Shown here one piece after another: positions 1 through 64,000 of a stretch of DNA of 64,000 nucleotides. Origin of the DNA: Candidatus Doudnabacteria bacterium (GTDB lineage Bacteria; Patescibacteriota; Doudnabacteria; UBA920; O2-02-FULL-48-8). The notes beneath the pieces are model-generated. The model was not told where the DNA came from, did no database searches, and worked only from the letters and a program-made list of their open reading frames with translations. The position numbers were made by a program, and so were the translations under genes. Location of the stretch: contig JBBCGO010000001.1 of assembly GCA_037200925.1 (NCBI GenBank), positions 179,822 to 243,821 on the forward strand, written 5' to 3'. Every line of letters begins with the position of its first letter. Position 1 is the stretch's first letter.

Positions 1-408
1 GTCAAAGTCATAAATATGCTGCTTGACGAGCATCCAGGCTTTGACATCAGTCAGAATTTTAAAATCACCCGGCAATCCTATATCCAAGGCATGCTGCAGC
101 AGGATCTTTTGCGCAAACGCATGAAAAGTTGAAATTGTAATTTCGGAATAGCCCAAAGGCATGAGCAGATCCACTCGCTCCTCCATTTCGTTCGCTGCTT
201 TTTCCGTGAAAGTCAGGGCCAGAATTTCATCCGGTTTTGCCAGGCCTTGCTCGATCAGCCAAACGATACGGCGGGTCAAAACCGTGGTTTTGCCAGTTCC
301 CGCTCCGGCAATAATTAATAATGGACCATCGCCAAAAGTCACGGCTTTTTCCTGCTGCTCGTTCAAGCCTTCTAAAACTTGGGATTTTTCTTTCAAATTC
401 GCTTTCAT
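1..408 (-). CDS. uvrD: UvrD/PcrA-family DNA helicase, N-terminal part (gene runs off window start)
   Basis: Minus-strand frame from ATG at 408 reads MKANLKEKSQVLEGLNEQQEKAVTFGDGPLLIIAGAGTGKTTVLTRRIVWLIEQGL...; Walker A GAGTGKT and the helicase motif I context are typical of UvrD/PcrA. Not in the ORF track because it has no stop within the window. Confidence 0.8.
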   Translation of the reverse strand, partial: MKANLKEKSQVLEGLNEQQEKAVTFGDGPLLIIAGAGTGKTTVLTRRIVWLIEQGLAKPDEILALTFTEKAANEMEERVDLLMPLGYSEITISTFHAFAQKILLQHALDIGLPGDFKILTDVKAWMLVKQHIYDFD

Positions 409-486
409 ATGGATGATTATAACATTTTTGGCAAAAGAAAAAGGATCGGTATAAACCCAATCCTGTTTTAGTATTTTGGTATCTTT

Positions 487-1122
487 TCAGTTCATTTTAG
501 GCTGGCGCACGAGCTTGCCGTTGACGGGTACGAATTCGGCCATCGTTTGGGCGATGGCCGCATCATAGGCCGCCGTGTGCTCAAAAGCCTTGCGCATCAT
601 CTCGAACCGGAATTCCAAGCGCACACCACCGGGCAGATCGCTTTCAAACAAGAACCTCGGATAATCCAACGGATCGACCAGAACCACGACATCGCGGGAG
701 TTTTTGGCCGCCGCGCGTAAGAGCGTGGGACCGCCGATGTCGATATTCTCAATGAGATCGTCGTATCCGGCGTCAGGCTTGGCCGCCGTCTGCAAAAACG
801 GGTAGAGGTTCACCACGACCAGGTCGATCGCCCCCATGTTGAGCTTTTCTTCCAGCTGTTTCATGTCCTGGGGATTATCGCGGCGGGCCAGAATGCCGCC
901 TGCGATCTTGGGATGGATCGTTTTTACCCGTCCACCCAGCATTTCAGGCACGCCAGTGATGGATTCGATCTTGACCACCGGCACTTTCGCAACAGCCAGT
1001 GCTTCCTTGGTCCCGCCGGTGGAGATGATCATCCATTCTCTGGCCGTCAGCGCCCGGCCAAGCTCCGGCACTCCGGTCTTGTCCGAAACGCTGATGAGCG
1101 CGCGTCGCACTGATCCTCCCAT
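487..1122 (-). CDS. purH: Stand-alone IMP cyclohydrolase (PurH N-terminal MGS-like domain only)
   Basis: RALISVSDKTG...ISTGGT...GGRVKTIHPKIAGGILARRD...DLVVVNLYPF matches the IMPCH half of PurH. Only ~212 aa, no AICAR transformylase domain. ATG at 1122 preceded by AAGGAGGAG; the track's longer form starts at a TTG. Confidence 0.75.
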   Translation of the reverse strand: MGGSVRRALISVSDKTGVPELGRALTAREWMIISTGGTKEALAVAKVPVVKIESITGVPEMLGGRVKTIHPKIAGGILARRDNPQDMKQLEEKLNMGAIDLVVVNLYPFLQTAAKPDAGYDDLIENIDIGGPTLLRAAAKNSRDVVVLVDPLDYPRFLFESDLPGGVRLEFRFEMMRKAFEHTAAYDAAIAQTMAEFVPVNGKLVRQPKMN

Positions 1123-1205
1123 AGCTCCTCCTTGCAAAGTTGAATGTATACTAACATCTTTGGCCAAAATAAAAAACAGCCGAAGCTGTTCTTTATTTGA
1201 GTTCC

Positions 1206-1282
1206 TGGTGCGCCTGGCAGGAATCGAACCGGCAGCCTTCTCCTTCGGAGGGAGACGCTCTATCCATTGAGCTACAGGCGCT
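1206..1282 (-). tRNA. tRNA-Arg (anticodon CCG)
   Basis: Minus-strand GCGCCTGTAGCTCAATGGATAGAGCGTCTCCCTCCGAAGGAGAAGGCTGCCGGTTCGATTCCGGCAGGCGCACCA; anticodon loop CU-CCG-AA; GTTCGATTC T-loop; encoded CCA. Confidence 0.8.
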
Positions 1283-1323
1283 CGTCAAAATGAATATTCT
1301 TGTACGCGCTTTGATTTTGTAAA

Positions 1324-1839
1324 CTATCTTTTACCTCTGTTATTCCTTATCGGCATCAGGTACTTGCGCGGGTCAGTATCCAGGTCCAAATAACTGTCCA
1401 CAAGGTCCCGCATCTTGGTTGAAGTGCTTTTGCCGAACGAGACCAATTCCACTCTTTGACCCAAAACCTGTAAGTATTCCAGAAGCGGAATAAAGTCGCC
1501 GTCGCCGGAAGCCAAAACCACCACATCCAGTTTCGGGTTCATTTTAATGATATCCATGACTATCCCGACATCCCAGTCGCCTTTTTTCGCTCCGCCGTAA
1601 AAACTCTGCAGGTCTTTCAGCCTGACCTCAAACCCGGCTTTTTCCAGAGCATCAAAAAATTTCTGCTCCTCAGGCATATCGGCCTTGATGCCGTATGCGA
1701 TCGCTTTGACCAAGGGCCGTTCGCCCACTGCGTCCCTTAAAATATTGGTAAAATTCACCCGCGCGTTATAAACATTTCGCGCCGTATAATAAAGATTCTG
1801 CACATCCACAAACACTCCAACTCTCTGCTCGGCTTTCAT
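1324..1839 (-). CDS. NYN-domain (LabA-like, PIN-like) protein
   Basis: 171 aa; VVLASGDGDFIPLLEYLQ and upstream acidic residues fit the NYN/LabA fold. Confidence 0.6.
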   Translation of the reverse strand: MKAEQRVGVFVDVQNLYYTARNVYNARVNFTNILRDAVGERPLVKAIAYGIKADMPEEQKFFDALEKAGFEVRLKDLQSFYGGAKKGDWDVGIVMDIIKMNPKLDVVVLASGDGDFIPLLEYLQVLGQRVELVSFGKSTSTKMRDLVDSYLDLDTDPRKYLMPIRNNRGKR

Positions 1840-1857
1840 TTATTTTGAGTTAATTAT

Positions 1858-2874
1858 TTATAAAAGTTTATCCATGCTTGCTTGGGGCAATTCTTCCGTC
1901 TTTGTATCTAACTGCAGATTGGAAGCGTTCGTAATCTGGTTTTTCAACTTAGCATAGCTGTCAGTCACGGTGCCCATGGTATTATTGGTGTTTTTCACAT
2001 GATTGGCAAGCGTGTCCAGGGTCCTATTAAATTTATCGCTCTCCTGCTTGATGCCGTTGATCATGGCCAAAACCTGCTGGGCTGCCTTGCTGATCTGCTG
2101 GCCTTTCAGCGACAAAAGGATGGCCCGCAAATTTATGTTCAAAGTATTCGGGCCCACGATCACGACTTTTTTGCCTCGCGCATAAGCCTGGGCATCCATA
2201 TCTTCCGCCACCTCCATATATACTCCCTCGCTCGGAATGAACATAAAAGCATAGTCCAAAGTGCCTTCCTGGGGCAGGATGTATTTTTTATGAATTTCAT
2301 CAATGCGCCTTTTTACATCTTTCAGGAATGATTTTTTCAGGCTATCCGCCGCTTCGTCTGTCTTGGCCTCTTTGTAAAGCCTATAATTCTCCATGGAAAA
2401 CTTGCTGTCGATCGGGATGAGAATATCCCCGACCACCAGGGCTGCGTCCACGACATCGCCGTTCTTGAACCGATACTGGAATTTGCACAGTTCTTTCGGG
2501 AAAACATCGGTCAGAAGATTTTCCAAAATTTCTTCGCCAAAGTTGCCGCGCAGCTTGGGCGAAGTTAAAGTTTCCGTCAACCTGCGGATGTCCGGCCCTA
2601 TCTGCGACACTCCGCCCAGTTCCTTGGTCAGCTGGGCGATCACTCGGCCCGCATTATCCAGCCGTTCATTGATCGCTTTGTTCGTTTCATCAATGCTTTT
2701 TTGCATGCCGACGCGGGTCGTTTCGGTTCCCTGCTTTATTTCCTTCATCCATTCCATCATGACCTTCAGCGAGTCGTCCTCTTTCTTTATTTCGTCTTTT
2801 TTCCGGAATTGCAAATATGCCAGGAAGGCAAATCCGGCAATAACCACGATTAGAAGTAAATTTGATTGGTTCAT
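1858..2874 (-). CDS. rmuC: DNA recombination protein RmuC
   Basis: 338 aa; N-terminal TM helix, long coiled coil, then C-terminal RmuC nuclease-like region (FMFIPSEGVY...VVIVGPNTL). Confidence 0.75.
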   Translation of the reverse strand: MNQSNLLLIVVIAGFAFLAYLQFRKKDEIKKEDDSLKVMMEWMKEIKQGTETTRVGMQKSIDETNKAINERLDNAGRVIAQLTKELGGVSQIGPDIRRLTETLTSPKLRGNFGEEILENLLTDVFPKELCKFQYRFKNGDVVDAALVVGDILIPIDSKFSMENYRLYKEAKTDEAADSLKKSFLKDVKRRIDEIHKKYILPQEGTLDYAFMFIPSEGVYMEVAEDMDAQAYARGKKVVIVGPNTLNINLRAILLSLKGQQISKAAQQVLAMINGIKQESDKFNRTLDTLANHVKNTNNTMGTVTDSYAKLKNQITNASNLQLDTKTEELPQASMDKLL

Positions 2875-3566
2875 AAAACTATTTCCTGCGCCTCCGAATT
2901 AATAAGTTCAACGATTTTCGCGGCTACATCCTCGGGTTGATCCACCGAAGGCATGCCGCCGGGGCGCTTGGTGAAATCAGGTCTTTGGCCTACGGAATTG
3001 GCGCCAAAATCCGTCGCAGTCATTTTCGGCAGAATCGCGCTGACAATAATTTTATCCTCCGCCAGTTCGGCGCGGGCGGTGAAAGTCAGGGCATTCAGCG
3101 CGTGTTTGGTGGAGGCATATGCTGAAAGACCGGGAATAAACATTCGTGAGAGGCCGGAGCTGACATTTACAATCATCCCGCCGCCTTGCTTGCGCATCAG
3201 CGGTATCACAGCCTGCATCATTTCGACTACCGCAAAAATATTTAATTCCATGACCTGCCGGAAGTCATCTACATTGATGTTTTCTAAATTACCGTAAATC
3301 CCCTGTCCCGCGTTATTAATCAAAATATCAACCCGGCCAAATTTCTCGATTGTTTTTGCCGCTAAGTTTTTAATGTCCTTGAGTTTGCGCAAATCCGAAG
3401 GTACTGCCAAAGAACCAGACAGTTCCGCCTGGAGTTTCTGAAGTTTATCTGCAGAACGAGCCGCCAGAACAACTTTGGCTCCTGCCTGGCTTAGGATCTT
3501 TGCCGTGGCCAAACCGATCCCTTGCGAAGCACCCGTAATAATAATGACTTTGTCTTTTATTTGCAT
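2871..3566 (-). CDS. SDR-family short-chain dehydrogenase/reductase
   Basis: TGASQGIG Rossmann motif, NNAG, catalytic YASTK; 231 aa. Confidence 0.85.
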   Translation of the reverse strand: MQIKDKVIIITGASQGIGLATAKILSQAGAKVVLAARSADKLQKLQAELSGSLAVPSDLRKLKDIKNLAAKTIEKFGRVDILINNAGQGIYGNLENINVDDFRQVMELNIFAVVEMMQAVIPLMRKQGGGMIVNVSSGLSRMFIPGLSAYASTKHALNALTFTARAELAEDKIIVSAILPKMTATDFGANSVGQRPDFTKRPGGMPSVDQPEDVAAKIVELINSEAQEIVL

Positions 3567-3678
3567 GGGCTAATTATACTTGATTTTGTGAACTAAGAGT
3601 AGTATAATCACAAAGCTACAGGATTTCGATTTTCGAGGTGACATAGGAAATCCGAACCTGTTTTTGTTTTAATAACGA

Positions 3679-3753
3679 CGCGGGGTAGAGAAATGGCATC
3701 TCGCAAGGCTCATAACCTTGAGATTGTGGGTTCGAGTCCCACCCCCGCAACCA
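3679..3753 (+). tRNA. tRNA-Met (CAT), probable initiator tRNA (C1:A72 mismatch)
   Basis: CGCGGGG-TA-GAGA/TCTC D-arm, anticodon stem CAAGG/CCTTG with loop CTCATAA, T-arm GTGGG-TTCGAGT-CCCAC, 3' CCCCGCA-A-CCA. Position 1 C faces A72, the hallmark of bacterial initiator tRNA. Confidence 0.65.
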
Positions 3754-3817
3754 AAAAATAGAATACATAGGTTATAATATTTACGGAATAACTGAGTCGC
3801 AGGCCGAAGGCGATAAC

Positions 3818-3893
3818 GGCTGGGTAGCTCAATCGGTAGAGCGTGGGACTCATAAGCCCGAGGTAGTGGGTTCGAAACCCACCCCAGCCACCA
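3818..3893 (+). tRNA. tRNA with CAT anticodon (elongator Met or Ile2/lysidine)
   Basis: GGCTGGG...GCTCAATCGGTAGAGC...CTCATAA...GTGGGTTCGAAACCCAC-CCCAGCC-A-CCA; G1:C72 intact. Confidence 0.65.
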
Positions 3894-3894
3894 T

Positions 3895-3972
3895 GGGTCC
3901 GTGGTGTAGCCCGGTTAACACGTCCCCCTGTCACGGGGAAGATCGAGGGTTCAAATCCCTTCGGACCCGCCA
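3895..3972 (+). tRNA. tRNA-Asp (GTC)
   Basis: GGGTCCG...anticodon stem TCCCC/GGGGA with loop CTGTCAC...GGGTTCAAATCCC...CGGACCC-G-CCA. Begins 1 nt after the preceding tRNA. Confidence 0.8.
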
Positions 3973-4047
3973 CAAAGAGCATCTCATTTATTTTGAGGTG
4001 TTTTTTGTTCAATATTCTGCTCGTACGAGCAGAAAGTGGGACAAAAA

Positions 4048-5427
4048 TCATTTCAAATAGGCGCGAAGTTCCTTCTCATTCTTTATTTTGCCTAAGACAA
4101 TTTGGATTTTTACATCTTCAATTTTTTGTCCAACCTCAATACCGGGCTTAAGCTTGGTGTATTTCATGATCAAACCTCCCCGAGCCAGCTTATCTATTAT
4201 TGCTTGCTTGCTTGCGACAAGACCAAAAAGTTTCTTACCAATTGTATAAGCTGACGAAACTTGATTCAAAAGCTTGCCTCTGATCGAACGCGTATTTGCC
4301 AGAGAGTCTACCCGCCACAATTCCAAAAGCAACTCAATGTTCGGAACCATCAAATATTTAAGCTGCTGACTCTCATTCCAACTTTTAAACGGGGATCTGT
4401 CATCGTGATGCTTAATAAGCCAGCTGGTCAAATTCGCTTGTTTGCTTGGAAACCTGAATTTCAACGCAAATTTATCAAAAATTTCTTTAGATAAATCAAT
4501 ATGCCCGATAAAAGAAAACCTTGTTTCATTATCTTTAAACACTTTCGTCGGCTTGATGATTTTTCCCGTATCATGGAATAGCGTTGCGTAAATAAGCTCG
4601 GTCGGGCTATTGTCCGGCAAGAGCTCCAATGCTCTATTCGTATGCGTAAGCACATCTCCTTCCAAATGATGGAGCTTGGATCTGTGCTGAACAGTTTTCA
4701 GTTTTTCAAATTGCGGGATAATAAATCTCAGCAACCCGCTTTTATCCAACAATCTCAGCCCTTCGACTCGGTTCTCTGAAAGCAAAATTTTATCCAATTC
4801 CGCTTTTACCCGCTCACCCGATATTTCCTGGATATATTTAGCCCGCGTTTTGACCGCGGCGAACGAATTTTTTTCCAGTTTGAAGCCAAGCTGAGTTGCC
4901 AATCTGACCCCACGAAGCATGCGCAAAGCATCTTCGTCAATGCGTTTCTTGGGATCACCCACAAATCGCAATATTTTGCCTTTCAAATCCTTCAATCCGT
5001 TTGCCGGATCATAAAGCTCTTTTTTGACCGGGTCAAAATATAAAGCATTGATGGTAAAATCCCGCCTTTTTGCATCATCCAAATATTCCCGGATAAATTG
5101 CACCTGGTCAGGGTGGCGTTTATCGGAATACCGCCCTTCGGAGCGGAATGTTGTGATCTCAATAGGAAACGAGTCAACAATTGCTAAAATCGAACCGAAT
5201 TGTTTGCCGACAGGTTTAGTTTTTATGCCTGTCGCTTGAAGCGTTTTTTCGATCTCATCCGGCAGAGCGTCAGTGGCAATATCAACATTATCACTTTCGC
5301 GCTTCAGCATAATATTGCGGACAATTCCTCCAACCCAAAAGGCCTGAAAGTTGTTTGCGTGGAGGAACTTTACAACTTTCAGGCCTGCTTTATCTAATTC
5401 ATTTCTTAATTTGAAACTGATTTTCAT
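4048..5427 (-). CDS. cca: CCA-adding tRNA nucleotidyltransferase / poly(A) polymerase family with HD domain
   Basis: 459 aa; GGIVRN...DVDIATDA nucleotidyltransferase head, central RNA-binding region, HD-like C-terminus (HDTGK...HH). Confidence 0.8.
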   Translation of the reverse strand: MKISFKLRNELDKAGLKVVKFLHANNFQAFWVGGIVRNIMLKRESDNVDIATDALPDEIEKTLQATGIKTKPVGKQFGSILAIVDSFPIEITTFRSEGRYSDKRHPDQVQFIREYLDDAKRRDFTINALYFDPVKKELYDPANGLKDLKGKILRFVGDPKKRIDEDALRMLRGVRLATQLGFKLEKNSFAAVKTRAKYIQEISGERVKAELDKILLSENRVEGLRLLDKSGLLRFIIPQFEKLKTVQHRSKLHHLEGDVLTHTNRALELLPDNSPTELIYATLFHDTGKIIKPTKVFKDNETRFSFIGHIDLSKEIFDKFALKFRFPSKQANLTSWLIKHHDDRSPFKSWNESQQLKYLMVPNIELLLELWRVDSLANTRSIRGKLLNQVSSAYTIGKKLFGLVASKQAIIDKLARGGLIMKYTKLKPGIEVGQKIEDVKIQIVLGKIKNEKELRAYLK

Positions 5428-5870
5428 TATTCTTTCAGTACTCCTGATTCCAGATTCTGATGCGTATGCGTGCGGTGCTTTCTGGCCACGCGCAGGCGCG
5501 CGCTGTTTTTTGAGAGCTCGGCCGCTGCTCCCGCAAATGCTGTTTCATCTCTAACGGTTTTCTGCATCAATTTTTTGGCCGCTTCTCTTGCCTGTTCCGC
5601 TCTTTGAATATCTATTTCCGGGCCAAACTCCGCAGTGTCAGCCAAAACCACGACCTCGTTGCCGTTCTTGACCTCTATCACGCCCCCGGAGACCACGAAA
5701 AAATTCTCTTTGCCCCCGGATCTGTATCGGATCTCGCCTGCGGCCAAATTCGCCACCAAAGGAATATGATGAGGCAGGATCGTGATCTCTCCCATGGTTG
5801 TAGGCAAAGTTAAAGACTCAACCTCGGTTTCCAGCATGATGCGCTCTGGTGTGGCTATTTTGAATTTCAT
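5427..5870 (-). CDS. atpC: F1 ATP synthase epsilon subunit
   Basis: 147 aa; beta-sandwich N-domain (LPTTMGEITILPHHIPL...GGVIEV) and helical C-terminus; sits downstream of atpD. Confidence 0.8.
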   Translation of the reverse strand: MKFKIATPERIMLETEVESLTLPTTMGEITILPHHIPLVANLAAGEIRYRSGGKENFFVVSGGVIEVKNGNEVVVLADTAEFGPEIDIQRAEQAREAAKKLMQKTVRDETAFAGAAAELSKNSARLRVARKHRTHTHQNLESGVLKE

Positions 5871-5872
5871 AG

Positions 5873-5968
5873 AATTTTTCTGTCATTCCCGCGAAAGCGG
5901 GGATCCAGTTATTAAGCCTAATATCTGGATCCCGGATCATGTCCGGGATGACATGCTTCGCATGTCAT
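5873..5968. repeat. Intergenic palindromic element (nested hairpins) between atpC and atpD
   Basis: tgtcattcccgcgaaagcggggatccag...ctggatcccggatcatgtccgggatgacatgcttcgcatgtcatc. cccgc-gaaa-gcggg hairpin, ggatccag/ctggatcc inverted repeat, and gatgacatgc/gcatgtcatc inverted repeat. Confidence 0.6.
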
Positions 5969-5969
5969 C

Positions 5970-7346
<1,377 letters not shown>

Positions 7347-7443
7347 TTAATTTTATCATATATTGCCATGAAACAAATTGCGGATGAACGACGTTTCAAT
7401 AATATGGCAAGCGCAGCCAAAGCACAATTTCATGGAGGTTCCT

Positions 7444-7725
7444 ATGGCCAGTAAAGCCCCCGCCGGCCCCCTCGATAATTTCTGCCGGAAGTTGGCGGCG
7501 GCAGAAGGAAGCAAATCCACTCCCGAGAAATACCGTCAGGCTCTCGACGATATATTCGACGCTGCGGGACGCGATCCGCAGATCGAATTGGTGGTCATGC
7601 TCCGCAAAGGAAATGATGTCACTCTTCTGGGGGTAAAAAAGGGTGAGGTAATCGCCAACGACAGCAGCGAATTCAGGAAGATCCTTCGGCCGATCCTTAC
7701 CCGGCTCATCGACGAGACCTTCTGA
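7444..7725 (+). CDS. Hypothetical small protein (93 aa) encoded antisense inside the ATP synthase operon
   Basis: ORF 7378..7725. Internal ATG at 7444 preceded by GGAGGT with 6-nt spacing; possible TTGCGG-N16-TAATAT promoter upstream; GC ~53% against ~45% locally; terminator follows. No family recognised. Confidence 0.5.
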   Translation: MASKAPAGPLDNFCRKLAAAEGSKSTPEKYRQALDDIFDAAGRDPQIELVVMLRKGNDVTLLGVKKGEVIANDSSEFRKILRPILTRLIDETF

Positions 7726-7729
7726 CCTT

Positions 7730-7786
7730 AGGGCGCGGTTCGATTTTGGCTTTCAAAGCCATCAATCCTCTGCGCCTATTTTTTTA
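7730..7786 (+). terminator. Rho-independent terminator after the antisense small gene
   Basis: gggcgcgg...ggctttcaaagcc...ctgcgcc hairpin followed by tattttttt. Confidence 0.5.
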
Positions 7787-7795
7787 CAAAAGAAC

Positions 7796-8665
7796 TCACT
7801 CTTCCATCGCCAATTTAGCTGCGGAGATCTCAGATAATTCTCTTGTAATCCCCGCCTGTCTGGCCTGGTTAAAACTTAACGACAGATCTTCGATGAGATC
7901 CGCGGCCGCATCATTGGCGTTGCGCATGGCCACCATGCGGGCGGAATGTTCGGAAGCAGCCGCCTCAACCAGTGTCTGGTAAACCGCAAATTCTACGGTC
8001 CTGGTTATCAAACTTTCCAGCACTTCAGCAGGACTCGGCTCAAACAGCAGATCCTGCTTTATCTCCTCCCCTTCGGATGAAAACGGCAAAAGCTGGAGAA
8101 TATTCGGGCGCTGAACCAGAGTTGAAACGAAATCCGTATAGATTATGAAAACTTTTTCGTATTTGAACGCCAAAAAATCCTGGATGGCGATCTGCGCGAT
8201 GGCCTTTGAATCAGTGAAGCTGACCTTGTCTTTGGCCGGGAACGCGGCCACGATATTGTGCCCTGACCTTCTGATCGCATCCGCGCCTTTTTTGCCGATC
8301 GTGATAAAATCGAATTTTTCGGAACCGTTCTCTTTCAAAAGATCTAAAGCTTTACCGATGACATTGGCATTGAACGCTCCCGCCAGACCGCGGTCTGAGG
8401 AAACCAGAATGGCCAGGATCTTTTGGACCGGGATTTTTTGATCATCAGGCAAAACGCGGTTGATCAGCGGATTGCTGCTCAGATCGGATTTTGCCGCCAG
8501 ATTTTTCAAAAGCTGGGACGACAAAGTCGCATACGGACGGGAAGAAGTGGCCGCAACCTGTGCTTTGCGCATTTTGGCGGCCGATACTAATTCCATAGCT
8601 TTGGTTATCTGGCCGATGCTGGTGACGGATTTTATCCGGCGTTTGATCTCCTTGGAATTAGCCAT
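7796..8665 (-). CDS. atpG: F1 ATP synthase gamma subunit
   Basis: 289 aa; [36 protein letters not shown] is the canonical gamma N-terminus. Confidence 0.9.
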
Positions 8666-10151
8666 AAGATTTTTTAAACTCCTCGATCGCTTTCTTTAAT
8701 TGCGTTTCGCTCTTTTCATTCAATTCCTTTTCAGTGGCAATTGATCGAAGCAGATCTTTTTTCTGGATATCCAGGAATTTGTGGAAATTAGTTTCCCAAT
8801 CTTTGACCTTATCAACAGGGACGTCATCCAAAAGGCCGTTAACACCGGCATAAAGAACGGCTACCTGATGTTCCACCGGCATTGGCTGGTACTGATCTTG
8901 TTTCAAAATTTCGGTCATGCGCAATCCGAGCTCAATGCGGGCCCTGGTCTGCGGGTCCAGGTCCGAGGCAAATTGCGCAAAAGCCGCAAATGCACGGTAT
9001 TGGGCCAGATCCAGGCGAAGTTTGCCTGCGACTTTTTTGATCGCCTTGATCTGTGCGGCCGATCCTACACGTGAGACCGACAAGCCTACGTTTACCGCAG
9101 GCCTGATGCCCTGGTAAAACAGGTCGGTTTCCAGATAGATCTGGCCGTCGGTGATCGAAATGACGTTTGTGGGAATGTATGCTGACATATCCCCGGCCTG
9201 TGTTTCAATGATCGGCAAAGCCGTGAGTGAGCCGCCGCCTTTGGCCTTGCTCATTTTGGCCGCGCGCTCAAGAAGGCGCGAATGCAGATAGAAAACATCG
9301 CCGGGATATGCTTCGCGGCCCGGAGGGCGGCGGAGCAACAGAGAAATCTCGCGGTAAGCCACGGCATGCTTGGACAGGTCATCGTAAATTATCAGGGCAT
9401 GTTTGCCCTGATCCATGAAGTATTCGCCCATAGCACAGCCCGCAAACGGCGCGATGTACGAGAGAGCCGCGGGGTCAGAAGCGCCGGCCAGCACAATTAT
9501 CGTGTGTTTGAGAGCATCGTGCTTTTCAAGTTCCGCCATGATCCTTGCAACTTTTGATTCCTTCTGCCCGATGGCAACATAAATGCAGATGACATCATTG
9601 CCTTTTTGGTTGATGATGGTGTCAATCGCGATGGCGGTCTTTCCGGTTTGCCTATCGCCAATTATCAATTCTCTTTGTCCTTTGCCGATGGGGATCATGG
9701 CATCGATCGCTTTAATGCCGGTCTGCAACGGCTCATTGACCGATTGTCTTTCAATAACCCCAGGCGCGATCTTCTCCACAGGATAGCGCTTATCGGCTTT
9801 TATCCCGCCTTTATTGTCCAAAGGCTCGCCCAGAGGATTCACAACGCGCCCAACCAAGGCCTCGCCCACAGGTACTGACAGGAGTTTGCCCGTGGCAGTG
9901 ACCTTATCCCCTTGCTTGATGCTCGTGTCTGAACCAAGCAAGATCACGCCGATCGAATCCTGATCCAGGTTCAGGGCAACTCCGACAATACCTCCGGGAA
10001 ACTCCAGCATTTCGGAGGCCTTAACGTTTGAAAGGCCCGCGACCTTGGCGATACCGTCACCGACGCTTAAAACAGTGCCTACTGTTTCCAGTTTGGCATT
10101 GGTCTGAAAATCTTCTATCCGGTTTTTAAGTTGTGCGATGATGTCGGGCAT
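8658..10151 (-). CDS. atpA: F1 ATP synthase alpha subunit
   Basis: 497 aa; GDRQTGKT Walker A; alpha-type N-terminal barrel. Confidence 0.95.
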
Positions 10152-10152
10152 A

Positions 10153-10551
10153 TTATTTGTTTAATTCATTCTTTAATTGTTCTAAATTATTTTTCACCGA
10201 AGCGTCGATCATTTTGTCGTCAAATTTTATGACCACGCCGCCTACCAACTGCTCATCCACCTTCTTTTTTAATTCGTAATGCCCTTTAGCGAGTTTGTTC
10301 AGTTCATCCAAGATCTGCTCTTCGTTTTCTTTGTTCAAAGGTTTAGCGCTGGTCACGTCCACTTCTTTGATCCCTTTTTTTGCCAGTTCCAGTTTATGAA
10401 ACTCCGAAGCAATGTCATCAAACATCCTTAAATCATTGTTTTCCGACATGGCAGCGACGAAATTATCGAGAATTATATCTATGTGCTTGGGATCTGTGTC
10501 TTCCAATGATTCAAATAAAGCTTCGGCGTATTGCTTGGCTGTAAATTTCAT
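10153..10551 (-). CDS. atpH: F1 ATP synthase delta (OSCP) subunit, short form
   Basis: 132 aa between atpF and atpA; C-terminal [26 protein letters not shown] is delta-like. Shorter than the typical ~180 aa. Confidence 0.7.
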
Positions 10552-10587
10552 AAATGCTTATTAATTTGCTTTGATATGCACTGCATA

Positions 10588-11079
10588 TCAAAGCCCTTTC
10601 ATGCTGCCTTCGATCAGCTCGTGGTCTTTTTTCGGGTCGAGCTTGCCGCGCAGGATTTTCTCCGATGCCGCTACGACCAAAGTCGCCAGTTCCGTCTTGG
10701 CTTCTTTCATCATCTGGACTTTCTCGCTCTCAATGTTGGACTTCGCCTGCTCCAAAACTTTATTGGCCTGATTTTGCGCTTCCACGATCGTTTCCTGCTT
10801 GATCTTATTCGCCGTATCAGTGGTGGTCCGCAAAATATGATCGGCTTCGCTGCGGACTTTTTTCATTTCAGATGTTTTCCATTCCTCGAATTTCTTTTTC
10901 TCCGCTTCCATATGTTCGGCATTCTTCAAGCCTTGTTCGATCTTTTCTGTTCTTTTCGTCAGAGTTGCTCCCAAAGGCTTGACCACCCATTTCCAGAAAA
11001 CAAATAAAACGATGGCGAAGTTAACCAACTGCGCTAAAAATAATTTCCAATCTATTCCCAATGTGCCTAATACTGACAT
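10588..11079 (-). CDS. atpF: Fo ATP synthase subunit b
   Basis: 163 aa; one N-terminal TM helix then a long charged helix. Confidence 0.8.
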   Translation of the reverse strand: MSVLGTLGIDWKLFLAQLVNFAIVLFVFWKWVVKPLGATLTKRTEKIEQGLKNAEHMEAEKKKFEEWKTSEMKKVRSEADHILRTTTDTANKIKQETIVEAQNQANKVLEQAKSNIESEKVQMMKEAKTELATLVVAASEKILRGKLDPKKDHELIEGSMKGL

Positions 11080-11147
11080 ATTTATCCTAATAATTTTTAA
11101 ACCTAGCCTTACCCAGCTCTTGCACGCAAGGGCTGGGCAAAAAAGAT

Positions 11148-11435
<288 letters not shown>

Positions 11436-11444
11436 TCAAATTAA

Positions 11445-12281
11445 TTAATGTGCATTCTCCGGCGCCAGAGTTTCTACGTTTGAGTCATGTCCGTGAAGCG
11501 GGGCTGTGGCCATGGTCAGATAAACCAAGGTCAGCATCGCAAACACTGTGGCTTGGACCAACCCGACCAACAGCTCCAGAAACATAAACGGCAGCGGCAC
11601 GAGGAAAGCGATCAGGCTTGCCAGCACGGTCAACAGGACCTCGCCGGCAAAGACGTTGCCGAATAAACGCAAAGAGAGCGACACGACTTTTGCGACTTCG
11701 GAGAAGATCTCGATCAGGCCAACCGCGAATTCAATGAAAGCGACCATGATGCTGATGCCGCCTTTACTGAAAGATTTTACGATATCGCCAAGTTTGATAA
11801 ATTTATTTGCGTAACGGAAAAACCCGATCGCCATGATCCCGAGAATGTGGGATGCGGCCACCGCAAATACCGCCATAGCCAGCGTCATGTTCAGGTCAGT
11901 GTTTGCCGGCCGGAACAAGGGCACTAATTCCATATGGCCCTCAACCAGCAAATGGCGGCCGATGGAACCCGTACCCGGAACCAAACCGATCCAGTTGGAA
12001 AACAGGATAAATAAAAATAATCCGCCCACGATGGGCAAGAATTTCAATGATTTTTTTCGGTCTTTCGTCACGCCATCCACATAGCCCAGGATAAATTCCA
12101 GGATCCCTTCAGCCACATTCTGTATGCCTCTGGGAATGAGCGCTGTTTTATTGCGGAGGATCAATCCCATGATGAAGAAAAAGACCACAGCCAAACACGA
12201 ATTGATATACGTGTTAGTGACCGCGAAATTCCCGAGGTGAAAAATTGGTTCCGCGACTAGCGGCGGCAAAGCAAACATCAT
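11445..12281 (-). CDS. atpB: Fo ATP synthase subunit a
   Basis: 278 aa polytopic protein; conserved Arg in LSLRLFGN. Confidence 0.85.
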   Translation of the reverse strand: MMFALPPLVAEPIFHLGNFAVTNTYINSCLAVVFFFIMGLILRNKTALIPRGIQNVAEGILEFILGYVDGVTKDRKKSLKFLPIVGGLFLFILFSNWIGLVPGTGSIGRHLLVEGHMELVPLFRPANTDLNMTLAMAVFAVAASHILGIMAIGFFRYANKFIKLGDIVKSFSKGGISIMVAFIEFAVGLIEIFSEVAKVVSLSLRLFGNVFAGEVLLTVLASLIAFLVPLPFMFLELLVGLVQATVFAMLTLVYLTMATAPLHGHDSNVETLAPENAH

Positions 12282-12514
12282 TTGATCAAGTCTTTAATTT
12301 TTCTGGTCAGCCAGATCGTGGTTGAAGTAATGGCTAGAAGTATTCCTAAAAGCGTAAACCAAGGCGTGGAATTATGCATTCTCGCATCCAGCCATTTGCC
12401 GCCAAGCGCAAATACGAGTAAAGGCAAGGCAATAATAAAGCCCATTTCAGTAGCTAAGCTCACCAATGCCCACTTGTTGGGTGTGTTATCAGGTTTAGGC
12501 TTTAAATCTGGCAT
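12278..12514 (-). CDS. AtpI/AtpZ-like small membrane protein at head of atp operon
   Basis: 78 aa, two TM helices, 4-nt overlap with atpB start; position typical of atpI/atpZ. Confidence 0.55.
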   Translation of the reverse strand: MPDLKPKPDNTPNKWALVSLATEMGFIIALPLLVFALGGKWLDARMHNSTPWFTLLGILLAITSTTIWLTRKIKDLIK

Positions 12515-12594
12515 GTCATTTTAAAGAAGCGCGTATACTTTAACAAAAAAAGCCACATTTGGCAAGCCGGGGGAAAAATAGGGGTCTTGACTTT

Positions 12595-12999
12595 TTACAT
12601 CACTCTTCCGGGTCCGTTATCGTTTCCTTCATCATCAGAGTCATTCTCGACATCTTCAGTTGTTTTCTTATCACCATGCAGGCCGGTTCCGCCATGAGCA
12701 TGTTTGCCGCCGGTGGTGGCATAATCCTCAATGACCTTGCAGGCATTGTCAAAAAGATTAGCATCAAAAACGCCGTATTTATCCGCCAACTCTTTTGAAA
12801 GATCAGAGATATTAACTTCGCCTTTTTCCAAAAGTCTTTTAATGATCTCAATTTTGTAAATAGCGTCAAATTGGGCTTCCGGCGCCTTAAATCTGTCCAA
12901 TCGTCCCATATACTCCTCAAGCTTGCGCGCTATAACTTCCCGGTCTTCTGTTATTCTTATTATTGGCGGCTGTTCTAAACTGCTTTCTGGATTTTTCAT
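12595..12999 (-). CDS. Hypothetical protein (134 aa)
   Basis: ORF 12595..13095, but its first 32 codons are the tRNA-Thr gene (AGVAQLVEQ tRNA-translation artefact). Start reassigned to MKNPESS at 12999. Acidic C-terminus; no family recognised. Confidence 0.45.
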   Translation of the reverse strand: MKNPESSLEQPPIIRITEDREVIARKLEEYMGRLDRFKAPEAQFDAIYKIEIIKRLLEKGEVNISDLSKELADKYGVFDANLFDNACKVIEDYATTGGKHAHGGTGLHGDKKTTEDVENDSDDEGNDNGPGRVM

Positions 13000-13013
13000 G
13001 TTTTTGGTAATTC

Positions 13014-13090
13014 TGGAGCCGGCGGACAGGATCGAACTGTCGACCTCTGCTTTACGAAAGCATTGCTCTACCAACTGAGCTACGCCGGCC
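13014..13090 (-). tRNA. tRNA-Thr (CGT)
   Basis: Minus-strand GCCGGCGTAGCTCAGTTGGTAGAGCA-ATGCT-TTCGTAA-AGCAG...GGTCGACAGTTCGATCCTGTCCGCCGGC-T-CCA. Confidence 0.8.
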
Positions 13091-13118
13091 AACAACTAAT
13101 TATATTTTATATCTGGAC

Positions 13119-13535
13119 TTAATTCAAGATTTTAAAGTACCTTTCAAGTGTTTCAAAATAAGCGGCGGGATTCCTATTCATTTGTGTAAAATTATCCTTA
13201 TTTACCCATTGGTATTCTTCGTGCTCTTCACTTAATTGTACTTCGCCGGAAAGGTACTTACATTTGTATCCAACCAGATAAATCTGCTGGCCTGGCCTTT
13301 TTTTATGGTCAGCTGGATATTCAAATAGCCAAGTAGCAAACGGTGACCCGACTTCAATCTCCAAACCCGTTTCTTCTCTAACCTCTCTCTTTAGAGATTC
13401 AACAAAATCCTTCTCACCCTCCTGCACTTTGCCGCCAGGAAAATCCAATCCCACAGGAGTGATCAAAATCAGCACCTCGCCATTTTTTTCAATAAAAGCT
13501 TTTTGTCCTACGAAAAATAATTTATCTTCTGGCAT
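13119..13535 (-). CDS. NUDIX hydrolase
   Basis: Nudix box GGKVQEGEKDFVESLKREVREETGLEI. Start set to MPEDK at 13535; the track's longer N-terminus runs through a GC-rich tRNA-derived segment and is Arg-rich. Confidence 0.8.
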   Translation of the reverse strand: MPEDKLFFVGQKAFIEKNGEVLILITPVGLDFPGGKVQEGEKDFVESLKREVREETGLEIEVGSPFATWLFEYPADHKKRPGQQIYLVGYKCKYLSGEVQLSEEHEEYQWVNKDNFTQMNRNPAAYFETLERYFKILN

Positions 13536-13540
13536 ATTTA

Positions 13541-13560
13541 TGGAGCGGGATACGGGAATC
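13541..13560. repeat. 20-bp duplicate of the tRNA-Gly 3' end (att-like direct repeat)
   Basis: tggagcgggatacgggaatc is identical to 13697..13716 (CCA, discriminator, acceptor 3' strand and T-arm 3' half of tRNA-Gly). The intervening 136 bp is ~62% GC. Confidence 0.7.
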
Positions 13561-13696
13561 TCAGGCTCGCGCTTACGCGCTCGCGTCCGGGGCAGCGCCG
13601 GAAGCTGCGTTCCTCGCTCCCGTCGGCGTTCGCCATGCACTTATGTGCCGGCTCACTGCTGCCCGTTCGATTCCGATTGTTACTTAGTGAATTCTC

Positions 13697-13770
13697 TGGA
13701 GCGGGATACGGGAATCGAACCCGTGTCTAAACCTTGGGAAGGTCTCATACTACCATTGTACTAATCCCGC
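13697..13770 (-). tRNA. tRNA-Gly (CCC)
   Basis: GCGGGAT...anticodon stem AGACC/GGTTT with loop TTCCCAA...GGGTTCGATTCCCGT-ATCCCGC-T-CCA; U73 discriminator typical of Gly. Confidence 0.75.
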
Positions 13771-13898
13771 TCGTCGCAGTTAGTAGACGCTCCATCCCGA
13801 TTCTGATCGGGACTACGGTCTACACACTGCTCCTCTCGAAAAAATTGTTCTCGACCCTGCGGGTCTGCGACTCAATTTTTTCGTGTTAATATTATATT

Positions 13899-14738
13899 CT
13901 ATTTTATATGCCAGACCCAAAACCCTTTTAGCTTCGGGTTTAGCCAGTTGTCAAATCCCTTGGTTTCAACGAAAATATGTTTGACATGCCAGTTTTTCAC
14001 TCCGTTTATATCCGCTGATTCAACAGGATAAATAATATGATAACCAAGCCTGCTGACCACTATATTGGGATCAACCTGACCCAGGCTGGCATTCATCACC
14101 GCTTTTTCCAATTCCGGCAGCAGCTGGCCTCGGCTTACAAACCCCAGATCGCCTCCCAACTGGCCTGTGACCTTGTCATCGCTTTCGGTTTTTGCCAGCT
14201 GGTCGAAAGACTGGCCGTTTTTGATCTGCGTTAAAATACTCGCCGCTTTGGCATAAGCATCAGCATTGGCGGTAAAATCGGAGTTATATTTCATCCGCAG
14301 CAACGCATCGTATACTTCCGGCTTAACTACAAATTGCGTAAACAAATTCTCGTTTGAATTGAAATCTTTTTCAAGCAAATTTTTGTATTGCTGCTCTTTA
14401 CCCGTTTTGTAAAAGTTCAATTCATCATTTTGGTTCGGGCTGCTATAAGAAACTTTCAGACTATCAAGTAACAGGCTTTCTTCTTTAACTTTTACTAGCT
14501 GGTCTGAAACTTTTTGCGCACTGGCATTTGTGTCCAATCTTTGGGCAATAATATGGGCTTGATCCCAGTAAGCAACGGAGATCTGGCCGCTGCCTATGAT
14601 AACTTGCGGATAGAGGTTTTTGAATAAAACCGAGACCGGATCGGAAAAATTGGTTCCATACGCCAAGAGCAGGGAAAGCAAAACCGCAGCAATTGCAACT
14701 GCGACCGGGTAGTGGATTTTTAAACGTTTTTTCTTCAT
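13899..14738 (-). CDS. PpiC-type (parvulin) peptidyl-prolyl cis-trans isomerase, membrane-anchored SurA/PrsA-like
   Basis: N-terminal TM; TGQLGGDLGFVSRGQLLPELEKAV...LGYHII parvulin motifs. Confidence 0.75.
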   Translation of the reverse strand: MKKKRLKIHYPVAVAIAAVLLSLLLAYGTNFSDPVSVLFKNLYPQVIIGSGQISVAYWDQAHIIAQRLDTNASAQKVSDQLVKVKEESLLLDSLKVSYSSPNQNDELNFYKTGKEQQYKNLLEKDFNSNENLFTQFVVKPEVYDALLRMKYNSDFTANADAYAKAASILTQIKNGQSFDQLAKTESDDKVTGQLGGDLGFVSRGQLLPELEKAVMNASLGQVDPNIVVSRLGYHIIYPVESADINGVKNWHVKHIFVETKGFDNWLNPKLKGFWVWHIK

Positions 14739-15112
14739 CGCCCGGACGTCTGGCTGAAAAAATAATTAAACCATTTTTTATAATTAGAGCCGCTGCCGGT
14801 CTTGGTTTGAGTGCTTGGATTTGTTTCATCTTGCTGAGGCAAACCGACCACATATTCGCCGTTTTTTTGCAGGCTCAATTTTTCCCGCGCGGCTTTTTCC
14901 TCATAATCCTGCGAACCGTAATATTGGATAAGAGAGCTCAACTGCTGGTTATCCTGTTTGATCTTTTGGACCTGATTTTCCAGCTTGGCGGTTTCTTTAT
15001 CCACTTGGTATTTCTGGATCAGGATTTTCGCCGCGAACACCATTACAAGCAACAGAACAATGCTCATGCCCCAGGTGGTCAGCCGCGATTTGAAAAAACC
15101 GTTCCAACTCAT
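14735..15112 (-). CDS. ftsB: Septum formation initiator (FtsB/DivIC family)
   Basis: 125 aa; N-terminal TM plus coiled coil (KLENQVQKIKQDNQQLSSLIQYYGSQDYEEKAAREKL). Confidence 0.7.
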   Translation of the reverse strand: MSWNGFFKSRLTTWGMSIVLLLVMVFAAKILIQKYQVDKETAKLENQVQKIKQDNQQLSSLIQYYGSQDYEEKAAREKLSLQKNGEYVVGLPQQDETNPSTQTKTGSGSNYKKWFNYFFSQTSGR

Positions 15113-15208
15113 GAGAAAAACGGGATTAATGTGAACAAGATCATGGCCAGGATCATGAATACTGCAAATATTATTATTACTTTTTGGAATTTTTTTCGAT
15201 TGAGCACG

Positions 15209-16981
15209 TTATTTTTTTAGAATGGCCAAAAATGCTTCTTGCGGGATGTCGACCTGGCCGATGCGCTTCAGGCGCTTTTTACCTTTTTTCTGCTTTTCCA
15301 AATGCTTCATTTTGCGCGTTACGTCCCCGCCATACAAACCCTTGGTCACATCCTTGCGCATGGCCGGGATCGTCTCACGGGCTATGATCTTACCGCCGAT
15401 CGCGGCCTGAACGGCAATTTCGAACTGCTGGCGGGGAATCAGGCTTTTTAATTTTTCGGCCAATGACCTTCCCTCACTTTCCGCTATGTCCCGATGAACT
15501 AGCATGGACAATGCATCGACTTTTTCGCCGGCCACCAAAATATCCAGCTTCACCAGATCTCCGATCCTATAGTCAAGCAACTCGTAATTCAGCGAGGCAT
15601 AACCTGAAGATACGCTCTTCAGCTTATCATAGAAATCTATGATGATGTTGGCAAGCGGCATTTCCGCTGTGATCAAAACCCGCTCATTGCTCAGATATTC
15701 CATATTCTTATAAATGCCGCGCCGGCCGGTGATCAAATCCAGGATGCCGCCGATATACTTTTGTGGCGCCAATATTTCTATATCGACCCAGGGCTCCTCA
15801 ATGCTTTCAAACAAAGACGGGTCAGGCAATTCGGCCGGCGTGTGGATGATCTTTGATCTGTGATTTTTCAGATTGATCTTGTATTCAACCGATGGCGCGG
15901 TCAAAACCAGATCCAAACCGTACTCGCGCGTTAATCTCTCCTGCACAATGTCCATATGCAAAAGCCCCAGAAAACCCGTGCGGAAGCCAAAGCCCAAAGC
16001 CGGGATATTTTCCGGTTCAAATTCCAACGCCGCGTCATTGAGTTTCAGCTTATCTATGGCATCGCGCAGCAGCGGATAATCATCGCCTGCAGTCGGAAAG
16101 ATAGACGCATAGACCATGGGTTTGATCTGCTTGTATCCCGGTAGCGGTTCAACTTTTGCCCCGGCAGTTGAGATAGTATCGCCAACGCGGGCTTTTCTGA
16201 CATCGCGAAGACCTGTGACAATATAGCCGACCTCGCCTGTGTTCAATTCTTTTGACGGAAAATATTTCGGATGGAAAAATCCGACTTCCAAAGCCTCTGC
16301 CGTGGTTTTGGTTCCGAAAGTTTGGATCTTCTCATTTTTTATTAATTTGCCGTCGACCACGCGCACAAATGTCACCACGCCGCGGTGCTGATCGTAAGTG
16401 GAATCAAAGATCAAAGCGCGCAAGGGCTTATCAGGATTTCCCGTCGGAGCGGGAACTTTGGCAATAACCGCTTCCAGAATCTTTTCCACTCCCTCGCCGG
16501 TTTTGCCCGAGGCATACAAAATTTCTTCATCCGTGAAGCCGAACGCTTTTTTGATCTCCTCCGCGGTTTTTTCACGGTCAGAATTCGGCAGATCAATTTT
16601 ATTTACCACCGGAATGATTTTCAAATTATGGGCCTGGGCCAAATGAATGTTGGCCAAAGTCTGCGCTTCAATTCCTTGAGTAGAATCAACCACCAAAATC
16701 GCGCCTTCACACGCTGCTAAGGAGCGGGAAACCTCGTACGTAAAATCCACGTGCCCTGGAGTATCAATCAGATTCAGAATATAACCCTTCCATTCCATGC
16801 GTACCGGCTGCAACTTGATGGTGATTCCCCGCTCGCGCTCCAGATCCATGGTATCCAGCAGCTGCTCTTTCATGTTCCGTTTTTCTACAGTTGAAGTAAA
16901 TTCCAAGAACCGGTCAGCCAATGTGGACTTGCCGTGGTCTATGTGCGCGATGATACAAAAATTGCGGATCTTGTCTTGCAT
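15209..16981 (-). CDS. lepA: Elongation factor 4 (LepA)
   Basis: IRNFCIIAHIDHGKSTLADR G-domain and LepA-specific C-terminus. Start taken at MQDKIRNF, not the upstream M of the 599-aa ORF. Confidence 0.95.
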   Translation of the reverse strand: MQDKIRNFCIIAHIDHGKSTLADRFLEFTSTVEKRNMKEQLLDTMDLERERGITIKLQPVRMEWKGYILNLIDTPGHVDFTYEVSRSLAACEGAILVVDSTQGIEAQTLANIHLAQAHNLKIIPVVNKIDLPNSDREKTAEEIKKAFGFTDEEILYASGKTGEGVEKILEAVIAKVPAPTGNPDKPLRALIFDSTYDQHRGVVTFVRVVDGKLIKNEKIQTFGTKTTAEALEVGFFHPKYFPSKELNTGEVGYIVTGLRDVRKARVGDTISTAGAKVEPLPGYKQIKPMVYASIFPTAGDDYPLLRDAIDKLKLNDAALEFEPENIPALGFGFRTGFLGLLHMDIVQERLTREYGLDLVLTAPSVEYKINLKNHRSKIIHTPAELPDPSLFESIEEPWVDIEILAPQKYIGGILDLITGRRGIYKNMEYLSNERVLITAEMPLANIIIDFYDKLKSVSSGYASLNYELLDYRIGDLVKLDILVAGEKVDALSMLVHRDIAESEGRSLAEKLKSLIPRQQFEIAVQAAIGGKIIARETIPAMRKDVTKGLYGGDVTRKMKHLEKQKKGKKRLKRIGQVDIPQEAFLAILKK

Positions 16982-17141
16982 GTTCCTTTTTAATGAATAG
17001 TGAGGCACTTTGCAAAATTAGCCTTCGCTTCCTTTTCCCCTTCAGCGAGGGCGACGCTTTGCAAAAGAATTGCGAGGCCTTTCAATGGCCGAGCACTTAG
17101 TCCGTATAAACGGACGTCTTTTCAAAGCGGTGCCCGAGCGC

Positions 17142-18755
17142 CTAGCTCCACCAGTTCCAAATTATATTGATCGGACGGCCGATCTTGTTTCCGGTCGTTC
17201 TAAGAAGTTTAACCAAATCATGGGTTTCTGCCAAGCCTTCGAGCCAGCCAATCCCCAAGTATGCCCCGGCGCCAATCAGGCCTGCACTGACTCCCTGTAT
17301 CAGCACGCCCCAATAGGTATGCATATTCACCAGAGGAGCTATCATATACAAAGAAACATAAGCCACTGCTCCGCCGATCAGGGACGCAATAATGATCTTC
17401 ATACAATTCTCGATCAGATATTCGTCGTGGATATTGCCCAAGCGGCGGTGCAGTTCCATGATCAGAAGCGCAAGATTGATGATGTTGGTCACCGAATAGG
17501 CCAGAGCCATGCCCGCGATACCCAGCCTGCCGACCAGATAATAAGTTACCAGAACATTTGATGCGATAGTGATAAACCCGATGACCACGGGAGTGACGGT
17601 ATTGTGCATGGCATAGAACGCCCGGGTGAACAAAGGGACCAGAGCCTGGGCAAAAAGCGAAATGCAAAACAATCCCAAAGATTCGGCCACGAGTCTGGTG
17701 TCGTCAAAAGTAAAGTGCGTGCCGGCGCCGATGCCCAAAACCAAGCGGACCACCTGGGCGCGCAGAACCAGCAGCAGGACGGACAACGGGATCATAAAAA
17801 ATAAGATCTGGACCGTGGTTTTAGCAAAGACATCCTTGAACGAGGCGTTGTCTTTTGTGTTGAACAGATCCGAAAGCAAAGGAAACACGGCAATTGCAAA
17901 CGGGATGGCAAAAACTCCAAGAAAAACAGCTTGCAGATTATTGGCATAATAAAACGCGGCAAGGGCGCCGGTGCCCAGAAATGAGCCGAATATCGTGACG
18001 ATCAAAGCGCTGATCGGCTCCGTGCCCATGGAAAATATCCGCGGCCAGTAAAGTTTCCAGAACTTGATGAACCCGGCATCGTGTCCGTTGATCCCGAAAG
18101 AGAACTTGAACCCTAGGCGGAAGATCTGAGGCACCTGGATCACAAACATGATCAAAGCTCCCAATACCACTCCCCAGCCTAAACCCGCAGGCCCAAAACG
18201 CGGATACAGGAACAACGCGCCAAAAATGATCGAAACATTATAAAACAAAGGAGCTGCGGCCATCAGGGCAAAGCGCTTATAAGTATTAAGCATGCTGGAA
18301 ACGATGGAAGACAGGGTCAAAAACAAAGGCGACAGCAGAAAAATTTTGGTAAAGAGCTTGGTCAGCTCAAAATCCGCACCCTTAAATCCGGGGGCGATCA
18401 GATGCACCAGCGGATTGATAAAAATATAAGCGACCGCGGTTAGGGCCAGCATCATCAGGATAGTGGTGTTTATGATGCTGGAAGCGATCTCGTCCGCTCT
18501 TTTCTTGTCCTGCAGAAGGTATTCGGAAAAAATCGGAATGAAAGCCACGGAAAAAGTTCCCAGAACCAGCAAATTATAAATAAAATCCGGGATGCGAAAC
18601 GCTGCAAAATAGACCCCGATGATCCTCCCTAAGGCGAACTGGTGGGCAAACACCGCGTCGCGGACAAAACCCATGATCTTCGTTAAAAGTGAAAACACCG
18701 CGATGATCACGGTGGCGGTTCCTATCTTATTGTCTTGCAGGGATTTAATATTCAA
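17142..18755 (-). CDS. murJ: Lipid II flippase MurJ (MviN)
   Basis: 537 aa, ~14 TM; N-terminal MGFVRDAVFAHQFALG...AFRIPDFIYNLLVLG signature. Confidence 0.9.
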   Translation of the reverse strand: MNIKSLQDNKIGTATVIIAVFSLLTKIMGFVRDAVFAHQFALGRIIGVYFAAFRIPDFIYNLLVLGTFSVAFIPIFSEYLLQDKKRADEIASSIINTTILMMLALTAVAYIFINPLVHLIAPGFKGADFELTKLFTKIFLLSPLFLTLSSIVSSMLNTYKRFALMAAAPLFYNVSIIFGALFLYPRFGPAGLGWGVVLGALIMFVIQVPQIFRLGFKFSFGINGHDAGFIKFWKLYWPRIFSMGTEPISALIVTIFGSFLGTGALAAFYYANNLQAVFLGVFAIPFAIAVFPLLSDLFNTKDNASFKDVFAKTTVQILFFMIPLSVLLLVLRAQVVRLVLGIGAGTHFTFDDTRLVAESLGLFCISLFAQALVPLFTRAFYAMHNTVTPVVIGFITIASNVLVTYYLVGRLGIAGMALAYSVTNIINLALLIMELHRRLGNIHDEYLIENCMKIIIASLIGGAVAYVSLYMIAPLVNMHTYWGVLIQGVSAGLIGAGAYLGIGWLEGLAETHDLVKLLRTTGNKIGRPINIIWNWWS

Positions 18756-18765
18756 GTGGATTCAT

Positions 18766-20856
18766 TCATTTAGTTATGACAAGCGGCCAAAAATCATCGG
18801 TGTTGGTCGCGGATTGAAAATTTATATTACTGCCTGAAGACTGAACTCCGGGCCCCAGCCATTTCGTCTGAAATTGGCCTAAGGATATACTCCCGGTGAA
18901 GCTGTAAGGCTTTGATCCTGATTGTTTTTGAACCAGCAGACTGTAAGACTGGGCATTGCTCAAAGCATCAGCGTTAATTTTAAACGGGAGCATATACGTC
19001 AGCGTGATGCTGCGCTCTTCCCCGGGGTCCGTGGCCAGCCAGCCTGCAAATTCCGTTTTTCCGGCTTCGGTCCTGACATAAACATTGGAATGCATTTCCC
19101 CGACGTCCCAAGCTGCCAGGTCAGGATCCGTGCGCATGCCCTTCGCAGTAGAGTCAAAATACTGGTAATCGTCAAAGCCCTGCGCTGAAACAAATTGGCT
19201 TCCCCTTGGCACCAGCACGCGCAAATAATCTTTGTTGCTGGCGTCCGCAGAGTTTTTCCGGTCAATTGTCAGAGTATTGATGATCGACCCGTCTGACAAG
19301 ATCTTGCTTTTCAGGTCAACGTTCTGATCCATGCTCAGATCGGTTTTAGTTCCGCCCAAATTGGAATTATTTACGGACAAATAATCGTAGTCCGTGGCCA
19401 GGACCTGACCGCCGAACCCCAGATCCTCGATCTGTTTTTCGGTAGCCTGATCTTTGGTATACAGGAGAACATTTCTTTGCCGCAAATTATCTTCAAAGAT
19501 CTGCAGGATCTGGATCCACTGGTCTTTGTTCATGCCCATCAACCGGTCCAAAAGTTGCGGGGCCGCGTCAGCCAGGAACTTTTTCGGCTGGTTCAAGATT
19601 TTATCATAGTCAACGGAAGTTTTAAACTGCACCAGCTGCTGAAAATTATCCGCGGTGAGCGCAACTCCGTAAGATGGCATATCGATAGGTCCGGTGAGCC
19701 TCAAGATGTCTTCAAACATTTTCGGCGTGGCCGTGATCACGCCATCGGCAGTTTCTCCGCCTTTTTCAAAAAAATACAGAAGTTTTTGGGCTGAAGTCGG
19801 AAAGTCGGCAAACCAGTTAGCGTCGCGGGTTCCCCAGCGCTTGATCAGCGGCTGCATGGGCCCCGGAGCCGCTATCTGCTCGTAGATCTGACCGTCGAGC
19901 TGGTAAATACTTTCGATCTTAAGTTTGGTGATCGCCCCGTTATCCGTTCCCAAAACCCCATAAGTCCCGATAAACCCGCCGGTGGCCCTTTCCTCATCGT
20001 AATTTTGGAAGATCAACAGGTAGGTTTTTTGCTTGCTGAATAAACCCAAGTACAGATCCTCCAGACCGATGAGCTTGTCCAGGATCGAATTAAGGTCCGA
20101 GACCTGCTGTTTGGCAGCCTCCAGCGTTCCCGAATAATCCTGAGGAACACTCCCGGCCTGATTAAATTGCCCGGAAGCGGAAACGACCAGATCGCGGCTG
20201 GCACTCAGCAGCTCACGGTTGGTTTTTATCTTATCGTTAAAATTCGCTGTTTCCACCCCTTTGCTGGAAACCTTCAGCTCATCGAACAAATTCAGAGCAT
20301 CGCTTAATTTGTTTCCGGCATTCGCCAATAATCCGGCCCCAGCCAGAACATGGTTCGCGGAATCGGCTACAGGCGCAACCCAGCTCAAAGCGCGGAAATC
20401 GTTCAATTTTTCCTGCGCCAGATTTACGTTGCCGCTGGCCGCATCAAACAATTGCTGAGCCGCGGCGAAGTTTTGCGTGCTCAAATTCTGTTCCGCCGTA
20501 TGCAGGTCTGTGTATGCGGAAGTGGCCGCGCCCAAAATCTCGCCGGAAGCTTTTTTTGCCTGCGACAGATAAACCAGGCCCTGCAGAACACCGATCAAAA
20601 TAATCCCGGCAAGGGCAAAAGAACTTATTTGGAACATTTGCCGGCTGTAATTCTTCCATTCAAACCGCTGTTTGGCAGTGAAGATCTTCGGTTTTATCAA
20701 TGCAGCCGCGGCTGTTTTTTCTCTGGCCCGGCTGACGGCGTACATGAGTTCGGAACTCATAACTTCCCGCTTAATGACATTCCGAACTTTGGCGGCAGGC
20801 TTGGCCTTCCGCTTCATGGGCCCCATGTCAGTTTTAGAGAATCTTCTGGCGTTCAT
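18766..20856 (-). CDS. Large membrane-anchored extracytoplasmic protein, DUF4012-like
   Basis: 696 aa; basic cytoplasmic N-terminus, single TM, Gly-rich core NYDEERATGGFIGTYGVLGTDNG reminiscent of DUF4012. The family label is from memory, not a search. Confidence 0.5.
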   Translation of the reverse strand: MNARRFSKTDMGPMKRKAKPAAKVRNVIKREVMSSELMYAVSRAREKTAAAALIKPKIFTAKQRFEWKNYSRQMFQISSFALAGIILIGVLQGLVYLSQAKKASGEILGAATSAYTDLHTAEQNLSTQNFAAAQQLFDAASGNVNLAQEKLNDFRALSWVAPVADSANHVLAGAGLLANAGNKLSDALNLFDELKVSSKGVETANFNDKIKTNRELLSASRDLVVSASGQFNQAGSVPQDYSGTLEAAKQQVSDLNSILDKLIGLEDLYLGLFSKQKTYLLIFQNYDEERATGGFIGTYGVLGTDNGAITKLKIESIYQLDGQIYEQIAAPGPMQPLIKRWGTRDANWFADFPTSAQKLLYFFEKGGETADGVITATPKMFEDILRLTGPIDMPSYGVALTADNFQQLVQFKTSVDYDKILNQPKKFLADAAPQLLDRLMGMNKDQWIQILQIFEDNLRQRNVLLYTKDQATEKQIEDLGFGGQVLATDYDYLSVNNSNLGGTKTDLSMDQNVDLKSKILSDGSIINTLTIDRKNSADASNKDYLRVLVPRGSQFVSAQGFDDYQYFDSTAKGMRTDPDLAAWDVGEMHSNVYVRTEAGKTEFAGWLATDPGEERSITLTYMLPFKINADALSNAQSYSLLVQKQSGSKPYSFTGSISLGQFQTKWLGPGVQSSGSNINFQSATNTDDFWPLVITK

Positions 20857-20859
20857 GAT

Positions 20860-21972
20860 CTAATCAATTTGTGAATTTGAAAAACGTGAAATATTCAGCA
20901 GGATCCCCATTGAGGCCAAACTGATCAGCAGCGAGGTTGAACCGTATGAGATAAATGTCAGGGGGATGCCGGTCAAAGGGATCAAACCGGTAATGCCTCC
21001 GACATTGATCAAAGCCTGCAAAATAAGCCAGCTGGTGATGCCCGCGGCCAAAAGCTTGCCGAATGTATCAGGCGCTGTGCGGGCGACTTTAAAACCCCGG
21101 TACCCCAAAAACAGAAACAGCAGCAGGATGACGCAAACCCGGATGAAGCCCAATTCTTCGGCCATGATGGCAAAGATGGAATCGCCTATCGGCTCCGGCA
21201 AATAACCGTATTTCTGCCGTGACTGGCCAAATCCCAGCCCCCACCACCCGCCTGAACCTATTGCCAGTTTGGCCTGCTGGATTTGATAAGAAATACCCTG
21301 AGTATCCGCGGTCGGGTCCAAGAATGCCAAAAATCTTTTTGCCCGATAAGGGGCGGCCTTCACCAATATCCACAATACCAGCAATGCAGAAGCTGCCGTG
21401 GCAAAAATATACCGCAAGCGCACTCCTCCGATAAAAAACATCACCGCTGCGATAGACGCTAAGACCAGCATGGTGCCGATGTCAGGCTCCAAAATGATCA
21501 ATCCCGCCACCACTCCGACGATCGCCAGGCTGGGCAAAAATCCGTAATACAGATCCTGGGCGTGGTGCTGGCGCTTATCAAACCAGCTGGCCAGATATAT
21601 GATCATCGCCAGTTTTATAAATTCTGTGGGCTGAAAAAGAAATGAACCGAAGTTGATCCAGCGCCGAGCTCCACCGACTTTAAATCCGATACCCGGGATA
21701 AGCACGGCCACAAGCAGGCCGATTCCGGCCAAAATAAGGAACGGCGCGATCTTTTGCCAAAAATGATAATCCAGCCTGGCAAAGATGTACATAAAGATCA
21801 AACCGGGCACTGCGCCCAGCAAGACCTGGCGGATAAAATAATAGTAGTTGTTGTGAAAGCGCTGATAGGACAATACTGTGGAAGCGGAAGACAAGGTCAA
21901 AAGCCCGATGGTCAGCAGGATCAGCACCAGCCACATAATATACTTGTCAACTTTTGGCAATGTTTTCGTCAT
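20860..21972 (-). CDS. ftsW: SEDS-family peptidoglycan glycosyltransferase FtsW/RodA
   Basis: 370 aa, 10 TM; conserved GGARRWI and periplasmic loop motifs. Confidence 0.85.
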   Translation of the reverse strand: MTKTLPKVDKYIMWLVLILLTIGLLTLSSASTVLSYQRFHNNYYYFIRQVLLGAVPGLIFMYIFARLDYHFWQKIAPFLILAGIGLLVAVLIPGIGFKVGGARRWINFGSFLFQPTEFIKLAMIIYLASWFDKRQHHAQDLYYGFLPSLAIVGVVAGLIILEPDIGTMLVLASIAAVMFFIGGVRLRYIFATAASALLVLWILVKAAPYRAKRFLAFLDPTADTQGISYQIQQAKLAIGSGGWWGLGFGQSRQKYGYLPEPIGDSIFAIMAEELGFIRVCVILLLFLFLGYRGFKVARTAPDTFGKLLAAGITSWLILQALINVGGITGLIPLTGIPLTFISYGSTSLLISLASMGILLNISRFSNSQID

Positions 21973-23192
21973 TTGCTGATTTCTTTTACAAATTGCTCGG
22001 CGCGTTCAGTCTCATTCTTGAACATGTCAAAACTGGAAGTTGCAGGAGAAAACAAGATCGTATCCCCGCTCACTGCCAAGGATCTTGCCTGAGTTAGGAT
22101 TTCCTGCATATTTTTGGCTCCTGTCAGAATTTTGCCGACAAAGCCTTTCGCGGCATTTAAAATTTTATCAGTCACCGCGCCTATCACAACCAGACCTTTC
22201 AGATTTTTGGCAGACTTTATTTTTTCCCCCAAAGCGCCGAAGTCCAAGCCTTTATCAAACCCGCCGACGATCAATATCAAAGGGGCATTGATGGCATCGA
22301 TCGCGGCGATCGTCGGGTCAATATTCGTACTGTAGCCATCATCGATAAAACTCACTCCGTTTATTTCCTTTACTTTGTTCAGCCGGTGCGGCAATGGTTC
22401 GAATTCGGCAACGGCTCTTCGAATGATCGGTTCCTCAATTCCCAAAAGCTTGGCGCAAGCAGCCGCCGCAGAAATATTTTCCAAATTGTGAGGCCCCAAA
22501 AGTTTTGTCGGATAGTCTGCGACATCCTTGCCTTCAAAAAAAATCTTCCTGCTCCCGCCCAGATCCTTAAACCATTTCGGCAGATTTTCGTGGAGAATAG
22601 CGAAATCTTTCTCCGACTGGAAAGCTATAATTGATGATTTCGCCGTAATATATTCCTCAACCGACTGGTGGTGATTCAGATGATCGGAAGTGATATTTAG
22701 AACAATTGCGATATGCGGGCTAAGATGCAGGTCCTGAAGCTGAAAACTGGACAATTCCAGGACAACGTAATCATTGAACTTCACGGAATCCAGGAATTCA
22801 AACGGATCGCGGCCGATGTTGCCGCCCAGCCAGACTTTTTTGCCGGCTGTTTCCAAAATTTTGGCGATCAAACTGGACGTTGTTCCTTTACCTTTGGTTC
22901 CCGTAACACCGATGATGGTTGCCGGACAAAGCTGGAAAAATAATTTGGTCTGGCTCGATATCTCAACGCCTTTTTTTTGGGCCTCCTGCACAGCATTTGA
23001 GAGCAAGGGAAGGCCGGGTGTGCGAAAAATCAAATTATAGTGGTCAAGCCGCCCTATAAGTTCATCCGGGTCCTTCCAGCCGTCGATCACGTCATAAGCT
23101 ACGTTGTTGATTGTCAGATATTCCGCCAATTTTTTATTGTTTACGCCCAAACCGACAACTGCTATTCTTTTGCCTTGCAAATTTTCCAGCAT
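21969..23192 (-). CDS. murD: UDP-N-acetylmuramoylalanine--D-glutamate ligase
   Basis: GVTGTKGKGTTSSL P-loop and Mur ligase central/C-terminal domains. Confidence 0.9.
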   Translation of the reverse strand: MLENLQGKRIAVVGLGVNNKKLAEYLTINNVAYDVIDGWKDPDELIGRLDHYNLIFRTPGLPLLSNAVQEAQKKGVEISSQTKLFFQLCPATIIGVTGTKGKGTTSSLIAKILETAGKKVWLGGNIGRDPFEFLDSVKFNDYVVLELSSFQLQDLHLSPHIAIVLNITSDHLNHHQSVEEYITAKSSIIAFQSEKDFAILHENLPKWFKDLGGSRKIFFEGKDVADYPTKLLGPHNLENISAAAACAKLLGIEEPIIRRAVAEFEPLPHRLNKVKEINGVSFIDDGYSTNIDPTIAAIDAINAPLILIVGGFDKGLDFGALGEKIKSAKNLKGLVVIGAVTDKILNAAKGFVGKILTGAKNMQEILTQARSLAVSGDTILFSPATSSFDMFKNETERAEQFVKEISK

Positions 23193-24748
23193 CAGCGTCT
23201 GATCACCGTTCCGGCTGTGCTTAAAATCTGTTTTGGGGTATAGCTTATCCGGCCGTTCACCACAACCATATCAATGCCTTCCGAGAACAGATCGGGATTG
23301 ACGTAATCAGCCTTGTCTGTGACCGTCTGCGGATCAAATACCACAATATCGGCAATGTTGCCTTTTGCGATCACTCCCCGATCAGCAATTCCGAGCAGGC
23401 TCGCGGGCTCGCTGGTCAATTTTTTGACCGCGCTTTCCCATTTCAGCAGTTTTTTCTCGCGGACCATTTTCAAAAACCTCGGCATGGTGCCGAAGCATCT
23501 GGGATGGAACAGCCCGGTTGATCTTTGGTTGATCCCGGCGCCGTCAGTGGCGATCATGGACAGAGGCGAGGCGCAAAACAGTTCAACCTGCTCCTGGGAC
23601 AAATTATGGTCAAAAATAGTGACCTGGGCCTTGGTTGCCGTGATAACGTTCAACAAAGCTTCTTCCGCTGAGACATTTTGATTCTGGGCGATAAGGCCAA
23701 GGGTTTTGCCCACAAAATTATTGTTGTTCCAAGCCTCAGCTACAATGATGTTCTTGAAATCCTGATCCTGGTCGCGCAGATAATCAGTAATTTTTCGCCG
23801 AGATATGGGGTCGATGGCCATTTTTAGGATCTGGTCTCTGCCACCTTCGTATGCCCATTTCGGCAAATAGGTATAAAGCACTGACCATGATGTGCTGTAC
23901 GGATAAACATCAAAGCTGATCTTCAGGCCTTTTTGATAAGCCGCCTCGAGCTTGCCTAACACGCTGTCAAACAGCGGCCAGTTCTTTTTGCCCCGGACTT
24001 TGATGTGCGAGATCTTGATCGGGATCTGATTCGCCGCGGCCAGCTCAATCACTTCATCAATGCTTTCAAGGATATGACTGGCTTCCGAGCGCAAGTGCAC
24101 GCTCAGATATTTGTTGGTTGGTTTTAAATTTCCCACGATTTCCTGAAGTTCTGCTATCGAAGAATTAACCTCGTGCGCGTAGATCAAACCCAAAGACAAG
24201 CCCAAAGCCCCGGCTGACAGCGCATCCTGCAAAGTTTTATCCATAATTTTAATTTCATCGCCGGTAAGCGATCGTACCTGATCGCCGGCGAGCCCCCGCC
24301 GCAGTGTTGCGTGCCCGACCAAGGTGCCTACATTCACGCCCAGCGGCATTGCGGACAGTATCTGCAAAAATTCAGGCATGGATGCCCAGTTCAGATTGAT
24401 GCCGGACAAATTATGCCATTTCTGAATGGTCTTGATCGATTCAGTATTCAGAAGCGGGGCCAATGATGCGCCGCAATTTCCGATGATGATCGAAGTTATC
24501 CCTTGCGACAGAAGGCTGGCCTGCTCCGGCTGGTCAAACAGGGTCCAGTAGGAATCCGAGTGGTTCTGGATATCAATGAAGCCCGGGGTCACGAATCTGT
24601 CCTGGGCATTGATCGTCTGCAGCGCTTTGCCGGATATATCCGCAGCCACCTCAACGATCTTTCCTTTTTCCACAGCCACATCCATTTTTTTCCCGGGCGC
24701 TCCTGTGCCGTCGATGACCGTGCCATTTTTGATGAGAATATCGTACAT
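23192..24748 (-). CDS. N-acyl-D-amino-acid deacylase (D-aminoacylase) family amidohydrolase
   Basis: 518 aa; IKNGTVIDGTG...DV.V..GKI..V...A...I.A..RFVTPGFIDIQNHSD metal-binding N-terminus and amidohydrolase-3 body. Translationally coupled to mraY and murD. Confidence 0.75.
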   Translation of the reverse strand: MYDILIKNGTVIDGTGAPGKKMDVAVEKGKIVEVAADISGKALQTINAQDRFVTPGFIDIQNHSDSYWTLFDQPEQASLLSQGITSIIIGNCGASLAPLLNTESIKTIQKWHNLSGINLNWASMPEFLQILSAMPLGVNVGTLVGHATLRRGLAGDQVRSLTGDEIKIMDKTLQDALSAGALGLSLGLIYAHEVNSSIAELQEIVGNLKPTNKYLSVHLRSEASHILESIDEVIELAAANQIPIKISHIKVRGKKNWPLFDSVLGKLEAAYQKGLKISFDVYPYSTSWSVLYTYLPKWAYEGGRDQILKMAIDPISRRKITDYLRDQDQDFKNIIVAEAWNNNNFVGKTLGLIAQNQNVSAEEALLNVITATKAQVTIFDHNLSQEQVELFCASPLSMIATDGAGINQRSTGLFHPRCFGTMPRFLKMVREKKLLKWESAVKKLTSEPASLLGIADRGVIAKGNIADIVVFDPQTVTDKADYVNPDLFSEGIDMVVVNGRISYTPKQILSTAGTVIRR

Positions 24749-24750
24749 GT

Positions 24751-25797
24751 TTATCTTCCGATTAAATTCACTGCAACTCCGATCAGCCCTCCGACTGCGG
24801 CAATCACCCAGAACCTCATAGTGACTTTTGTTTCGGGCCAGCCTTCGGCTTCAAAGTGATGATGCAGAGGAGAGGATAAAAATATTTTCTTGCCGGTCAG
24901 TTTGCGTGAAAGCACCTGCAACAGGGTTGAGCCTGATTCAAGCACCAAAACAATACCGATAATGGGCAAAACCGCCACGGAATTGGTCAGGAAAGCAATA
25001 ACGGCGAGCACAGTACCTAAAGACATGGCGCCTGTATCGCCCATGAAAAACCGCGCCGGAAAAATGTTAAACCAAAGGAATGCCAAAAGGCTTCCGGACA
25101 AAACCGCGGTCAGAGCGGCCAACTCGAACTTTCCCTGCATAAATGCGATCAAACCGTAGGATAAAAATGCTATAGCCAAAACTCCGCCGGCCAGGCCGTC
25201 CAAACCATCGGTTTGATTGACCGAAAAACTTGTGGCTACCACTATAAAAATAAATAAAGGCACATACCACCATCCGATCGTAAAATTGCCAAGGCCCGGA
25301 ATATGCAAAGAATCAAACTGCAATTTGTAATAAAACCAATAAGCCCCGATCACTGCCACGAGCGTGTACAATAAGATCCGATGCCTCATGCGCAGGCCTC
25401 CCCCTTTGCCTCCGCCGGTTCCCTTCACACCCAAATAGTCATCCAGCAAACCAAGCAAGGCGGCAGCGCCCAGTGCTCCCAAAGGCAAAAGAGTTTGCAT
25501 ACGCGTCAGAAAATTCAGCCGGTGGAAAAAACTGACGTGTGCAACGCGGTCCAGAAACCAAAAAACCGCAGCCATAGCAACAGTGGTAAGCCAGACCAGA
25601 ATACCGCCCATGGTCGGGGTCCCGGCTTTTTTCTCATGTAATTTGCTGTAAAAAGGCGTGTCGCCTTCAGCCCGGATCTTTTTACCGAATTTGTGTTCGT
25701 AGACAAAATTGGTAAAGATCGGGGTCAAACTCATCGCAACAATAAAGGAAATTGCAGCCAGGCTGAAGATCTTAATTACCGCCTCATTTATGGTCAT
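24751..25797 (-). CDS. mraY: Phospho-N-acetylmuramoyl-pentapeptide transferase
   Basis: 348 aa polytopic; TPTMGG, DD...D and HHH..EG motifs of MraY. Confidence 0.9.
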   Translation of the reverse strand: MTINEAVIKIFSLAAISFIVAMSLTPIFTNFVYEHKFGKKIRAEGDTPFYSKLHEKKAGTPTMGGILVWLTTVAMAAVFWFLDRVAHVSFFHRLNFLTRMQTLLPLGALGAAALLGLLDDYLGVKGTGGGKGGGLRMRHRILLYTLVAVIGAYWFYYKLQFDSLHIPGLGNFTIGWWYVPLFIFIVVATSFSVNQTDGLDGLAGGVLAIAFLSYGLIAFMQGKFELAALTAVLSGSLLAFLWFNIFPARFFMGDTGAMSLGTVLAVIAFLTNSVAVLPIIGIVLVLESGSTLLQVLSRKLTGKKIFLSSPLHHHFEAEGWPETKVTMRFWVIAAVGGLIGVAVNLIGR

Positions 25798-25862
25798 TTT
25801 GTGTTTCTAAATATCAAATTAGCTCATCAATTATACCACAAACTGTCAGTATTGACAAAATC

Positions 25863-25891
25863 ACAAAAAAGGAGTAAAATTATAAATTAGT
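25863..25891 (+). promoter_or_regulatory. Near-consensus sigma70 promoter (TTGACA-N17-TAAAAT) for the small GC-rich gene
   Basis: ttgacaaaatcacaaaaaaggagtaaaat. Followed by GGAGGAGGAGG and a GTG start at 25924. Confidence 0.6.
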
Positions 25892-25923
25892 ATCGTAGGC
25901 ATAGTTTCTGGAAGGAGGAGGAG

Positions 25924-26271
25924 GTGCGAAACCTTGTATTGGTTTCTCTGACAGTTCTGGTTGTGTCGTCGTTCTTCACGGCACTGTTTTCTCGCAAGAG
26001 GACAGAAGAAAGCAATTGGGCTTCGATCGTGTTCTGCGCCGACCTGTTCTTCGCCTTCGTTGGCATGATCATCGTTGGCTGGGCCAACGCTGCGGCGACA
26101 AACCAGTTCGCGAAGTACCAGGAAGGTTTCCCCGACGTGGACATGGGCGGCCTTCCAGTCGACGTCATCATCGGCAACATGCTGATCTTCTGTACTCCTC
26201 TGATCATATGGGGACTCGGCCGGCTCATAGGCGGCAGATTGAGACGCTCGCCGAGAACGATTACGATCTAG
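25924..26271 (+). CDS. Hypothetical small membrane protein (115 aa, ~3 TM), GC-rich
   Basis: GTG start with a strong Shine-Dalgarno site. GC ~55% with GC3-rich codons against the ~45% background. Own promoter and terminator. Confidence 0.55.
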   Translation: MRNLVLVSLTVLVVSSFFTALFSRKRTEESNWASIVFCADLFFAFVGMIIVGWANAAATNQFAKYQEGFPDVDMGGLPVDVIIGNMLIFCTPLIIWGLGRLIGGRLRRSPRTITI

Positions 26272-26312
26272 ACAAGCCTATCGACTGACCGCTCGGCCGC
26301 AACCTAGCACAA

Positions 26313-26348
26313 CCCGACGACATCTTGTCGCCGGGTTTTTCTTTTTGT
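26313..26348 (+). terminator. Rho-independent terminator
   Basis: cccgacgacatcttgtcgccggg hairpin followed by tttttctttttg. Confidence 0.6.
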
Positions 26349-26354
26349 TTCAAT

Positions 26355-27263
26355 TTACCACTTATAAACCGCAAACACCCAGTCCAAAAGCTTTTGAGTG
26401 TCTGCTTCCCGATTGTCGCTTCCCAGCACCACGGTCACGATCTGGTTGCCCCCGTGGTTATCCAGAATGATCAAGTTACCCATGGCTTTGGAAGTGAAGC
26501 CGGTCTTAATACCGGTTACTTCCGGGTCATCCAGCAAAAGTTTGTTCGTGGTCAAAAGCTGGTGCACGTATTTGCCGTCCAGGGAAGAAACCGAAGCCTG
26601 GCGCGTACCTACGATCTTGCGCAGTTCATCGTGCTTCAGAAATTCCTGCACGATCTTGATGAGGTCAAGCGAGTTGGAAAAATTCGCCTGGCTGTCGAAT
26701 GTATCCCAGCCCACGGGATTGGAAAAATGCGTATTCGCCAAATTCAGGTCTGTAGCTTCCTGATTCATCATTTCCGCAAATTTTTCGGGAGTGCCGGCCA
26801 CAAAATTGGCAAGCGCCAAAGCCGCGTCATTGCCGGAAGGGATAAGCATGGCGGCCAGCAGGTCGGAAACGGTGATCTTTTCGCCCTCAACCAGCCCCAC
26901 TGTGCTGCCGATCGGGGTTTCGTCGGCTTTTATTATCGTCACTACAGCATTGGGACCGACGTGATTGACCACGGTTAAGGCAGTCATCAGCTTGGTCAGG
27001 CTGGCTATGGGCAATTTTTCATCCAGATTATTGGAATAAAGAACAGTGCCCGAATCCAGATCATAAGCCAAAGCGGCACGGGCGGTCAGCTGCGGCTGGC
27101 TTAAATTGACTGCCATTTCCGGCGCAGTCTTTAAAGCATTATCGGCCGCTTGCGTGGAAATGCCGGCAACCACAGGTGTTTTTACTGCCTCTTTAGCAGG
27201 GTGAGGAAAAAATATCAAAGCCAGACTGATCCCCAGAGTTGTGTATAAAATTTTGTTTAACAC
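26355..27263 (-). CDS. D-alanyl-D-alanine carboxypeptidase (S11, PBP5/6-like)
   Basis: Signal/TM segment; SLTK (SxxK), SGN and KTG motifs in canonical order. Confidence 0.85.
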   Translation of the reverse strand: MLNKILYTTLGISLALIFFPHPAKEAVKTPVVAGISTQAADNALKTAPEMAVNLSQPQLTARAALAYDLDSGTVLYSNNLDEKLPIASLTKLMTALTVVNHVGPNAVVTIIKADETPIGSTVGLVEGEKITVSDLLAAMLIPSGNDAALALANFVAGTPEKFAEMMNQEATDLNLANTHFSNPVGWDTFDSQANFSNSLDLIKIVQEFLKHDELRKIVGTRQASVSSLDGKYVHQLLTTNKLLLDDPEVTGIKTGFTSKAMGNLIILDNHGGNQIVTVVLGSDNREADTQKLLDWVFAVYKW

Positions 27264-27373
27264 TTTGTTTCAGTTTTTAACTTCAACACCATTATTTTAG
27301 CATATTTTTGACAAAACATCCTTCAGAACTCTATAATACCCAGAGTTACTTAAGGCGGACGGAAAGGAAAAAC

Positions 27374-27700
27374 ATGGAAGTTACTCTAACAGACGCTAAC
27401 TTTGAAGCCGAAGTTTTGAAAGCGGACAAACCGGTACTTGTGGATTTTTGGGCGGAATGGTGCGGCCCCTGCAAAATGGTTTCCCCGGCAGTTTCGCAGA
27501 TAGCCGAAGAGATGAAAGATCACCTGAAAGTCGGCAAACTCAATGTGGATGAAAATCCCAAAACCACTCAAACATATCAGATATTCAGCATTCCGGCCCT
27601 GAAAGTTTATAAAAACGGGAAAATTCTGGGCGAAATGGTGGGCGCAATGCCCAAAGCCGTGATTGAAATGAAATTGAAGGCCATACTTGGGATAAGTTAA
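27374..27700 (+). CDS. trxA: Thioredoxin
   Basis: WCGPC active site; 108 aa from MEVTL. Confidence 0.95.
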   Translation: MEVTLTDANFEAEVLKADKPVLVDFWAEWCGPCKMVSPAVSQIAEEMKDHLKVGKLNVDENPKTTQTYQIFSIPALKVYKNGKILGEMVGAMPKAVIEMKLKAILGIS

Positions 27701-27721
27701 AGGCAAAAGATCAAAAAATAA

Positions 27722-27805
27722 ATCGCATTTGCGAGGAGTGAAACGACGAAGCAATCTGACCTTGGAATAGACTGCTTCGCTTCGCTCGCAGATGCGATTA
27801 TTTTA
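27722..27805. terminator. Long bidirectional stem-loop terminator between convergent trxA and the DUF458-like gene
   Basis: atcgcatttgcgag...ctcgcagatgcgat 14-bp arms with an inner gaagca/tgcttc hairpin; T-runs flank it on both strands. Confidence 0.5.
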
Positions 27806-27819
27806 TTTATTTTTACTTT

Positions 27820-28344
27820 CTATGTATGTCTATCAGCAACCGACGAGGCCCCGTAAGAATCCGGTTTGGTCTTGACCGCAAACCCGTTGCCTTTTATCAT
27901 GCCGACTATTTCGTGCATCATTTTCTTGGTCGCTCCGTTTGGTCCCACATCCACATGAATGGTCAGGTGAAAATCCGTTACATTCAAAATTTTAAGGCGC
28001 TCGATCAATTGTTCCGCCAGTTTTAAAGAATGGGTTGCTTCCTGAAATATCCGCTGGCGCAATGTGTGCAGTTTAGTTTCGTGCCTTTTTGACCAAAAAT
28101 AAATTCCGCCGCGGTTTTTGCGGTGGACTACTATAGCAGACACAAATTCCGCTTCCTCGCCTGCGGGCATGGAGTCAGTGCCGATTATAAGTTCGTATTC
28201 CAAAGCAGGTTCGTTCCCGATATATTCCAAAAGTTTTTCCAAAACTTTATCAAAATCCAACTGGCCGTGGGTCGGGCTTTTGAAGTCATTAAAAAAGAGA
28301 GTTTCCTCCCTTACTTCCACAGGCTTCATTTTAAGCATATTCAT
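27820..28344 (-). CDS. RNase H-fold protein, DUF458 (YkuK-like) family candidate
   Basis: LIIGTDS...AIVVHRKNRGGIYF...HLTIHVDVGPNGATK pattern recalled from DUF458; not verified. Confidence 0.4.
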   Translation of the reverse strand: MNMLKMKPVEVREETLFFNDFKSPTHGQLDFDKVLEKLLEYIGNEPALEYELIIGTDSMPAGEEAEFVSAIVVHRKNRGGIYFWSKRHETKLHTLRQRIFQEATHSLKLAEQLIERLKILNVTDFHLTIHVDVGPNGATKKMMHEIVGMIKGNGFAVKTKPDSYGASSVADRHT

Positions 28345-28415
28345 ATATTATTACTTTTCGGATTTTTTGGCAAAAAAAATGACCACTTTTCTGGCCGAAA
28401 AATGGTCAAACACGG

Positions 28416-28835
28416 TTAAGCCTCCTGACGCTCTTGCTTCCCGGCAGTCTCCCGCTCTTCTTCGCAGTCCACACATCGAACGGCGAATGGTAATGCACGA
28501 AGACGCTTCTCCTCGATTTCTTCTCCGCACTCCAGACAGTAACCGTAAGCATCTTTCTCGAGCCTGGCAATCGCTTCATCGATCTTGGCCAGCGTTTCCG
28601 TTTTCTGCTGAACAAGCGCGAACTCGAGCTCTTCGGCCATGTTATCTGACGCTGCGTCGAAGTTATCGGCGGACTTTGCGCCGCCTTGTTCTATTCGGCC
28701 GCGCCGCTGTGCTCCGACTATCAGTTGCAGCTCGTCACGGCGGCCGGTGAGGATCTTCCGAAGTTCTTCTTGTCGAGTCGAAAGTCCCTTTGGTTGAGTC
28801 CGCGGTATTTCCTTTGCCTTAGGATGCTTTGCCAT
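28416..28835 (-). CDS. DksA/TraR-family C4 zinc-finger protein
   Basis: Coiled-coil region then CLECGEEI...CVDCEE four-Cys finger. GC ~54%. SD GAGGTGAT. Confidence 0.75.
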   Translation of the reverse strand: MAKHPKAKEIPRTQPKGLSTRQEELRKILTGRRDELQLIVGAQRRGRIEQGGAKSADNFDAASDNMAEELEFALVQQKTETLAKIDEAIARLEKDAYGYCLECGEEIEEKRLRALPFAVRCVDCEEERETAGKQERQEA

Positions 28836-28841
28836 ATCACC

Positions 28842-29264
28842 TCATTCCGGTCTTGGCCTGAACAACGGCAGATCGCGTGAGACATAGCCTTCGTGCAACT
28901 GCCGGGCCAGTCTCTGGGCCAGCTTCTTTTGCTCCAGCAGATGACAGGCACCGCATCGTTTGAGCAAAGGCTGCACGGCCAGGTCTTCCAGACGCAGTTC
29001 TAACAGATGGCATTTTTTGCACTTGCCGTACTTACCGGTCTGCAGGTCGCCCTGCGCTTTTACCAGCTCTGCCAGCTTGCCGGCAAGTGCGGTGAGTAAG
29101 GCCCGGCGCCCCTCCGGTTTTGAAGCGTAAGGGTTTTGACCCTGCTCAATCAGCCAAATTTCCCGTTCGGTATCTGCAACGGCCTGGTGGAGTATTATGC
29201 ACAAGGCCTTGAAACGGCGCTCCTCCATAGGCGGAGGAAACGCAAAACAACCTGCTATTTGCAT
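28842..29264 (-). CDS. Hypothetical zinc-ribbon protein with duplicated C-x2-C-H-L-L-E motifs
   Basis: Start reset to MQIAGCF at 29264, preceded by GGGAGGA; the ORF-track listing runs to 29321 from an upstream start. CKKCHLLE...CGACHLLE. GC-rich. 6 nt upstream of the dksA-like gene, so a likely operon. Confidence 0.5.
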   Translation of the reverse strand: MQIAGCFAFPPPMEERRFKALCIILHQAVADTEREIWLIEQGQNPYASKPEGRRALLTALAGKLAELVKAQGDLQTGKYGKCKKCHLLELRLEDLAVQPLLKRCGACHLLEQKKLAQRLARQLHEGYVSRDLPLFRPRPE

Positions 29265-29292
29265 GGTTTCCTCCCCTATGCTGTGAAAAGCC

Positions 29293-29321
29293 ATTATATA
29301 TATTAAAACCGAGCATTGCAA
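29293..29321 (-). promoter_or_regulatory. Near-consensus sigma70 promoter (TTGCAA-N17-TATAAT) for the zinc-ribbon / DksA-like pair
   Basis: Minus strand: ttgcaatgctcggttttaatatatataat, ~25 nt upstream of the SD/ATG. Confidence 0.55.
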
Positions 29322-29357
29322 GCATTCGGCAAAATCAAAAAAGACCTTTGATAGTCG

Positions 29358-29663
29358 CTACTTTATTTCACTCAGTTGCTTTCTTAGGCTAGCCAAAGTT
29401 TCATCAATTTTTTCAATCTCTTTTTTAGTTTCTGCCTGCTTGCCGGTAGTGTCGTTCCGGATATTTTCCAGATATTGCGGGCTCAACTGCTCAAAGTTAT
29501 CGCCGATATTGCTTTGTTTTTCGTTCTCTATATACTCCAGCAGACGTTCTTTTTCGGCTTTATTGTTTACGTTAGCTTCAATTGCATTTTCTAGATCCTT
29601 TTTTTCTTTTTCTCTGGAAGAGATGTCCTCCGGATTATTTTGTCCTTCATTAAATTCTGGCAT
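29358..29663 (-). CDS. Hypothetical coiled-coil protein (101 aa)
   Basis: Highly charged E/K-rich helical sequence; no family recognised. Confidence 0.4.
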   Translation of the reverse strand: MPEFNEGQNNPEDISSREKEKKDLENAIEANVNNKAEKERLLEYIENEKQSNIGDNFEQLSPQYLENIRNDTTGKQAETKKEIEKIDETLASLRKQLSEIK

Positions 29664-29700
29664 TTTTGTAGGTTAATATTAAATAAACTATAAATTACTT

Positions 29701-30933
29701 TTACTCATACCGCAACGCTTCTATCGGACTTAATTTCGAAGCCTTGTTCGCAGGGTAAATCCCGAAGCCTAGGCCGAATAAAGCTGAGACGCCGACAGCC
29801 AGCAGGATGCCGTAAACTGGCACGGTCGGGCTCCAATTCCCGATCTTGGCAATAGCGATCGAGCCCAGGAATCCCAAAACCACGCCGATGATCCCGCCGA
29901 TAATGGTCAGGGTGACCGCTTCAAACAAAAACTGCTGCAAAATATCTTTGCGCTTGGCGCCGATGGCTTTGCGCAGGCCGATCTCCCTGGTGCGTTCCGT
30001 GACCGAAACCAGCATGATATTCATGATGCCGATCCCGCCGACGACCAAAGAAATGCCGGCAATAGCCCCTAAGAACAGGGTCAGAGCAGAAGTAATGGTG
30101 CTCAAAAGAGTCAGCGCATCCTGCTGGTTGCGGATTGTGAAGTCATCCTTGTTCGGGTCTGTGATGTGATGGTTGCTGCGCAAAACTTTCGTCACTTCAT
30201 CCTCTGCTGCGGGAAGCGAGGATGCGTCTTTGACCTGGATTTGGATCAGGCTGTAATAGTTGATGCCTAAAATAATTTTTTGCGCGGTGGATACGGGCAC
30301 GGTGACCTGGCTGTCCTGATCCACTCCTCCCGGCCCGAGACCTTTTGGTTCAGCCACTCCGATGACGCGGAAGCTTAACTGTTTGATCTTTATCAGCTGG
30401 CCAATAGGATCCTGGTTGCCGAACAGATCGTCTTTGATGGTTGCGCCCAGGATAGCCACCTGCCCGAACCCGTCCACTTCCGACTTGGTAAACCACTCAC
30501 CTTCACTCAGCGTGATTTGCCTGACAATGCCGAAATTTTCATCCTCTCCCGCCACCGCTGCCGTTTCATCCTGATTTCCAAAACCTACATCAAACTGGCC
30601 ACGGACTTCGGGACTGACGTATTGCAGGTGGGGAGCCAGGTCTTTGTTTTGCAGAGCTTTCACATCCTCAGACGTAAGACTGGTGACTGTTGCCCCGGAA
30701 GCCTGCGCCGGAGCTGAAAATTGGCTTTTGCCGCTGCCTCCGGGAATGACAAACAACAAATTCGAGCCAATGCCTTCAACCTGATTGATGATCAGGGATT
30801 TGGCGCCGTTGCCGGCTGAGATCAGAATTATCACTGCTGTAATACCGATAATTATGCCGAGCATTGTCAAAAACGTCCTGGTCTTGTTCAGAAGCAGTGC
30901 CTTGAACGACATCTTTATGGTTTGCAGCATCAT
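29701..30933 (-). CDS. ABC transporter permease, MacB/FtsX family
   Basis: 410 aa; N-terminal TM, large MacB-type periplasmic domain, C-terminal FtsX 3-TM bundle. Confidence 0.85.
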   Translation of the reverse strand: MMLQTIKMSFKALLLNKTRTFLTMLGIIIGITAVIILISAGNGAKSLIINQVEGIGSNLLFVIPGGSGKSQFSAPAQASGATVTSLTSEDVKALQNKDLAPHLQYVSPEVRGQFDVGFGNQDETAAVAGEDENFGIVRQITLSEGEWFTKSEVDGFGQVAILGATIKDDLFGNQDPIGQLIKIKQLSFRVIGVAEPKGLGPGGVDQDSQVTVPVSTAQKIILGINYYSLIQIQVKDASSLPAAEDEVTKVLRSNHHITDPNKDDFTIRNQQDALTLLSTITSALTLFLGAIAGISLVVGGIGIMNIMLVSVTERTREIGLRKAIGAKRKDILQQFLFEAVTLTIIGGIIGVVLGFLGSIAIAKIGNWSPTVPVYGILLAVGVSALFGLGFGIYPANKASKLSPIEALRYE

Positions 30934-31619
30934 GACCGTTTTTTATCCTCAACTATTGCGCCGTCTTTGAGCCTGATCACGCGTTTGGCATAATCCGCAA
31001 TATCTTCCTCGTGGGTCACGAAGATCAAACTATGGCCCTCTTTGTTCAATTTGTTGAATAACATCATTATCTCCAAAGATGATTTGGAATCCAAATTTCC
31101 CGTCGGTTCATCCGCGAAGATCACCTTAGGATTATTGATGAGCGCGCGGGCGATGGCCACTCGCTGCTGCTGCCCGCCTGACAGTTCCGAAGGATGATGA
31201 CCGACCCGTTCCGACAGACCCACGGCAGCCAGCATTTTCAAGCCTGCCTCTTTCATCTCAGCGTCAGACCGTTTGTTCTCATAAAGCATGGGTAAGATGA
31301 CATTGTCCAGAGAACTTGTGCGCGGCAGCAGGTTGAACGCCTGGAACACAAATCCGATCTCCTGATTCCTGATGTCAGCCAGATCGTTATCCGAAAGAGA
31401 AGTAACATCTTTATTTTCAAAAATATACTTACCCGAACTGGGCCGGTCCAAAAAACCCATGACATGCATGAGCGTGGATTTTCCCGAGCCGGACGGACCC
31501 ATGATCGCAACGAATTCCCCCTGCTCAATGGTCAGGTTGATGTGGTTTATAGCGGCAACTTCATTATCCGAGCCGGGATAATAAACTTTCTGCAGATTTT
31601 CCAGTTTTATCAGGGACAT
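30930..31619 (-). CDS. ABC transporter ATP-binding protein (MacB/LolD-type)
   Basis: GPSGSGKST Walker [16 protein letters not shown] signature, [11 protein letters not shown] Walker B. Confidence 0.9.
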
Positions 31620-31620
31620 T

Positions 31621-33117
31621 TTATTTGCTCACGACAACTACAGTATCGCCCTCGGACAAGCCGGAAATCACTTCCGAATAATTATCCCCGACCAGTCCGG
31701 TCTGGATCTCAATATCCTGCGGTTTGGAATTTTTCAGGACTGTCACGATCTTTTTATCGCCGTTGGTGTTTATCAGCCGGTTCGGAATAGCCAAAGTGTC
31801 GCTCTTTTCCGCAATTAGAATGCTTAAATTCACAGTCATGCCCGGTTTGATGCTCGGATCAACAGGCAATGATGAGATGACCCGGAACTCTATCACGCCT
31901 GAATCCACGATGGAGGCGGGATCAATAGATATAACTTGCCCGGTTAAATGCTTATCAGGTCCAAATGCGTCCAGGGTCATATCAATGCTCTGATCGGGCT
32001 GGACCAGATCTATAGACGATTCGGGAATATCTGATTCCACATGCAAAGAATTCTCATCCAGCAGAACGATAGCTTCTTTCAAAGCCGTGACCTGTTCTCC
32101 AAGTTTGATATCAACTGAGGTGATTTGCCCTGATATCGGCGCGCTGATGATATTATTCGAATAAGTATTGCGTGCGATCTGAAGAGAAGCTTGGGCTTGA
32201 GCCAGGCTTGCTTGCGCTGCATTCACATCCTCGGGACGGGCCTGAGCTTTTTTCTGATCAAGCGCAGCCTGGGCGGTTTTAACCGCCGAATCTGCAGAAG
32301 ACACAGCCGAACTTTGCGTCTGAAGTGCAGACTGGTAAGCGTTGGAGTTCGCTGTGTAATTTGCCGCTTGAGTGTTGGGAATTTGCACAGTCCATATTGT
32401 TGAACTGGATATGGTGCCGGAGGCGCCAAAAGTTATGAACAGCCCCTTGCCGATAGGCTGCGGGACTCCGCGGGAAATAAGCCCGCTGTCGGCGCCAAGC
32501 CCCGAAACATTGTAATATTGCCCGCTGGGTACATCAGATACGGCAATTGTAAAACTTCCTTCCTGGGGGCCTTCGTAACTGCCGCTTATTGCGGCTTGCA
32601 CCGTTGAAGTGGAATCGGATGGAGTTGCGGCAGGTGTGGAATTAAGCAAAGCTGAAAAAGCATTTGCAACTGATGTTGCCTGCTGCTGAACTGTATTGGT
32701 ATAAGAAGCCTTGGCATTATCAAGCGCCACTTGAGCCACGTTGATATCGGGGCTGGATGCTCCACTTATTACTTTGTCCAAATTTGCCTGAGCCGACAAA
32801 ACTTGGGCATTGGCCTGGGCAATTGAAGCGGATGCGTCTTTTTCGTCGAGCATGGCCAATGTCTGTCCGGATCTGACCTTATCTCCGACCTTAACATTGA
32901 TTTGGGTTAAAATACCCGTGCCTTTGAACCCTAGACTTAAATTTGACTGCGAAGTAACCGTACCGGTTGAAATTACGGTTTCTTTTACGTCCTGTTTTGC
33001 AACCGTGTAAGACTCTTTATAAACTACGGGCTTCGGACGGAATATCAAATACCCAATGAATACTGCGGCGAGTATGACAATGGTCCAGATGATGTATTTT
33101 TTGGTAAAAAATCTCAT
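31621..33117 (-). CDS. Efflux periplasmic adaptor (HlyD/MacA-like membrane fusion protein) with extended low-complexity linker
   Basis: 498 aa; N-terminal TM, biotinyl-lipoyl-like hairpins (GQTLAMLD...), long S/A/Q-rich middle, C-terminal beta-barrel. Confidence 0.75.
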   Translation of the reverse strand: MRFFTKKYIIWTIVILAAVFIGYLIFRPKPVVYKESYTVAKQDVKETVISTGTVTSQSNLSLGFKGTGILTQINVKVGDKVRSGQTLAMLDEKDASASIAQANAQVLSAQANLDKVISGASSPDINVAQVALDNAKASYTNTVQQQATSVANAFSALLNSTPAATPSDSTSTVQAAISGSYEGPQEGSFTIAVSDVPSGQYYNVSGLGADSGLISRGVPQPIGKGLFITFGASGTISSSTIWTVQIPNTQAANYTANSNAYQSALQTQSSAVSSADSAVKTAQAALDQKKAQARPEDVNAAQASLAQAQASLQIARNTYSNNIISAPISGQITSVDIKLGEQVTALKEAIVLLDENSLHVESDIPESSIDLVQPDQSIDMTLDAFGPDKHLTGQVISIDPASIVDSGVIEFRVISSLPVDPSIKPGMTVNLSILIAEKSDTLAIPNRLINTNGDKKIVTVLKNSKPQDIEIQTGLVGDNYSEVISGLSEGDTVVVVSK

Positions 33118-33533
33118 AAATTAAATTTATTATATAGCTTTTCTATGATCCTGATAAGAGTTGCCCTTTCAACCGAGGTCAGATCAGCCAAAGCTGCACG
33201 GATCTTTTTCTTAAAAAATTGAGACCCGTTCTTTAATAATATCTGTCCTTTTTTTGTCAATTTCAGCTGCACGATCCTGCGGTCATTGCGCACCGCTGAT
33301 CGGGCTATCAACCCTGATTTTACCATACCCTCGATCAATGAGGTAGCGGAAGGAGGGGTAACCCCGAACAGGTCCGCTATGTCTTTCATCACAGTCGGAT
33401 GATTGTTCGAGATAAAATGCAGGACGCGCAAATGCAGAGGCGAATATGAAAAGCGGTGCTTGGGAACGTCATGTCCCAGCTTCTTTGCTTCAAACATCAG
33501 GTTGATTATCTGGTCGGTCTGGCTATCCGGCAT
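33114..33533 (-). CDS. MarR-family transcriptional regulator
   Basis: 139 aa winged HTH (LRVLHFISNNHPTVMKDIADLFGVTPPSATSLIEGMVKSGLI). Confidence 0.8.
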   Translation of the reverse strand: MPDSQTDQIINLMFEAKKLGHDVPKHRFSYSPLHLRVLHFISNNHPTVMKDIADLFGVTPPSATSLIEGMVKSGLIARSAVRNDRRIVQLKLTKKGQILLKNGSQFFKKKIRAALADLTSVERATLIRIIEKLYNKFNL

Positions 33534-33667
33534 ATATAGTTAGGTAGTCTAAATATTAACTAGTCTAAGTATATAAGCTATAGCTGATTTTGTCAAGGAT
33601 AAATCAAAAAAACACTGATCTTAAAATCGGTGCTTTGATTACTCAAACAATCTTTTAAAAGTTTCTT

Positions 33668-33742
33668 TGGCTGGGGAGGAAGGATTCGGACCTTCGAATG
33701 TCGCCTCCAAAGGGCGATGCCTTACCGCTTGGCTACTCCCCA
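33668..33742 (-). tRNA. tRNA-Gln (TTG)
   Basis: Minus-strand TGGGGAGTAGCCAAGCGGTAAGGCA-TCGCC-CTTTGGA-GGCGA...GAAGGTCCGAATCCTTC-CTCCCCA-G-CCA; U1:A72 and G73 fit glutamine identity. T-loop has C at position 55 (unusual). Confidence 0.6.
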
Positions 33743-33793
33743 ACATGAACTTAACCCATAAAATATAACAGTTTATACGGGTTTACTCAAACC

Positions 33794-35278
33794 TTATTCT
33801 ATTTCGCCGCCCAGGATCTTCAGCGCTGATTCAACTGTTTCATTCGGCTGCCCTTCGCTTGCAGCTTTAGGCCAGTCTTTGGCTATTACAGGCCTGACCA
33901 TAAGTTTTACGCCTGTCACTTCTTCAATTACCTGGTCTACGATTATCCGGTTCTTCCGTGCTTCAATCGCATCCTTGTGGAATTTGTAGGGAAAAACCAG
34001 GATCAGTTCCTTGCCTTCAATAGCCGTGGGCACGGCAAGGTTCAAGCTTGAGATGAGGGAATGGTTGTAATCCTTGATCTTATCTAAAATTTGCGGCCAG
34101 CTTGCAATGACTTTTGATAATAACTCCCCCGCATTATCTGGAGCGTTTTCATCCCCTCTTACATTAAGAGGAGTTGGCGCGATAGCGCCAGTGGAGTTAC
34201 TCTCCCAGGTCGCTTCAACCGCAGCCAGTTCCAAAGGCAGGCTTTGCACCACAGTCCATTTGATCTCTCCTTCCGCTTTCTGGAAGATATGGATGATCTT
34301 CGTTAAACGCGGTAAGGCAAGCGCTTCAGCTTGGCGCTTCAAAATTTCCTGCACGTCCTTTGTGAACCCAAAGTCAGAAATAGTGCCCACTTTTATCAGC
34401 AGGATTTTCCGCAGATATTCCAAAAAATCTTTTTCAAACTGGAAAAGATCGCGGCCGGCATACATCAGATCACTGATAAATCCGACGGCTTCCTGGGTTT
34501 TATTCTCAATGATCAGGTTCAGAAATTTGCTGGTCGTTCGAACTCCGGTCAGACCCAAAACCTGCTCAACCAGCTCTTCAGTAACCTCTCCTTCCGCATA
34601 ATTGATGACCTGGTCCAGAAGCGACAAACCGTCCCGGAAACTGCCGTCTGCGGCGGTTGCGATCTCCATCAGAGCGCCTTCAGAAATGACGATTTTATTA
34701 TCTTCTCCCACATATTTTAGGAGCCTGGTCAGATCCGCCACGCTGACCTTTTTAAAGTCAAACCGCTGCGTACGGGAAATTATGGTAGCCGGTACTTTGT
34801 TGATCTCAGTTGTGGCCAAAATAAACACGGCATGTTTGGGAGGCTCTTCCAAAGTCTTGAGCAAGGCGTTAAATGCGCCTTTGGACAGCATATGGACTTC
34901 GTCTATAATGATAACTTTGTAAGTGGCTTTGGTCGGCGCAAACTGCAAATGTTCTATCAGTTCGCGGATATTGTCCACGCCGGTATGGGACGCAGCATCG
35001 ATCTCCAGCAAATCCAGGCTGGTGGCTTCAAAAAACGATTTGCACACATCGCATTGGTTGCAAGGTTCGCTTCCTTGGCGGTTCGTGCAATTGATGGCCC
35101 GCGCAAAAATCCGGGCCAATGTAGTTTTGCCCACGCCCCTAGGACCCGTGAACAGATAGGCGTGTCCCACGCGGTTGTTAGCCACGGCATTGGCAAGGGT
35201 GGATTTGATGTGCTCTTGATTTACGACAGAAGCGAAATTGAGCGGGCGATATTTACGATATAAAACTAAATTAGACAT
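33794..35278 (-). CDS. dnaX: DNA polymerase III gamma/tau subunit
   Basis: GPRGVGKTT Walker A, zinc module CNQCDVC, SRT sensor. Confidence 0.9.
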   Translation of the reverse strand: MSNLVLYRKYRPLNFASVVNQEHIKSTLANAVANNRVGHAYLFTGPRGVGKTTLARIFARAINCTNRQGSEPCNQCDVCKSFFEATSLDLLEIDAASHTGVDNIRELIEHLQFAPTKATYKVIIIDEVHMLSKGAFNALLKTLEEPPKHAVFILATTEINKVPATIISRTQRFDFKKVSVADLTRLLKYVGEDNKIVISEGALMEIATAADGSFRDGLSLLDQVINYAEGEVTEELVEQVLGLTGVRTTSKFLNLIIENKTQEAVGFISDLMYAGRDLFQFEKDFLEYLRKILLIKVGTISDFGFTKDVQEILKRQAEALALPRLTKIIHIFQKAEGEIKWTVVQSLPLELAAVEATWESNSTGAIAPTPLNVRGDENAPDNAGELLSKVIASWPQILDKIKDYNHSLISSLNLAVPTAIEGKELILVFPYKFHKDAIEARKNRIIVDQVIEEVTGVKLMVRPVIAKDWPKAASEGQPNETVESALKILGGEIE

Positions 35279-35346
35279 ATATTTGGCTCCTTATTTTACC
35301 ATAAAACAAAAACAGACCAAAATGGTCTGCTCAACTCAAAATTTAA

Positions 35347-35781
35347 CTATTTTTTGAAAACAAAAAGCTTATAGCCGATGAAATTCCAGATGAGGCTGAT
35401 GCCGGTCGCGGCTAGTGCCGCAACGTTCAGCCAAAGATGCTGCGACAGACCGAACATGGGAGAAATATGGGTTGTGATCAGGTAAACCGTGCCGGAGTTG
35501 ATTCCGGCGCCAATGATGCTGACTATCAAAAACAGGCTGAACTTGCGCCCGGTATCGGTATGGGTTTGATCTTTAAAAGACCAGCGCTTGTTCCAGATAT
35601 AGCTGTTGGTCGTGGCCACGGCAAAAGCCACAACAGCCAAGGGAATGATCTTGCCGCCGCTTGTTATGCCGGTTATCGCCGACAAAATATTTAAAATAAT
35701 AAAATTGATCGCGGTATTGATGACTCCGACCACGACAAACTTCAAAAATTGATTGATCGTTGATTTGTATTTCTCGTACAT
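35347..35781 (-). CDS. GtrA-family membrane protein (polysaccharide synthesis-associated)
   Basis: 144 aa, 4 TM; FLKFVVVGVINTAINFIILN start and C-terminal YKLFVFKK typical of GtrA-like proteins. Confidence 0.7.
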   Translation of the reverse strand: MYEKYKSTINQFLKFVVVGVINTAINFIILNILSAITGITSGGKIIPLAVVAFAVATTNSYIWNKRWSFKDQTHTDTGRKFSLFLIVSIIGAGINSGTVYLITTHISPMFGLSQHLWLNVAALAATGISLIWNFIGYKLFVFKK

Positions 35782-35801
35782 GTTTTTGCAACACCCCAGC
35801 C

Positions 35802-36404
35802 TCAGATCTCGTCAAGCTCTGTTTCATCAGAAGCATCTGCCCGTGTCAGCGGTGCCAAAGACTGCCCAGCCTGGTCTTTTTTGATGACATTCTCAACCGC
35901 GCCCCAGTTCGCATCCCGGTCCTTGGGCAATACTATTGTCACCTGGTCTCCGGGCTCCGCCTTAAAGTAAGTCAGACTGGCCAGGAGGACTTTGAAAGGT
36001 TTGCCTTCAGCCACGACCTTATATTCGCCTTTTTCATCCTGGACCAAAACGCCCAAAATTTTGCGCCGTTCGATGGGCCCGATCTGTTTGTAGATGAACG
36101 AGCCGTCATCCGCAATGGTCAGTTTCAGCACATCGCCTTCCACCAGTTTACTTTTTGACGCATAATTTGCCGGCACCGGATACTGCTTGCCGTCAGGCCC
36201 GATCATATTTTGGCCGTCAAACATGCCCTCTACGACCTTGCCGCCGTCGGAAACATTCAGAACTTGCGCTCTTTTCATGATATCGGAAGAAACTTCAGCC
36301 TTGCCTCCCATCATTTCACGCAATAAAGCGCGGGCCGACTGAATATTCTTTTCAGCTGACTCGATCATCTGGGCAACAAGTGCAAGATTAGAAAGATTGT
36401 CCAT
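35802..36404 (-). CDS. Hypothetical protein (200 aa)
   Basis: Clean ORF with helical N-terminus and a beta-rich body; no family recognised. Confidence 0.45.
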   Translation of the reverse strand: MDNLSNLALVAQMIESAEKNIQSARALLREMMGGKAEVSSDIMKRAQVLNVSDGGKVVEGMFDGQNMIGPDGKQYPVPANYASKSKLVEGDVLKLTIADDGSFIYKQIGPIERRKILGVLVQDEKGEYKVVAEGKPFKVLLASLTYFKAEPGDQVTIVLPKDRDANWGAVENVIKKDQAGQSLAPLTRADASDETELDEI

Positions 36405-36559
36405 ATTCGTTTTAATTTCTGAGGCTGGGTATAAGATTACCTGGCAATTTTAACGATTTATCCACAGCCTGTCAAGGTTGATTTTCCCGAAAGTTTATAC
36501 GATTTAAAGTTGTTTTTGGTTTCCTAAACGCTCTAAAAACAAATATATTATAGCAGACT

Positions 36560-36757
36560 CTATTTATCGTCTGCAAGCAGGGTTTTTACCCAGGCGATAA
36601 AGACCTGTAATGCCTGCTGGAAATTATTGTCGTGCGGATTTTCCAGCATTTCAATGCCCTGATCGTAGTGCTCGTCTTTTACTTCAGGGACCTCAAGCTT
36701 TTTTTCTACAGGCTGTTCGCGCTCCAGTTCGGTTTCCAATTTTTCCGGAGTGTTCAT
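36560..36757 (-). CDS. Hypothetical acidic small protein (65 aa)
   Basis: 4-nt ATGA overlap with the upstream 138-aa ORF suggests translational coupling. Confidence 0.35.
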   Translation of the reverse strand: MNTPEKLETELEREQPVEKKLEVPEVKDEHYDQGIEMLENPHDNNFQQALQVFIAWVKTLLADDK

Positions 36758-37170
36758 ATTTTATCTTTTTCCAAAAATTGATTGAATTTGGGAAAATCTT
36801 TACGCAGATCCTCGGCTTTTATCTCTTCGCGGATAGCTTCCTGGAGGATTTCCAGGGCCATCTTCGTATCCTGCGGCAGAATATCAGCTACAAATTCCCG
36901 GACCTTCTCTTCCAGCTGTTTGCGCTGGGAGATTTGAATGCCGAATTGGATCCGCTCTTCCAGCTGGAACAGTTCGTCAAAATCGGAAGACAGATCCTTG
37001 ATCAGCCGCAAAAAATCCTGTTCTGTGTCGATCAGATTGATGTTATCAACGACTTTCTGGGCAATTTCGGCAGCCCGGCTAAGGCTGATCTTCCGGATGC
37101 GCAGTTCCTCTGCCAAAAAATAGCACACTGATTTGGCATATTCATTTTTCTTTTCGGCAGCTGTGGTCAT
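36754..37170 (-). CDS. Hypothetical helical protein (138 aa)
   Basis: Lies 11 nt downstream of the coupling-protein-like ATPase gene on the same strand. Confidence 0.45.
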   Translation of the reverse strand: MTTAAEKKNEYAKSVCYFLAEELRIRKISLSRAAEIAQKVVDNINLIDTEQDFLRLIKDLSSDFDELFQLEERIQFGIQISQRKQLEEKVREFVADILPQDTKMALEILQEAIREEIKAEDLRKDFPKFNQFLEKDKI

Positions 37171-37181
37171 TAAATAAATAC

Positions 37182-39722
37182 TTACGCTGTTTTTTCAACC
37201 ACGGCAGGACCCGCGGCCAGCGGCGAACCGAGTTTGGTCCGTTCCAGGATCTCAGCTTCAATTTCGCTCCGGGCGCGGCCAAACTTCAAGCGCGACAAAT
37301 TCCGGATAACCGCCGCAACCGTCAGATCAGCGCCCGGCGGTTTTGGATAAGTTTCCATATTGAACGGACGGGACGCGGTCCCATGGATCATAAGCTTGAC
37401 GTAAGCGTTGTACCGGTCGATATTTATCACATCAAATTCGTTAAAAACAGGCGCAAATTCCTTGGCCATGATCTCCGCGTCCTCAACGCCGATCCGAAAA
37501 CAGATCATGGTGCCGGTGTTGCCGAAGACGGCATTCTTCATTGAGGAATCAAGCGCAGATGAGCCTTCCTTTTCCACGGCCAGCTGGGAAATGAACTGAT
37601 GGGCCATGATCAAATTCAGCCGGTATTTTCGGGCTTCGGACAGGATCGTGGCAAAACTGTCGGTCACAAAATTTTGGAACTCATCTACATACAGATAGAA
37701 ATCCCGCCGCTGATCCTCGGGAATGTCGGCGCGCGCCAAAGCAGCCATCTGGATCTTGGAGACGATTATCAATCCCAAAAGCTTGGCATTGATCTCGCCG
37801 GTCTTGCCTTTGGACAAATTTATCAGCAGGATCTTGCCTTCATCCATGACCTTCCTCAGATCGAACGCGCTTTGCGTCTGGCCGATGATATTGCGCATCA
37901 TTTCGTTTTCCACGAACCGGCCGACTTTCGAGATCAGATAACCCAGCATTTCCGATTTGTGAAAATCGGATGTCTTAGCCATTTCTTTTTCCCAAAAGCT
38001 GCGCACGATAGGGTCTTTGACCTTGGACACTTTGTATTTCTGAAAATCCGTATCCGTGAACATGCGCGGGATGTCCGCCAGCGTGCCCGGATACTGTTTG
38101 TCTTCCATCAGGGTCAGCATGACATTGCGCATGTTATGCTCGAACATGGGACCGATCATTTCCGGCGGGAAAAGTTTCATAAAGATCGCGATCATTTCCT
38201 GCACCGCAAAATCTTTTTGCTCGGGACCTGCAACTTGCAGCATGTTCAGGCCCAGAGGGCGCTCCATATCGAACGGTTCGAACAAGATCACGTCTTCCGC
38301 CCGCTCCTTGGGGATGTACTGCAGAACATCCTCGACCAGATCGCCGTGCGGGTCAACGACGCAGACTCCCTCGCCGGCGCGGATATCCTGGATGACCATA
38401 TTTTTCAGCATCTCTGTCTTCCCTGTACCGGTGCGGCCGATTATGTACTGGTGCCGCCTGCGGTCGTCGCGCTCCAGATAAATCTTGGTTTCAATGCCGC
38501 GGTAAAAATTCCGCCCCAAAAGCACGCCTGTCGTCGGCGTATTCACCGGCGCGGGAGCTTTTTTTGCGGACAGCCATTTAATGTTCGGGGTATCCAGGAA
38601 TCTGGTCGGCAAATGCCAGAGGCTGGCCAGCTCCTCGGTATTGAGGATCATCTTCGTGTTGCGGAAAACGCGGAAAATATAATCGGTCATCACAACCGAT
38701 TGTTTTTTATTCAGGACTTTAAATCCGTTGAACGGCGGCATGGTGTATTGCATGAATGACGCCAGAATATTGCGCAGGTTTGCGTCTGCGGTCATTTGAT
38801 CAGCGGAAGATGCGACCACCCGCAGATTGAACTTAAAACCCGATTTGGACGCTTTCTCTTCAAATTTCTTGATGATCTCCTGCTGCATCGGCGTCAGCTG
38901 CAGCGGCTTGTTCATGCCGGACTGGTCCATGTAGCCCGCGTGTTCCTGCTGCTTGTTCTTGGAAGAAAACAGCTGATCGAACGCGCTTCCCAAAAGGCGG
39001 AAGAAGCCATTGAAGATCTTTGAAGCGGTTGAGGAGGTGACAATATCGGGATGGCGGCCTTGCTGGATCTGAAGCGCGTATCCGCGGGGTTTTGACTGCC
39101 AGTGCTCGGAAGCCGGGCTGATCAAAAGCTGGATGGCCGCGCCTTCCTCCGCTGATAATTTCGACAAGCTGTTCGTCAGCGAGCTCAGCGGATCGGTTTC
39201 CATGGATTTGTACGTGCGCAGGGGGAACGAATAGTTTTTCTGCAAACTCAGTTCACTGGCTGCGACAAATGATTTCGGAGAAAAAATATTATACGGCCTG
39301 ATGACGTCGATCTGGGCATCGGGATATTGCCCCTGCAGCTGCTTCTCCACGAGGTTCTGGAGTCTTTTCGGGACATTGATGTAAAACGAGATCTTTCTTT
39401 CGTGGGCAGCGATCTCAAAACTTATATATTCATTTATCCCCAAAAAATGCTTTAGGTCGCCGCCTTCGGTTGTGCCGATGGTGGCGAAGAACTGCTCCGC
39501 AATGCCAATGATGTCTTTTTCCTCTTTTTGCGCCTGCTGTTCCGGGTCGGAATTTTCCTTGGGGATCATAACTTCCAAAAATACGGAATCGAGCATCCGC
39601 GGGGCCCAGGTTTTTTTGCGCAGAGTATCCATAGCCAAAAAATACAAAAGCAGGCCGACGAGGCCCAGGATGGCTATAAGTATCAGCCAGAATAAAATTA
39701 GCGAACCGTTGAACAAACTCAT
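37182..39722 (-). CDS. Membrane-anchored VirD4/TraG/TraD-type (type IV coupling protein-like) P-loop ATPase
   Basis: 846 aa; N-terminal TM helix, ~400-aa unknown domain, Walker A IIGRTGTGKT, VVDPHGD Walker B region, YLYVDEFQNF...LIMAHQFISQL C-terminal motif of T4CP/TraG-family ATPases. Confidence 0.6.
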   Translation of the reverse strand: MSLFNGSLILFWLILIAILGLVGLLLYFLAMDTLRKKTWAPRMLDSVFLEVMIPKENSDPEQQAQKEEKDIIGIAEQFFATIGTTEGGDLKHFLGINEYISFEIAAHERKISFYINVPKRLQNLVEKQLQGQYPDAQIDVIRPYNIFSPKSFVAASELSLQKNYSFPLRTYKSMETDPLSSLTNSLSKLSAEEGAAIQLLISPASEHWQSKPRGYALQIQQGRHPDIVTSSTASKIFNGFFRLLGSAFDQLFSSKNKQQEHAGYMDQSGMNKPLQLTPMQQEIIKKFEEKASKSGFKFNLRVVASSADQMTADANLRNILASFMQYTMPPFNGFKVLNKKQSVVMTDYIFRVFRNTKMILNTEELASLWHLPTRFLDTPNIKWLSAKKAPAPVNTPTTGVLLGRNFYRGIETKIYLERDDRRRHQYIIGRTGTGKTEMLKNMVIQDIRAGEGVCVVDPHGDLVEDVLQYIPKERAEDVILFEPFDMERPLGLNMLQVAGPEQKDFAVQEMIAIFMKLFPPEMIGPMFEHNMRNVMLTLMEDKQYPGTLADIPRMFTDTDFQKYKVSKVKDPIVRSFWEKEMAKTSDFHKSEMLGYLISKVGRFVENEMMRNIIGQTQSAFDLRKVMDEGKILLINLSKGKTGEINAKLLGLIIVSKIQMAALARADIPEDQRRDFYLYVDEFQNFVTDSFATILSEARKYRLNLIMAHQFISQLAVEKEGSSALDSSMKNAVFGNTGTMICFRIGVEDAEIMAKEFAPVFNEFDVINIDRYNAYVKLMIHGTASRPFNMETYPKPPGADLTVAAVIRNLSRLKFGRARSEIEAEILERTKLGSPLAAGPAVVEKTA

Positions 39723-39756
39723 TTTTATTTTTGATTTCCTAAAATAACTTTTCGGG

Positions 39757-40113
39757 TTATCCCAAAATCTCTCTTAAGGCCTCAGTCTGATCATTCCCGC
39801 TGGCTCCGGAGTTCATCATATCTTCGATCGCTTTCCTCTTCTGAGCTTCGGTTTTATATTCGATTTTCAGAGGCATACCTGCTTCGTTATGAACTTCTTC
39901 CGCGGATTGCTCTTTACTCGCATCAGGCGAAATGATTTTTTGAACCTTATCGGCGTTTTGTTCCCGTTCGGCTTCGGTCGGCCACGAGCGAGTGGTCTTG
40001 TCGCGTTGGCTATCCAAAAATTCCCCTGCCTCCTGATTGGGTTTCAAGGATTTTGTTTCCATATTTTCCGGGATATGCCCGGTTTCAATTGGTTTTTCAG
40101 GTATTTCTGCCAT
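39757..40113 (-). CDS. Hypothetical acidic, probably disordered, protein (118 aa)
   Basis: Immediately upstream (34 nt) of the coupling-protein-like gene on the same strand. Confidence 0.35.
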   Translation of the reverse strand: MAEIPEKPIETGHIPENMETKSLKPNQEAGEFLDSQRDKTTRSWPTEAEREQNADKVQKIISPDASKEQSAEEVHNEAGMPLKIEYKTEAQKRKAIEDMMNSGASGNDQTEALREILG

Positions 40114-40233
40114 ATTTGTAATTAGTTTATAAGTTAACTGCTAAGTTTACTACATATTCAGGATTTTGACAAGGGTTGGTTTCAGATCCAAGATTTATAA
40201 AAGTAGCTATATTATAACATAAATTTCATGATT

Positions 40234-40262
40234 TTGACGAATTGGCGAACAAATGGTAAAAT
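40234..40262 (+). promoter_or_regulatory. sigma70-type promoter (TTGACG-N17-TAAAAT) upstream of the corA-like gene
   Basis: ttgacgaattggcgaacaaatggtaaaat, ~33 nt before the ATG at 40295. Confidence 0.55.
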
Positions 40263-40294
40263 TTAGGCATTCCGGTCGGTTATTTTGAAACAAA

Positions 40295-41227
40295 ATGTCA
40301 CTGAAAATCATACATACGAAAAATTTGCGCTGGGTTGATATAGTCAATCCCGATGAAAAGGATTTGAACTATCTTAAGGAAAATTTTAAATTCCACCCCT
40401 TGGATTTCGATGATATCGTGGTTTCAGCCACGCGCACGAAAATCGATGAATACGACCACTACCACTTTCTGGTCTTGCTTTTTCCGCTCCTCAACCGCGA
40501 GACCGGCGAGATCAGACCTGCGGAAGTGGATTTTTTTGTCGGCAAAGATTTTTTGGTGACAATACATGACGGGTCCATGCGCACGCTGAACAACCTTGTT
40601 CACAATGTGCATCAATATGACAACAGCCGCATAAGCTATCTATCCGCAGGGCCGGGCTATCTTCTGTTCTCAGTTCTGGAAATACTTTTTAAAAGAAGTT
40701 CCCCCATCCTGGACAGGATCAATCATGACGTTAACGAGGCCGGTAAAAATATTTTTCAGCTGGATATCCAAACCCTGCAAAAGCTGTCGGAACTGAAGAA
40801 AAATATAATTATTTATCGGCGCATCATGAAAATGCATGCGTATGTTCTGGTCAAGCTGGAGCGGAGCCGGAAAGACTACATGCAGTTCAAGGATTCCAAA
40901 GGTTATTTCCAGGGCCTGATAGAATACGCGGATAATAACTGGGAAGTGCTTTCTTCCGACAAGGAAAGCGTGGAAAGCTTTGAGCAGACCAATCAGTCGC
41001 TGGGCACGCACAAGCTCAATGACATCGTGCAGGTCTTAACCGTGCTTTCGGTCATTATTTCCGTGCTGGCCCTGGTCACTGACATCCTGATATTTTTTGA
41101 ACGCACAAATATTGAAAAAAATTACGGGCTTTCCACGGATTTTCAGCTGTTCCTGTTTATCACAACAGTGCTCGTTGTCATAACGACCGTAATGCTGAGT
41201 TTCTTTAAGAGTCGCAAATGGCTATAA
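40295..41227 (+). CDS. CorA-family divalent cation transporter-like protein (no canonical GMN motif seen)
   Basis: 310 aa; CorA-like cytoplasmic N-domain (LRWVDIVNPDEKDLNYLKENFKFHPLDFDDIV) and two C-terminal TM helices. The loop reads FFERTNIEKNYGL rather than YGMNF. Confidence 0.55.
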   Translation: MSLKIIHTKNLRWVDIVNPDEKDLNYLKENFKFHPLDFDDIVVSATRTKIDEYDHYHFLVLLFPLLNRETGEIRPAEVDFFVGKDFLVTIHDGSMRTLNNLVHNVHQYDNSRISYLSAGPGYLLFSVLEILFKRSSPILDRINHDVNEAGKNIFQLDIQTLQKLSELKKNIIIYRRIMKMHAYVLVKLERSRKDYMQFKDSKGYFQGLIEYADNNWEVLSSDKESVESFEQTNQSLGTHKLNDIVQVLTVLSVIISVLALVTDILIFFERTNIEKNYGLSTDFQLFLFITTVLVVITTVMLSFFKSRKWL

Positions 41228-41234
41228 TGAGCCC

Positions 41235-42638
41235 ATGCTCAAGCTTTATAACTCGCTGACCCGCAAAATTGAAGAATTCAAGCCTATCAAAGCTGATGAG
41301 GTCGGTTTTTATATTTGCGGCCCTACGGTTTACGACAATGCGCACATCGGCAACCTGCGGACCATGATCATGGGTGATCTCATGCGCCGGACTTTGGAAT
41401 ACAACGGATTCCGGGTCAATCAGGTCATGAATATTACGGATGTAGGCCACCTGACGTCTGACGGAGATGTCGGCGAGGATAAAATGGAAAAAAACGCCAA
41501 AAACCTGGAAGAATATTTGGCCGTTGCACAAAAATACACAGACAGCTTTTTAAGCGACTTAAAAGCGCTTAATATTGAACTGCCGTCTGTGATGCCTAAG
41601 GCTTCGGAGCACGTCAATGAGCAGATCGGCATGATCAAAACCTTGATCGAAAAAGGATTTGCATACGAATCAGATGAAGCAGTTTACTTTGATGTTTCCA
41701 AATTCCCCGCTTACAACAAGCTCACCGGCCAGAAACTTGTTGATATGAAACTTGGGGCTCGGCAGGATGTGGTAATGGACATGAAGAAAAAAAATCCTTA
41801 CGATTTTGTTCTTTGGTTCAAGACCATTGGCCGGTACGCCAGCCATATCATGCGCTGGGATTCTCCGTGGGGCGAAGGGTTTCCCGGCTGGCACATTGAA
41901 TGCTCCGCCATGAGCAAAAAATATCTGGGCGACCGCTTTGATATCCATGCCGCGGGCATTGACCTGAAGTTCCCCCACAATACGAATGAGATCGCGCAGT
42001 CAGAAAGCGCCAACGGCAAGCCTTATGTAAATTATTGGGTCCACGGCGAACACTTGCTTTTCGACAAAGCCAAAATGGCCAAGTCTGAAGGCAAAGCTTT
42101 AACTTTGCAAAACCTTATTGACAAAGGATTCAATCCACTGGCTTTCCGCTATCTGGTTTTGACCGCCCATTACCGCTCCAAACTGAATTTCACCTGGGAT
42201 AGCCTGCAGGGAGCCCAGAATGCTCTAAATCATCTCTACGAAGAGGTTTCGGCTTTTGACGCGCCGGAAAATGAAATTGAAGAATTTGAGCAGACATTTC
42301 TGGAAACCGTCAATAATGATCTGGATACCCCGCAGGCTATTGCAGTGATGCAGGATCTGATCAAAGCCGAACAGCCAAGTTCCGCCAAACTCGCCACCCT
42401 GATCAAATTTGATAAAATTTTCGGACTTAAGATCAAGGAGGTATGGCAAACGGCAAAAGTCATCCCGGAAAACGTGCGCAAATTGATTGATGAACGGGAA
42501 CAAGCGCGTAAAGCAAAAGATTTCAAAAAATCCGATGAGCTCCGCCACGCGATCGAATCCGAAGGCTTCGTTGTTGAAGATACGATCGACGGGTTTAGAA
42601 TCAAAAAAAGTTTTGAGACCAAAAAAAAGACGGATTGA
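41235..42638 (+). CDS. cysS: Cysteinyl-tRNA synthetase
   Basis: HIGN (HIGH-type) and KMAKS (KMSKS) class I motifs; CysRS zinc-binding context. Confidence 0.95.
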
Positions 42639-42664
42639 CATTGAAATTCAATTCGTCCCGTACG

Positions 42665-42859
42665 TTACATCCCTCTGTTCGTACCGTAGGTTATAGTCCT
42701 CTGTGAAGTCAGCCTTCGCAGGGTTTTGATTTTTCTCTCGCAGACTTCGCAAACCATGAGATGCAAAGCCGTGGATTGGCGCTCCTGTTCGCCCATCACG
42801 TCGCGGACCAGCCGGCCGAGGTCCTCATCGCTCGGGCATCCCTTGCCGTCGTATGGCAT
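42665..42859 (-). CDS. Small zinc-finger protein with a ZAS-like H-x3-C-x2-C motif (candidate anti-sigma-like)
   Basis: 64 aa; GKGCP...ALHLMVCEVCERK. GC-rich patch. Confidence 0.45.
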   Translation of the reverse strand: MPYDGKGCPSDEDLGRLVRDVMGEQERQSTALHLMVCEVCERKIKTLRRLTSQRTITYGTNRGM

Positions 42860-42868
42860 AGGTTCTCC

Positions 42869-43282
42869 TTAATTGGATTTCTGCCGCTGCGGTTTGTAAT
42901 TGCGCAGATCAATGATCTTGAGTCCCGGACCCATTGTCCGCAACTCACGAACAAGCTTTTCAGCCATCTCTAGAGTGAAGTGAATTTCGTCCGGGTTGGT
43001 ATTCTGATTCGGCATTTGCGCTCGCGCCATATTCCACTTGATCACCAACTGCCTGGTCGCTTCATCCACATCCTCATCCCGAAGCGGCAATCCTGACTGC
43101 TTGATCTGGCGGAAGAGCTCATGGGCGTCCGTGGATTTGAGCGTGTCCTGCTGGATGCCAACCTCGACCATATAACGGCCGTAGACCTGAGACCAGACCT
43201 CACACGAATAGAATCCATCAGCGCCCACGATCCGGCCATGCTTGCGGCAAGTATTGCAGAGCTCAAATTTTGGCCCTGTCAT
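42869..43282 (-). CDS. Hypothetical protein with N-terminal C-x2-C...C cluster (137 aa)
   Basis: CNTCRKHG...YSC; GC ~52%; SD GAGGAGGAA; own consensus promoter. Confidence 0.5.
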   Translation of the reverse strand: MTGPKFELCNTCRKHGRIVGADGFYSCEVWSQVYGRYMVEVGIQQDTLKSTDAHELFRQIKQSGLPLRDEDVDEATRQLVIKWNMARAQMPNQNTNPDEIHFTLEMAEKLVRELRTMGPGLKIIDLRNYKPQRQKSN

Positions 43283-43318
43283 TGTTCCTCCTCACAGAAT
43301 ATAGCGGTATGATACACA

Positions 43319-43348
43319 ATTTTAGACAAAATTAAATTGATTTGTCAA
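43319..43348 (-). promoter_or_regulatory. Near-consensus sigma70 promoter (TTGACA-N18-TAAAAT) for the 137-aa gene
   Basis: Minus strand ttgacaaatcaatttaattttgtctaaaat; its -35 overlaps the divergent plus-strand -35. Confidence 0.55.
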
Positions 43349-43370
43349 AGCTGAAACTTGGGCTTATAAT
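43342..43370 (+). promoter_or_regulatory. Near-consensus sigma70 promoter (TTGTCA-N17-TATAAT) facing dnaB
   Basis: ttgtcaaagctgaaacttgggcttataat. Confidence 0.55.
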
Positions 43371-43376
43371 GACTTT

Positions 43377-43402
43377 GGCGGCAAATTTTGCCGTTTTTTT
43401 TT
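43377..43402 (+). terminator. Intrinsic terminator-like hairpin + T9 immediately downstream of the promoter (leader/attenuator or tiny RNA)
   Basis: ggcggcaaattttgccg followed by ttttttttt, about 7 nt after the -10 and ~85 nt before the dnaB ATG. Confidence 0.5.
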
Positions 43403-43487
43403 GTTATCAACATTGTCCCCAGTGTCCACACCCTTGCGGGAAGCATTTGTATAAACTTATAATAGATTACCTCTTTAAACGACAAAA

Positions 43488-44903
43488 ATGCCAAAAAAAC
43501 AGGCTGAAACCAAGCCTTCTGAGAATTTCATCAACCGCATTCCGCCGCAAAACCTGGAAGCCGAGCAGTCGGTATTGGGTTCTCTTCTGCTTGACCGCGA
43601 AGGGATCATCAAAATTGCCGACCTCATCAGCGCCGATGATTTCTATGACGATCGCCACCGCATCATCTTCATGGGAATCATCAGGCTTTATGACGAGCGC
43701 GCGTCCATTGATATTCTGACGGTCTCCAATGTTCTGGAAGAAGGTCATTCTCTGGAAAAAATCGGCGGAATTTCTTACCTCACCACCTTGGTCAATTCCG
43801 TGCCTTCTGCGGCTCACGTTGTCCACTATGCCAACATTGTCCGGCGCAAAGGAACGCTGCGGAGGTTGATCTCTTCCGCCACTGATATCGTGGGATTGGG
43901 TTATCAGGAAGAGATTGACCTGGAAAGCCTGCTTGACCAGGCTGAACAGAAACTTTTTTCCGTTTCGCAAAAATACCTCAAACAGAACTTTGTGGCGCTG
44001 TCCGAGATCCTCCACGAGACATTTGACCGCATTGACGAACTGCACCGCGAAAAAGGCAAACTGCGCGGCGTGTCCACCGGCTTTGCGGACCTGGACAATA
44101 AATTAGGCGGCCTGCAAAAATCCGATCTGATCATTCTGGCCGCCCGCCCGTCCATGGGCAAAACTTCGCTGGCTCTGGATTTTGTCCGGCATGTGGCCAT
44201 GAATGAACATAAGGCGGTGGGAATTTTTTCGCTTGAAATGAGCAAGGACCAATTGGTCGACCGCCTGCTTGCTGCGGAAGCTGATGTGGACCTGTGGAAA
44301 ATGCGCACCGGCAAGCTCAATGATCTCGGGCCTGACAATGATTTTGAAAGGATCGGACATGCTTTGGGCAGATTATCTGAAGCGCCGATATTTATAGACG
44401 ATTCCGGTGCGGTCAATATCATGGAATTGCGCACCAAAGCCAGAAGACTCCAATCAGAGCATGAGCTGGACCTGATCGTGGTGGATTATTTGCAATTGAT
44501 GCAGGGCCGCAATACGGAAAACCGCGTGCAGGAAGTGTCGGAAATTTCCCGCTCGCTAAAAATACTGGCCAAAGAATTAAATCTGCCTGTTTTGGCCTTA
44601 TCCCAATTATCCCGCGCAGTGGAACAGCGCGGCGGGGACAAAAAACCGCAACTCTCCGACCTTCGCGAATCAGGGTCCATTGAGCAGGATGCGGACGTGG
44701 TTATGTTCATTTACCGCGATGAGATGTACACCGGTAAAGAATCGCGCAAGCCGCATATTGCGGAGATCCTCATCCGCAAGCACCGCAATGGCCCGACCGG
44801 CGACATTGAACTGTTCTTTGATCAGGAAAAAACAAGTTTCAAGAACCTGGCCAAACAACCGCCCTCCATGGAAGAAGCCATGATGAACCAGATAATGGAA
44901 TAA
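43488..44903 (+). CDS. dnaB: Replicative DNA helicase DnaB
   Basis: 471 aa; N-terminal DnaB domain, GARPSMGKTS Walker A, RecA-like C-domain. Confidence 0.95.
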   Translation: MPKKQAETKPSENFINRIPPQNLEAEQSVLGSLLLDREGIIKIADLISADDFYDDRHRIIFMGIIRLYDERASIDILTVSNVLEEGHSLEKIGGISYLTTLVNSVPSAAHVVHYANIVRRKGTLRRLISSATDIVGLGYQEEIDLESLLDQAEQKLFSVSQKYLKQNFVALSEILHETFDRIDELHREKGKLRGVSTGFADLDNKLGGLQKSDLIILAARPSMGKTSLALDFVRHVAMNEHKAVGIFSLEMSKDQLVDRLLAAEADVDLWKMRTGKLNDLGPDNDFERIGHALGRLSEAPIFIDDSGAVNIMELRTKARRLQSEHELDLIVVDYLQLMQGRNTENRVQEVSEISRSLKILAKELNLPVLALSQLSRAVEQRGGDKKPQLSDLRESGSIEQDADVVMFIYRDEMYTGKESRKPHIAEILIRKHRNGPTGDIELFFDQEKTSFKNLAKQPPSMEEAMMNQIME

Positions 44904-44951
44904 GCCGGCCGGTTCTGCTATAATAACTTCAAATATTTAACCATAAACATT

Positions 44952-45167
44952 ATGTTCTTAGGACTTTTTTTGGTGATTTTGGGGGCGCTTTTGCTCTTCA
45001 AAAACCTGGGTCTGATCGTTTTGCCAGCCTCAGTTTGGTCTATTCTTTACCCTGTCATCCTGATCGTGCTGGGGCTTTGGCTCATTTCCATAGTCCAGCG
45101 GGGCCGCGCTTACAAGCACTGGATGATGAACCGCTACTGGGGACGCCGGGACGACGAAGAACAATAA
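44952..45167 (+). CDS. Hypothetical small membrane protein (71 aa, 2 TM)
   Basis: Two hydrophobic helices then a basic/acidic tail. Confidence 0.45.
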   Translation: MFLGLFLVILGALLLFKNLGLIVLPASVWSILYPVILIVLGLWLISIVQRGRAYKHWMMNRYWGRRDDEEQ

Positions 45168-45201
45168 AAAAAGCCGTGCTTGGAAATAATTTCCATACGA
45201 C

Positions 45202-45429
45202 TTAATTGCCAACCCCCTCCTCGCCCAGATAGCCGTCCGGATACGGAGAGTCATCCTCTTGTTCCATCATCCTGAGACGCTCCTGTTCATAGTCGTTCAA
45301 GCGGCAACCGAACAGGCTTCGCGAAGGTCTGCCCTTTAACGACTTGGCGGGTTTTGAACTCGCTATCCTCTGATGCTTTCGGTTTTTCCCCGAATTGATC
45401 TTCGTGCCGTTCGGCCGTTTCTTGCCCAT
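45202..45429 (-). CDS. Possible small basic/acidic protein (76 aa) overlapping the upstream ORF
   Basis: MGKKRPNG... preceded by GGAGGG (short spacing). Overlaps the 108-aa ORF by ~38 nt in another frame. Uncertain. Confidence 0.25.
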   Translation of the reverse strand: MGKKRPNGTKINSGKNRKHQRIASSKPAKSLKGRPSRSLFGCRLNDYEQERLRMMEQEDDSPYPDGYLGEEGVGN

Positions 45430-45466
45430 CGACCCTCCATGGGTTTCTTTTTCAAAAAACCAGTGT

Positions 45467-45793
45467 CTAGTTGAATTGCGGGCCGGGGAATAAAGCACGC
45501 GTACCGAAGCGAGATGAAGCAGCGACTGGCTGCCGGAGAATCTCCCGGAGCCCTTCTTGGAGATCACAAACTACCAATGGCTGAATACCGAAAATGAAAA
45601 GGGCTTTGACCAGAAAATCCACATCGCCGTCGTCATAAACGATGACATCGTCGAACGGCCGATCTTCGCCGGCCTCGGTCGACAGCGTAGCGATGACATC
45701 CTCACGGGGTACCCACCAAAGCTTGATTTTAGCAGGGTTAACTATCGGAAGCTGTTGAAGCTGCCTGACCTGGCAAACGATCAGAATCTTCAT
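45467..45793 (-). CDS. Hypothetical protein (108 aa) in a GC-rich patch
   Basis: ATG preceded by AAGGAGGAG; MKILIVCQ...DDVIVYDDGDVDF; family not recognised (weak PIN-like impression only). Confidence 0.4.
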   Translation of the reverse strand: MKILIVCQVRQLQQLPIVNPAKIKLWWVPREDVIATLSTEAGEDRPFDDVIVYDDGDVDFLVKALFIFGIQPLVVCDLQEGLREILRQPVAASSRFGTRALFPGPQFN

Positions 45794-45827
45794 GTCTCCT
45801 CCTTTTCACTATCGAATACCCGAGCGA

Positions 45828-48155
45828 TTATTTCACTGCATGCCCTCCGAATTGTTCCCGCATGCTGGACACTAGCTTGCCTACAAAACTCTGGGTCTTT
45901 TTTGACTTTACGCGGAACCGGAATGATTGTTCAATGATCTGCGCCGGTATCTTTAATTCTTTGGCTGTTTTGGCGGTCCATTCGCCTTCTCCCGTGTAAC
46001 CGACCACGCCTGTAATTCCTCTTAAATTCTGGCCGCGCATCAGGAAAGCGTCCTTCAGCCAGCCGACCAAACGGGACTCCACCACACTGCCGTGATTATA
46101 CAGGGCCGCGACATCAACCAAGTTTAATTTGAAGGGTGATTTTTTAAGGATGCCAAACCCTTCGGCCAAGGACTGCATCATGCCGTACTCAATGCCGTTG
46201 TGGACCATTTTGACAAAGTGCCCGGACCCGTACCCGGGAAAAAACTTATATCCGCCAAAAACTGAAATGCCTCTGAATAAAGATTCTAATTTCAAATACG
46301 TTTTGCGGTTCCCGCCTATCATGAGGCAGGCTCCCCGGCGCGCCCCGCCGGGGCCGCCGGAAACTCCGATGCCCAAAAATTCTATCCCCCGTTTTTGCAG
46401 AAATTTGCCGCGGCGGATGGAATCTTTATAAAAAGAATTGCCGCCGTCAATGATTATATCCCCGCGCCGCAAGTGCTTGGACAGGCCGTTTTTCCCGAAC
46501 AAGACCTCATCCACACTGGCATGCGGCACCATGAGCCAGACCACCCGCTGTTCCGGCAGGCCTGCCAATAACTGTCCGTAACTTTCCGTTACCGTGAATT
46601 GGGGATTCTGAGAAAGTTCTTTTACCGCTTCCGGCGAATGGTGATTCGTGCTTGTGAGCTGATATCCTTTTTCCATCATCTGCAGGACCAGATTCTTCCC
46701 CATTTTTCCGAGGCCGATCATGGCCAGTTTTTTTGGCCCAGCTGCGACGGCCGGAACACCATCGATACCGAATTTCTCTAAAATTTTATTGTTCTTGCCG
46801 TAAAAATTGAGCGGTGTAAGTTTTTTCTGCCAAGCATTGACGATCGGGTCAATGAACTTCCAGGCGGAAAGAGCCTCGCGGCTGGAAACAAACAAAGTTT
46901 GGTCTCCCACTATCGCGTCCGAGATCAGGCGCGCATATTCCGCCAAATAGCGCTGGGACGGATCGGCTTCGTACGCAAAGTCCAAAGTTTTTTTCTCTAA
47001 TTGCATGCCGGTCCCCGGTTTTTTTGACCAAAACTCGATCACGATCCCGGCGACAGGCTGGATCTTAAAACAGATCCTGTTTTTTAGACCCTGTCCTTTG
47101 AAAGTCACAATGATCTGCTTGTCATTTTCCGGAAAATTCTTGCCTGATTCAATATAGATCGGCACGCCTTTGAAACGATTCCCTTCCAATTCAGTTTTGA
47201 GCTTAAAATATGTCTCGGTGTTGGAGCTGCGTGCCACCCCCGCTTCTTTCCTGTATCCGCGGTACTGGGCGCGGAGAGTATTGGTTCTTATTTCATCCGC
47301 GCTGAGGATATGCAGATTTTCCATGACTTCCGCACGCTTCAAACGGATCCCCGAGCCTGACATCGCACCAGGATCATCCATTGTGACCAAAGCCAGCATC
47401 TGCAATAAATGATTTTGGCCCACATCCAGAAGCGCTCCGACGCCGTCGTAAAATTCGCCGCGGCCCTGCACATCGATCTGTTCAAGCAATTTGATCTCAA
47501 TTTTTTCAATGAACTTATTGTTCCAGATATCCTCCAGGAGGTGGTTGGAAAACCGGAAGGCCATGACATTCTGCAAAACCTCTTTCGCCAGGTAATGATC
47601 AATGCGATAAACTTGATCTTCAGAAAAAAGCTTGGCCAGAAGTTTATCCAATTTTTGCGCATGCGTCAGGTCTTTGCCGAACGGCTTTTCCACCAAGACG
47701 CGGGTCCAGCCCAGCTTGCCTTTATCGGTCAGGCCTGACGCGGACAGCTGGTGGAACAAGTTGTCATTAAAATGCGGCGGGATAGCCAGGTAAAATAATT
47801 TATTGCTGTGGATCTTCAGTTTCCGGTCGAGTCTGCCTAAGCGCACGCTCAGCCTTTGATACGCCTCCGGATCTTCCAGCTGGCCCTGATGGTAGGTGAA
47901 CAACTGCAAAAACTTATTAAGCTTTCTGTCCAAGCCGGAAGGGTAATGCTTTTTAAGCGAACTTCGCAGATGTGCCCGGAAATCCTCATCCGACCAATCG
48001 CGCCTGGAAAAACCCACCACAGAAAATCCCGGCGGCAGATTTTTTTGCTTGAACAAATAATAGATGGCGGGGGTCAGTTTTCTCTCCATCAGATCCCCGG
48101 TTGCGCCGAATACAACAAGTACTGTCGCCTGCTTATTTTTCTTTAAATTTGGCAT
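45828..48155 (-). CDS. Fused glucose-6-phosphate dehydrogenase (Zwf) - 6-phosphogluconate dehydrogenase (short Gnd-type) bifunctional protein
   Basis: N-terminal ~500 aa: VVFGATGDLMERKL and RIDHYLAKE motifs of G6PD. C-terminal ~310 aa: MIGLGKMGKNL Rossmann start and GGNSFYKDS...YGSGHFVKMVHNGIEYGMMQ of 6PGDH. One uninterrupted 818-aa ORF; start chosen at MPNLKK (48155). Confidence 0.75.
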   Translation of the reverse strand: MPNLKKNKQATVLVVFGATGDLMERKLTPAIYYLFKQKNLPPGFSVVGFSRRDWSDEDFRAHLRSSLKKHYPSGLDRKLNKFLQLFTYHQGQLEDPEAYQRLSVRLGRLDRKLKIHSNKLFYLAIPPHFNDNLFHQLSASGLTDKGKLGWTRVLVEKPFGKDLTHAQKLDKLLAKLFSEDQVYRIDHYLAKEVLQNVMAFRFSNHLLEDIWNNKFIEKIEIKLLEQIDVQGRGEFYDGVGALLDVGQNHLLQMLALVTMDDPGAMSGSGIRLKRAEVMENLHILSADEIRTNTLRAQYRGYRKEAGVARSSNTETYFKLKTELEGNRFKGVPIYIESGKNFPENDKQIIVTFKGQGLKNRICFKIQPVAGIVIEFWSKKPGTGMQLEKKTLDFAYEADPSQRYLAEYARLISDAIVGDQTLFVSSREALSAWKFIDPIVNAWQKKLTPLNFYGKNNKILEKFGIDGVPAVAAGPKKLAMIGLGKMGKNLVLQMMEKGYQLTSTNHHSPEAVKELSQNPQFTVTESYGQLLAGLPEQRVVWLMVPHASVDEVLFGKNGLSKHLRRGDIIIDGGNSFYKDSIRRGKFLQKRGIEFLGIGVSGGPGGARRGACLMIGGNRKTYLKLESLFRGISVFGGYKFFPGYGSGHFVKMVHNGIEYGMMQSLAEGFGILKKSPFKLNLVDVAALYNHGSVVESRLVGWLKDAFLMRGQNLRGITGVVGYTGEGEWTAKTAKELKIPAQIIEQSFRFRVKSKKTQSFVGKLVSSMREQFGGHAVK

Positions 48156-48259
48156 ATGAGGACATATTAGCATATTTTGGCAGGAAAAATGAAACAATTT
48201 AACGCCTGCATTCGTTATATATTTACAAACCCAGAAAGCTGCTGTATACTCAAAAAAGC

Positions 48260-48844
48260 ATGAATATCCTAAAAGAACCAACACAAAATCCGACTGACGA
48301 ACATTTGGTGGAAAATTACCTGAACGGCGACTCGCATGCCCTGGATCTCCTGATCCAGAAATATCTGAGCCAGACGTATAATTTTGTTTTCAAATATGTC
48401 CATACGACGCAGGACGCCGAAGACGTGACCCAGGAGGCCTTTGTTAAGGCCTGGAAAAAAATAGATACTTTCAAACGCCAGTATAAATTTAAAACCTGGC
48501 TGTTTACGATCGCCAAAAACACGGCGCTCGACCATCTGAAAAAACGGGGCCTTGTTCCGTTCTCCGCTCTCAATGGTGAAAATGAAGGAGAGGCTTTTGA
48601 GCAAAGTTTGGTGTCTTACGAAACACTGCCGGACGAAGCTTTGGCCAAGATCCAGGATGCGAAAATAATAGGCCACGCAGTCGATAAATTGCCGGATATT
48701 TACCGCCAGGTCATCACACTTTATTACGACGATCAGCTGAACTTTCGGGAGATCGCCGGCCTGCTGAAACAATCCATCAATACAATAAAAACCCGCCATC
48801 GCCGGGCTCTGGCCTATTTGAGGCGCGATTTGCCCAAAAATTGA
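48260..48844 (+). CDS. ECF-subfamily RNA polymerase sigma-70 factor
   Basis: Region 2 (DVTQEAFVKAWKKIDTF...WLFTIAKNTALD) and region 4 HTH (NFREIAGLLKQSINTIKTR). Confidence 0.85.
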   Translation: MNILKEPTQNPTDEHLVENYLNGDSHALDLLIQKYLSQTYNFVFKYVHTTQDAEDVTQEAFVKAWKKIDTFKRQYKFKTWLFTIAKNTALDHLKKRGLVPFSALNGENEGEAFEQSLVSYETLPDEALAKIQDAKIIGHAVDKLPDIYRQVITLYYDDQLNFREIAGLLKQSINTIKTRHRRALAYLRRDLPKN

Positions 48845-48884
48845 ACCATTTGATAGGGGTTGCTCGTAGAAATGGTACGAAACC

Positions 48885-49262
48885 ATGCAACAGCTTACTC
48901 CTTCGCCCCAGCTTTACGGGCGCATTAAAAATCAAATCGAGCTAGAGCAAACCCTTCTGGTGCTAAAAAGAAGGCTGCTTTTATATGGCTTGGGGTTTGC
49001 AATCTCTCTGGCGATTTTTGTAATGGCCTTTAAGAATTTCTTTGTCCAGGCCGATCAGACAGGTTTTTTGCAGCTCTTAAAACTGACCTCTACAGATTTT
49101 ACCCTGCTGTCTTCTCATATGTCCGACTATCTGCTTTCTTTGGCCGAAGCCTTGCCCGCGCTCAGCATGGTTTTGGTCGGAGCTGTATTTTTATTCATAT
49201 TGCTGACCGGCATAAAATTGTTTACTTCGCTGTTTAAAATTAAACACTTGAACGCGAGATAA
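48885..49262 (+). CDS. Putative membrane anti-sigma factor
   Basis: 125 aa, TM helices, directly downstream of the ECF sigma gene. Confidence 0.45.
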   Translation: MQQLTPSPQLYGRIKNQIELEQTLLVLKRRLLLYGLGFAISLAIFVMAFKNFFVQADQTGFLQLLKLTSTDFTLLSSHMSDYLLSLAEALPALSMVLVGAVFLFILLTGIKLFTSLFKIKHLNAR

Positions 49263-49265
49263 GAT

Positions 49266-49721
49266 ATGACTTTTGAAGAATTCCTGAAATCTAAAAATTT
49301 TAAAACGGGCTTTGCCGCGGTTGTTGCCCTGATCATTTTAATTATAGTTTTCGCATCCGGTATGTTTGTCGGGCTGGAGAAAGCACGCTTTTCATATAAC
49401 TGGGGCACCAATTATTACCCTAATTTTGCAGGCCGGCCGGGTCCCGGCGGGCCCTTTCACTTGGACCGCGATTTCATGAATGCCCACGGTCCGGACGGCC
49501 AGATCATAAAAATTGACGGCAATACGATCACGATCAAAGGCAGGAACGGTGTTGAACAGAATATTATTGTTGACGCGCAAACCGCGATAAAGAACAATCA
49601 GGCGAATCTGAAGATCACGGATCTGAAAGTTAATGACAACATAGTCGTGATAGGCTCTCCCGATGATGAAGGCCAGGTTTTGGCCAAGCTGATCCGGGTC
49701 ATGCCCCAGGCTCCTATGTAA
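49266..49721 (+). CDS. Small membrane-anchored beta-rich protein, paralog A
   Basis: N-terminal TM, then IIKIDGNTITIKG...NIVVIGSPDDEGQVLAKLIRV; similar to 53408..53851. Confidence 0.5.
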   Translation: MTFEEFLKSKNFKTGFAAVVALIILIIVFASGMFVGLEKARFSYNWGTNYYPNFAGRPGPGGPFHLDRDFMNAHGPDGQIIKIDGNTITIKGRNGVEQNIIVDAQTAIKNNQANLKITDLKVNDNIVVIGSPDDEGQVLAKLIRVMPQAPM

Positions 49722-49725
49722 ACCA

Positions 49726-51435
49726 ATGACATTTATTCAAAAATTCCTAACTTATATAAAAGCTCATAAAGTCATCACGGTCATTGTCCTGGTCGTGGCG
49801 GCTTTTGGCGGATACCAGTGGTATAAAAAAGCGCATGCTTCCGCAGGTTCGGTCCAGTACATTACCAAAGCCGCGGCGAAAACGACGATCTCCGTATCCG
49901 TCTCCGGCACAGGCCAGGTTTCGGCTCAAAACAGGATCGACCTTAAACCCGGCGGGTCCGGCCAGGTCGCAGCCGAGCTCGTCACGGTCAATGTCAAGCA
50001 AGGCGACCAGGTCAAGGCCGGCCAGGTTATCGCCACTGTGGATCAAAAAAATAATTCAGTCGCTCTGATCCAGGCCAAAGCATCATTGCAAAGCGCGCAG
50101 GCGAATTACGATAAATTGATATCAGGGCTGACTTCTACGGATATGCAAACTGCCCAGCTCGCGGTAACTACGGCACAGCAGGCCTTAGACAAGGCGAACA
50201 GAGATTATGCGAATACCGTCACCACCCAGCAGCAAAACGTGGATAAAGCCTATAGCGCCCTGCTGAATTCCGATCTGCAGCCGGATCCGTCTGATGCCAA
50301 CACCACTGCGGCAGTGACGATCACCGGGAATTATACGGCGAAAGACCCGAGCCAAATAACCGTGAGCTTATCTGAAGTTCCCGCCGGGATGCGTTATCAA
50401 AGCACCGGACTTTCTGGCGACGGTGATCTGATAACGCGGGGCGTTGCCCAGCCGATAGGAGACGGGCTGTTCATTACGTTTGATGCAAGCGGCACCCTGA
50501 ATGCTTCCACGGTTTGGACAATTGATATTCCGAACACAAAATCGTCCGGTTACCTGAACAATAATTTTGCTTATAACTCCGCGCTTCAAAATCAAACTCA
50601 AGCCCTGGCATCCGCCCAGGATACGATCAATTCGGCGCAAAATTCCCTGACCCAGGCCCAGCTGTCCCTGCAATCAAAAACAGCTCCCCCGACCTCGGCT
50701 GATGTAGCGTCGGCCAAAGCCCAGATCGCGCAAGCTCAAGCACAGCTGCAGAACGCGGATGTAAATTACAGCAACAACATCATTAAATCCCCGTTCGACG
50801 GCCAAGTCGCACAATTAAATAACCAGCCGGGCGACCAGGTCACCTCAAGTACGATCATTGCCACGGTCATCACCAACCAAAAACTGGCTGTCATGCCACT
50901 GAACGAAGTCGATGCCGCTAAAGTCTCGGTGGGACAGAAAGTTAACCTGACCTTTGACGCGCTCGACAGTCTGAATGTTGTCGGCACCGTCGCGCAGGTG
51001 GATACTCTCGGCACGGTAAGCCAGGGGGTTGTTACTTATAACGTAAAAATCGGCTTTGATTCTCAGGATGCCCGGATCAAACCCGGCATGAGCGTCACCG
51101 CCGCTATTATTACGGATGTCAAAACTGACATCGTGGCAGTGCCCAGTTCCGCCGTAAAATCAGATTCCAACGGCGATTACGTCCAAGTCCTGAACTCCAA
51201 AGGCGAACCGGAAAATAAAACCGTACAAGTCGGGATCTCCAATGATACTGACACGGAGATCACAAGCGGTTTGAACGAAGGCGACATGGTCGTCACACAA
51301 ACCATCAACTCCGCGGCCAAAACCACAACCGCGACAACCAGGGCCGGCGGCGGGATCATCCCGGGTCTGGGAGGCGGGGGCGGCGCGGTCAGAGGCGCCT
51401 TTACAGGCGGGGGCGGCGGCGGAGGCGGCCGATGA
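49726..51435 (+). CDS. Efflux periplasmic adaptor (HlyD/MacA-like) with long low-complexity linker and Gly-rich tail
   Basis: 569 aa; paralog of 31621..33117; ends [20 protein letters not shown]. Confidence 0.75.
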   Translation: MTFIQKFLTYIKAHKVITVIVLVVAAFGGYQWYKKAHASAGSVQYITKAAAKTTISVSVSGTGQVSAQNRIDLKPGGSGQVAAELVTVNVKQGDQVKAGQVIATVDQKNNSVALIQAKASLQSAQANYDKLISGLTSTDMQTAQLAVTTAQQALDKANRDYANTVTTQQQNVDKAYSALLNSDLQPDPSDANTTAAVTITGNYTAKDPSQITVSLSEVPAGMRYQSTGLSGDGDLITRGVAQPIGDGLFITFDASGTLNASTVWTIDIPNTKSSGYLNNNFAYNSALQNQTQALASAQDTINSAQNSLTQAQLSLQSKTAPPTSADVASAKAQIAQAQAQLQNADVNYSNNIIKSPFDGQVAQLNNQPGDQVTSSTIIATVITNQKLAVMPLNEVDAAKVSVGQKVNLTFDALDSLNVVGTVAQVDTLGTVSQGVVTYNVKIGFDSQDARIKPGMSVTAAIITDVKTDIVAVPSSAVKSDSNGDYVQVLNSKGEPENKTVQVGISNDTDTEITSGLNEGDMVVTQTINSAAKTTTATTRAGGGIIPGLGGGGGAVRGAFTGGGGGGGGR

Positions 51436-52151
51436 TCGAATGCCATCATATCAATAAATCCTATTTCAACGGCGATGTCGAGACTAAAGTTTTAAAAGAC
51501 GTAACCTTCACGATCAAAGACGGCGAATTCGTGGCGATCATGGGCCCGTCGGGATCCGGCAAATCCACTCTGATGCACATCATTGGAGCGCTGGATACGC
51601 CCACGCACGGAAAATATATCCTGGACGGCAAGGACGTCTCGACTCTGTCTGACGACGAACTGGCCGCCATCCGCCGGCAAAAAATAGGTTTTGTATTCCA
51701 GTCGTTCAACCTGCTTCCCCGCGCCACCGTGCTCCGCAATGTGGCTCTGCCTTTGGTTTACGCCGAGATCGATAAAACGAACCGCGATGAACTGGCCAAA
51801 AAAGCCTCTTTACAGGCGGGTCTGGATGAATCGCGGTTTTATCATTTATCAAACCAGCTCTCCGGCGGACAGATGCAAAGGGTGGCCATTGCAAGGGCTC
51901 TTGTAAATAACCCTTCGCTTCTTCTGGCCGATGAACCGACGGGCAATTTGGATACCAAGACCGGCGACATCGTGCTTCACACATTTCAAAAGTTGAACGA
52001 GCAAGGCCATACGATCGTACTGATTACTCACGAACCTTACGTGGCCGAACACGCATCACGCATCATTCATATCCGTGACGGCGAGATTTTGAAAGACGAA
52101 ACTAATCTGAACCGCAGAATAGTAGATACCAACAAGATCCATGAAGACTAG
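51432..52151 (+). CDS. ABC transporter ATP-binding protein (MacB/LolD-type)
   Basis: [35 protein letters not shown]. Confidence 0.9.
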
Positions 52152-53379
52152 AGATCTATTTGATGAAAGCTACAGCGCCTTGACGGTCAACAAGGTCAGG
52201 TCCAGCCTGACCATGCTTGGAATTATTATCGGCATCGGCTCCGTGATAGCGTTGATCTCAATCGGCCAAGGTGCCGCGGGGTCGATCCAGGCCAACATCC
52301 AGTCCATCGGCTCAAATCTGATCATAGTCACGCCGGGCGCTCCCAGAGGAGCAGGAGCCGCCGTATCCACTGGCCGCGGCAGCGCCGAGACCCTGACCAT
52401 GGATGACGAACTCTATCTGCAGAGCAACCTGACTGATGCTAAAGCCGTGGAACCGGAACTGTCGAAACGCTACCAGGTAACGGCCAAAGGCACCAATACC
52501 AATACCCAGGTCGTCGGCACCAGCAGCAATTATACTACTGTGCGAAATGTGAATATTGATGGCGGGTCATTTATTACTGACCAACAAGTTACAAATTTGG
52601 CCAAAGTCGCGGTCTTGGGTCCCACGACCCGGGACGATCTGTTCGGCGTTGGAGCTGATGCCGTGGGCCAGACCATCCGGATAAATTCCGTTGTTTTCAA
52701 TGTCATCGGAGTTACCGCAAGCAAGGGCGGCAGCGGATTTTTTAACCAGGATGATATTATTTTCATTCCGATATCAGTTGCCCAGCATTACCTGGTCGGG
52801 CCCAATGCGGACGGAAAAGATTATGTCACTACCATTGGTATCTCGGCTCAGAGCCCTGACGTCATGACCACGGTACAGCAGGAAACAACTGACGATTTGC
52901 TTTCCCTCCACCAGATCGGCAATCCGGCCCAGGCTGATTTCCAGGTCCAGAACCAGGCTGACATTGTCTCGGCCGCATCCTCGGTCACCGGCACGTTTAC
53001 GATCCTTTTAGCTTCCATTGCCGGCATTTCCCTGGTTGTCGGCGGCATCGGCATCATGAACATGATGCTGACGACCGTGACTGAGCGGACGCGGGAGATC
53101 GGCCTGCGCAAAGCAATCGGCGCAACCCGTCAGGATATCAATCTGCAATTCCTGATGGAAGCGATCATGCTGACTTTTTTGGGCGGTTTGATCGGCGTGG
53201 TCGCCGGCTGGCTGGCCTCGATCGCTGCGACCCACTTTGCCGGCATCCCCTCCAAGATCACCTCGTCATCGGTTCTGCTGGCTTTCGGCGTCTCGGCTGC
53301 AATTGGCGTGGTCTTCGGCTACTACCCGGCGCAAAAAGCTTCAAAGCTGAACCCAATTGAAGCTTTAAGATTTGAATAA
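52141..53379 (+). CDS. ABC transporter permease, MacB/FtsX family
   Basis: 412 aa; paralog of 29701..30933. Confidence 0.85.
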   Translation: MKTRDLFDESYSALTVNKVRSSLTMLGIIIGIGSVIALISIGQGAAGSIQANIQSIGSNLIIVTPGAPRGAGAAVSTGRGSAETLTMDDELYLQSNLTDAKAVEPELSKRYQVTAKGTNTNTQVVGTSSNYTTVRNVNIDGGSFITDQQVTNLAKVAVLGPTTRDDLFGVGADAVGQTIRINSVVFNVIGVTASKGGSGFFNQDDIIFIPISVAQHYLVGPNADGKDYVTTIGISAQSPDVMTTVQQETTDDLLSLHQIGNPAQADFQVQNQADIVSAASSVTGTFTILLASIAGISLVVGGIGIMNMMLTTVTERTREIGLRKAIGATRQDINLQFLMEAIMLTFLGGLIGVVAGWLASIAATHFAGIPSKITSSSVLLAFGVSAAIGVVFGYYPAQKASKLNPIEALRFE

Positions 53380-53407
53380 TTAACTAGTCAATAATTAAAT
53401 AAATTTT

Positions 53408-53851
53408 ATGGACAAAAAACATACTATTACTGTGGTCGCGGTCGCAATCGTGTTCGCAGCAGGAGGATTTTTTGGAGGAATGAAGTATGCTCAAGGTAAA
53501 ACGGCGCAAATGCGCCAACAGCGCGTTGCCGGAGCCGGGTTTGGGGCAGGCGGTGGAGCCCGGGGTGCGCGGGGCGGAGCCGGCGGAACGGCAGGCGGAG
53601 GATTTACGGGCGGTCAGATAGTTTCCAAAGATGACAAAAGCATCACTATAAAGACCATGGACGGCGGGTCAAAGATCGTTTTCCTGGGAGCTTCAACCCA
53701 GATCGCCAAATCAGCTTCCGGCACGCCGGATGATCTGACCCAGGGCGAAAACGTGGTTGTCACAGGCACAGCCAACTCCGACGGAAGCCTCACCGCTCAG
53801 ATGATCCAGATCCGGCCGGCAATGACAACTCAACCGGCACCGGCTCAGTAA
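53408..53851 (+). CDS. Small membrane-anchored beta-rich protein, paralog B
   Basis: TM, Gly/Ala/Arg-rich spacer, then QIVSKDDKSITIKTMDG...NVVVTGTANSDGSLTAQMIQI, aligning with paralog A. Confidence 0.5.
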   Translation: MDKKHTITVVAVAIVFAAGGFFGGMKYAQGKTAQMRQQRVAGAGFGAGGGARGARGGAGGTAGGGFTGGQIVSKDDKSITIKTMDGGSKIVFLGASTQIAKSASGTPDDLTQGENVVVTGTANSDGSLTAQMIQIRPAMTTQPAPAQ

Positions 53852-53916
53852 ATTATTATAAGAAAAAACGCCAATGAAAATTGGCGTTTTTTCAATATCT
53901 GACCAAATCCCTAAAT

Positions 53917-54369
53917 TTATTCACCTCCTAATTTCTCAATCATCTCAAACTCTTCCTTCGTCACCGGCTGGACCGAGAGGCGCGGGATTTTCAGCAGTAT
54001 CATATCCTTAAGTCTTTTATTTGCCTTGATCTGCCCCAAAGTGACCAAGCGTTTGAACTTGCCGACAAATGCAACTTTCGGCGCTATCCATGGATTTTTT
54101 TCTTTGCTTGCTTTCGGATCATAGTAATCGTCATTTTTATCCAAAGCCGTGATGTCCGGTAAATTCGGCTCTAAAATCTTGCCGGTTCCAACAACGCCTT
54201 TCTGATCGCCCGAATGATAAAACAAAAACAAATCGCCGGACTTCATCTCGTCCCGCATGATGTTCCGGGCACGGTAATTCCGAATGCTGTTCCAGGTCGT
54301 TGTTTTGTCCCGCAACAGATCCTCGATCGAATAGCTCTCAGGCTCAGATTTCATTAACCAATAGTTCAT
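53917..54369 (-). CDS. EVE (PUA-like) domain protein
   Basis: MNYWLMKSEPESYSIEDL...LFLFYHSG...VVG is the canonical EVE start. Confidence 0.8.
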   Translation of the reverse strand: MNYWLMKSEPESYSIEDLLRDKTTTWNSIRNYRARNIMRDEMKSGDLFLFYHSGDQKGVVGTGKILEPNLPDITALDKNDDYYDPKASKEKNPWIAPKVAFVGKFKRLVTLGQIKANKRLKDMILLKIPRLSVQPVTKEEFEMIEKLGGE

Positions 54370-54432
54370 ATTTAGATGATAACAGTTTTAAGCTTGCTTT
54401 TTCAAGGCAATTTGATTAAGATTTATTAGCTT

Positions 54433-55041
54433 ATGTCCATACTCCCGAAATCAATTCAAAATCTTATCAACGAATTTTCCAAACTTCCCGGCATCGGGCC
54501 GAAGACCGCTTCGCGCCTGACTTTTTATTTGCTGAAAAATCCGAACATGGATCTGCAAAGTTTTGCCCAGGCCGTAGCCAATCTGCAAAAAGATATAATC
54601 TTCTGCTCGATATGTTTTAACATGACCGAGTCTGACCCGTGCAAGATCTGCATCGACAACAAGCGCGATCAAAACCTTATCTGCGTCGTGGAAGACGCGC
54701 TTGATGTCGTGGCCATGGATCAGATTTCCGACTTCAACGGGGTGTATCATGTGCTGGGCGGAGTTATTTCTCCGCTTGACGGAGTAGGGCCTGATGATCT
54801 TAAGATCGGGGAACTGCTCAAGCGGTTATCAGAACCCGGCGAAAAAGAAATTATCCTGGCCACCAATCCATCAATGGAAGGCGAAGCGACTGCCATGTAC
54901 CTGGCCAAACAGCTGAAACAGCCCCAATTTGCGCAAATAAAAGTAACCAGACTGGCCCGGGGTCTTCCGTCCGGCGCAGACCTGGAATATGCGGACGAGT
55001 ACACATTAAGCAAAGCCTTAGAAGGCAGAAGGGAGTACTAA
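54433..55041 (+). CDS. recR: Recombination protein RecR
   Basis: HhH (LPGIGPKTASRL), C4 zinc finger (CSICFNMTESDPCKIC), Toprim domain. Confidence 0.9.
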   Translation: MSILPKSIQNLINEFSKLPGIGPKTASRLTFYLLKNPNMDLQSFAQAVANLQKDIIFCSICFNMTESDPCKICIDNKRDQNLICVVEDALDVVAMDQISDFNGVYHVLGGVISPLDGVGPDDLKIGELLKRLSEPGEKEIILATNPSMEGEATAMYLAKQLKQPQFAQIKVTRLARGLPSGADLEYADEYTLSKALEGRREY

Positions 55042-55586
55042 TGCCGGAAAATGAAAATCGTTTTGAAGAAGAGCCGGAAATAACCGAACTTCAAAAAATT
55101 GAATCGGAGGCTGCAAGGATAGAACAAGAGCTGAAACAGCATATATCTGCTGAGCAAGCCGCAGAAATTACACGGAAGTTCTTTGAGGCTGCCTTTGGAA
55201 TCAATGAGATAAATCGCCAAATTTTGGCTGATCCGTTAGTTATTAAAAACTACATACGAGACGGGAATAAATTAAGAAAACGAAGTAATCCGGAAGCTTT
55301 CTCAACTCTGCCGGACGCAAGCTTTCTGTTGAAAGCATATGTTACCGCCGATTACCCGGACAACACGGCAGCATTCTTAAAATGGTTGGACTTTCAAAAA
55401 GAGCTGGCTGAAGATAGGCTGATAAAACTGCGATCTGAGGGAGACATCGCTATAGTCAGCAGGGACATGGTCAAAGAAACTGTAGAGTTCCGCGAAGAGC
55501 TGAAAAAAAATGAAATAGAAAAATATTTTGACCAACTCATGAAAGAGGAAAAAGACGAAAATGATGATGATAAGTCAAGATCCTAA
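55041..55586 (+). CDS. Hypothetical acidic protein (181 aa), translationally coupled to recR
   Basis: TAATG stop/start overlap; helical, E/K-rich; no family recognised. Confidence 0.45.
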   Translation: MPENENRFEEEPEITELQKIESEAARIEQELKQHISAEQAAEITRKFFEAAFGINEINRQILADPLVIKNYIRDGNKLRKRSNPEAFSTLPDASFLLKAYVTADYPDNTAAFLKWLDFQKELAEDRLIKLRSEGDIAIVSRDMVKETVEFREELKKNEIEKYFDQLMKEEKDENDDDKSRS

Positions 55587-55903
55587 AGGCACCTGAATTA
55601 AATTATTTTCACTCCCCGCCCAAGCTTCAGGCTGTAGCGGGGATTTTATTTAAAAGAAAAAGCTCCAAATTACAGGAGCTTTGTAAGCCAGATTTTTAGC
55701 CAGAGTGTCAGTCTGTACAAGTACGCGTACTTGAGAATATCTAACAGTAAGTACGTCAAAATGATTATTCTCAAGGTCCGCTTACTTGCAAACAGAGACA
55801 ATTTGTGAGTAGTCAACCAGGTGCGGACCCCGGTTTCAAAACTAAGGAAGGAATTCCTGAACCGCAGTATCACGAATTTCCTCCTCGCAACATAGGACGA
55901 GAG

Positions 55904-56134
55904 TTACTTCACACCGTGGATATCACGCGCATAATGCGCCCGGCAATCGACTTCGGCGAGCCGCCCTGCCGCGTGTTTGGCCGCCTCGGTCAAAATGGCA
56001 CGGGCTTCAGCGTCAGTGCGGGAGTATAGGACCTGCGGGTCGTGTCCGTGTTCGACCAGAAACGCCTCAATCAAGGAACGCTCAAGCACAGCGCTCGGGT
56101 GTTCAAGCGGCCGGACATCGGGATCAATTTTCAC
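55904..56134 (-). CDS. Hypothetical small protein (76 aa), GC-rich, strong SD
   Basis: AAGGAGG-TTTT-GTG start; GC ~58%; lies between the rplU terminator and a palindrome-rich 218-bp region. Confidence 0.5.
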   Translation of the reverse strand: MKIDPDVRPLEHPSAVLERSLIEAFLVEHGHDPQVLYSRTDAEARAILTEAAKHAAGRLAEVDCRAHYARDIHGVK

Positions 56135-56167
56135 AAAACCTCCTTAAGAATCCTGAACAGAGAGCCT

Positions 56168-56204
56168 ACAAACAAAAAGAAACCGCAAAAACTATTGCGC
56201 GGTT
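56168..56204 (-). terminator. Rho-independent terminator after rplU
   Basis: Minus strand aaaccgc-gcaatagttttt-gcggttt followed by ctttttgtttg. Confidence 0.6.
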
Positions 56205-56215
56205 TTTTCTTGTTT

Positions 56216-56524
56216 CTAAGCTATAGATTCTATCTCAACCACTGTTTCCGCCTGCCGGTGTCCTTGTTTCCTGCGGTAGCGGGATTTGGCGCGGTATTTG
56301 AAAACCACTAATTTTTCGCCGCGGCCCTGTGACAAAACCTTGCCTGTGACTTTGGCGCCTGAAAGGTATGGCTTGCCCAAATTTACATTTGAATCATCCG
56401 CGACCAGCAAAACTTTATCAAAACTCACAGTGTCGCCCTGCTGAACATCGAGTTTTTCAATTGTTACGCGGTCTTTCGGCGCAACCAGGTACTGCTTGCC
56501 GCCTGTTTCTATTACTGCTTGCAT
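56216..56524 (-). CDS. rplU: 50S ribosomal protein L21
   Basis: AVIETGGKQY...GHRQ motifs; ~103 aa. Confidence 0.9.
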   Translation of the reverse strand: MQAVIETGGKQYLVAPKDRVTIEKLDVQQGDTVSFDKVLLVADDSNVNLGKPYLSGAKVTGKVLSQGRGEKLVVFKYRAKSRYRRKQGHRQAETVVEIESIA

Positions 56525-56587
56525 AAAATTCATTAATCACTACATGTTAATTTAGCAAAAATTGTTAAATCGGTCAAGCATTCCCTT

Positions 56588-58198
56588 CTACGGCCCGACT
56601 TCCCTGATGATCGGGGTCTTGCCTGTGGAGGAATTGACAATGATGTTCGGGGCTGAGCCTGAGAAGCTTTTGGCTGAAGAATCAGTGTAATGGATGGTAA
56701 AGGTATTGGTCACCACTTCCTGGATATCGGCGGATGCGGTGCTGACATTGGCATCATAGGTAATGATCCAGTTATTGGTCACATCCTTGTTGCCTGAGAT
56801 GTTAAACAGGTAATTACCGGAGCAGGTAGGGCTGTTGGCTGTCAGTCCCCCATTAACAGAGCCCGGGCCTGTAACCGTCAGGTTCCTAAGATTGGTCAGG
56901 TTGGAAGAGACAGTGTCGCAGATGTAGTTGACCGTGGCTGCAGAAGGGCCGGAATTGACCAGGGTGATCTGGTAGGTCAGGGTATCCCCGTTATTGACTG
57001 AAGTGCTGGGACTATAGGGGTTGCCGTTGACCTTACTGACAAACTTCGTTGTATTGGCAAAGTTGGCAGAACAGACAACGTTCATGATGCTCTTCTCGTT
57101 TGACTGGCTGTTGCCCCCGGCATTGAAGGCCTGGACCACATAGAAATAGGTCACTCCGGTGGAAGGAGGGGTATCCAGGTAAGTGCCAAAGGTGCCTGTG
57201 CCGCTCTGGGCAGGCAGGTTGCCTGAGATATTGGCATACCCTGAGCCTGATGTGGTTGATCGCAGGACTATGAAGCCGGTTTCATTGCCGGAGTTATCAG
57301 TCCAGGTTACTTTCAGCTTAGAACAGGGCACCGAAGCATCGGTATTGATATTATCCACTTTGGTCAGGGTCGGGGCTGTGGGAGCTACTACATATGCTGC
57401 CTGGGAGTAGTAGGTTGCCTGACTATAATAGGTTGCTTGAGAGTAGTATGCTGATTGGGCGTAGTAGGCTGACTGACTATAGTATGCCGATTGACTGTAG
57501 TAGGATGATTGGGAATAGTATGCTGCCTGGGAATAGCACGCAGGAAGACCGCTACAGTTCGAATTGACTGTACAGTTTGTGGTATTGCCGATGGTGCATT
57601 CGCTGCCAGCCGGAATACAACCGCATGACCCGCTCCAGCGATAGTATTGCGGTTCGGAGTATGGAGTCGCATAGTATGACGATTGGGAATAGTAGGAGGA
57701 TTGGGAGTAATAAGAAGCTTGACTATAACAACTAAAAAAACAGGAACTGCTTGCGCTTATGCTCCCATTCCATTGAACTGTGTTAAGTGCGGGAGAAAAA
57801 AATTGAATCGTATCAAAATTAGCATTTCCCGGTACGCCCATGCTATTGGCATAGAATCCGCGATTATTCCACTGATCCACCTGACACCATGTTTGATAGT
57901 CCCCTGTAGTCTCACCAACGTATTCTGCCCAGGCGCAAACCGTAAAATAACCTTGACCTTGAGCCCCGCCGCTGACAGAATAACTCACTGAGCCGCTGCC
58001 CGGATTAATATGATTGGGAAAGCCCGGTTGATAGTAATCAGGGCCACACGTGACAAAACTGCTTCCGGTATTGGAACAAGAGAATGCCTGGGCTTTATGA
58101 AAGTATGCAAAACAGCTTCCTGCCAAAAGAAGCAGAAACAATAATAATATAGATTTATTGTTCGGGTAGGAATCCCGAAGGAAATTCCAAAGACGCAT
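56588..58198 (-). CDS. Secreted/surface protein with tandem YYSQ(S/A) repeats, an FN3-like domain and a DUF11-like C-terminal domain
   Basis: Signal peptide (LLLFLLLLAGSCFAYFHKAQA); about 12 tandem 5-aa YYSQS/YYSQA units encoded by 15-bp repeats; TWTDNSGNETGFIVLRS FN3-like; C-terminal LTYQITLVNSGPSAATVNY. Start at 58198 or 58216. Confidence 0.6.
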   Translation of the reverse strand: MRLWNFLRDSYPNNKSILLLFLLLLAGSCFAYFHKAQAFSCSNTGSSFVTCGPDYYQPGFPNHINPGSGSVSYSVSGGAQGQGYFTVCAWAEYVGETTGDYQTWCQVDQWNNRGFYANSMGVPGNANFDTIQFFSPALNTVQWNGSISASSSCFFSCYSQASYYSQSSYYSQSSYYATPYSEPQYYRWSGSCGCIPAGSECTIGNTTNCTVNSNCSGLPACYSQAAYYSQSSYYSQSAYYSQSAYYAQSAYYSQATYYSQATYYSQAAYVVAPTAPTLTKVDNINTDASVPCSKLKVTWTDNSGNETGFIVLRSTTSGSGYANISGNLPAQSGTGTFGTYLDTPPSTGVTYFYVVQAFNAGGNSQSNEKSIMNVVCSANFANTTKFVSKVNGNPYSPSTSVNNGDTLTYQITLVNSGPSAATVNYICDTVSSNLTNLRNLTVTGPGSVNGGLTANSPTCSGNYLFNISGNKDVTNNWIITYDANVSTASADIQEVVTNTFTIHYTDSSAKSFSGSAPNIIVNSSTGKTPIIREVGP

Positions 58199-58637
58199 AG
58201 TTGATGTCCGTGGCAACTGCCTTATTTGTGTTAAACAGATCTTCTTTGGTTTGGATCTTCATTATTCTGGTTCCGGCTTTCAGGTCCGACATCGAACCTG
58301 CTACAACTTTTGTCTCAGGATAAAACCCGACACCGGATTTTACATCAGCAGGAGCGATCAGTGCGATCTTCTCAATTGTGGTCTGTGGGCTTATGGAGAA
58401 TTGAATGACCCTGCTATCCGTCCGATCATCTCCGGGCTTGGTTGACCGGATCGATCCTTTAACAGTGATCAAACTGCCTTCTACTTTCTGGATATCACCT
58501 GACATCAGATAATCATCAGTTGCGGTGATTGGTGTTTGCTGAACCGCGATTTGTTTTAAACGATCCTTTAAAAATAAAACGAATAACAATAGTACGATAA
58601 GTAAAACTACTAATATTCTCAAAGCTTTTTTATTCAT
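58155..58637 (-). CDS. Hypothetical membrane-anchored protein (160 aa), distant relative of paralogs A/B
   Basis: N-terminal TM; GDIQKVEGSLITVKGSIRST...TRIMKIQTKED resembles the 49266/53408 family. 3' end overlaps the next gene by ~44 nt. Confidence 0.45.
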   Translation of the reverse strand: MNKKALRILVVLLIVLLLFVLFLKDRLKQIAVQQTPITATDDYLMSGDIQKVEGSLITVKGSIRSTKPGDDRTDSRVIQFSISPQTTIEKIALIAPADVKSGVGFYPETKVVAGSMSDLKAGTRIMKIQTKEDLFNTNKAVATDINYASLEFPSGFLPEQ

Positions 58638-58683
58638 ATTCCTTATGCTCTTGTATGGTAGACTATAACATGAAAACCTGTTT

Positions 58684-58719
58684 TAAGACAAAGAAAAAGG
58701 CTGGCTCAAGTTGAGTCAG
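58684..58719 (-). terminator. Rho-independent terminator after the GC-rich lipoprotein gene
   Basis: Minus strand ggctgactcaac-ttgagccagcc followed by tttttctttgtctt. Confidence 0.55.
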
Positions 58720-58730
58720 CCAAAAGCGCA

Positions 58731-59273
58731 TTACTGCGGCCTCTGCCAGCCGATCTGTTCGTCATTCACGATCGCCGGGTCCGCCGTCGGTCTCGGTGTG
58801 CCTGGACCAAGAAACGGATCGTTTCCGGGCTTGAGCCATACTGAATAGCGAAAGTACGGCAAATTCGGCGTCGCTGCATTGACCGTACCGTTTGCCCCGC
58901 CCATACCCAAGGTGTAGGCACATTGGTTCGTGCCTCCCTCTGTGCCAGTGCCTATTGCGCCGGCAATCGGGGGCGTGTCGGGACCGTTAGTGAAGGCGGT
59001 CAGAATGAGAAATCGGTAGCCGTCCGGGGCGCTGCATCGAAGCTCAATGTCATAGGGTTGGCCCATGACAAGCTGAGCGTACCTGCCCGGATTGATGGCG
59101 GAGATCCACCAGTAGAACGTCTGTGTGGTTCCCGGGATCGGAACCGAGTGAGCATCAGCAGGGGGCGGGGTTTGTGTGGACGGACTCGTCGGCGACGAGT
59201 GGTTGCAGGCGCCGGTCATCGGAAGACCAGCGCATACAAGTGCCGCTGCGAAAAGACGCAGGGTGTTGCGCAT
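58731..59273 (-). CDS. Secreted protein / putative lipoprotein (180 aa), ~60% GC
   Basis: Signal peptide with Cys (LVCAGLPMTGAC); Pro/Gly/Thr-rich; strongest compositional outlier in the window; GGGGAGGA SD. Confidence 0.55.
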   Translation of the reverse strand: MRNTLRLFAAALVCAGLPMTGACNHSSPTSPSTQTPPPADAHSVPIPGTTQTFYWWISAINPGRYAQLVMGQPYDIELRCSAPDGYRFLILTAFTNGPDTPPIAGAIGTGTEGGTNQCAYTLGMGGANGTVNAATPNLPYFRYSVWLKPGNDPFLGPGTPRPTADPAIVNDEQIGWQRPQ

Positions 59274-59356
59274 GTTGTCCTCCCCTTTTTGTTATCAATT
59301 ACCGGCCTTTTAAGGGCCTATTGGTTCACGTTCCGTTACCACTATGGTAACTCAAG

Positions 59357-59385
59357 ATTTTACTATTTAACAATGCGTTTGTCAA
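59357..59385 (-). promoter_or_regulatory. Consensus sigma70 promoter (TTGACA-N17-TAAAAT) for the GC-rich lipoprotein gene
   Basis: Minus strand ttgacaaacgcattgttaaatagtaaaat; 5' UTR has two small hairpins before the SD. Confidence 0.55.
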
Positions 59386-59439
59386 GAGTTTTTTTAAAAA
59401 GGGCTGATTATAACCAAATCAAATGCCTATATTTCAACT

Positions 59440-59901
59440 CTATCGGATGACAGTAACTTCGTCCCCGACCTTAATATTATTCTTAGCCGTCCAGCCGGCA
59501 TTGACCTCGATCGTGGAATCGATCGATTCCTCCGGCGCGTAAGTCCGCAGAGATGCGTCGGGCACATTTGGTTCAGTCGGAACGTTTGGAGTAATTTCCA
59601 CGATCTTGCCCTCTCTGATCCAAATGAAATCTAGAGGGATCAAAGTATCTTTCATCCAAAATCCCATGCGTCCAACCTCTGGAAAAACAAATAGCATGGC
59701 GTCATTTTCAGCCAAAGAATTTCTTCCTCCCAGCCCCTTTTCCTGAGCTTGTGGAGTCTCAGCGATCTGAACATTCAATTTGTGCCCGTTGATCGTCACA
59801 GATCCAGTTCCAAAAGAAATTTTAGTCTCAGGCGCTTTTTGAGTGCAGCCCGCCGCCAAAAATATCAGCGGGACAAAAATCAAAAAAATTTTGATCTTCA
59901 T
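59440..59901 (-). CDS. DUF192-domain protein (lipoprotein-like)
   Basis: Signal with LAAGC lipobox; ...MLFVFPEVGRMGFWMKDTLIPLDFIWI... matches DUF192. Confidence 0.7.
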   Translation of the reverse strand: MKIKIFLIFVPLIFLAAGCTQKAPETKISFGTGSVTINGHKLNVQIAETPQAQEKGLGGRNSLAENDAMLFVFPEVGRMGFWMKDTLIPLDFIWIREGKIVEITPNVPTEPNVPDASLRTYAPEESIDSTIEVNAGWTAKNNIKVGDEVTVIR

Positions 59902-60968
59902 GGTTCTCGGCTCCTTTTTTGTCTGTATACATTGTATATCGAAGTGATGATCGCCAGCATTACCAGGATCAAAATGATCAAGGCGATTAGTTTGCCGCGC
60001 GATTGCAAAAACAGGGCCGATACGCCGAAAATTGCCGTCAAAGCATATAAAAGTATCACGGCCTGGGGTTCGGAAAGTCCGATCTCAGACAGTTTGAAAT
60101 GCAAATGCTTGCGATCGCCGATGAACGGCGATTGTCCGGATACCAGCCGCTGCAAAATTACCCACGCCATATCCAAAAGCGGGATGCCCATGACCAGCAA
60201 AGCTGTGGCGATTTTGCCTCCGGACACGATCGCCAGCACAGCCAGCATAAAGCCTGCGAATGTGGAACCGCCCTCGCCCAGAAAGATCTTTGCCGGGTAA
60301 AAATTCAATATCAAAAATCCGAAAAGACTGCCGGCAAACGTCACGGCCAGCAGTGCGGTCTGGGGCTGCATGACCTGCGGCGTCAGCGATAACCCGAATA
60401 AGATCAGGGCGGCGATGGCGGAAATTCCCGTGACCAGGCCGTCCAGGCCGTCCAAAAGCTTGGTCGTGTACGTCATGGTCATGGTCCAAAAAAATACGAC
60501 AACGCCGGACACTAAAGGCAGGCCAAACAGCTTGAGATTATCAAGCAGTATTGTGGAGCCAGTAAAGGGATTATGAACGCTGACCGCGCTGATCCCGGAT
60601 AGCACGATCACCAAACTCGCCAGGATGGGAAAAACAACCGAATATTTCGCGGTCATGCGATATCTATCATCCAGATACCCGCCGATCATCAGAATAGCTC
60701 CTCCTGACCAGAGCGCGAAAATCTGCCTGATGGGAATATTGCCGTTCAACAGATGTCTGCCGAATATCCCAACTCCCAAAGTCACCAAAAAGAAACTGCC
60801 GAATACCGCAATTCCTCCCAGGGTCGGCGTAGCCTGCTTGTGGAACCGGCGCTCAGAATCAGGAATGTCCAAAATGCGTTTGCGGACAGCGATGCGCAAA
60901 ATCAAAAAAGTCCCCAAAAAGGAGATAACAAAAGCCAAGGCGAATGAAGCAAAATAAAGCAGTCTCAT
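59898..60968 (-). CDS. Polyprenyl-phosphate N-acetylhexosamine-1-phosphate transferase (WecA/TagO/MraY-like GT4 family)
   Basis: 356 aa polytopic; GGYLDDRY aspartate-rich motif; MraY/WecA superfamily topology. Confidence 0.75.
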   Translation of the reverse strand: MRLLYFASFALAFVISFLGTFLILRIAVRKRILDIPDSERRFHKQATPTLGGIAVFGSFFLVTLGVGIFGRHLLNGNIPIRQIFALWSGGAILMIGGYLDDRYRMTAKYSVVFPILASLVIVLSGISAVSVHNPFTGSTILLDNLKLFGLPLVSGVVVFFWTMTMTYTTKLLDGLDGLVTGISAIAALILFGLSLTPQVMQPQTALLAVTFAGSLFGFLILNFYPAKIFLGEGGSTFAGFMLAVLAIVSGGKIATALLVMGIPLLDMAWVILQRLVSGQSPFIGDRKHLHFKLSEIGLSEPQAVILLYALTAIFGVSALFLQSRGKLIALIILILVMLAIITSIYNVYRQKRSREP

Positions 60969-60979
60969 GCAAATTAAAT

Positions 60980-62623
60980 TTAATTCCGTATCGGGCTCGG
61001 ATCGGTTAAATGCACTTCATGTTTGCGGATCTTCGGCGTGACATAAAATTCCATGTATTTGCCGAACATCATCCTGGTTTGGGCGTCAATTGCCGGCATG
61101 GACCCGAACACTGACGAGACGATCGGACTGAAGATCCATTGCCAGATCATGGAAAGCGACTTCCACCAGCTGACCCCTTTTGGCCTCGGCGGCAGCAGAA
61201 CCAAGCTGACGTACATGGAAAAGATCAGGAAAAAAGTTGCAATGCTCATGATAGCGCGGGTCAGTACCGGCAGATTTAAGGCCAGTACCGTGGTCCCGAA
61301 CCTGTCTCCGCCAAATACCAGGGGCAGCCATCCTAAGACCGCGATCATTATCGAAGCCGTGGCCCAAAAGTAATGGCCTTCTATCAAACGTTCGCCCCAA
61401 ACCAGTTTTTTCCAAAGCGGAATTTTTTTATTTTTTATAAGTTCCGGAAAAACCATGGGGATCTCGGTGCAGCCCCAGGCCCACCGGCGCTTCTGCTTAT
61501 ACTGCGCGACCAATGTTCCAAGATAACTATCACTCAGCACCGCGTCCATGGAGACCACGGAAAATAGAGGCCTGCTCCTGTAATCGCCGTTAAAGTGCAG
61601 GAAGCACTGCCAGAAAATATGGGAATCGTCCGGGATGATATCCGTACGCCAAAACCCGACATCGACCAGAGTTTTAAAACTCATGGCATGCGAAGAAAAA
61701 GTGATCAGCCTGTCGGGCCGCGATGCTTCCACCAGCTGCCAGAACGAGGAAGAAGTCGCAATGACCCTGGCAATAGCGGGAGTGTCCCAGATATTGTTGT
61801 GGTACATGGGCATCGGCTGATAGCTTGACCGCAATGGCTTGGCGCAGGTCAAAAAATCATAAGTTAAATGCGCAAAATAACTCGGCGAGATGGTGGTATC
61901 CGAGTCAAAAGCGGAAATGATGACGTCTTCATACCGGACAGCAAGTTCATCGAGCATTTTTTGCGCAAGCCTGGCCGCATACGTGATATTTGCGCCTTTG
62001 ACCTTCGCCTCACCTTCAATGCCGTCCGGATGTTTGGAGATCAGGAACTTAAAAAAACTTTGATGGTATTTTTCGTAAAGTTTTTGGGCTTTGAGTTCCG
62101 CTTCGGCTCCGGCCCGCTCTTCGGTGGCCAGAACAAAAATAATCTTGGAATGATCATAATCAGCCTTTGCATAAGAAGAGATCGAACTGTCGAGAACTTC
62201 AAAACTCTCGTTATAAGTTGCCAAAATCACCAAATGAATGATCCTTGTCCAGTCCAAATTGCGGCTTTGCGGAAGGGTTTCCAGACAATCGATCTGCTGA
62301 CGGTATAGGTTGCGCAAACGGCGTTTCGGCTCATTGTCCGCCAATCGGGCCAGATAGGATCGGAAAGTTGCCGTTTCTTTCAAGCGTTTGATCCAGTCAA
62401 ACCAATCGATCTGTTTGTGTATTTTTAGTTCATAATACGAATGCATCAGATGCAAAGCCACATTTGCGCCTTTGAGGAACCAGTAAAGATCGAACAGAAT
62501 GATATAGACCGAGATCCAGACCGGATGGTAGAAAGCCAGGATGGGCGCGCCCAACAAAGTTGCCCAGGTCAGAACCCCGGGGAAAATTTCCAGAAAACGG
62601 TTTAAAGCGGTTTTTCGGGTCAT
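60980..62623 (-). CDS. Processive family-2 glycosyltransferase (cellulose-synthase-like, QxxRW)
   Basis: 547 aa; TM-flanked cytoplasmic GT-A domain (LATYNES, SAFDSD) and QYKQKRRWAWG (Q-x-x-R-W). Confidence 0.75.
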   Translation of the reverse strand: MTRKTALNRFLEIFPGVLTWATLLGAPILAFYHPVWISVYIILFDLYWFLKGANVALHLMHSYYELKIHKQIDWFDWIKRLKETATFRSYLARLADNEPKRRLRNLYRQQIDCLETLPQSRNLDWTRIIHLVILATYNESFEVLDSSISSYAKADYDHSKIIFVLATEERAGAEAELKAQKLYEKYHQSFFKFLISKHPDGIEGEAKVKGANITYAARLAQKMLDELAVRYEDVIISAFDSDTTISPSYFAHLTYDFLTCAKPLRSSYQPMPMYHNNIWDTPAIARVIATSSSFWQLVEASRPDRLITFSSHAMSFKTLVDVGFWRTDIIPDDSHIFWQCFLHFNGDYRSRPLFSVVSMDAVLSDSYLGTLVAQYKQKRRWAWGCTEIPMVFPELIKNKKIPLWKKLVWGERLIEGHYFWATASIMIAVLGWLPLVFGGDRFGTTVLALNLPVLTRAIMSIATFFLIFSMYVSLVLLPPRPKGVSWWKSLSMIWQWIFSPIVSSVFGSMPAIDAQTRMMFGKYMEFYVTPKIRKHEVHLTDPSPIRN

Positions 62624-62626
62624 TAT

Positions 62627-63007
62627 TTACTGGGCATTTGCGATGATCAAGACAGCGCTGGCGACCAAAAAGATCAATTGGACGGCAATGGAAGAAATGT
62701 TCAAAAAATAAGCGGCTAATTTTTCCTTTTTATAAAAAATGCTGGCCACTGAAGCGTTGATCAAAAGTAAAATTAAAGCCAGCAACGGGATCCAATAGAT
62801 GTATTGGCTTTTGGAAATCAGATCCGGTCCTAAAACTACATTGTAATGAAGCAATATCTGAGTTTTTGAAGGCTTAATCTTGCTGAACAATATCAGCCAA
62901 TGTATAATATTTAAAAGGCCGGCAATCCCCAAACTGACGTAATTCAGAGGGTCGGCTAAAAAAGACTTTTTTGAGGATAAAACCTCATTTAACTTTGCAA
63001 CAAACAT
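62627..63007 (-). CDS. Hypothetical integral membrane protein (126 aa)
   Basis: 4 predicted TM helices; 3 nt downstream of the GT2 gene. Confidence 0.4.
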   Translation of the reverse strand: MFVAKLNEVLSSKKSFLADPLNYVSLGIAGLLNIIHWLILFSKIKPSKTQILLHYNVVLGPDLISKSQYIYWIPLLALILLLINASVASIFYKKEKLAAYFLNISSIAVQLIFLVASAVLIIANAQ

Positions 63008-63019
63008 CCTTTAGATTAT

Positions 63020-64000
63020 AATGAAAAACTTCATAAAAAACAACTGGATTTTGCTGTGCATTTTAGCTCTGGCATTGTTCTTCCGTTTTTGGCAGATCAA
63101 CCATCTTCCCGGAGGCTTATTCCCTGACGAAGCGGCGAACGGCCTGGACATCAATTCTATGTTCCATGGGCATATTCAGCCTTTTTACGAACGGGGCAAC
63201 GGCCGTGAAGCGCTGTTTTTTTATTTTGAGGCATTGTCAGTTCTGCTGTTCGGCCGCGGCGTCTGGCAGTTCCACATCGTCTCAGCCGCATTCGGATTTG
63301 CGGCGGTCATCGCCTGCTATCTTTTGGCAAAAAGGCTGTTCGGAAAGCGCGTAGCGCTGCTTTCCGCTTTTTTTATGGCAGTCTCAAGTTATGCGGTTAC
63401 AGTCACGCGCACGGCGTTTCGGGCAACCACGGTGCCGCTGTTGGCCACACTAACACTGCTGTTTCTGGTTAGATTCTTTCAGGCAAAAGACAGCAAAACG
63501 AAATACTGGTCAGCTGCGTGGGCGGGTATTTTTTTTGGCTTGGGATTTTACACTTACACTTCATTCCGCATGATGCTGCCTCTGGTCGTAGGATTCCTGT
63601 TTTTGCTGTTTTTGGGATACCGCAGCCGGTGGCGCGAGATCTATAAGAACTATAAAAAATACAAACTGACGTTTGGCGCGGCCTTCCTCATCACCATCTC
63701 CTGGATCGCGGTTTATTTTATCCAGCACCCAAAAAGTTTTGTAGGCCGCGCCGGCGAAGTTTCGGTTTTTAACAAAACTTTGAATCAGGGCGACCTGATC
63801 GGGACTGTGATCGACGTTTTCAAAAAAACCATCCTCAGCTTTTTTACTAACGGAGATCTGAACTGGCGGCAAAATGTCTCGGGTTTTCCTTTCTTAACGC
63901 CTCTGATCAGCCCGTTCTTTGCCCTGGCGGTGATTATTTTCACTATCGCGATCTTCCGCCTCCTGTGGCAGGCTTGGCGCCAAAAGATCGAGGTCAACAC
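63020..64000 (+). CDS. ArnT/PMT-family (GT83/GT39-like) polyprenyl-phosphate-sugar glycosyltransferase, N-terminal part (runs off window end)
   Basis: MKNFIKNNWILLCILALALFFRFWQINHLPGGLFPDEAANGL... with the DE motif in the first loop; many TM segments; no stop before 64000, hence absent from the ORF track. Confidence 0.65.

Follow-up and report, generated by a model that had tools for sequence, protein, structure and literature searches.

Can a bacterium carry the first and third enzymes of the oxidative pentose-phosphate pathway on one polypeptide, and, if so, what would such a union achieve when the lactonase step lying between them is left out? The question is raised by a gene found in the 64-kb stretch of Doudnabacteria DNA analysed here (hereafter the window). 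An earlier note, made from the letters alone, had described one uninterrupted reading frame in which a glucose-6-phosphate dehydrogenase (Zwf) is followed by a 6-phosphogluconate dehydrogenase (Gnd), and the open reading frame list, Pfam and NCBIfam agree in supporting this description. It is a single gene in which steps 1 and 3 of the pathway are combined. Its product is very probably one bifunctional polypeptide carrying out both the Zwf and the Gnd reactions, most likely derived from a zwf-gnd operon by loss of a stop codon and presumably beneficial through 1:1 expression and co-localisation. The features on which the following analysis relies are given below.

45828..48155, minus strand: fused Zwf-Gnd coding sequence, 775 aa plus stop (open reading frame list, NCBI match, four Pfam domains)
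48156..48284, minus strand: upstream in-frame extension to a GTG, overlapping a sigma-factor gene (homologs and the NCBI annotation begin at the ATG)
46800..48155, minus strand: predicted Zwf (glucose-6-phosphate dehydrogenase) half, residues 1–452 (TIGR00871, alignment with PDB 9emm, motifs)
46731..46799, minus strand: inter-domain linker, residues 453–475 (~23 aa; unconserved, low pLDDT)
45828..46730, minus strand: predicted short-chain Gnd (6-phosphogluconate dehydrogenase) half, residues 476–775 plus stop (TIGR00872, alignment with 8ihe, motifs)

The frame as listed runs over 45828..48284 on the minus strand and encodes 818 aa when begun at the GTG at 48284. Begun at the ATG at 48155, it gives a 775-aa product (N-terminus MPNLKKNK) that matches NCBI protein P0001 at 100% identity; the NCBI entry is titled ‘glucose-6-phosphate dehydrogenase [Candidatus Doudnabacteria bacterium]’. 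The 43 codons located 5′ of this ATG overlap a divergent sigma-factor gene (start at 48260) and are missing from homologs. The ATG at 48155 is the likely start codon, and 48156..48284 probably corresponds to the untranslated 5′ region together with a divergent promoter region. The earlier figure of 818 aa for 45828–48155 thus had the frame right but mixed the two starts. Neither a stop nor a frame change is seen in the assembled sequence at the junction (nt 46731–46799), and Rfam and promoter/terminator scans of the surroundings of the gene returned nothing informative.

An uninterrupted frame could also be produced by an assembly or sequencing indel that merged separate zwf and gnd genes, as the earlier note had envisaged, and related lineages do possess adjacent zwf and gnd genes with gaps so short that a single-base error could merge them. 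However, the best 120 database homologs (735–811 aa) all display the same four Pfam domains and are distributed over many CPR phyla; they represent at least 120 sequence clusters at 90% identity, originating from independent NCBI, JGI, ENA and Logan assemblies. A recognisably similar linker (YGKNNKIL...) is present in close relatives, at 86, 82 and 78% identity, and when clustered at 50% identity the matches of an exhaustive search still include at least 11 full-length fused representatives. As this architecture is found again and again in independent assemblies, the collapse of a two-gene locus is effectively refuted by breadth of conservation, and its probability is close to nil. On these sequence comparisons, the fusion is confirmed as real and conserved across many ultra-small CPR bacteria. 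Named matches are mostly CPR/Patescibacteria, and the fusion is also present in a 67%-GC MAG labelled Actinomycetes, as a compositionally native gene. L002, a syntenic locus from Doudnabacteria, carries the same fused gene, and in loci L001 and L003 a transketolase gene comes after the fusion. The earlier remark that the fusion is not a standard architecture holds for textbooks and for the bacterial literature searched, in which no bacterial or CPR Zwf-Gnd fusion is described (matches to ‘zwf-gnd’ being engineered co-expression constructs), but not for public CPR genomes, in which it is common, and a diatom precedent exists (PMC2173943, PMC3148214).

Within the N-terminal half, Pfam assigns G6PD_N to residues 14–196 (E 3.5e-57) and G6PD_C to residues 198–452 (E 5.8e-73), corresponding to families PF00479 and PF02781. 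The NCBIfam zwf profile TIGR00871 scores 451.7 bits against a curated equivalog cut-off of 400.6 and aligns residues 10–452 with its positions 2–462 of 486. GATGDL (residues 17–22) and RIDHYLAKE (184–192), both quoted in the earlier note, are found together with EKPFG (156–160) and QNH249, all four being invariant or nearly so among the best 120 homologs. By curated cut-off and motifs, this half is predicted to be an active glucose-6-phosphate dehydrogenase. It had been called complete, but near-complete is more exact: the canonical C-terminal tail (~25 last profile residues) is absent and the alignment with PDB 9emm stops at residue 504 of 532. Unfused CPR-type Zwf proteins have similarly short C-terminal tails, so the missing tail would be a lineage trait and not the loss of a defining catalytic feature.

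The C-terminal half comprises NAD_binding_2 (PF03446, residues 476–630) and 6PGD (PF00393, residues 645–755), the latter matching only positions 1–117 of the 290-position profile, that is, a single C-terminal hemi-domain. The NCBIfam gnd_rel profile TIGR00872 is matched over its full length (positions 2–296 of 299) with 309.6 bits against a cut-off of 297.2, and the stand-alone enzyme 8ihe (340 residues) is aligned over residues 2–337. The remaining motifs quoted earlier are also present: GLGKMGKN (481–488), GGNSFYKDS (571–579) and YGSGHFVKMVHNGIEYG (641–658). GLGKMG, GGNS, K649, E656 and the segment R766..H772 (RX2FGXH) are conserved, with K649, E656 and R766-EQFGG-H772 invariant in the best 120 homologs. 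The RX2FGXH motif at the C-terminus of short-chain 6PGDH is needed for 6PG binding (bioRxiv 10.64898/2026.01.21.700892). The full-length profile match, the catalytic Lys/Glu and RX2FGXH sustain the earlier assignment to the short type, and point to a short-chain 6-phosphogluconate dehydrogenase whose activity, cofactor use and oligomeric state are predicted. As to the cofactor, the TIGR00872 name implies NAD+ dependence. The cofactor loop reads NRT or NRS in 73 of the 120 homologs, N-H-H-S-P in the window protein and YDHD in the NAD+-dependent 8ihe; the family version resembles the NADP-type motif of long-chain 6PGDH enzymes. Since the window protein departs from N-R-T/S, this copy may differ in cofactor preference and conceivably in efficiency; its N504-H-H loop would predict that NADP+ is less strongly preferred than by an NRT-loop homolog such as P0009.

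This unusual loop (NHH versus the family consensus NR[TS]) and the truncated Zwf tail could be taken as signs that one half is catalytically dead and serves a regulatory or structural role. Such a loss is highly improbable given that the window protein retains H187, K191, H249, K649, E656, R766 and H772, none of which varies within the family, and that both halves exceed curated equivalog cut-offs. Over the best 120 homologs, the residues for catalysis and substrate binding hardly change, if at all, in either half, variation being confined to the linker.

The linker differs among homologs in both sequence, which is unconserved, and length, with an interval from Y452 to G481 of 17 to 43 aa. In the AlphaFold monomer model (mean pLDDT 90.9, pTM 0.77), pLDDT falls below 50 just in linker residues 465–471 and at the N-terminus; variable length and low pLDDT predict a flexible or disordered connection. 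A linker of this kind might be cleaved after translation, or the Gnd half might also be made from an internal start, so that the gene would effectively provide two enzymes. Some fusion proteins of diatoms have been suspected of being cleaved (PMC2173943), and residue 479 of the window protein is a Met, but this position is an Ile in about half of the homologs and lies within the first Rossmann strand, and no conserved cleavage motif was seen in the linker in the homolog alignment. Production as a precursor is accordingly improbable.

The intermediate step deserves separate attention. The earlier note saw no lactonase in the window and, for the PF01182 type, this is borne out over the 64 kb analysed of a ~0.96-Mb genome: a Pfam scan of unassigned mid-size open reading frames revealed none, and two purpose-built PF01182-type HMMs (the second built from CPR lactonases and run unfiltered) found no match among all six-frame window open reading frames (best E = 9.8). 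A Pfam scan detected no PF01182 domain inside the fused protein either. A PF01182 gene occurs within 10 kb in one of nine fused loci, whereas pgl is directly adjacent in three of six CPR split loci. This scarcity of lactonase genes, and the pTM of the two-domain model, could suggest true channelling, in which hydrolysis and transfer of the lactone inside the complex would remove the need for a dedicated lactonase. The earlier note had named channelling as one possibility, but the idea fares poorly, as the fused activities are non-consecutive and the first domain releases the lactone, which the second does not use as its substrate. Furthermore, the two folds are joined by an unconserved, length-variable segment predicted with low confidence and as disordered, and locus L003 has both the fusion and a PF01182 gene nearby. 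Channelling is therefore unlikely and, because the middle step is skipped, co-expression and co-localisation are favoured over it.

In the preferred reading, that of a bifunctional enzyme, the N-terminal Zwf domain would convert glucose-6-phosphate into 6-phosphoglucono-delta-lactone, the lactone would be hydrolysed off the domain, with or without the help of a lactonase encoded elsewhere, and the C-terminal short-chain Gnd domain would convert 6-phosphogluconate into ribulose-5-phosphate by oxidative decarboxylation. Each hexose phosphate would thereby yield one pentose phosphate and, in net terms, two NAD(P)H. The gain in very small genomes may be fixed 1:1 expression and co-localisation with no closed channel. 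The Zwf-to-Gnd order would leave the C-terminal RX2FGXH substrate-binding segment of Gnd free, and the fusion would make use of a Zwf C-terminus already shortened in the lineage. As to origin, unfused adjacent zwf-gnd pairs are found in Moranbacteria, Saccharibacteria, Gottesmanbacteria, Fictibacillus and Brevibacillus, with pgl alongside in three. Other CPR lineages and cultured Bacillota thus keep zwf→gnd side by side as distinct genes, in some cases with pgl as a neighbour, and this suggests stop-codon loss in such an operon as the most likely route. In a crude NJ tree built from 181 Zwf-domain sequences, with no support measure, fused forms do not constitute one clean clade but fall into 17 separate pure-fused clades, so that a single origin by stop loss is only a possible scenario; many short ‘unfused’ metagenomic entries, possibly contig-end fragments, lie within the fused region.

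NCBI and JGI label the fused proteins ‘glucose-6-phosphate dehydrogenase’ only, and the fusion is systematically under-annotated as ‘G6PD’. Because only the first enzyme is named, CPR reconstructions based on names or single best hits may overlook 6-phosphogluconate dehydrogenase and record an incomplete oxidative branch; a published survey described the pentose-phosphate pathway as patchy across CPR (PMC7304191). A broader and rather doubtful proposal is that of a self-sufficient, lactonase-free oxidative module of minimal genomes, in which Zwf dimers and Gnd tetramers, being formed by the same chains, would force a higher-order assembly keeping the lactone near the second site until spontaneous hydrolysis, the CPR oxidative branch being systematically under-called as pipelines report only ‘G6PD’. 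The known picture of the pathway is not overturned by the fusion. It offers a natural and recurrent bacterial case of two non-consecutive pathway steps fused, one partner being tetrameric and the other usually dimeric or tetrameric, and a handy system for asking whether the fusion of enzymes brings stoichiometry or channelling; it may also serve as a compact NADPH-regenerating catalyst.

Among known systems, the closest is the G6PDH/6PGDH fusion of the diatom Phaeodactylum tricornutum (protein ID 54663, XP_002183714.1; Kroth et al. 2008, PMC2173943; Stover et al. 2011, PMC3148214). Both activities likewise lie in one frame with G6PD first, and co-regulation or faster conversion has been read into both fusions. 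However, the diatom protein is eukaryotic and cytosolic, is reported from one species only and has a disputed gene model, whereas the Doudnabacteria fusion is bacterial, recurs over at least 120 clusters and contains a Gnd of the short-chain (tetramer-type) kind; it also has unfused relatives in operons, the existence of which suggests an independent origin. The G6PD::6PGL fusions (Plasmodium GluPho, Giardia and Trichomonas G6PD::6PGL, metazoan H6PD) also join G6PD to another enzyme of the oxidative branch and are often labelled just ‘G6PD’ and overlooked (PMC3148214), but their partner is the lactonase of the consecutive step 2, in contrast to the step 3 enzyme found here with no PF01182 domain. 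Stand-alone short-chain tetrameric 6PGDHs (Gluconobacter oxydans 6XEQ/10GW; Gnd2 8IHE) align end to end with the Gnd half, which keeps their Lys/Glu and RX2FGXH; it differs in being tethered via its N-terminus to Zwf and in its family loop, NR[TS] (NADP-like) versus YDHD in 8ihe. Finally, zwf-gnd(-pgl) operons have the same gene order (L011, L018, L021, L024, L025, Fictibacillus L012 and Brevibacillus L013), and Vibrionaceae/Pasteurellaceae have zwf-pgl-gnd operons, but in all of these stop codons divide the genes and each enzyme is a polypeptide of its own.

The fusion of glucose-6-phosphate dehydrogenase (G6PD, Zwf) with 6-phosphogluconate dehydrogenase (6PGDH, Gnd) is real and conserved and, judging from its sequence, probably functional. 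It is encoded by an unbroken minus-strand ORF (45828..48284) of 818 aa if begun at a GTG, with an in-frame ATG at 48155 giving a 775-aa product that begins MPNLKKNKQATVLVVFGATGDL and is 100% identical to NCBI protein P0001 (on a 964-kb contig). The earlier note described an 818-aa ORF at 45828-48155; the single frame holds, with 818 aa belonging to the GTG start and position 48155 to the ATG start of the 775-aa product, by which residues are numbered here. The 43 codons 5′ of the ATG run into a divergent sigma-factor gene, which starts at 48260, and this extension is without counterpart in homologs. The organization is as follows.

45828-48155 (-): fused zwf-gnd gene
Residues 14-196: G6PD_N (Pfam)
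Residues 198-452: G6PD_C (Pfam)
Window nucleotides 46731-46799: linker between the Zwf and Gnd halves
Residues 476-630: NAD_binding_2 (Pfam)
Residues 645-755: 6PGD (Pfam)

The cut-offs of both NCBIfam equivalogs are also passed, namely zwf (451.7 bits versus 400.6, residues 10-452) and the short-type gnd_rel (309.6 bits versus 297.2, residues 476-775, whole profile covered). Zwf and a short-type 6PGDH in one ORF, as first read by eye, are thus confirmed, and all motifs quoted for that reading were found in the homolog alignment.

The best 120 matches in a search of 5.8 billion clustered proteins are each 735-811 aa long with all four Pfam domains. The assemblies that supplied them are those of NCBI, JGI, ENA and Logan, and among the named sources are Doudna-, Sacchari-, Portnoy-, Levy-, Taylor-, Kaiser-, Peregrini-, Gottesman- and Wildermuthbacteria. 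The linker (YGKNNKIL...) is recognizable in close relatives at 86, 82 and 78% identity. In Doudnabacteria locus L002, the fused gene (62% identity) lies in the same synteny as in the window (RecR, fusion, LiaF-TM, DnaB, CysS, CorA). The alternative raised initially, two genes merged by an assembly indel, is ruled out by this recurrence of one architecture across independent data sources and in the syntenic L002. An exhaustive HMMER search of 1.84 billion representatives clustered at 50% identity recovered the full-length fusion in at least 11 of them (P0121-P0126, P0128, P0129, P0131, P0133 and P0139), plus fragments, ranking before the unfused proteins, Zwf P0134 (471 aa, 51% identity) and short Gnd P0172 (306 aa, 54% identity). 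Among GTDB species representatives, single-ORF fusions occur at loci L006-L010. That at L009 (9947-12349), in a MAG labelled Actinomycetes with 67% G+C, is native in composition (gene 66.9%, flanks 66.7 and 67.3%, GC3 84.5%) and neighbours pheST, infC, thrS and valS, so a strict confinement of the fusion to the Candidate Phyla Radiation (CPR) does not hold. Loci L006, L007 and L023 carry CPR-like fused or split zwf/gnd at 42-53% G+C in MAGs labelled ‘uncultured Gammaproteobacteria’, labels that may be wrong.

Both halves look functional from their conservation among the 120 homologs. In the Zwf half, the dinucleotide motif (GATGDL) hardly varies, and there is no variation at E, K, P and G of EKPFG or at H187, Y188 and K191 of RIDHYLAKE. 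QNH249, the motif with the catalytic His, is conserved too, N248 and H249 without exception; of the basic pair, R51 is retained in 112/120 and R52 in 110/120. In the Gnd half there is little or no variation in GLGKMG, GGNS, the HFVKMVHNGIEYG block (with K649 and E656) or the R766-x2-F-G-x-H772 motif at the C-terminus.

At the junction, the Gnd half matches structures of stand-alone short-chain 6PGDH beginning at residue 2 and running to the C-terminus (8ihe 2-337 of 340; 10gw 20-351), which indicates that its N-terminus is intact at the fusion point. Alignment of the Zwf half with solved G6PDs breaks off near residue 450 (at 504 of 532 in 9emm), and the zwf profile is covered over positions 2-462 of 486, so that the usual ~25-residue C-terminal tail of Zwf has been replaced. 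High conservation ends at the invariant Y452 and resumes from G481-L-G-K-M-G, with an unconserved interval of 17-43 residues among the 120 homologs. An AlphaFold2 model built on a 119-sequence alignment (mean pLDDT 90.9, pTM 0.77), with pLDDT <50 limited to residues 1-5 and 465-471, predicts two well-folded enzymes on one flexible tether. Short-chain 6PGDHs are tetramers, as seen in Gluconobacter oxydans structures, in which the RX2FGXH motif that binds 6-phosphogluconate is supplied by a neighbouring subunit, from its C-terminal helix and tail (bioRxiv 10.64898/2026.01.21.700892). In the fusion this motif lies three residues from the free C-terminus, and unfused CPR-type Zwf proteins are likewise short-tailed. 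The need for a free Gnd C-terminus, with a dispensable Zwf tail, would account for the Zwf-to-Gnd order.

In the Gnd half, the loop past Rossmann strand 2 is N-R-T or N-R-S in 73/120 homologs, where 8ihe, an NAD+-dependent enzyme, has Y-D-H-D; the N-R-T/S loop is reminiscent of the NADP-binding motif of long-chain 6PGDH. In the subclade of the window protein the loop reads N-[QH]-H-S-[RK] and is longer by a one-residue insertion; the protein itself has N-H-H-S-P at N504 (residues 501-505 region; window 46640-46654). This divergence leaves its cofactor preference uncertain, and the preference may have shifted in the Doudnabacteria subclade.

The window is ordinary CPR housekeeping DNA (ATP synthase operon, murD, mraY, ftsW, murJ, lepA, dnaB, cysS, recR, dnaX and seven tRNAs), many gene names having been read from translations by eye. 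The fused gene, convergent with a downstream LiaF-TM gene and divergent from the sigma-factor gene upstream, appears to stand alone. The ~660 bp between its stop and the LiaF-TM gene (45168-45827) gave no Pfam or Rfam match, and nothing was found for two candidate ORFs there, 45202-45567(-) and 45467-45793(-); the corresponding gap in L002 is only 2 bp. Other features of the window are:

487-1167 (-): 226-aa protein with an MGS-like domain and a match to no more than positions 1-59 of the AICARFT/IMPCHase profile, a predicted stand-alone IMP-cyclohydrolase-like half of PurH
29701-33117 (-) and 49726-53379 (+): paralogous three-gene clusters (periplasmic adaptor, ABC ATPase, MacB-type permease; read by eye) with adaptors clearly similar by eye, the second coming after the sigma-factor gene (48260-48844)
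37182-39722 (-): DUF8128/TrwB-like coupling-protein homolog (~845 aa), also at L002 19685-22219, adjoining the CorA/CysS/DnaB block in both
56588-58216 (-): 542-aa ORF, Cys-rich towards the N-terminus, with many hexapeptide repeats of the YYSQ[SA] type (tandem arrays of 18 and 54 nt at 57393-57536 and 57671-57706); at a guess, a surface protein

No PF01182-type lactonase (Pgl) was found within the 64-kb window by Pfam on unassigned ORFs or by two custom HMMs on every six-frame ORF (best E-value 9.8), in keeping, for this type, with the absence remarked on earlier. Elsewhere, a transketolase gene directly follows the fused gene in loci L001 and L003, which ties it to pentose-phosphate metabolism, and in L003 a PF01182 gene lies 3 kb from it, showing that fusion and lactonase can coexist. 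A lactonase lies within 10 kb at one of the nine fused loci having flanks, and among six CPR loci where zwf and gnd are split, three have pgl immediately beside them, in the order zwf-gnd-pgl or pgl-zwf-gnd:

L011 12365-13093: PF01182-like lactonase ORF beside unfused zwf/gnd
L018 9142-9957: the same
L024 9110-9916: the same

Separate adjacent zwf-to-gnd(short) genes are found, among GTDB species representatives, in Moranbacteria (L011), Saccharibacteria (L018, L021, L024), Gottesmanbacteria (L025) and at L023, and also in cultured Fictibacillus (L012) and Brevibacillus (L013); the order is gnd-to-zwf in Chloroflexota and zwf-pgl-gnd in Vibrionaceae and Pasteurellaceae. The simplest route to the fusion would be stop-codon loss in a zwf-gnd operon. 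In a rough NJ tree built on the Zwf domain, fused forms occupy one broad region, beside split CPR Zwf and apart from canonical long-tailed Zwf, and split into several clades with short ‘unfused’ metagenomic entries between them. These entries may be fragments, and the tree would accommodate either a single or several fusions or fissions.

On the best-supported reading, a single bifunctional enzyme would catalyse steps 1 and 3 of the oxidative branch, the lactone being opened off-enzyme, either spontaneously or by a separate Pgl. We infer both activities, the cofactor use and the quaternary structure. Substrate channelling had been suggested as one possible meaning of the fusion; since the pathway has another step between the two reactions, and since the tether varies and is disordered, a sealed channel is disfavoured, and the selective benefit is more likely fixed stoichiometry, co-regulation and proximity in reduced genomes.

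The fusion proteins are public, yet named only ‘glucose-6-phosphate dehydrogenase’, and G6PD fusions of Giardia and Trichomonas were similarly overlooked (PMC3148214). Interest is modest, lying mainly in this annotation blind spot and in a predicted, uncharacterized natural bifunctional enzyme. The view that Zwf-Gnd is not a standard architecture stands in so far as full-text literature searches gave no description of a bacterial or CPR example, a CPR-wide metabolic survey saying of the oxidative branch only that it is patchy (PMC7304191); against it are the abundant public CPR homologs and a G6PDH/6PGDH fusion described in the diatom Phaeodactylum tricornutum (PMC2173943), for which no second nr entry turned up in 2011 and whose gene model was disputed (PMC3148214). 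G6PD-lactonase fusions, by contrast, are well known (Plasmodium, Giardia, Trichomonas and metazoan H6PD). The protein is a bacterial member, likely of independent origin, of the known class in which G6PD is fused to pentose-phosphate enzymes.
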